A stretch of DNA of 64,000 nt, from assembly GCA_009103225.1 (NCBI GenBank), contig RHPI01002402.1, positions 372,001-436,000 of the forward strand, written 5' to 3'. The DNA comes from Chlorokybus atmophyticus. Its lineage: Eukaryota; Plantae; Mesostigma and Chlorokybus algae. The notes under the pieces are model-generated. The model did not search any database. It had not been told where the DNA came from and saw nothing but the letters and a program-made list of their open reading frames with translations. Positions 1 to 64,000 of this stretch are shown here, piece by piece (position 1 is the stretch's first letter; the number at the start of each line of letters is the position of its first letter). Position numbers and translations under genes: made by a program.

Positions 1-121
1 TGGGGGGGAACAAGACACTGGTCTATGCATTCGTGAAGGGGAGTCCCAGTAATAACGCGGCTAACAACAGCAATCAGCAAGCGGAGCAGAGTGGAGCGCA
101 TTGTGTTGTGTTTTGGAATAC

Positions 122-6638
<6,517 letters not shown>

Positions 6639-7584
6639 TAGCAAGGAGTTGTGAACGTGCAAGCGTGCGCGTGTTGCCAGCGTTACTTGGGTGTCTTGTG
6701 ATGAGAATGAGGACGCACACTTTGAGCAGATAGGTTGGTTGGACTGAGATGACTGTCTTTGCTGGGTCACATGATGGCAAGCGCATTGGCAACAATTTCC
6801 CGGCTCTTAATGCACGCACAGAAGAGTGCCACTGAGTCTTAACTTTTGTAAGCGACGGACAACCTTGAATATTCCTCGTATGTCGATTGGATGGTTAATG
6901 GTGTTGCGCCTGCCCGCCTCTCGTACGCGCATTTCCCAGAGCGATAGGTTGTTGATATGGTAATGGTTACCACTACAACAACTTCTATTCCGGCATCAGC
7001 ATAGTTTAGCAGTTTAGTAATGTAGTAAAGGTTATCACCCGTACTCACACGTCAGCACGATTGGAGTGGAAGTTGTCGTAAGCATGTCGCATTGCTCAGT
7101 GTACAGGATATATGACGTGCTGTTGTGCACGCACAACACCGTGCTACATGCACACCACTGCAACATCACATGCAAATCACTGCATACCTTATCAAGTAGT
7201 GACCGCCGGGCTAACATCTACTGCACTACGCTACATCTACTAGCCCTCCCCGTTAAACATGCATGTTTGACCTGGTATTACCTGCACCACTGCCGATGTG
7301 CAGGCCTCAATGAGTTGCTTATTTGTGTTACAGCCAAACAGCTGTATCCTTGTGTGCCAGGGAGTCCAGTGCAGGTGCTGACAGCATACCTGCTGCCGTG
7401 TGCAGCACCATAACCATGAGAAGCGTGTCATATCTATTTTCAGTGCTAACATATCTTCAACTTCATCAACAACAGTATACTATTAGAAGGGGCCAAAATA
7501 GCTGTTGGTAGATGCTCTGGAGCAGATATTGCTCCAATGACACCAATCTGAAGTTGTGATACCGCTCAGAGGTTGATCTGCCAC

Positions 7585-10500
7585 CTAACAACGCTTGTGC
7601 CCTACGTCAACTGTCTGGGGCAACGTCGTAGAAGCTAGCTACATAATCTGTACTCGCTTCGCACCAGCTTTGCTGCAAGAGTGCATCTGCGTGCAGTTTG
7701 CCTTCCAGAAGTAGCGCGACGTTCTTTGCTCCAACAGCAGAGACTGCAGTTGTTCAGTGTTACTGCACAGCTGGCAGCACGCAAGTTGACCAAAACAGCA
7801 TACCTTCCATGGCGCTTGCTGCTGACTCGATAGCGTTAATGTAGAAGACGCCCGCGTCCAGCACAATGGGTGCAAACTGCATAGCAGAGCGTCCCATCAA
7901 TGAACATGCCTTATGGCACCACAGTGACAAGCAACCTTAACCTTAACTTACGCATACCAACAGCATATGCATGCAAACAACAATGCTGCAACTCTCTCGT
8001 ATTGCAAATCCACCAAAGCTACCTTACATCGGATCGGGCACAGCCACATGCAGTGACACACATGCTAACCAAGCAGAAGCGGAAATGCCACGACCCGTTG
8101 AACATGTCCAGGTAACAAGTGGTATGCCAGACTGACTGTGCCCTTACAAACGGTCGTACCTCTTCAGGTGGATTGAAATGTGGGTACGCGAGCCAATCCC
8201 ACACGGCAACTTCATCACGAACAATGAACAGCTTGTCCAGGACAGCGTTGCTAAGCAGTTCTCTTGAAAACAACTTGTATACACTGTGTGCACCAGGCAC
8301 GCTCCCTTTCTTCAGCACATTCACACTAAGGAAAGGTAACTGGCACCAGACATGCGTATAAGGCGCTCAACGCTGCGTGCAAATGGGACCGCAGCAGTGC
8401 ATAAACAAAGCAAGCACTGCTTACGTACTTCTGGAATTTCCTCAGTCACGACAAAGGCCGGCAGATCCCCTTTGAGACGGAAGTACGCCGGGTTCATTAA
8501 GCCTCTAACAAAGGTTGCCACAGTGCGCTGGTAGCTCCTGCCAGGGACACCATACACGCTTACGATGTTGTGTGTGCAAGAAGGCCTTCAAGACGTACAT
8601 CAACCTGCCAACCTGTCCGGGATGTCAGACTTTTGCGGGAGGTCCAATCTGATGGCAGCAGACTCCAAAGGCGCGGCGACTACGACTGCATCATACTCAA
8701 CAAAGCTGACTGAGCCGTCTTTGCTGTACTCTACAATGTACTTAGACAGCGGGTTCACGTCACTCGCTGGCAGCTGTGTTATTGCTGTCACTCTGGTTGA
8801 GAGATTTATCGTGGCATTCGCGCGATCCAGCAAGCCTGTAGGGACTTGCTGATTGCCACCTTGCTGCGTACAACCATGGTGTTGTAAAACAGCTTAACGG
8901 GATAGTCATAACCAACTTACAAAACCAGTTTAAGCGCTGGTCAATGCACAGTAGCAATGTGTGTTGCAATGGTGCTACACCACTCACGCATACCAGTGTC
9001 TAAACAATGACTCACCACGCGCCAGACAGCGTCTCGTGAAGCGCTCAGCACGACCGCTCCAGCGAGCGCATTCAGTGTGACATTCTGCCCGTAATTGTTT
9101 CTTGTCATGGCAGTCGCCAACTCGACGACAAAGTTGTCAGGCGCTCCAATCTCAGCCCCCTGAAGCCAAGCATCCAACCTGAGAACAAGAACACGAGCAA
9201 GGGGCACAATGATAAGCTCAGGCCTCTGTTGAACCCTTGCTTGAGTGGACATACCTCAACTGCGTCAAGTCATACAAGTCTAAAGCTATCAACAGCTCCT
9301 GCACGCTCTCGTATGCGACGCCCTGCTTTTGCAGCTCATAGATTCGGCAGAAGCCGTCCAACGTTTGCTGTGTTGCTGAACCCACCCTGAACCAAAACAC
9401 CTACCCTCAGCATCAGCGCAGACAGTAGGCAACTATGGTGTTGCATAATGATTTGATCACTTGCTGTACATACAACAGTTTCGTCTGTACCTGAACAGAG
9501 AGTTGCCATAGCGCCACCACAGACGAAGCGCATCCCACCAACCCCACCCGCTGTCTTGGTACACAAAGCTGTTGCCATCCCATATGCCGACCTGACCCGC
9601 AACGCCTTGCGGAACGCCCTCTTGCAGCCCCAACAGCTGCACAAACAATAGCTAAGCAGTCGCATTCGACACATCATCACACATGTGTGCATACACACTG
9701 CTTGGATGCCAGGTTAAAGATCCGCATGCAGTGACTGCAGAGTTGATGTTGCTGAGCTGGTTAATTGTAGCTGTTAGCTGCCTTCGCACTGACAAAAAGA
9801 CATGTATGCATTGCAAGCAGCCAGAGTTGTTTTTCACCTTGCTAAAGCGTTTCATGTACTCATTTCGCTGGTGTATGATGGAAGCGCCAGCTTCAAAGAT
9901 CTCCGCAGCAAAGTTGACAGAAGCCACGCGGCCTCCTACCGTTTCCGACGCCTCGTACACGTCAATTGCAGCCTTGTTACCAAGAGCTTCTCGCACGAAG
10001 AATGCCGCGGAGCTCCCGCCAATGCCGCTACCAATGACAGCGACCCTCGCACTGCTGTCAAGGCTGCTCGTGCATTGAGGCACAGCTGCTTGTGCGTTCT
10101 GGAGGATGGCAATCAAGCTCAACTGCGGAGCGAGGCAATGTCAATAGGTTTAGTCAGGGACTTGCTCGGGCATCTTGACATGGACACACATGTAGACCCT
10201 GCCTATGCTAAAACTGTGTACTGCACTCTAGCGTAGTAAGTGGGTTACGTGGTAAATAACTAGCATTTCCTCCTTTAACAGAAGAAAGAATTGTCATCAG
10301 CTATCCGCTTCACTGAGTGCAACCAAAGACATAGTATTGAGCAAAGACACGAAAGCCTAATCGGCTTTCGCTGATGAACATTGTCAACAAACTTGACATT
10401 GTTACGCTGCATGCATGTTTGCTCGAGGTGCCTAGGTGGGACGGTCGCATGATACGGTGACTCTTCAACTTCAGTACGAAAAGATGTTTCACAGTCACAT

Positions 10501-10670
10501 AACACACACAACGAGCGAGTCAACGCACAATTGGCAACACCAGAAGCAACAATGCCAAAACAACAACTGCAACGGTGAGGAGAACGACGACATAAGCGGG
10601 CACTAACCATGCACCATGCAAGCATTGCGGCCTGCCGCCCCCACCAGTGCGCCCTAGCTACCACCGCCAT
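7585..10670 (-). CDS. FCLY: Prenylcysteine oxidase / farnesylcysteine lyase, multi-exon
   Basis: N-terminal signal-like segment, FAD-binding RVAVIGSGIGGSSAAFF, GGRV, FEAGASIIH, IWDG..FVY, WWRYG, LAGAV, YDAVVVAAPL and YINAIESAASAME. The start (MAVVARAHWW, 10670) is inferred from splicing to the acceptor at 10123. Confidence 0.9.
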
Positions 10671-10752
10671 TGTCCCCAGGCCACACTGACATGCAAGCAA
10701 CAACACTGACCAAGCAGACAGTGGTGGAAGCTTTCCGCGTTGCATTGGATAG

Positions 10753-10761
10753 AAACCCTAA
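10753..10761 (+). promoter_or_regulatory. Telo-box AAACCCTAA in the ~350 bp between divergent FCLY and NOT3 starts
   Basis: Exact motif; function inferred from plant telo-box knowledge. Confidence 0.4.
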
Positions 10762-11023
10762 TCTGGACACAGCAATCAGCTGTGCGTGGCGAAGCTGCGG
10801 GCGGTGGCGGCGGTGGCGGCAGGGAGGGCGGTGGGTTACTTGTAGCGTTGAGCAGTCGCCTTGACAGCTACGTGTTGCTTGCGCGTGGGTACAATCCATC
10901 CAATCACGCCAACAAACACTTGACCGTGGCTAGCTCCGTGATTGTGGTTGTGTCTGTAGTGGAAGGGTGGTTGGCTGTGGGTCAAGTTGCTGCTGTTGTG
11001 ATGCTCGCTTCCCGGGGGGCACC

Positions 11024-14000
11024 ATGGGAGCGACGAGGAAGCTGCAGGGGGAGATCGACCGCGTGCTCAAGAAGGTTCAGGAAGGCGTTGAGGTCTTCGA
11101 CAGCATATGGAACAAGGTATGGTCGAGGGAAGTGCGTCTTTGTCGTGTAGCGACATAAGGAAGGCTGCGTCTTGAATGGGAGATCTGCGTGCACATGGCA
11201 TTGGTAGCATAGAGCGGTTGACAATGGTCTAACTGCGCTGCGTGTGACGTTTACATTACGCTAGACAACAATTGTTCGTTGTCGGAGTTTGCCTTGTAGA
11301 ACTGGGCGTCATACATGCCGGTCTGACTTTGAGCAATCTGCTCGTACACAGCGGGTGTATGTGGTTAGGTGTCATGTTTGCGGAGTGTATTGGTGCACAA
11401 ATGGCGCCATTGTGTTCAGTTGAGGCATTATCCGTCATTGTTGTTGAAAAGCTTGCTGTTAGGTCTACGACACTGAGAATGCCAACCAGAAGGAGAAGTT
11501 TGAGGCGGATCTGAAAAAAGAAATCAAGAAGCTTCAGCGGTATCGAGATCAGATAAAGACATGGATTGCTTCAAGCGACATCAAAGACAAGAAACAGTTG
11601 ATGGATGCTCGCAAGATGATAGAGCGGGAAATGGAACGGTTCAAAGTACGCACTCGTTTGCATGTACTCTGCACTGCAAATATTGCTCACGCAGTACATT
11701 GTATCAAGTGCTGTTGCAATAGGTATGTGAGAAAGAGACCAAAACCAAAGCGTTTTCAAAAGAAGGGCTTGGTCAACAGCCTCGAACAGACCCTAGAGAA
11801 AAAGCCCGCAATGATGCCCGCGAGTGGGTGAATAGGACTGTAGCTGAGTTGGTGACGCAAAATGATGCCTTTGAGGCTGAGATAGAAGGGCTTGCAGTGA
11901 AGAAAGGCAAAACGCGACCTCCAAGGTTGATACACTTGGAAGAGTCGCTCGCAAGGCACCGAGGTCATGTTACCAGACTGGAACAGGTACCCATTCGCTC
12001 AACCTTGCCAGACTTCAGTTGCTGTGCTTTTGGTACTTAGAGCATTTGCATACTGTTCCGCTCAACACAGCTCTGTTGGCGCAGCAGCATAAAACATATC
12101 TTTTTGGTACACAGGTTTTGCGGTTGCTCGACAATGAGGAGTTGAACCCTGAAGATGTACAGGAAGTGCGAGACATGGTGGATGATTACGTGGAGCGTAA
12201 TCAAGAGGACTTTGACGAGTTTGACAATGTTGATGAGATGTACAACTCGTTACCAATGGACAAGTTGGACACGGTTGACATCTCAGACACGATAGTGCGA
12301 ACTGCGACAACCAAGGAGAGAGAAAAGGCTGTGGTAAGGCTTGCTACTGGTGCCCTGGATCCGCCTTTGTCTACAGCACCGCTTGCACCACGATGGCATG
12401 CACTCGAACATCTAGTACCCATGTTGCGCACCCTTGCAGACTGCCAAGGATGCCACGGCGCCACCCAAACCTCCGCTGCCCTCAGCAACCGCTGCAAAGT
12501 TACAACTACCAACGGCTGCGAGCAAGGAGCCACCACCTCCCTCACCTCACTCGAGCGCTGCACACAGTGACGGCGACAGCACTACAAATGCTGCTCCTGC
12601 GGGCAGCGATGCCATCATCAAGCCACTGCCTCCAGGACTCCTTTCTAGCCAACCACCCATCGGTTTTAAGGCGGCAGCGAGTGCTCCGCCTCCCTCTGCA
12701 CCTCCTGTGGCAGCAGCTGGTCGAGGTAACTACCAGAGTTTACATCAAACAAAGCTTGGCTGAGTGCACCTGCCTGCTGCTGTCATAACAGACACAAGAT
12801 ACCTCCGCCTTGTACTGTTGTCCTGCAGACAGACTTCACTGATCACCAAGTTGACGCAGGTCGACCAGCTGTTCCTGCAACACCTGCGGCTGTGGCAGAT
12901 AGGCGACCTGCTGCTGGAAAGGATACCCCCCAGCCTGTGGGTGCGCTGTTGGGCGCCTTGCCCCGCGGTCCGCCTCCAGGTATACCTCCTCGCCCAAGCG
13001 CAGCTATTCCCACCCAGCCAATGCCGACCACAATGGCAACAGCAGTAAGCAGTGGGAGCAGCACGGAACTTATGAGGGCACCTAGTGCAGTGACTGCGAG
13101 TCAACCTGCGGTGTCGGCAAATATGGCCGCCAAGCCTGTGGAATCTGATAGGAAAAGCCCTGTTGCACCAGGCCCTGCCCCGCCACCTTCGCCCGTGCGA
13201 AGCATGTCACCGAGCCTGGGCATCGAGCGCTTGAATGACAGTGTCCTGCCTAGCACTGAGACCAGCAGCACCCAACCGGCGGCCGCAAGCAGCGGGCCTG
13301 GCATGATCGGAGGTCGCATGTACAATGTAGCCATGAACAATCAGGCCCGACCTCAAGGCTGGATGTTCCAGCAAAGCGCCCAACCAGAGTCGCTCTACCA
13401 CGTACAGCATGATCTGTCCCGGGTGACAGCTCGCCAGGAGATACCTCCAGACCAGAAGAGTCGCTTCTTGTCAAGGTTGCAGGCAGTGCAGCAAGGTGGC
13501 GTGTTGGGTATGACCGGCCAAAGCGCGCTGGGAATGGCTGGCACTCTTTCAGCACAGCAGCAGCACTCAGCACCTGGGCAGCCTCAACATCACCAAGTGC
13601 AGCCGGCAAGCTTAGGTACCATAGGTCGAGCCGACTCCAGTGGTCTCAATCAGGAGTCTGCAGCTGTTGGCGACATGGGAGACGACAGTGGAGTCATCCA
13701 GACTGCCATGGGGGAGATGATGCGCATCTTTCCTGGCTTGTCCGACGATGACGTCAAGAATGCTGATACATTTGATGTTGCGGTATGTGTGACACCGCTG
13801 GTTGCTGCGTAAAAAAGACTTGTTTGTGTGACTGATTGTGCATTATGTGCTCTCAGGTAGGTGGCCCGGGAACGCTCGCTGAGCTCAGCCAACTTTCATT
13901 TCAGACAGATAGGCCCCCGTCTCAGTCAGGGCAACCCAATCAGCATCAGCAGCAACAGCAACAGGTACAGGCGTCATCTTTGCAGATGCAGCAGCAACCA

Positions 14001-14762
14001 CAGCTACCTCAACAACAGATGCAGCATCAGCTCTCCAAGCAGCAACAGCCTTCATCTCAGCTGCAACCCTTGCAGGAACCGGCCATGCAACTGCAGGCGC
14101 CTTCCCACTTGCAAACCCCTCAGCCTGGCATGCAGGCCCAGCAGTGGCCTCCCAAGCTTGAGAGCATGGATGACATGCCGGCGCTGCCAGACCACGTGGC
14201 CAACCTGCACATGCTGGAAGCGGCTTACCGGTACATTCCACTTCCCATCGACTCCGAACGACCTAAAGCCTACACGCCTCGCAACCCCGCACACGTGCCT
14301 TCCAGCTACCCCTCTGTGCCATCCGCGATGTTGGACAACCCGGCGTTGTTTGAGCGGTTTGACACGGACACGCTGTTCTTCTGCTTCTATTACCAGCAAG
14401 GCACCTACCAGCAGTACTTGGCTGCATGTGAATTGAAGAAACAGTCCTGGCGCTACCACAAGAAGTATAACACGTGGTTTCAGCGGCACGAGGAGCCCAA
14501 GGTCACCACAGACGAGTATGAACAAGGGACATACGTGTACTTCGACTTCCATATTGTACATGACGACTACCAGACAGGCTGGTATGTTGTGCTTGCCCTT
14601 GCTTCTCTGCGCTTCAGCATATTCCCAGACAAGAAGGTGTAGCAGGAGTTGTCACAACATTGCATGGTCATACGCTGAGTCTTTATGCGTTGCAGGTGCC
14701 AGCGCATCAAGACGGAGTTCACGTTTGAATACAAGTACTTGGAAGACGAGCTGGTGGTGTGA
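11024..14762 (+). CDS. NOT3: CCR4-NOT subunit NOT3/NOT5, multi-exon
   Basis: [50 protein letters not shown], long Pro/Gln linker and a NOT box ([39 protein letters not shown]...[10 protein letters not shown]). Confidence 0.96.
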
Positions 14763-16066
14763 GTGTATCCAGTTTTAGAGGCTCCACCACACTGTGCATT
14801 TTGTACAAGTGACCACTAGGCAGTATTGCCTGGCAGCTGCCTGCCACACTGCCATCTTCAATAACATGTGCAGTAGGTTTCACCAGAGATTACCTGTGCC
14901 AGGTGTGAATGCTCTCAATTCTGTGAGTGATGCTGTCTCAAACTTGTTGCATTATTTTCAGAAGCGATTTTCCATTGCTTTCCCCATGGTACACACGGCA
15001 CAGCAGCATACCCCTTCTATACATCCTTCGTTTGCCACCACTAGCACTACATACCACGAGAATAGCACATATACCTCCCCTCATGAACATGGACTACATT
15101 ACCATCAAAACACAGCACCAGATTCACACGTCACATGAACACTTGACAATTTACCGCAATCGGTGACTCAATATGGCATGATTGTGAGAGCAGCTGGACT
15201 CGGATGCATATCGTACTGAAATGAAAGCAGTGCGTGTAGCGTTTTCACATGATCACCAGCAATCAACAATCTAAGCATCCAGTCAATTATGCTAAAAGGC
15301 TAGTCAACCCGAAGTGTTGTTGATGTCACAATAGGCGGGGTGGGCTTGCAACAACAACCTTGTCCGTAAACCTGTTGTGCTACGTGCTTTTCAACAGCTC
15401 AGCGTCAGCAGTACTGCTGCTATGCATCAACGTCCAGCCATGGGATGTGTTGACTATCAGTCTCATAGACATGAGCATCAGCACGTTATTGGCTGTTGCC
15501 TTGTCCGTTGTACCGACAGCACTGTATGCAGTCATAATCTTGCGCGGCTGTTTACAGCACGACATGAACTCAGTCTGCTGTAGTTATGAACGCTCTGCTG
15601 CCATTGCTGCCTGTATGATTCAACAACACGGGCACCTATGTACCTGATCCATTGACTGAGGGGCATACTAAGATAGCGCCAACCGCATAAAGCACCCCGC
15701 GATAGTAAGCTGGAGTGCGGAGGCAATCCCAACTGGAACAACCTCTTATGCATGCATGGAGTGGCAAAGAACACTGTGCTTGAACTTGCAATGATAAATG
15801 TGCAATGCCGCAACAATGCTTCAAGTAGGAGCGTTGCACTGCGTGGTAGAAAGTACAAGCATTGCCAACAGCACAATTATAACAACGTCACCGCAGTCAG
15901 ATTAACCACTAGCAAGTATTTGCAGTTTACTTGTGCACTTCAACGCAAATGAGACGTGCTTTCCTCACTGTCCAACCAATGCTCAAACTCCCTCTGGATG
16001 ACTCATCCATTGGCCTTGGCTGCTCTCTCTGCTTGTCTGGCTCAAAGCAGCCGCCTGTGTGGGTGC

Positions 16067-16534
16067 TTACTTGGAGGACTTGCCACGCTTGGTTGCCTTG
16101 GTGGAGGTCTTGGCCTTGCCAGCCTTGGCCATGCGGACGGCCTTGAGGACGCGTGAGAGGCGGGCGAGGGCGGCGCTCTCCAGGTCTGGGCGATAGTGCT
16201 GGGCGTTGGTGAGCTTGCTGACGCTGCGGGCGAGGGCCCTGGGGCCCCTGGAGCTCTTGAGGACGGCACCCTCGCGCTGGAGGGCCGGGCAGGTGGCCTT
16301 GGCCCGCTTCAGGCGCACGACGACGGCACCGGCGTTGTCCGGGGCGAAGTCCACGCCCACCGCCTTGGTGTTGGCCAGCCCGCTGGCGGAGAAGCTGTGG
16401 CGGTTGGTCAGGTTCAGCGGTTCCCGGCTGAACGTCACGGCGGCGTTGCTATGGCCTCCCTGACGAACGACAAACGCGTTGTGGCCCTTCACCAGCTCCC
16501 ACACCAGCGCGGATGAGCCTTCCACCCTCGCCAT
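16067..16534 (-). CDS. RPL28: 60S ribosomal protein eL28, intronless CDS
   Basis: LVWELVKGHNAF, FSREPLNLTNRHSFSASGLAN and YRPDLESAALARLSRV match the eL28 family. First ATG at 16534; the ORF track starts at an upstream TTG. Confidence 0.9.
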   Translation of the reverse strand: MARVEGSSALVWELVKGHNAFVVRQGGHSNAAVTFSREPLNLTNRHSFSASGLANTKAVGVDFAPDNAGAVVVRLKRAKATCPALQREGAVLKSSRGPRALARSVSKLTNAQHYRPDLESAALARLSRVLKAVRMAKAGKAKTSTKATKRGKSSK

Positions 16535-18333
16535 CGCAGCCGCCGCCGCCACGGACACCGGCGCCGCCGCCAAAGAGACCTCATTCTAACGCACAAGATA
16601 GCCTTGTCCTCTTGTGCGCCTTGTGCGCACCCTTGTGCAAACCATGGAGGTTTGCAAATTCAGAACTCCACAGAGTGCCTGTTGAAAGGCAGATCAATGG
16701 CTAAAGTGCCCTATACTATACATGAGATGCATTAGTCATCAACTTGCTTTACCCAAAACACTGGTAACAATGTAATATTGTCATAACCCTTGCAAGTCAA
16801 TGACTGAATTTGGTGTTTGTTTTGCTGAATGCGATACTCATTAATATTATGCCAAAATTCAGCACCATTTGTTGCATTGATTATTTACACAGCGTAAACC
16901 ACTACATTAAAAGCAAGGTATTACCGTGCCATGCGTGCGCATCATTTCACATCGCACCACATACGTGCACACACCTCACATTATACACAGGGAGAGGAGG
17001 GAGCGCAGGAAGGAGGAGGGTGGCGGGGAGAGAGGAAGAGAGAGGAGGGGGAGTCTGTCTGCTGTCTGCTGCTGCTGCCTCGCCTGAAGCTGTGCCACTA
17101 GCTAACGTGCTTTGGCGCCTTGTGTACAGGTCATGACGCATGCATGTTGACTAACGGGGCAAAGGCAATAGCGAAGCTAGCTACTTCAGTTGTATGGGCA
17201 GCCTGGTGGTGTAACAAGTTGTTGGCTGGCATGTGGGATTGTGCTTGTGCTTGCATACGTTACAAGGCCGTGCAATGGTCAGTCACATGCACACCATTGC
17301 ATATATTCTATACAGTAGTGCAGTTATACACATAGGTAGCGATAAGGGGGTTTATATGTATGAAGTCCATACATTTAAACCCCCTTAGCGCTAGTTGCCT
17401 TGTTGTTTGTTATCGATGTGCTCGTGTCTGCTGTGTGCTCTGCTACGACTTACCGCCCTTTCATATCCATATCAAAATTAACCATTTACAAGCGTCGCGT
17501 CTGCTTAAGTGCACCACATGGTCCATCCGCTTAAGGCCACCAGCGCATAGCCGGACACCTCTGCAATATCCAATGCACCGTGCTTTGTAATGGCCATCTC
17601 TTGCACCCGCTATAAGGCATCAGCCACCCGCTACGAGCAGAGTCGCACGAAGCCCTCCAAGCACCGCTACTCCACCCCTCGCACCGCTATGATGTTGCGC
17701 ACATGCATGGCACGTGCACGTTATCCTTACCCAATGTGTCTCCATTGATGCAGGTGATGACATATGCATGCTTGCATGGCTAACGGTGTAGTAGGAGTAG
17801 CGTAGTGTGTTAATAGTAGAACAGCCCGGTGGAGAACCTACAATAGTGTGAAAATAGTGTGCGCCATGTCACTGCTTGTTATGCCACCATGCATGTGTCA
17901 GTCTGTTGCGCAATGTTTGTGCATGTCTCCATCTATAGAGGTATAGGATATTTCCATGTCGGCTGGTCGCCATACTTGCGCCATTCATCTGCCTCCGCCA
18001 CCCGCACCAGCATGCCGTGCGGTCTGCTAACAGCACCGTTGGTGATAAAGGCAGACGATGCGCTGGCTACAAATATTTGTAAATGATGCGCGCATGATCA
18101 TGTGGTATTGTGGATGTGTGCGTGATAGCGAGATATGGTGACAGATCGCTTTACTAAGCTATGTACATTGCAATAAATGTTGATCCGCACACGCCGTGAC
18201 GGTGATGTTCAGCAGCATCTTCATGTCGCTGCCAGCTCGCAAGCTCGGAAGGTCACAGCCCCCCACTTGTATACGCACAAAAAACAAAGCTCAAAAGTAG
18301 GCAGAAATCACAAGTAATGCAAGCACAACAATG

Positions 18334-18409
18334 CTGCATAGCATTCACACACGCGCGCATGCAACAATTACGTAATTGTTGCATGCGCGCGTGTGTGAAT
18401 GCTATGCAG
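18334..18409. repeat. Perfect spacer-less palindrome, 76 bp (38-bp arms)
   Basis: CTGCATAGCATTCACACACGCGCGCATGCAACAATTAC|GTAATTGTTGCATGCGCGCGTGTGTGAATGCTATGCAG. The ORF track gives the same peptide on both strands. Confidence 0.95.
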
Positions 18410-18882
18410 GTGGAGGCGTACATGACGATGATGCACTTGTCATGGGTGACGGACATCGGTTGCAAGATGTGGCATTGGTCAATTACAATCTGTCCATGCG
18501 CGACAGCATGTACAGCGCCCTGGAGATGCTGCACCTTGGCTGCCACGACGCCTCCCCGACCAGCGTGCACAGCTTGCTCAACAAGCGCCTCAGCGACGAC
18601 ACCCCGAAGCCAACACCCCCAAGTCAGGTCCTGTGGTCGCTGGCCAGCATTGGCTTTGCGCACAGCAGCCCCACTGGCTTCAGGTCCACAACTGATCACG
18701 ATTGTCTGTGTGTACACCTTGTGCATACTACCCCAAGCCATGTTCATGTCTACTTCATCACATGCATGTGTCCAAAAGGACGACGGTACTGTGTTTCTCC
18801 CGCACTACAACAGGCATACTCCCAAGTGCAAAGGCCATACTCAAGCATTACCACACTACATCAGGTGGGTACCACCTCCTGA
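18410..18882 (+). CDS. Coding-like exon of an unidentified gene
   Basis: TGCAG acceptor at 18409 is followed by GC-rich coding-like sequence (GGVHDDDALVMGDGHRLQDVALVNYNLSMRDSMYSALEMLHLG...). No family recognised and upstream exons unresolved. Confidence 0.25.
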
Positions 18883-19059
18883 GTTGATGTTTGTATTGCT
18901 TGTGTACCACAAGGCCTGGCCATGTGCACTTAGTTCACCCTCAACGAAAGGCCAAAGCAGCACATCTGCTTACAACCATCGCTCAAGCATCTGCGTGAGT
19001 CACGACTCTACGCAAACAGCAAGTAGTACGAGGTGCCACATACAAGAGCAATGTCCCAA

Positions 19060-20279
19060 CTACTCGAAACATTCAATCACATCACAACCCAACAGCCGCC
19101 AGTCTAGCTGTTGCCTCAACTTGGTTAGCCTCTTCTTCTGCTCTCCAAAATCTGAGATTGCTGTTTGGAATGGATACACAAAGATAACCTTTGTAGCTAG
19201 TGATCTGAACAGAACAGTATGCTGTGTCCGCTGTTGAGGATCATCCTTAATGAGAAACTCAATCGCATCGGGGCCATAGCGACCATCAACTTTGAATTGC
19301 AAGTATGTGCCTGCATATTCGCAGGCTGCATCAAACACCGCATGGATCCTCAACAAGGAGTTGCAGGAAGTAGCGACGATGCTACTCACCTGCTTCAGAG
19401 CTTTGAGTGCTAGTGAAAGTTGCGTTCTTACAGGTTGCAAAGACGGCTTGCTTGATCGCCTGCAGGACAGAATGAGTGTAAAGTTCGCCAAGCTACATCC
19501 AAACGTATAGTACAGCAGTGCGTACCACAACGGCCTCCTCTGTAGTCAGTGATGGTGTCTCCCATGGAGGAGCATAAGAAGCGTCTGTGGATGATGTTGA
19601 GATGCAGTTCGGGTTTGCGGCTGACGGGCACGGGCGTAACCTCCTGGATGTAGATGTGGCATGAGTGCAACCAGTCATCCATCAGTACAGCATTGGGCAA
19701 AAAAGCAACTAATAGACCACAATCCAGGTACTCAAGGACAGCGCGAGTATCAATTGGAGACGCATGCATGTGCATACCCGTCGCGTGTGCCCAGCTGCAT
19801 GACTTTGCTTTCTTCAAACGGCGTGGCATTGGCTTCTGCGGCTGCCAGCAATGGCAATGCCGTGACGCTTAGCAAAGAGGCAAGCATGACCCGTCTAGAG
19901 GCTGGTGTGGCATCCTGCCAGATTCGCGCACCCAAAACCGCGTTGTTGGTAACGAGCAACTGGCAGCCAGTGGCACATACGGAGCTGCCAGCTGGGCAGC
20001 CACCAACGTTGTCTACGCGGCAATTGAGGCATAATGGCTGGTTAATCATGCACCTCTTGTCTGATCTGTGCTGTGCATTGCGTTGCTCTTGCGGTGAGGG
20101 CTCTTGGGTGCGCCGTTCTTGGTTTATGCTTGTGCAACCGGTTCACTTCAACACCACGCCTCCATAGAACGACGCTGAGAGGGGTTGTCAAAGTCCCCAT
20201 ACCTGCAATGAGTTCCAGCGTCACTACACATAACCAGACGTGTATGAAGAACCCTTTGTGCAGAAGTGGATGACACCAT
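19060..20279 (-). CDS. Thylakoid lumen 17.9 kDa-like protein (DUF1499-related), multi-exon
   Basis: Transit peptide with an RR motif and hydrophobic segment (ASRRVMLASLLSVTALPLLAAAEA), then TPFEESK, LRPCPSAANPNCIST, DAIEFLIK and FRSLATKVIFVYPFQTAISDFGEQKKRL. Resembles Arabidopsis TL17.9 as I recall it. Confidence 0.8.
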
Positions 20280-20499
20280 GCTAACGGCAATGATTTGGTC
20301 GTGTACGCTGCATGCTTGTGTGCGTGTATCACGCATGTTGAAACTTGAAGCTGATCGTGGCAATAACTTCTTCACCTTTTAGGCAAGCACACAGCCGTTC
20401 TTTCTCATGGTGAGCAGCCAGCTATTGAGCGTGCGCGACAGGCGCGAGGCGACATAACAGCTGGCCCACATGACGCCGTAGCTACAATACACGCAGACG

Positions 20500-21000
20500 G
20501 CGGAACAAGCGAACGTCAAGACAGCCACCCAGAGCATGGATAGCAGGCACCCGCACACGAGCACCGACACGCACTTGTCTGCGAAACTTAACATCACGAC
20601 AACCCGCCGCCTAACTCCCTCCCAGACGCCGTAGCACTGCTCGCTCAACAACGGCCAGCCGCAGCGCAAGAGGTCGGACAGGAGGTCCACGACGCCACCG
20701 ACGACGACCACACCGCCCCCAGCCCGCCGCCATCCAGGCATTGACAAGCACTCCAGCAACAGCAGCAATGCGCCACTCGCTCACCTGCAGCCGCCGCCGC
20801 CGCCACTGCCATGCCAGCCACGGCTTCGTAGCCAGGATGTGCCGCTTCGTGCTTATCCTCGTTCTCCTCCTGCTCGTCCTCCTCGTGCTTATCGCCACCA
20901 CTTCCGCCCTCGTCCTTATCCATGCAGTCACCATGATGACAGCAACACCCGGCCTGCCGCATACCGGCGGGTAAGCAGCACTGCAGCAGGCTGAGGCTAC
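20500..21000. promoter_or_regulatory. GC/CpG-rich divergent promoter and 5' UTR region between the TL17.9-like and VPS23-like genes
   Basis: High GC, lies between head-to-head genes, with a GT donor at ~20970 compatible with a 5' UTR intron of the + strand gene. Confidence 0.4.
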
Positions 21001-21184
21001 ATGCGGCAGGCCGCGGTAATAAGTCGAGAGGGTAGCCGCATACGCTTGGTGCTCAGAACTTTTGAGTCAGAAGTTGAATGCGGTGAGACGGGGAGCTGAG
21101 CAATACCTGAGTGTCACTACTGATGGGCGGCGGTGTTGCTGGTGTTGTTGCTGGGAGTTGCTGGAAGAGTACGTTTTGCAGCTG

Positions 21185-23503
21185 ATGGCGTATGCTGGGT
21201 ACTCGAGAGGGGATAACTTGCAATACCAAGGCGCCATTGAACAGGCGGCGGAGTACTTGCGCCGGACACTCCCAGGCCTGATCGCCTACAGGTAATCATG
21301 CACTGTCAATTACAAGCCAAAATTGCCAATTCCTTCACGTGAAACAGTCAAGACGATGCTGTGGTGAAAGCCGTTTAGTATGCCGAGTATACCAACGTCC
21401 ATGGCTGCTTCCGGGTGTGTCTGTCACTTCACAACTGCTGTCGCAACCACTTTCGATGCTGGGCGTTAACAACTCAAGCGTAGTTGACTTTCTTTTGCGC
21501 ATCAACCTTGCATTGACAGAATGTGGTTTGTTCAACTGGCAGTGAGGCTGCAAAATCAAGTCTGATTCAGCAAGTCACCGAGACTTTGCAGCAGTTTCCT
21601 ACATTAGCAGTGTTGGTGAAGCCATTGCATGCTGACGGTAGCAGCACTGCGCCGCAAGACACACTGTTAGTGGCGCTTGAGGGCACTGTTCCAGCCAACA
21701 TCTCTGGCAGCTTGTACAACATTCCTGTAAGACTGTTGTACACACCTCACAGCTCCTGCTACTTGCTGTTTATGTTGCATGCAATAACAAATATTACTAG
21801 TCGCTAAGCGCCGGTTGTGCAGGTGAGCATACGTTGTCCTGTCTTCTACCCTCAACAGGCACCTGCCATATATGTGACGCCTGGTCTAGATATGATGCTG
21901 GCAGCTAACCACAGCATAATTGACGATCAGGGTAGATGCATGCCGCCATCAATACGAACATGGCATGAAGGCAGTCAGCTGGCATCTCTAGTCAAGGAGG
22001 TAATCTTGCCTGAGTTCGGTACCTTGTTATTGTTGCTGCTGTGACGCAATGCTTGCAGGCGCTCTAACTGATCACCTAGATGATAGGTGTCTACGCTGTT
22101 TGGGGCAGAGTCGCCTGTTTACTCGCGTCCTCCATCGCTTCCAAGCACACCTGTGAGTAGCTTGCCAACACCTTCAACGCCTTTGGCCACGTCCAAGGGT
22201 GCCTATCCAAAGCCAGTGACTGCAGACAACGCTGGTTCCGTCATGGCAGATGTGCAGGATATTGATGAGCTGCGCAGTCTCTGCGCAGCTTTAAGCAAAC
22301 AGTATGCAAGTTTTTGTTGTTTCAAGCAGCGCATGGCGGCACTCCTGCTAGCTAAAGCCTTATGTGCATTCCAGGGTGCAAATGCTACTGGCTCAGGATG
22401 AGGAGGTCGAGAACCAGCTGTTTGCAGCCGACGACAAGCTCTACAGCGGTGAACTGAACCTGGACAACTATCTGAAGGTTGGTCGTGTTCAGCTGTGACT
22501 AGTCTCTTGCTGAGATGAGTTTCAACCTTTCGGGTCTATTTGCCTGATACCTACAATGCAGCTGGTACGAATGCAAGCTCGTCAGCAGTTGCTCAATAAG
22601 GCCCTTCTAGCCAAGGTAATATACAATCGTTGCATCCTCTTTGCGCTGTAGTTATTGTAAAGGCGTAGTAGTGTTTCAAATGCCACATGCATCCTCGATT
22701 ATAGGTTGAGCTCCTGCACCAGCGTCATCAGCAGCGGTTGGCTGCTCTGGAGTTGGAAATGCAGCATTACAGAGAACAGGCGGCGACCCTGGAGCAACAA
22801 AGAAGGCAGGCGGAGGATGAGGAAGCAAGAAGGCGTATGCAAGCAGAGGAAGAACGAAAACAGCACTTGGCACACATGCTATATCAGCAGCAGGTGGCAG
22901 AAGCTTCGCTGGCAACTGGCAAAATCACACCGTTTAACCTTCTCGCACCCTCAGTGCCTCAAGTAAGCACGTCTTGTATCTCGAGGCATGTGCACCGGTT
23001 TCAAGTTGTATGTCTGTGCAAGTTTTACGCTTGGATGACGCAGTTGTGCTGTCACATATCCTTTAGTGGGTTTTGTACCATGAATGTGCCTAACATTGGG
23101 TTAAGTTTACATATATTCACATCTGAATGGCGGATAGACAATGCACTTGGCAAAACCTTGCGTGTTCACCAGCGTTTGCATGGCACCATGATGTTGGTTG
23201 GGCTTTGCGTGCCCATGTACACTTTGCTAGCGTCACATAATGGTATCGTGCAAGCTCAACCTTCCTTATATTGAACTGCAGGTCAGTGGCTACACACTGC
23301 CAGCAACAAGTCAGCCGCCAGCTCCACTTCCTTTCACATCCGCACCACCGTCACAGCCGGGATTGTTTGCGCCACCGTACCGGCCGCAAGCACAGCCCCC
23401 GCACCAGATGTACAGCTATCAGCCACAACGGCCTCCAGGTTACCCAGCACCGCCGTACTATGGTAGCAGTCAAGCAACATGGTATGCTGGACAAGGCCGC
23501 TGA
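21185..23503 (+). CDS. VPS23: VPS23/TSG101/ELC-like UEV-domain protein with atypical C-terminus, multi-exon
   Basis: UEV motifs LEGTVP..YNIPV, YPQQAPAIYVTP, NHSIIDDQGRC and FGAESPVYSR. Vps23-core-like QVQMLLAQDEEVENQLFAADDKLYSGELNLDNYLKLVRMQARQQLLNKALLAK, then a Gln/Glu/Arg coiled coil and a Pro/Tyr tail. Confidence 0.8.
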
Positions 23504-26500
23504 TTGCGCTCACCTGCGCAAGCACTACACTGCACATGAAATGTTACGCTTGTCCAGTGGCTGCACTAGCGCAGCCGTCCATTTGGGCAAAGTCAACATG
23601 AGAACAGGCCGCAGCCGAACATCATGCTGGCACATCTTGACCCAGCGTCTATTGTATTGCCGTCGTACTGGCATAATAAGTCACACTCTATGTACATCGG
23701 TGCGTACTGGCATAGTGCAATGACTTCAGCAAGTCCAGCATAACACCCTATGCAGTCATTGAGTTGTTGGCATACAATGTACTGCAATTCTTTAAAAAAT
23801 ACAATAGAGGCAGGCGTAGGAGTAGAGTAGGTAGCCCGGTGGTCATGTATGTAGCGACGAGGTGAGTGTGTAGTGCAGTGTGTTGCATGCGCGGTATGGT
23901 CTGCATGGGCACACCCCTTCCGCATTTCCTGGACACTGGTATAAATAAATAAGACTCCAGCGCCGATGGCGGTCCAACGTATGGTGCATAACTGCTCCGC
24001 ATCCCATCGGAGTTAACCTGTCACAATCGCCGCCGCCGTGCTTTTGCAGCAATGGCTTGAACCATGAGCTGCAGCGGCTCTTCTCTGAAGCTTACAAGCA
24101 ACAGCATCGCCTGCGTGCTGATATCATCCTGCCAGAAAACTGTCTGAGGAGGGGCATGTATGACAGGCATATCGAGAAACCCAGCTCTTGCCAACTGTAT
24201 GTCATGTCACTCACATGCACTGAAGCACGCTCCCCAATGTAATCCAGATACCACAGCTGCAAAGGCAGGTTGCGTGGCACCATGAACGAAACCTGGATTG
24301 TGGACAGCAGCGCACTAAACCTTAGGATGGGCCTGAAAAACATGATGATTCTCGTCTCTCGCGCGCAAACTATCTGCCAGCAGAATGCATAACAACCTTA
24401 CGTGAGACAGGGAAGTGAGTCGGATACAATTTGAGCAACTCACCTCTAGAGTATGACATGGGTGGGGGCCATCGTCAGGCCGCTTGAGTGGGGGAGCGCC
24501 GGACTGCCGAAATAACCGTATAAACACAGGTCACACAGGACTGTAGTCATTGGTATTGAAGCAAACAGCGTGGCACATCTCATGCCAGCCACATTGCATG
24601 CACATTCTGACCCAATGGCACTGTACGAGCGTCATGATGCTTGAAAATACAACAGCGCAACAACATACACACACGCACAGTCACAAGCAGCAAAGCAACA
24701 ACTCACAAAAGTAGGGGCCCAGACCAGCGCTCTTGCTCACATTATGATTAACTACGACAACTTTCCGATTGCTACATCTCGTTAAGGAGAGCGTGTGATT
24801 GTTGGGGTACTGTTGTATTGTGAATGCAACCATCGTTGCATGCAAAATACAACAGGACAAGAACGTTGAGTACTGACAACATGTTTGTCAGTCATGACAG
24901 CAGTCAAGACAGCTGTCGATACCGCTCTCCGTCCAGGTTTTGCTCAAGGCTGAAAGTCTACGAGCACTTGTTGCTGCAGCTCATGCGGGACACAATACGT
25001 GTTTCGACTGATCTGCAGCGGCTTGCTACAGCTCATGCACACGTAGTGCAAGCCGCTTCACTGAGCCCAGACCAGCACAACACTTGACCAATGCATGGGG
25101 TCCGAGAGTCGAGTCACTATACTAAACTATCTCAGAGGTTCTTGCTCAAGAGGCCCTGATGTAACGCATACGCTTACTCGCGTGAGGCGGGGCGTGGCAG
25201 GTGGCGCCATGGTGGCGGCGGAGGCGGAGGCGACGGAGGAGCGTAGGGAGAGGGAGGAGGAGGAGGAGGAGGAGGAGGAGGCTGCTTCAGTTCCACTCTG
25301 AGGGGAACAATGCGGCAGCGCTGCCATCAGAGCGCCATAGACAGCCTTCAATGCGGGAAGCTCGTACAGCAGCAGCCCGCTGACACGCAGCCTCCACCAG
25401 AGTGCTGAGCGGAGGGCTGCCGTCATGGCCGCGCTCGTGAGAGTAATACAACAGAGTAGAGGACTTAGTCAGCGGCAGGCATGACGAGGCTGAAAAGTGA
25501 GGTGTGAGAGTTTGAAACTATTCCGCTTTGACAGGACAGACAGACTGGCTGTGGCGTGTTTGATGGGGGTAACTGAATGGTGTGGTGGTAGCTGTCACAG
25601 TCAGAGAGTCCTGGTCCCTCCTCTGTCCTGTGAATGGATTGATGACTATGCTGCGTGACTCTTGTGCTTGACAAGACAGCTGGCGGGTCACCCTCAGTAG
25701 TAGCAGCGGAGGGTGTCATTGCGCTGAAGGTCTGCTGGACTTTTACACTGGGTGCCTTGACTTTTTGGAACCCCTCGCTGTGGATCGTAGAGGGTGTTCT
25801 GGAGCATGGCGGCTCAGCAACCTGTGTAAATTCGTCGCAATGCCATCTGCCAACACGAAGGGGCACACAAGCACGCACCCAAGCAAGTGGCTGCTGTTCT
25901 ACGACACACTCAGTCAGCGCTGTTGCAATACAACAGTTGCTGCTGTTGGGATGCCATTGGAGCTGATGCTAGCCTGGTGTTCGCCCTGTCTGGGTGGTGC
26001 TCCAGAAAGTACAACCGAACGCAGCAGTCGGTTGTGTTGCAGAGGTCCCGGGAGAGGGTTCGGACAACCAAATGCTAAGCTTTCTCTCTGGCCTTCATTA
26101 TGTTTCGGCCACAGGTAAAGGCTGGGCTACAATCAGCCTTCAACTTCAACGACAAACAGCAAGGCTAAGTGCACGTGTACGTCCTGTAGTCCAATACACA
26201 TGCACGTGTCAGCGCGTAAGTACTGGGTCCTCCCCGCCTGAGAACAGTATCGCACATCAGCCATCTTGCTTGCTAATTGCTACAGCAGACATGCCATGCA
26301 TGCTGGCACAGCATACCCCTTTTGTACAATGAGAGGCACGCCTAGACTGATTGCGACATTGCTCGTGATGTATACCAGTGCTTACACAGCTAGACAACTT
26401 AGACAGATTGGGAACACTACCCATGGGCGTAACAAAGCTATGCTGGCATGCAACTAAGTTGAAATGAACAACTGGATTCGGACCACAACAGTAGGTACAC

Positions 26501-26622
26501 CTTTAAATCTAGTTCAACCAGGTATCAAAGCACCGCAAGGTGGTGGACTAGCGAAGGCCTTCTGCGGTATTAAGTGGCGGTGTTCTTGTGGGTGTCGTCG
26601 TCGTTGGCGGCGGCGGCGGCGG

Positions 26623-27843
26623 ATGCTGGAGGAGGCGGCTCTAAGCTGCCTCCGTGGCGGTCCTCTTCCCAACGACGTTTGCATTACCGTCGCCGGCGCT
26701 TCCGCGGACGCGGACGGCGCATGCTTGGTGCCCTGGTTTATCCAACGCCAGCTCTCGCTGCCAGCTGCGGCTTCCTCCCGCTTGCTGCTCATCGCGGCTC
26801 GCGAAGTGTTTGCTGTCTACGCAAACACAAGCCGGAAACTGGTAAGTAAGCAGGGGTATGTGCTTTATAGCTACGCTGAAGTTGTTGCATTGTGCAATGC
26901 GCAGTCAGTGCACTAAACATAACGCAGTTAATGCGTTGGTGCATGATTGCGCACGTGTCAGTAGAACTTGCTTGTGCAATTACCTATGTATGGTTGGGTT
27001 TGATGAGTAGGCGCATTGCCTACTCATCAGATTAACTTGTTTACACCGTTCACGAGTTGTGCCTGTTTGCCCTGAGTGACATTTGCATGTTAACTTTTCA
27101 GGGAGTCAATCTAGCTGCCAGCGTCGCATCGGGTCAGCTCGCTGTCATAGACTGTTTAACACAGCCAGCAGCATGGCTGATCAAACAAGACTTTGAGTCT
27201 CTCACTCCCCTTCAAGAAACGTCAACGGGACGTCGCATTGAGCGATTCACTGCCGATGAAGAAGCAGCGGAGCCACTGCGCCCGCTTTACCAGCTTATAC
27301 AGCAATGGGTTCGCACTGATGAGGGTTCCCACACAAGCGCTCCGCGTTGCATCATAGTCGACAGCGTGTCAACTTTGCTCTGGCTTGCCGGGCCTTATGC
27401 ACACGCCCTTGATTTCATTCGCTGCTGCCGTGCTCTGGTAAGCCTTTGATTCACCGCAAAACTACTTATTGTCTAATGCCCGTTAATCAACTCATGTGCG
27501 TTGCAGAATACGGCACTGGTGCTATGCATCCAGAGCGATGCGGTTGAGGTTGTTGCATTCGTCAACGCTGTCAAGCATCTCAGTGACCTTGTGATTGAGG
27601 TGGAGCCTTTGGAAAGTGGATACGCTCACGATGTTCATGGCCAGGTAGGTCTGCTCAGCTTTCTCTCCACAATGACCATTTGAGCCGCTCACATGTTTGC
27701 TGTTGCAGCTCACAGTCACTCATCAGACAGATGCCTTACTTGCCAAGAGGGATGATTTGCCCAGCAACACCTCGTCAATCATACAATATCGTCTTGCTGA
27801 TGGCGGATACCACTTTTTCCGTCCAGGGGGACCACATGTGTGA
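26623..27843 (+). CDS. ELP6: Elongator complex subunit 6, 4 coding exons
   Basis: YANTSRKL-GVNL, LAVIDCL, LRPLYQLI, CIIVDSVSTLL, ALDFIRCCRAL, HLSDLVIEVEPLESGYAHDVHGQLTV and IQYRLADGGYHFF follow the ELP6 RecA-like pattern. Confidence 0.88.
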
Positions 27844-28437
27844 CTCTTTGGCATTGGTGACAAGCATGTTGCCAGAGTTGTAGGACAGCGCTTCGGCGCA
27901 TAGTGTAGTCCCCTAAATACAGTGATTGCAGCGCATGCAGTGCTGTTCATCCATGGTTAGGCATCCGGTTAGGTGGCAACTCAGATGACAAAGCTATTGT
28001 ATTGCTGCTGAAATGAAAGCAGGCAGTTCGGCGGGCTGACACTGAAGTCACTTGGTGATCGTTTTCGCATAGCATGTATGAGAGCACACGGCAGTGTGCG
28101 CAGCACATGTGCAAACATACAAAACACTGCACAACAGAGGGCAGTAGTAGGCGGGCCTTGTATGAGCCGGTGGTGGAGGCTCTATTCTACACGTTGTTTG
28201 CGTATGAAACTAGCAAGACTATTTTTCCAGCTTGCAATCAACTTTGCGACAATAGCTGCTGCTGAAACTGCAAACCCATCACTCTTAAGTAACATAAGTA
28301 CAGGGTTCTATGGTCGCTCGCACAACATCCGCTGTGCAGACTGTTAATAACCTTACAGCATGCACATCTGTAAGTGGACTCTAACATCCTTGCAGATGTA
28401 TCACATGCGCTGCTCGTTCGTGACAGAATGTAATGTA

Positions 28438-31400
28438 TCAGACTGCTTTGGCTGGCATGTCCTTTACAGCGCGGACCGCGCAGAGGTTGGTGAGAACTGC
28501 CCGGCGCGTGTTGGCCTCGTATGCCTCTCTGTCGCACTTGAGGGATGCTGCGGCGACCGTACCCTCGCCAGAGCTCGCAGGTTCAGATGATGACTCATGG
28601 TAACCTTGCAGCACCGACAGCATGCGCTCCTCCACCGTCCCGCGCATCGCCAGAGTTTCAACCATGACAGCCTGCTTCGCACCCATGCGATGTGCTCGAC
28701 TGATCACCTAGAGGAAAGCACAGCACAAGTTCAGGTTTAGCAAGCTACAGGACGTCATAGCATAATGTAATTGGAACATGATAGTAAGTCTTTTGACTTA
28801 ACGGTGTCAAGACTGTTGCAGCAACACAATGTATGCAGCCCGATGATGCATACCTGATCTTCCAAACTGCGATCCCATATAGGTTCCATCAAGTAGACAT
28901 ACGTGACGAAACTCAGGTCGAAACCTAAAGCTCCCACCTGCGCGTTGCATGCATTAAGGGGCTGTACATGTTGATGCACTACCACACAGCAACTCTTTCA
29001 CATGCATGGCACAAAAACGCACATGTCCAAACCAGCAGTTCTGCCAATACCTGATCCATCAACAAGATGTTGCAGCAAGGGTCATGCTCAAACGTCGCAA
29101 GCCCTTTCTTCTTGTCCAACTTCGTGAGCTGGCTATGCAGGATGCTGAACTGCATTTGTCGGTCCTTCAACAGCTCCACGATCAGATGCAAGTGCTGCAA
29201 GAATTGGGAGAAGACAATGACCTTGTGGCTTTGCCCTGCGTGATTGATACTGGTCAGCATGAGCGTGTTGGTGTACAATTGCGAAAAGACCATGTTGCCC
29301 CTGCAGAGCGAACGCACCAGAGTGTGATATTTGACTCTGTATGACATCCAAGCGCTGCAACAAATAGTCCACCTTTGTGCTAGCAGTAGACTGCCAATCA
29401 GCATGCCATGCCTGCAGAGGAACAGTGCATGGAGCACACCGCATTGCGCTGCATGAATGAGCGCAAATGACCATGACTCACACTCACAGCCACATACCGC
29501 CTGCGTGTAGGACGGCTGCCACTCAATCAACTCCACCGGCACGGGCCATTTCGGATTCGAGTTCTCCTGGGTCTTCTTCATCTCCATCGCGTAAGGCACT
29601 CTGCAACTTGCAAGCGCACAGTGCTCCTGCAGGCATTGACAAAAGAGTCACCACACAAATGTCTAATGCTCAAGGGTAGGAACGAGGTATCAGAACCATG
29701 ATGGTGTTTTCTGGAAGTGCCGACTGTCGGCTTCATCTCATGTCATACATCATGGTAGCACAGCAATGAGTTGGTACCTTGTCGGTAGCACAACAGTCAA
29801 GGCAAAGTACGTGAGCACAAGGTGTGACTACAGGGAGACGGGACCACTGCTTGCATTGCAAGCACTCCCCACCATTCCTGACTGCATCCCTTATGGTGTC
29901 GTGCTCCTCAGCACTGAGGCCAGGAAGCCTTTCTGTCAGCTTGTCAATAGTCTCATCCTGCAAAGCAATTCATGTCAGATGAATTTCTCGCCCGATAGGC
30001 ACTGGCGGCGCAACATACCACCTCAACTTAGCCAACGACAGCTGTTACGTACCAGTTCCCACTCAAACACTTGCACGTTGATGTGGCCGGCCACACAAGA
30101 CGCCAGGCGGACGTTGAAGAGCATTTCACGGCACAACTTGAGTTTCTTTGAGTTGAGTAGGGACTCAATGTGGTCGGGATCGTTCCAGTCAGCAAGCAAC
30201 AAATTCCTCTTCACAATCTCTACTTGCTGGTTGTAAGAAGCTGCATGCTGCCTGCCAAAGTCCAGCAATCGCACAGTGCGCATGCAAGGCGGGATGGACA
30301 TGATGTCCGCCTTGCGTGCACATATTACACGATCTTGCAGCACCTGTACAACATGCAACACACAGTAAGCACTTATGTCACAGCCATACAAGAAATTCAA
30401 CTACAGCCAAAGCATACATGATCACACGCTTATTTCCCCACACTCGCTGACTTGTGCACCTGCTTGAGGCGCACGATGCCGTCCATATTGCGGGCTTCAA
30501 TTGGCTTTTGAATGGCTGTCACCCACAGATTGCTATCATTGCCGTACAACTCCTCGCGTAGGAACCTAAGCAACGGCTGTAAACAACTGGTTAGATCCAT
30601 CGCATAGACGTTACATGCCGCGCATGTGAGCGCGCAGCGGGAACAATGGCATCACCGGTAGGGAGCGAACCATGCTGACCTGCAGATGGGCTGATTGAGA
30701 AGAAGGAGTGTTAGGTGTAGGTGTGCCAGTCATAACCCAGCGCCTGTCGCAACGCAGGCTGCAGGCCATCTGCAGCTTATTTGTCATAGCCAGTGATGCG
30801 CCTAGTGTGTGTCCTTCATCTAAAATGACCCGAAGCCAATGCACTCGCAGCAACGGACTCTGCTCTCGCTCAGTCCACTCCATAGACAGCTTGCTGAATG
30901 TAGTCAAAACAATGTCATAGTCCCACGCGAGCTCGTGTACCTTAGGTGCGCACTCGCCCGTATCAAGTATGCACACTCGCAGCGCAAATGCCGCAGTGTG
31001 CCTTTGAATCTGAGCTCGCCAGTGCGTAATCAGCGTGCTGGGCACCACAACCAAGGTCGCTCTTGATAGATATATGGTGCTCACGCTTGGAGACCAGAGT
31101 TTGACACGCGTGGCGCACAACGCCTGCTGCAATGCTTCCTTATCAAGCATCACATCACGAAGCTGCTCTGGTAGCCTCCAGCAATGCACATCTGCATCGT
31201 CAGATGTGGACGAGTCAACTGCAGCCGCTGAGTCTGCGGCTTCCAGACCCAAGTCGCGAAAGAAGTTTATGTACGCTGAAGAGGTGCGGCAAATGAAGGG
31301 GACAATGAAGCCGTGTCTACTCGCCAGTGTCTCCTCTGTTTGGTCGAGAAGCCAGTGAACAGCCATAGCGTCACGGCTTTCAGTGAACCTGAAGCGCTGA

Positions 31401-34002
31401 CGGAGCAGGGATTTGAAGTAGTTGATGTTCTGCACCAGTAGTAGCACCAGCAGTTAGCACAGCTGCAATCCGCTGGCCTATTACTTATCAAACAATCAGT
31501 AATTATGGGTTACCAGCAAGCCCAGTGATGCGCATGCTAACATGCTTGTGCCAATATAAGGGAACCAAACATCGGCAACAACATGAAAGATGACAGCCCT
31601 GTCTTGAACATGCATGTCATGCACCACAAAGTTTACCTTAGCGGCGCCCTGTGGGTCACCAACAGCAACATATCCCAGAGGAACAGGCGAGCCATCTTGC
31701 AAGCCGGATGCCACACAGCTTCCATTCATGTTGACCGCACATGTGCAGATGTCACTGACAACCTGCACACCATCTGCGTGCAGTCAATGAGTCACTACCC
31801 GCTGTTGCACTCAGCATAGCAAACGAGCAAGAAGCGCATACACCTGATATTTGATTACCTCGCATGCAACTTTTACAGGTAGCCAATTGAGGACCTACTG
31901 ACACTTTGTGAACTGGCTTTGGCATGGGCAGTTCCTGCTGGAACTTAAGTTGCACAGCACATTTTCTAGGAGTGCTGGACCGCGCACGCTTGATCTGAGG
32001 CGGGGTGGCAGTAATGGTAGGTGACTGAACTGTTGTGGGAGAACTGGCGACATCAGCAGAATCACCACTGAGTCGTGAGCGCTTGCGAACCTGCATGTCC
32101 GGCGTAGTTACAAAGCCGGAGCTGTCTTTGGGGGCAGCAAAGTGCCTGCGTGGAGAGCCGTCCGTGTTCAATGCAGGCTGCCCACGTCTTGGCGAGCTGC
32201 GCCCTTCAGACGCAACTGGCGACGACCCCGCTAAGACGTGATAGCAAGCAGCGCTCTCTCCTCGCTGCGGGCAGTAGCTCACGTCTACACCAGGAGGCGG
32301 TTCAGCGATACAACCCTTCGTCTTCAGGATCAAAGCCAACCCTGTGATGGTCTTGCCAAGTCCAGGCTCGTCGCAGAAAAGCCCACCACGAAAGTCTCCC
32401 ACCTGCGGCGGTATCTCTGTGGTGAGACAGCCGTTGACCTTGTTCAGGTAGTATGGCAGGCCGTCTGCTGTGACGACTTCTTCATACAGCGGGTGCTGCC
32501 GCTTTTCATGGTTTCGTTCACGCTTGAGCATCCATGCAACCTGTGCCAAACGCAATGCCATCATACCGCGCACCTTAATGGTCACATGCTTGAGGTGGTA
32601 ATGGCACATATGACACCAGCAGCAGGTTAAACTGCCATTGTACTACACACATTGACAGCAGCAACTTACTGCAATACGCTGATGAGGGTGCAGCTTGAGC
32701 AGCATGCCAGGCACAATCGCAGCTGAAAGCGAACGGAACTGCTTGCATGCAGCTCCAGCAGCTCGCAAGTCCCTTGCACCAAGCCTGTCCACATGTGTAC
32801 GTCACTACTGTATCAAGCCAAAAGCAAATCACTACGCATTGCATCACATGTGATGTGCACTCAAAATCACCATTCTGAAGTTACCTGCTCATAATGAGCT
32901 GCAAAACGTCTGCAGGCAAGTCTGAGAGACCCGCTTTATCAGATGGTTCCTCCTCCCTGCACGAGGGCACACTGGCAGAGTCGTCCCGCAAGCAGCAGGG
33001 CAAGCTCCGGAAGAGTGCCGGTAAGCTGAATTGCTGTTTCTGCTCTGCTTCCGAAACAGCAACGTGCTGCTTGCAACCCAATACGCCACATGTTCCTACG
33101 CTCGGCAAGTCTGCTGAGGGTGCGCCCGCCGGTGACGGCGGCTGAAGGTGGCTGAACACAAAAGCCGCTGCCGGACTTGGCTTCCAATTGTCGTGGCCTT
33201 CCCATAGCGAACATGGTATGTACACATAGACCACAACTACTACCAATGTCTCTTGGGGTGAATGCCTCTCAAACACATACTTCACAATGACTCTGTCTTT
33301 GGTCTTCAGCCTGCAATGCACCGATAACTGTGGATGCCTGCTTGTCGGCATGCCACACTTTAAGGACAGGCTGCCAGCTCAACGGCTTAACATCTAAAGC
33401 AATGTCCCCAAGCTGAGGACTGGTCCTAAATTTGATTGCTAACATGCTACCTTGCTAACATGGCTTGCTAGATTACAGCAGCACAAGAGCAGGATCTCAC
33501 AGCAATGCAAACGCGCTCAACTCCAACTGTGACCCCTGATAAGCGTGTGTTCCTCACATTCGATGACTTGTGCTGTGCACCGCATTATCCCCAACCCGAC
33601 TAAGCCTTGATGTGACCACAATTGACCCGACTAGCATGAAGCGGTTCAGCGTTGCACAGCCAAGCACCGAGCGGCCAAACACCATACAAGCAGAGATACT
33701 CACCTATACAAGTAATTTAGGATGGAGTCCCCACCACCGCTGCCTGAGAAGCCATTGGCCGGCACCTCACTGAACCGACAGGATAGGCCTTCAAGCAGAG
33801 TCTGCTGCCCGTTGCGCTTAAGCTGAAGCGGGGCGCCAGTGGCTTCTTCATTGACGCTTCCATCCGCTTTCAGCAACAACCTCAGGCATCCGGCCAGCCT
33901 GTGGTGCGGCAGGTGCATGTCTTCCGCCACCTCCATCGCCGCTGCCGCCGCCGGAGCAGCAGGCGCGTCACTCATTCGTGCCACCAGATTCATTCCGTTC
34001 AT
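28438..34002 (-). CDS. F-box + SNF2 helicase + RING protein (At3g54460-like), multi-exon
   Basis: HRLAGCL N-terminus, VYVYIPCSLW, F-box LSDLPADVLQLIMSR, motif I LFCDEPGLGKTIT, ATLVVVPSTLITHW, motif II VILDEGH, motif III RWVMTGTP, RING CLQCKQWSRLPVVTPCAHVLCLDC, KVIVFSQF and ISRAHRMG. Start ATG uncertain. Confidence 0.9.
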
Positions 34003-34114
34003 TCATTCCGTTCATTCGGGCCACAATGACATGTCACGCACTACAACACGGCTTTACCACACGGACGCTGTATGGGCGTGTCCCAGGTCAGGGTGGGTAA
34101 ATTCGGATCTAGGC

Positions 34115-34133
34115 TAGGGTTTTGGCGCCAAAA
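34115..34133. promoter_or_regulatory. Overlapping telo-box (TAGGGTTT) and palindromic E2F-type site TTTTGGCGCCAAAA upstream of the SNF2 gene
   Basis: Exact motifs ~115-130 bp upstream of the minus-strand start. Confidence 0.45.
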
Positions 34134-34186
34134 GACGTGCCCAACGGACACTTCAGCTGTGCAAAGCTGCTTGGCCCCATGAGATA

Positions 34187-34344
34187 TATGACATTTGCCC
34201 GGACAGAAGCCCCCGCTTTTCACGTCAGGCCACCCCCCCGTCCATTATTAATTAGGAAGAATTACGTTGAGACACTGCAATCCATCGAGGGGTGTGTATT
34301 TATTCTATTTGGGGGGCGGCGCTTATCTCCGGGCAAATACGGTA
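34187..34344. mobile_element. Degenerate Tc2/pogo-like MITE
   Basis: Right end GCTTATCTCCGGGCAAATACGG-TA (reverse complement TA-CCGTATTTGCCCGGAGATAAGC) pairs with the left ATTTGCCCGGACAGAAGC. No ORF. Confidence 0.5.
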
Positions 34345-34914
34345 TGCCGTAATGCATGCTTATAGAAATCAATCATTTTTGATTCATTTCGTGATTTATA
34401 CTCGACATTTAGCGACAAGGTTAACTTGTATGCAACTTACACACGTTGAGAGCATCGGTTACCTGCAAACAATGAGATACATCTATTTCATGTACGGTCA
34501 ATGTCGCAAGTATGCTTTTATGTCGCATTCGAGGGCGCAATTGCTACAATCAATTCTAGCAATGCCTCTTCAACCTCTGTGCATATGTGTAATAAGCAAC
34601 ATAATATTCATTAAACCATATTGCCCTCGACCCTTGTGGATCGTCTCACGCGTGATGTGCATTGAAATTGCTGTTATAGCTTGCTTTATCACAACTTGTG
34701 TGTTATGTATACACTTATGTAAAAGTGTACGAAAATGCAAGACGCTATGTGTGTGCACATGACATCATCGCAAAATGTTTCCCTTGCTGGCCGATTAAAT
34801 ACTGGTAACGGCCGTGCATCTGAGGATACTCATTTGGGCTGTCGTGGCTCAGTCCACCTGTAATCTCGATACAGAGGCCTGAGTATAACGGCCGTCCCCG
34901 GCCATTTACACAAA

Positions 34915-35163
34915 GGGACTGACCTAGACGGACAGGTACCTGTCAGGTACTTATCAGTCAAGCAAAAGGGACTTGATCTAACTAACCGGTACCTGTAAGA
35001 TACCTATCAATCAAGCAATGATGACTTAGCCTAACTAACAGGTATCTGACTGGTACTTATCAGTTTGGGACCGGCAACTTTGTGGTAACTGTCTCTAACT
35101 GCCAGGTACGTAGTTATGACTAACGGTACCTTAAAGTACCGTCAGTGATGAGTAGGTACCGTT
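34915..35163. repeat. ~53-bp tandem array centred on GGTACC palindromes
   Basis: Units start at 34915, 34968 and 35021 (GGGACT...AGGTACCTGT.AGGTACTTATCAGTCAAGCAA), then degenerate. Confidence 0.8.
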
Positions 35164-35698
35164 TGTGTGACATCGGCTGTGCAAGACGGCAATCATATAT
35201 CACAACTTGATTACATCACAGTCATATACATGTCACCTACACAGTACAAGCCCCACTACGAACATACTACGATATACTACTACACTACTACGCTAGTAGT
35301 ACTACCTACTACACTACAGTCTGCCGCCGCTAAGTCTTGTGCTGCCGCTTGCCTGCTGCTTCCGCCCTCCTAGCCTGGCCGTCCTGAGGAAAGAGGGGCG
35401 GTCAGCTAGGGCGGCGCAACACATTATATACACACCACCACCACCACCGCAACAACAACAACAACAGCGCACCTGCTGGCGGCCGCCGCCTGGCCTGGCC
35501 TGGTGGCCGCCCTGCAACACGAAGGGTGGAAGGGCGGTCAGGCTGCGCACTACACGACAAGACATGCACAAGCACACAAGCACATACCTGCCGCCGCCGC
35601 CACCGCCGCAGCACTAGCAGCACAACGCTCAACTGCGCAAGTCAACTTGCACAGTTGAGCGTTCTGTTACGGCTTAGCGTTCAAATGTACAAGGGGGC

Positions 35699-35852
35699 CG
35701 TTGAGTTTGAAAACTCAACGACTTCCGTTATGACACTTTCGTACCATTACGATGGTATGATCGTACCATCGTAATGGTACAAAAGTACTAATACAATGGT
35801 ACTATTGTAATGGTACTGCTGTACCATATCGATGGTACGATCGTACCATTGT
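35699..35852. repeat. Cluster of palindromes built from GTACCAT/ATGGTAC
   Basis: 10-bp arms at 35699-35720, perfect 17-bp arms at 35741-35757 and 35764-35780, and the palindrome ATGGTACGATCGTACCAT at ~35832-35849. Confidence 0.85.
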
Positions 35853-38800
35853 CTTAAGAAACTTCCATCGTATTATATATCGGTACTTGTCCCAACTCAC
35901 CGCCACCGTTCGTCCCTAAGTTGGGACTGATACGTCACTTGCTTGCCATTTTTGATACATCACTGTCGCAAAATGCTATACGACCGGCGGTCAATCATAT
36001 TAACTGCGTAATTATTCCGTATCATTCGTCGAAATTACCGGACTAAGAGGTGACTTTATTGCCATAACAGGTAGGTCGCCGCGGGTGCTGTACAACCGGC
36101 GGTCGGCCGTTGACATATATTACAAGCAGGTCATGACAGGCAGGCAGCAATCCATTAAATTGTACGATAGGCCATCGGCCGTTAATTATTATCCACAATA
36201 TACACCGGCAGTCCAGTCAGTCCCTTTATAGCCCAAGTCGTCAGGGATAGGTAGGGTCAGGTAGGGTCAGGCACTCGTCAGTCCCTCAGTCCCTGGTCCG
36301 TCACCGTGTAAAATTTGCGACGATGTTACTTACATTCAACCAACACCGTGGGATAAGCAAGCGAAAATCTATAGAAGCGCGGCCGCATGGGTTGGGAGAC
36401 CTCATAAAGTTATTACATATTGCAATCACACATACGTTTCAGCAGTACAACCTACATGTCACACACAGTATTACAATCTAGTCATGTGCCACAAAGCACA
36501 CATCATGTGGATGATCCTTATCTGCATGGGCCTTACACAACTCTGGCCGTCGTCCTCCTCAAAACCGATTATGGCCTCGATATCGTCCAATGCATCTGTG
36601 TGCCACGCTTACGTGAGGCCATCTAGTGACTCTGCTGCCATTGCAATGTTAAATGTTGAATGCCAATCTGCTAATTTACACGTTGAATCTGAAGTGCCGC
36701 AAAGTTTGTAAAAAATCAACTTTAATCGAGTACGTTGCGCAAGTTTCATTAAACATTTAACGACCGGATTGAATCTTATTGATCAATATCATACACTAGA
36801 TAACATAGCTACATGGTTTGCAAAATAAGAAGGGGTTTCGTGCTTGCGCATCATTACAAAGTTTCAAAATGCTTCGGATGGAAGTAAGTGCTAATTTTGC
36901 GTGCGGAAGCCGGCGCCAACTTGGCGCCGGCTTTAGATATGTGTAGTTGAACTACACAGATCATATATAGTGTTTTATAATTGCGCCGTTGATGCAAAAT
37001 AATTCGCATTATACATAAATGACGGAATTGATGTATTAATGATTGTGATAAGCTACACGAGCTGTTTTAGGCACACCATCATGAGGCCTTCGAGGATATG
37101 CGTGTCGTGACCTTTGCGATGCCTTCAACACCAACAGCGACGGCATTGATCTCACGCTGATCTATCATTTCAAATACTTTCGTTGAAAAATGCATTATAA
37201 TGTAATGCAATGTGATGTGGAAACCTATGGCACGCCGCGGGCCTTTAATGGGTGACTGACATGTTGTTGCACTTGAACATTGCGTACACGCATTGTTCAC
37301 CTTGCATAAATACCCATTTGCTTGCGAGGTATGCATGTAAAAAAACACGTATGCATGCACGCGCACAGGCATGCAGAGTGGAGCTCTTCAAGCACCCACC
37401 CACCCAGCAACCATGCACTATCCCACACATATGGCCTCTATCATTACAAATCTGCATGCGGGCGAACGAGGCCGGATTGGTCAGGCGCGCCTAGGTCAGG
37501 CGTGATGTAATGACTACATCAATAGCGAACATAGCCTCCTCAACGCTGTCGGGGTGGCCATGCTGATCATAAAACTGCCGCACACAGAAAGCGAGGGCTG
37601 ACTCGTCCATCTGCGTACAAATGGATTGTCAACTTCGTGGAGCAAGAGAGGGGCGCGTTCAGCAAGTTGCCAGCAAAGAGCGACATGTATATACACTGCA
37701 AAGAGCGGGTCGTCACAAGGGGGTGCATGGCCCTGATGACCGGTTCATTATGGCCGTTGAGAAGCACCTGACATGAATTGCAGCGTATGCACACACATGC
37801 ACGTTTTAATAAACGCCGCAAACGTTTGCGTGAATCAACTACTTCGATTGTTATAACAAAGTTAACAAGAGGCGTACTCAATATGTTGGTGGTTGAGACA
37901 CAGGTAGTACGCTTTGATGCAAGGAGTTGCATGGTTTTTTCACTACTAGTTGTGCGTGTATTTTACTCACAAGCAAAATCACTTTTTACGCCTATCTATA
38001 TTCCACAACAAAGTGCATAGCTACATGAGGTTTGCGAAATGAAAATAAAATAAATAAATCATATATTTGAGCCTGCAACAGACAAAGATTTCAAATGCTT
38101 CGTACCAAAATAAGCTCTAGATTTTGCCGGCGCAAAACACAAAGTAGTCTAAAAGATAAAGCTGCTTCGTCACGGTATGGTAATATGTATCGGCTTAAAA
38201 GTTGGAGCTTATTTCGGTATAAAGTACTTTGGTACGTTGCGCAGCCTCCATATTGTTATTTCGTTTATATCGCGTATACACTACAATAGTGTTTTTGAAA
38301 TTCTGATTTCGCAGCTGCTAAATTTGTTATATCATTTTTCGCATGCTTTTCGCGATAAACCACATGTGTCTGCATTGCGATGTACTATTACTAAGAATAG
38401 CTGTCAATTATTCAATAAGACTTACATCAAGTGCTCAACCATAATTATAATGGGATTTTACGGTACAATACCAATACACACACAAATGCGAGAGAAGTAT
38501 GCCATGAGACGATGTCGAGTGAGGCCGTGACCCCTTGAAACGATGATTGTGCCTTTGCATACTCATATGATGGTCTTTGCCTCGCCGGCGTTGACTATGT
38601 GAGGGCAACTTGGCAGGTGAGCAAAATCGTCAATGCGTATATGTAGAACGGTCATATGCCACTGCAACATTGCAACGATTATATGCAATTGCATCAACAA
38701 TTGCTGCAAAGAAGTGCTCTCAGCACTCAGCAGTCTTGTAGCTATGACTGTTGGGTGCTGCGTGATTGATGTTGTGGTGACTGAGCGTCCTGGCATCTAC

Positions 38801-39551
38801 GACAGTACGAGACAACATGTCCACAAGCATGGCACAGCAAAATTGTGACGCATTGGTCCACAGCGTCTACGACACTGTCATGAAAACCAGCCAACTCGTG
38901 GACTTAGCAAGCCTAACCTAAAAGTCCTGGTACCTACCTGAGGCAGTTGCAACCCTTCATAAGAGGTGTGGCAATACATCACACCAGTGGATGTCAAGTA
39001 AGACAATGCATGGGCGGACAACACACAATGACGCGCAAGGTTCAGGTGCATGGTTTAAATGGTGTAGCTGAGCAACATGTATCCTGATGCTTGTTTAAAA
39101 CCGTGTGAGAATGTTAGACGTTTGTCACCTCAGCGGCTGAGGCTGTCAGCTTTCTGAAAACCTGCACAGTGTTCTTCAGCATGGAACTGGGTAATGCTGG
39201 AAGTCTGCATGCATCTTGAGTCATTAGCACATGCACACACTAGCGCCCACACAAGCACGCGCAAACACCATGAACGACTGTTGGGACCGATCGAGAGTTA
39301 GTAAGGAGATAGTCACCCGCATTTAGCTTGCCATGCCATGTTGCACAAAGTACAGCACTTGCATGCAGCACAGAAAAGTCCTACGACATGTATAATACAT
39401 CAAGGTATGACAGTTTTCAGATGATGATGCTAAGTAAGCAGTTTGCACATCAATACATGGTTACAGGACATGTGTACGAAGAACAAGGAACAAACTTGAC
39501 AAACTCTGACAACGTTTGCTATACGCGTCTGTATCAGAAGATGCGTCCTGG

Positions 39552-41503
39552 TCAACTTGGTTGAGCCGCATCGATGAATTCCTTTATCTCCCTCACTAGC
39601 TGCTTTCGCACGCTCGGCGTGTTGTTGTTCCACTCGTCCAACAGCGTGGTGAGTATGTTGCGCTGGAGCAGAATGTTGTCTTGTGCGCAGAGTGCATCCA
39701 TGACAATGGCGTCCCACTCGTTTGGGCGATGACCCCATAAGCCGAGGCGATCGCCGACAAGTCCGTGTACGCGCGTGGTGAGCCCAAACCAGCTGTCCCA
39801 TGAGTTGAGCAGATGCAAAATCAAATTTAACACCACCTCCTGTGCTTGACTTCGCTGCAAGGCAGCGCTGCGCAACACGAGCTTCCTCGTCTTTGATGAA
39901 GAGGATGGAGTGCTGCTTACATTCACACGCGCTTCATTAGATATGTCATCATCAATGTGCATCACATCTCTAATTAGTTTTGCCAGCTTCCGCTTGGTTT
40001 TGCGCAGATACAGGGCTTTCCAGAAAAACGCAACGGTCACTACGAGGCCTGTGAAGGAAACGCCTAATGGTGGAATGAGGATCTTGAAGATCAGGTCCTG
40101 TCCAGTTCGTGGTGTAAGGAACACATTCCCACACAAGACAATGACATGCGGTCATAACTTGAGCAAGCTGTTGGTTGGTACCTTCTTGCTCTCCTGCTTG
40201 GCTGCCTACACACATACAAGTTAATACGCCTCAGTTAGCAATGTCTGCTTACACAGCTGGGGGCTTGATATTCACTTGGACTCCAACCTAGGCGTTGCTT
40301 TGCTTACCTTCACAACTGGTCAAGGAGAAGCTGTACTCAGGCTGGCAGCCTTCAGAGCAGTGTAGTGACGAGTTACCACAAAATCCAAAAGAAGAGCAAC
40401 ACGGAAACCCTGCGCGCGAAGCAAATGATCAGCTTCTGCATGCTGGCCCACATGTTACACAAACAGTTTGCCACAACACCTCAGACCTCAGAGCCCATGC
40501 ACCTGCAACAAAGCAACGAGCATCGATGCTCGCGCCGCAATTAGGAACTGCGCAACACACAAAGACAAGCAGTGAGCACGCAGTTTGCTGCTGATGTATG
40601 TGTGCATACTTCCCTGCGAGTGGGCGCATGTGCGTGCCAGACAACAACACACCTTGCCAGCATCGACCACTCACCTCCTGCTGGAGTTGGGGCTAGTGCT
40701 GGCGCTGATGCTGGTGCTAGCGCTGCAACTGCGCAAGCAGAACCAATGCTGTACTGCGATTGGCACCCGATGCCGCAATGGTCAGCAGTGCTGCCGCAAA
40801 AGTTATTTGGCGAACAGCAGGGATATTCTGCAAGGAAGGTACCACTGGTCAGCTCAATTGGCAAGGCAAACCAAAACACAAAAAAACACGTGTCCACAAG
40901 CCTGTGCAAGACCGCAAGTGAGACCGCCGCAATTGTGTGAGCACGGTCATGCCCCTGGTTCTTACCAGAGTTCTTGCAGCTGCCAGAAGGTTGTCCGCAA
41001 GCGCCAGTTGTGTTCACCGCAGCTGCCGATGTCCACACAGGTTGGCATTGCCGTCAGGAGACAAACCAGATAGCTAATTGCTGTCAGGGAAGTGTCAAAT
41101 ACACTTACGTGGTGAGGATGTTAAAGTGCAAGCAGAGCCGAAGCTATACCCTGCTTGGCACCCGTTGCCGCAGTAGTCAGCAGTGCTGCCGCGATAGTTG
41201 TTTTGCGAGCAGCAAGGGCTCACTGCAAGGGAGACAGAGGTAAGATGGGACATTTCATTCATTCAAGCACTCAATACCCCTGTTGTTTTCGAGTGGACAT
41301 CTCTCAGAGCTGATACCAAGTGCTATGTTGTGCTTCATGTACAGTGGCTTACCAGGGTCGATGCAGCTTCCATCACCTTGTCCACAGCCTCCTGTATTGC
41401 CTTGCGCTTGAACAGCCGATAGGTACAGAGAGCACAGAAACAACACCGGCAGGAACGCTGTGGTGAAGGCAGCCTCACTCACATGCATCTTTCCACCACC
41501 CAT
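39552..41503 (-). CDS. Receptor-like type I membrane protein: signal peptide, 3x hevein/ChtBD1 domains, TM helix, ~150-aa cytoplasmic tail (~404 aa)
   Basis: Proposed exons 41503-41353, 41222-41109, 41022-40966, 40827-40675, 40547-40503, 40409-40308, 40205-40159 and 40097-39552, all GT-AG and totalling 1215 nt in frame. Domains: CGQGDGSCIDPVSPCCSQNNYRGSTADYCGNGCQ, CGQPSGSCKNSEYPCCSPNNFCGSTADHCGIGCQ, CGASIDARCFVAGFPCCSSFGFCGNSSLHCSEGCQ. TM ILIPPLGVSFTGLVVTVAFFW is followed by RKTKRK. The last (61-nt) intron is the least certain. Confidence 0.8.
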
Positions 41504-42753
41504 CAGCTCACCATGCACTTAACAAACCAGCAAACAGGCGCAATTCAAGGCAGTCCAGCCTACCTCAGCCCTATTACATCCTGACTGTCACCTGCTAGCA
41601 ACTGCTACCTGCTCCGACGCTCCAGAACCTTCACCTCAAAGGTAAAGCTTGCACTAAGCTGGAACTTCCAGAGCTAGCTTCTGTTTGTTGCTGCGCAATT
41701 AACAACCCGACGCAAAAACACCTAGCTTGCATCAGTCGCATCAGCACCTGATGTGACATGAGTCGTATCATAGTTCAAGTCCAGATGTCACACCGGTGTA
41801 GACACAATCCCAATCCCCACCTGTGCCGACACTGTGTGACAACATCCTAGACAGTGGTTGGTGTTTCCAGCCATTTAACGGCGCAGGCGGCCACCAAGCG
41901 ATGCAGACAGCTGGACAGTCCTCTCGCTACGTGTCAGCACGGCCCTGGTGTGCAGCTCTGATTGGCTCCAACCCATCACTGCTGCATGTCGTACACTCCT
42001 TGAACAGAGTGACCACCACCCATGCAGGAAGGTGAACGGTTGCACTTGATGTCTTCTCTTCGTCGCTGCATCGATGAGACTCCAACAGGGCCTCCCGTGT
42101 ATACAGCGCTGATTGGCTGTACTGCATCACCGCTGCATGTCGTCACTTGTTGGATACACAGTAACCTTACCGGTGCGTAGCTGAACGCTTGCGCTTGGTT
42201 GTCGCTGCGTTGGTGAGTCTCCACCGGGGCCAGCAGCTCTCCCGGCTATGCGTAGTGACAGAGGTTGTATAAGTGTGTGCATCCCCCCCCATNNNNNNNN
42301 NNNNNNNNNNNNNNNNNNNNNNNNNNNNNNNNNNNNNNNNNNNNNNNNNNNNNNNNNNNNNNNNNNNNNNNNNNNNNNNNNNNNNNNNNNNNNNNNNNNN
42401 NNNNNNNNNNNNNNNNNNNNNNNNNNNNNNNNNNNNNNNNNNNNNNNNNNNNNNNNNNNNNNNNNNNNNNNNNNNNNNNNNNNNCGCCCCCCTGTGTCAA
42501 ATCTGTTTCCAATCCGTTCAGATTGTTATCCCCTTGGCTTGGGATGATCACCTGAACGGTTGCCACACACCTGCGCGCACAGCAGTGTTAGATGAATGTT
42601 GTTATTACGTCGTTGTGACTAACTACTTGCCTTGACGACGTAGTAGAACACGCTGGTGTATTGCACCAGCTATTCTATTGGCATATATAACCCGCTGCAT
42701 CCTATGGTGTACTTCACACCGGTATACTTTACACACTTAGCTGGGCGGAGGTC

Positions 42754-64000: not shown

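Follow-up and report, generated by a model that had tools for sequence, protein, structure and literature searches.

A predicted membrane-anchored three-hevein protein of Chlorokybus and the frame-breaking splicing of its main transcript

Chlorokybus, together with Mesostigma, represents the streptophyte lineage farthest from land plants. In a stretch of Chlorokybus atmophyticus DNA (the window, 64 kb in full), an initial annotation made from the letters alone described a gene for a receptor-like protein with a signal peptide, three hevein domains, an Ala/Pro stalk, a transmembrane (TM) helix and a non-kinase tail, and proposed a different receptor architecture for sensing glycans or fungi in an algal lineage. 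The locus therefore raises two questions, namely whether such a protein is made and whether it may be called a new kind of receptor. We found that the locus is an expressed, spliced, minus-strand gene, and we analysed its exons, its RNA, its encoded domains and its relatives.

The neighbours of the gene are ordinary nuclear genes. They encode the second propeller of WDR35 (1409-2299, plus strand), the C-terminal domain of NOT2/3/5 (13836-14642, plus strand) and an SNF2-family helicase with SNF2-rel_dom and Helicase_C (28979-32609, minus strand). Between 52000 and 54300 the GC content drops to 35%, and both strands carry overlapping open reading frames (ORFs), five in all and 250-370 aa long (one of them, on the plus strand, is 52696-53802). 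The longest ORF of this region matched no Pfam family, and the region could represent a repeat or inserted foreign DNA.

Gene model and hevein repeats

The frame-keeping model of the gene consists of eight exons, as the initial annotation had it, running from the start ATG at 41503 to the stop TGA at 39552. All introns are GT-AG and 84-138 nt long, and the 1,173 nt of exons contain no stop codon and no frameshift or indel. A second in-frame ATG is present at 41488, and the product is 390-395 aa long depending on the start. It begins with a hydrophobic leader, which is followed by three Cys-rich repeats, then by a hydrophobic helix and finally by a long tail. Exon 1 (41353..41503; MGGGKMHV..., starting at 41503 or 41488) encodes the leader and the N-terminal half of hevein 1 (GGCGQGDGSCIDP), and ends at the donor CTG/GTAAGC. 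The C-terminal half of hevein 1 is encoded by exon 2 (41109..41222), a linker and the N-terminal half of hevein 2 by exon 3 (40966..41022), and the C-terminal half of hevein 2 with an Ala/Pro-rich linker by exon 4 (40675..40827). Exon 5, in its frame-keeping form of 45 nt, ends at 40503 with the donor CAG/GTGCAT. Exon 6 (40308..40409) encodes the C-terminal half of hevein 3 (FPCCSSFGFCGNSSLHCSEGCQ..), exon 7 starts at 40201 in the initial annotation and is 20 nt long, and exon 8 (39552..40097) encodes the TM helix (about 40020-40082), a basic cluster, the tail and the stop codon (TGA 39554-39552). The repeat-encoding exons 2-6 are all of symmetric phase 1-1, the pattern expected of duplicated extracellular modules. 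A phase-1 intron interrupts each of the repeats, always in the codon that lies three residues ahead of the CC motif (V-S-P-CC, E-Y-P-CC and G-F-P-CC, respectively).

The same protein is already public as a prediction (P0001; EukProt EP00898 Chlorokybus atmophyticus, JGI Chlat1 model Chrsp66S07242, 404 aa). The public model equals that of the initial annotation save for exon 7, which runs from 40205 to 40159 (47 nt), using an upstream acceptor and a further donor, CAA/GTTATG, between 40160 and 40159; the frame is kept, and the tblastn match of the public protein ends at 40159. A phmmer search with the last exon against 1.84 billion representative sequences gave one true match, the public protein, at 100% identity. 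Exact look-ups of the public protein and of the ORF following the TM helix found no record, and tblastn with the public protein against the 64-kb window found no paralogues.

The three hevein domains of the initial annotation are borne out by Pfam. PF00187 (Chitin_bind_1) matched the public protein in three stretches with 49.4 bits, above the gathering score of 27.8. When exons 2, 4 and 6 were translated and searched one by one, they scored 23.5, 27.3 and 28.5 bits, corresponding to the C-terminal halves of repeats 1, 2 and 3 (the match of exon 2 spans profile positions 16-36), which makes hevein 3 the top-scoring repeat in this per-exon search. PF00187 was the only family found on the public protein; the GH19 or Barwin domain that follows hevein in chitinases of class I/IV or in proteins of the PR-4 type is absent.

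Hevein 2 and hevein 3 have all eight Cys of the domain. Hevein 1 has seven, with Arg in place of the fifth Cys (..NNYRGST..; CGC versus TGC). The sugar-binding positions, which we take to be S19, W21, W23 and Y30 as in hevein itself, are partly kept: in an alignment with pokeweed lectin they read S/N/Y/Y in domain 1, S/N/F/H in domain 2 and S/F/F/H in domain 3. The first aromatic residue of the sugar site, W21, is thus replaced by N in two of the three domains (1 and 2). The Ala/Pro-rich stretch (AVAALAPASAPALAPTPAG) is at the end of exon 4 and links hevein 2 to hevein 3. It is therefore not the stalk that the initial annotation made of it. Only about nine residues separate hevein 3 from the membrane helix in the model.

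Splice junctions in RNA

We compared the gene model with contigs from four sequencing runs. Two runs, X1 (2021) and X2 (2013), come from two studies of the same organism and are RNA-like, and X4 is genomic DNA. That X1 and X2 are RNA is a guess, but a spliced form with seven GT-AG joints would be hard to explain otherwise. Both contain 0.53 of the words of the stretch, which is the exonic share. In each run there is one spliced contig that agrees with the genome at every base over ~2 kb and carries seven GT-AG joints. As Logan contigs retain the dominant path only, minor isoforms escape them, and a productive isoform could reach nearly half of the transcripts at each splice site.

In the X1 and X2 contigs, five of the seven introns (1-4 and 7) agree with the model to the base. 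Intron 1 (41352-41223) is confirmed by contigs of X1, X2 and X3, and both junctions of exon 2 and those of exon 4 are likewise found in RNA contigs. The other two introns depart from the model. Intron 5 in RNA is 40486-40410; its donor, GAG/GTCTGA, lies between 40487 and 40486, 16 nt downstream of the frame-keeping donor between 40503 and 40502. Exon 5 in RNA is accordingly 61 nt long (40487..40547; joint 40408/40486 in X1 and X2). The acceptor of intron 6 in RNA lies between 40206 and 40205, 4 nt upstream of the acceptor of the model between 40202 and 40201, and the resulting exon 7 of 24 nt (40182..40205; joints 40204/40307 and 40096/40181) is the sole form observed. The frame-keeping junctions, whether those of the initial annotation or those of the public model, are absent from the contigs of all four runs. 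A third donor for intron 5, 23 nt downstream, is out of frame, and no AG is available for an alternative acceptor of exon 6. Because the position of intron 5 is homologous to those of the introns in repeats 1 and 2, we regard the donor between 40503 and 40502 as the evolved one.

Whichever ATG is used, translation of the observed mRNA changes frame after ..CFVAG, continues with AWALRVSVLLFFWILW and reaches TAA 40375-40373 within exon 6, which is read out of frame as VSVLLFFWILW. The product is 185-190 aa long and contains about 2.4 hevein domains. In silico, 390 aa were obtained only when both unobserved sites were combined; the frame-keeping donor of intron 5 together with the observed exon 7 gave a 252-aa secreted protein without the TM helix. 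The initial annotation supposed that the hevein exons are joined to the TM exon in transcripts. Indeed, they are on one contig molecule in both X1 and X2, but in different frames and with the stop codon in exon 6. This stop is premature and is followed by two introns, which should make the mRNA a target of nonsense-mediated decay, an odd property for the main form. We also considered whether the frameshifted C-terminus (..AGAWALRVSVLLFFWILW) could be a glycosylphosphatidylinositol (GPI) signal; it is too short for that, and probably is an accident of shifted Cys, Phe and Gly codons.

Several features were noted at the 5′ end of the gene. A minor contig joint in X2 skips 41458-41563 (GT..AG, minus strand), an alternative 5′ intron that takes away the two candidate start codons together with the initial half of the signal peptide. 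An upstream ORF of three codons (ATG GTG AGC TGA; 41504-41515, minus strand) has a stop codon that overlaps the first candidate start (TGATG). The RNA contig of X1 extends 549 nt beyond 41650, which implies a leader of 700 nt or more, unless the contig fuses two transcripts. Further upstream, about 440 and 590 nt from the ATG, there are two copies of a 50-nt direct repeat (41943-41992 and 42094-42143; 78% identical, 151 nt apart), each with CTGATTGGCT, an inverted CCAAT box; they are possible promoter elements.

Membrane helix and tail

The strongest hydrophobic segment of the model is ILIPPLGVSFTGLVVTVAFFW, with a Kyte-Doolittle value of 2.02, and it is followed by the basic cluster KALYLRKTKRK. 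The N-terminal leader is signal-peptide-like and, with a value of 1.89, is among the two strongest hydrophobic segments. Hydropathy therefore predicts a type I single-pass pattern (leader peak 1.89, ILIPPLGVSFTGLVVTVAF peak 2.02, positive-inside flank), in agreement with the signal peptide, the TM helix and the basic stop-transfer sequence of the initial annotation.

We asked whether the helix and the tail are coding. Stop trinucleotides are scarce in the genome (3.5%): the 64 kb contain 79 ORFs of at least 130 aa, many of which overlap on both strands, and ORFs run across verified introns (for example, 40541-41038 on the minus strand and 40585-41073 on the plus strand). Open stretches of at least 190 codons cover 7.4% of six-frame positions. 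Because stop trinucleotides are so rare, ORF length by itself is weak coding evidence here. A codon model trained solely on exons that Pfam verifies in other genes of the window gave exon 8 a log-likelihood of +58.7 nats in the frame of the tail and of -36 and -34 nats in the other two frames; introns and flanks, used as controls, scored from -17 to 0 nats. The tail frame was positive in all six 30-codon blocks, the TM block included. Furthermore, the codon-position composition of exon 8 is like that of real exons, with a GC3 of 62%, and Markov shuffling of exon 8 gave p = 0.006. The end of the RNA contig, near 39442, lies some 110 nt past the stop codon of the tail. The codon signature and the end of the contig after this stop together argue that translation in frame with the upstream exons includes the TM helix and the tail, or did so until very recently. 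The codon signature of exon 8, the symmetric phase 1-1 exons and an intron position that is homologous among the three repeats support the evolved coding design proposed in the initial annotation, with its signal peptide, its three hevein domains, a single TM helix and a tail without a kinase.

The tail is about 155 aa long, close to the ~150 residues first estimated, and no Pfam family, kinase or other, was found in it at E ≤ 1. A phmmer search of 1.84 billion representatives found no homologues of the tail; besides the public protein itself, it returned two low-complexity repeat proteins. A feature-based protein atlas gave nothing usable for either the tail or the whole protein. Single-sequence AlphaFold2 predicted an all-helical tail (pLDDT 61.5, pTM 0.57). 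Comparison of this model with known folds gave no match above noise: the best E in Foldseek against the PDB was 0.43, which is not significant, the best Z in the wide VIA search was 6.9, and TM in the structure atlas did not exceed 0.48. CARD chains (six-helix death folds) of NOD1 and NLRC4 aligned to residues 60-155 of the model at Z 5.5-5.7, which is within noise for helical models; the model itself is of low confidence, and the CARD matches are at most a lead. As the tail has no Pfam family, homologue or significant fold match, there is no basis to call it a signalling domain, and the words 'receptor' and 'fungal sensing' of the initial annotation are unsupported.

Relatives and competing readings

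Searches with the whole protein, with the ectodomain region and with residues 1-178 retrieved fungal multi-hevein proteins only, and no Chlorokybus paralogue, orthologue or RNA-derived ORF. The database proteins retrieved with the ectodomain were solely fungal secreted proteins of the WSC/multi-hevein kind, namely P0004 (683 aa), P0005 of Ophiobolus and P0006 of Funneliformis. P0004 is 40% identical over 87% of the Chlorokybus ectodomain, the likeness being confined to the hevein repeats. In contrast to the Chlorokybus model, the fungal proteins occur in a fungal context (SLATT_fungal neighbour), and have eight repeats and Ser/Pro linkers but neither TM helix nor tail.

The closest solved structures are pokeweed lectin-C and lectin-D (1ULK, 1ULN and 1UHA; E = 8.5e-10), with exon 4 aligning to lectin-C 1ULK. 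Tandem ChtBD1 domains, the eight-Cys pattern and the CCSxxGxCGxxxxxC core are shared with the pokeweed lectins, Urtica dioica agglutinin (UDA) and wheat germ agglutinin. These lectins, unlike the Chlorokybus model, are soluble, with neither TM helix nor cytoplasmic tail. The model also differs from multi-hevein lectins by the N at the first aromatic binding residue of domains 1 and 2 and by the Cys missing from domain 1. The truncated product of the observed mRNA, on the other hand, would resemble the two-domain secreted lectins UDA and PL-D.

Hevein domains coupled to kinases have been catalogued before: hevein(2x)- and hevein(4x)-protein kinases in Marchantia polymorpha, and a hevein/jacalin/protein kinase in Chlamydomonas (Van Holle & Van Damme 2019, PMC6362431, Suppl. 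Table 3). According to the same survey, architectures that combine a kinase or GH domain with more than two hevein domains are found in ferns, Chlorophyta or Marchantiaceae (PMC6362431). The Marchantia and Chlamydomonas proteins, which are known by domain scan and are uncharacterised, share with the Chlorokybus model extracellular hevein repeats coupled through the membrane to an intracellular part, but they carry a protein kinase, which the Chlorokybus tail lacks. The class of architecture is thus not without precedent: hevein-kinase proteins were already catalogued (PMC6362431), and the Chlorokybus protein itself was already a public prediction. Chlorokybus is credited with 11 receptor-like kinases (PMC10868138). 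A literature search found no paper containing both 'Chlorokybus' and 'hevein'.

Land plants possess kinase-less receptor-like proteins for chitin, CEBiP/LYM, which have LysM domains and are GPI-anchored. By analogy, the Chlorokybus protein would share with them a chitin-binding surface ectodomain, the lack of its own kinase and the need for a partner in order to signal. They differ in having LysM instead of hevein and a GPI anchor instead of a TM helix with a 155-aa tail, and there is no sequence relationship between them.

How, then, can a gene with an intact membrane-anchored design have a main mRNA that leaves its frame? We favour, with a probability of about one half, a minor productive membrane-anchored isoform beside a dominant truncated or unproductive transcript; the protein would be a membrane-anchored hevein lectin by design and, at best, a minor product. 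Read in the evolved frame, the gene would encode a type I membrane-anchored lectin with three ChtBD1 domains predicted to bind chitin or GlcNAc, and an orphan, helical cytoplasmic tail of ~155 aa. The main mRNA would end after two complete hevein domains and half of the third, and its product, if stable, would be a secreted two-hevein lectin. The membrane form would come only from the minority of transcripts that make both alternative splice choices. We infer the sugar binding, the topology and the existence of this productive minor isoform; the domains, the coding signature and the splice junctions were observed directly.

It is unlikely that the gene has recently been inactivated, with drift of splice sites and the Cys-to-Arg change in domain 1 leaving an unproductive relic of a transcript and no functional full-length protein. 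Two independent frame-breaking junctions do dominate in two RNA data sets, a single TGC-to-CGC change leaves an unpaired Cys in domain 1, and, with no relatives of the tail or of the protein as a whole, nothing points to long-term retention. However, the exons contain no stop or frameshift over 1,173 nt, the codon signature of exon 8 is undiminished and hevein 3 scores best of the repeats. Neutral decay should presumably have produced more exonic lesions than two lesions of splice choice.

It is also doubtful that the full-length protein is the main product and a surface sensor of chitin/GlcNAc glycans, in which case the contigs would reflect the culture, regulated unproductive splicing or a choice of the assembly. 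The intact ORF, the strong coding signature of exon 8, the helix with its positive-inside cluster and the short 3′ UTR after the stop of the tail are consistent with such a product, as are the hevein-ectodomain receptor kinases of Marchantia and Chlamydomonas; by U1 complementarity, moreover, the donor CAG/GTGCAT is not weaker than the observed GAG/GTCTGA. Yet neither frame-keeping junction is in the contigs of the four runs, and two separate minority choices would be required in one molecule. The tail, furthermore, has no signalling domain, homologue or significant fold match, and two of the three domains have N for W21, the first aromatic of the sugar site in hevein numbering.

A more daring proposal, which we consider improbable, is that the two tandem alternative splice sites, with spacings of 16 nt and 4 nt, let the gene switch between a secreted two-hevein lectin and a membrane-bound three-hevein receptor-like protein with a new helical cytoplasmic domain. 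Finally, it is very improbable that the protein shaped by evolution is the truncated product of 185-190 aa and that the helix and tail lie in a long 3′ UTR whose frame is open by chance. Long ORFs are indeed common in this genome (stop trinucleotides 3.5%; stretches of at least 190 codons 7.4%), and exon 8 has a second frame that stays open over 161 codons. However, the frame of the tail scores +58.7 nats against about -35 in the other frames and at most 0 in introns and flanks, shuffling gives p = 0.006, and the frame of exon 6 that the observed mRNA leaves unused still specifies an intact half of a hevein domain.

Since both the public model and the initial annotation chose frame-keeping splice sites, and the RNA differs from them, the database protein is not the product of the main transcript. 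It should be treated with caution, as a frame-preserving prediction unmatched by the main RNA. If the splice sites were in fact a switch, the alga could exchange a soluble defence for sensing at its surface, for instance when it meets fungi, and an early, kinase-independent design of glycan sensing would be placed at the base of the streptophytes. Surface lectins of Chlorokybus bear on the origin of glycan and chitin perception in plants; the minor membrane-anchored form, if made, would be a non-LysM, non-kinase design beside the catalogued hevein-kinases of Marchantia.
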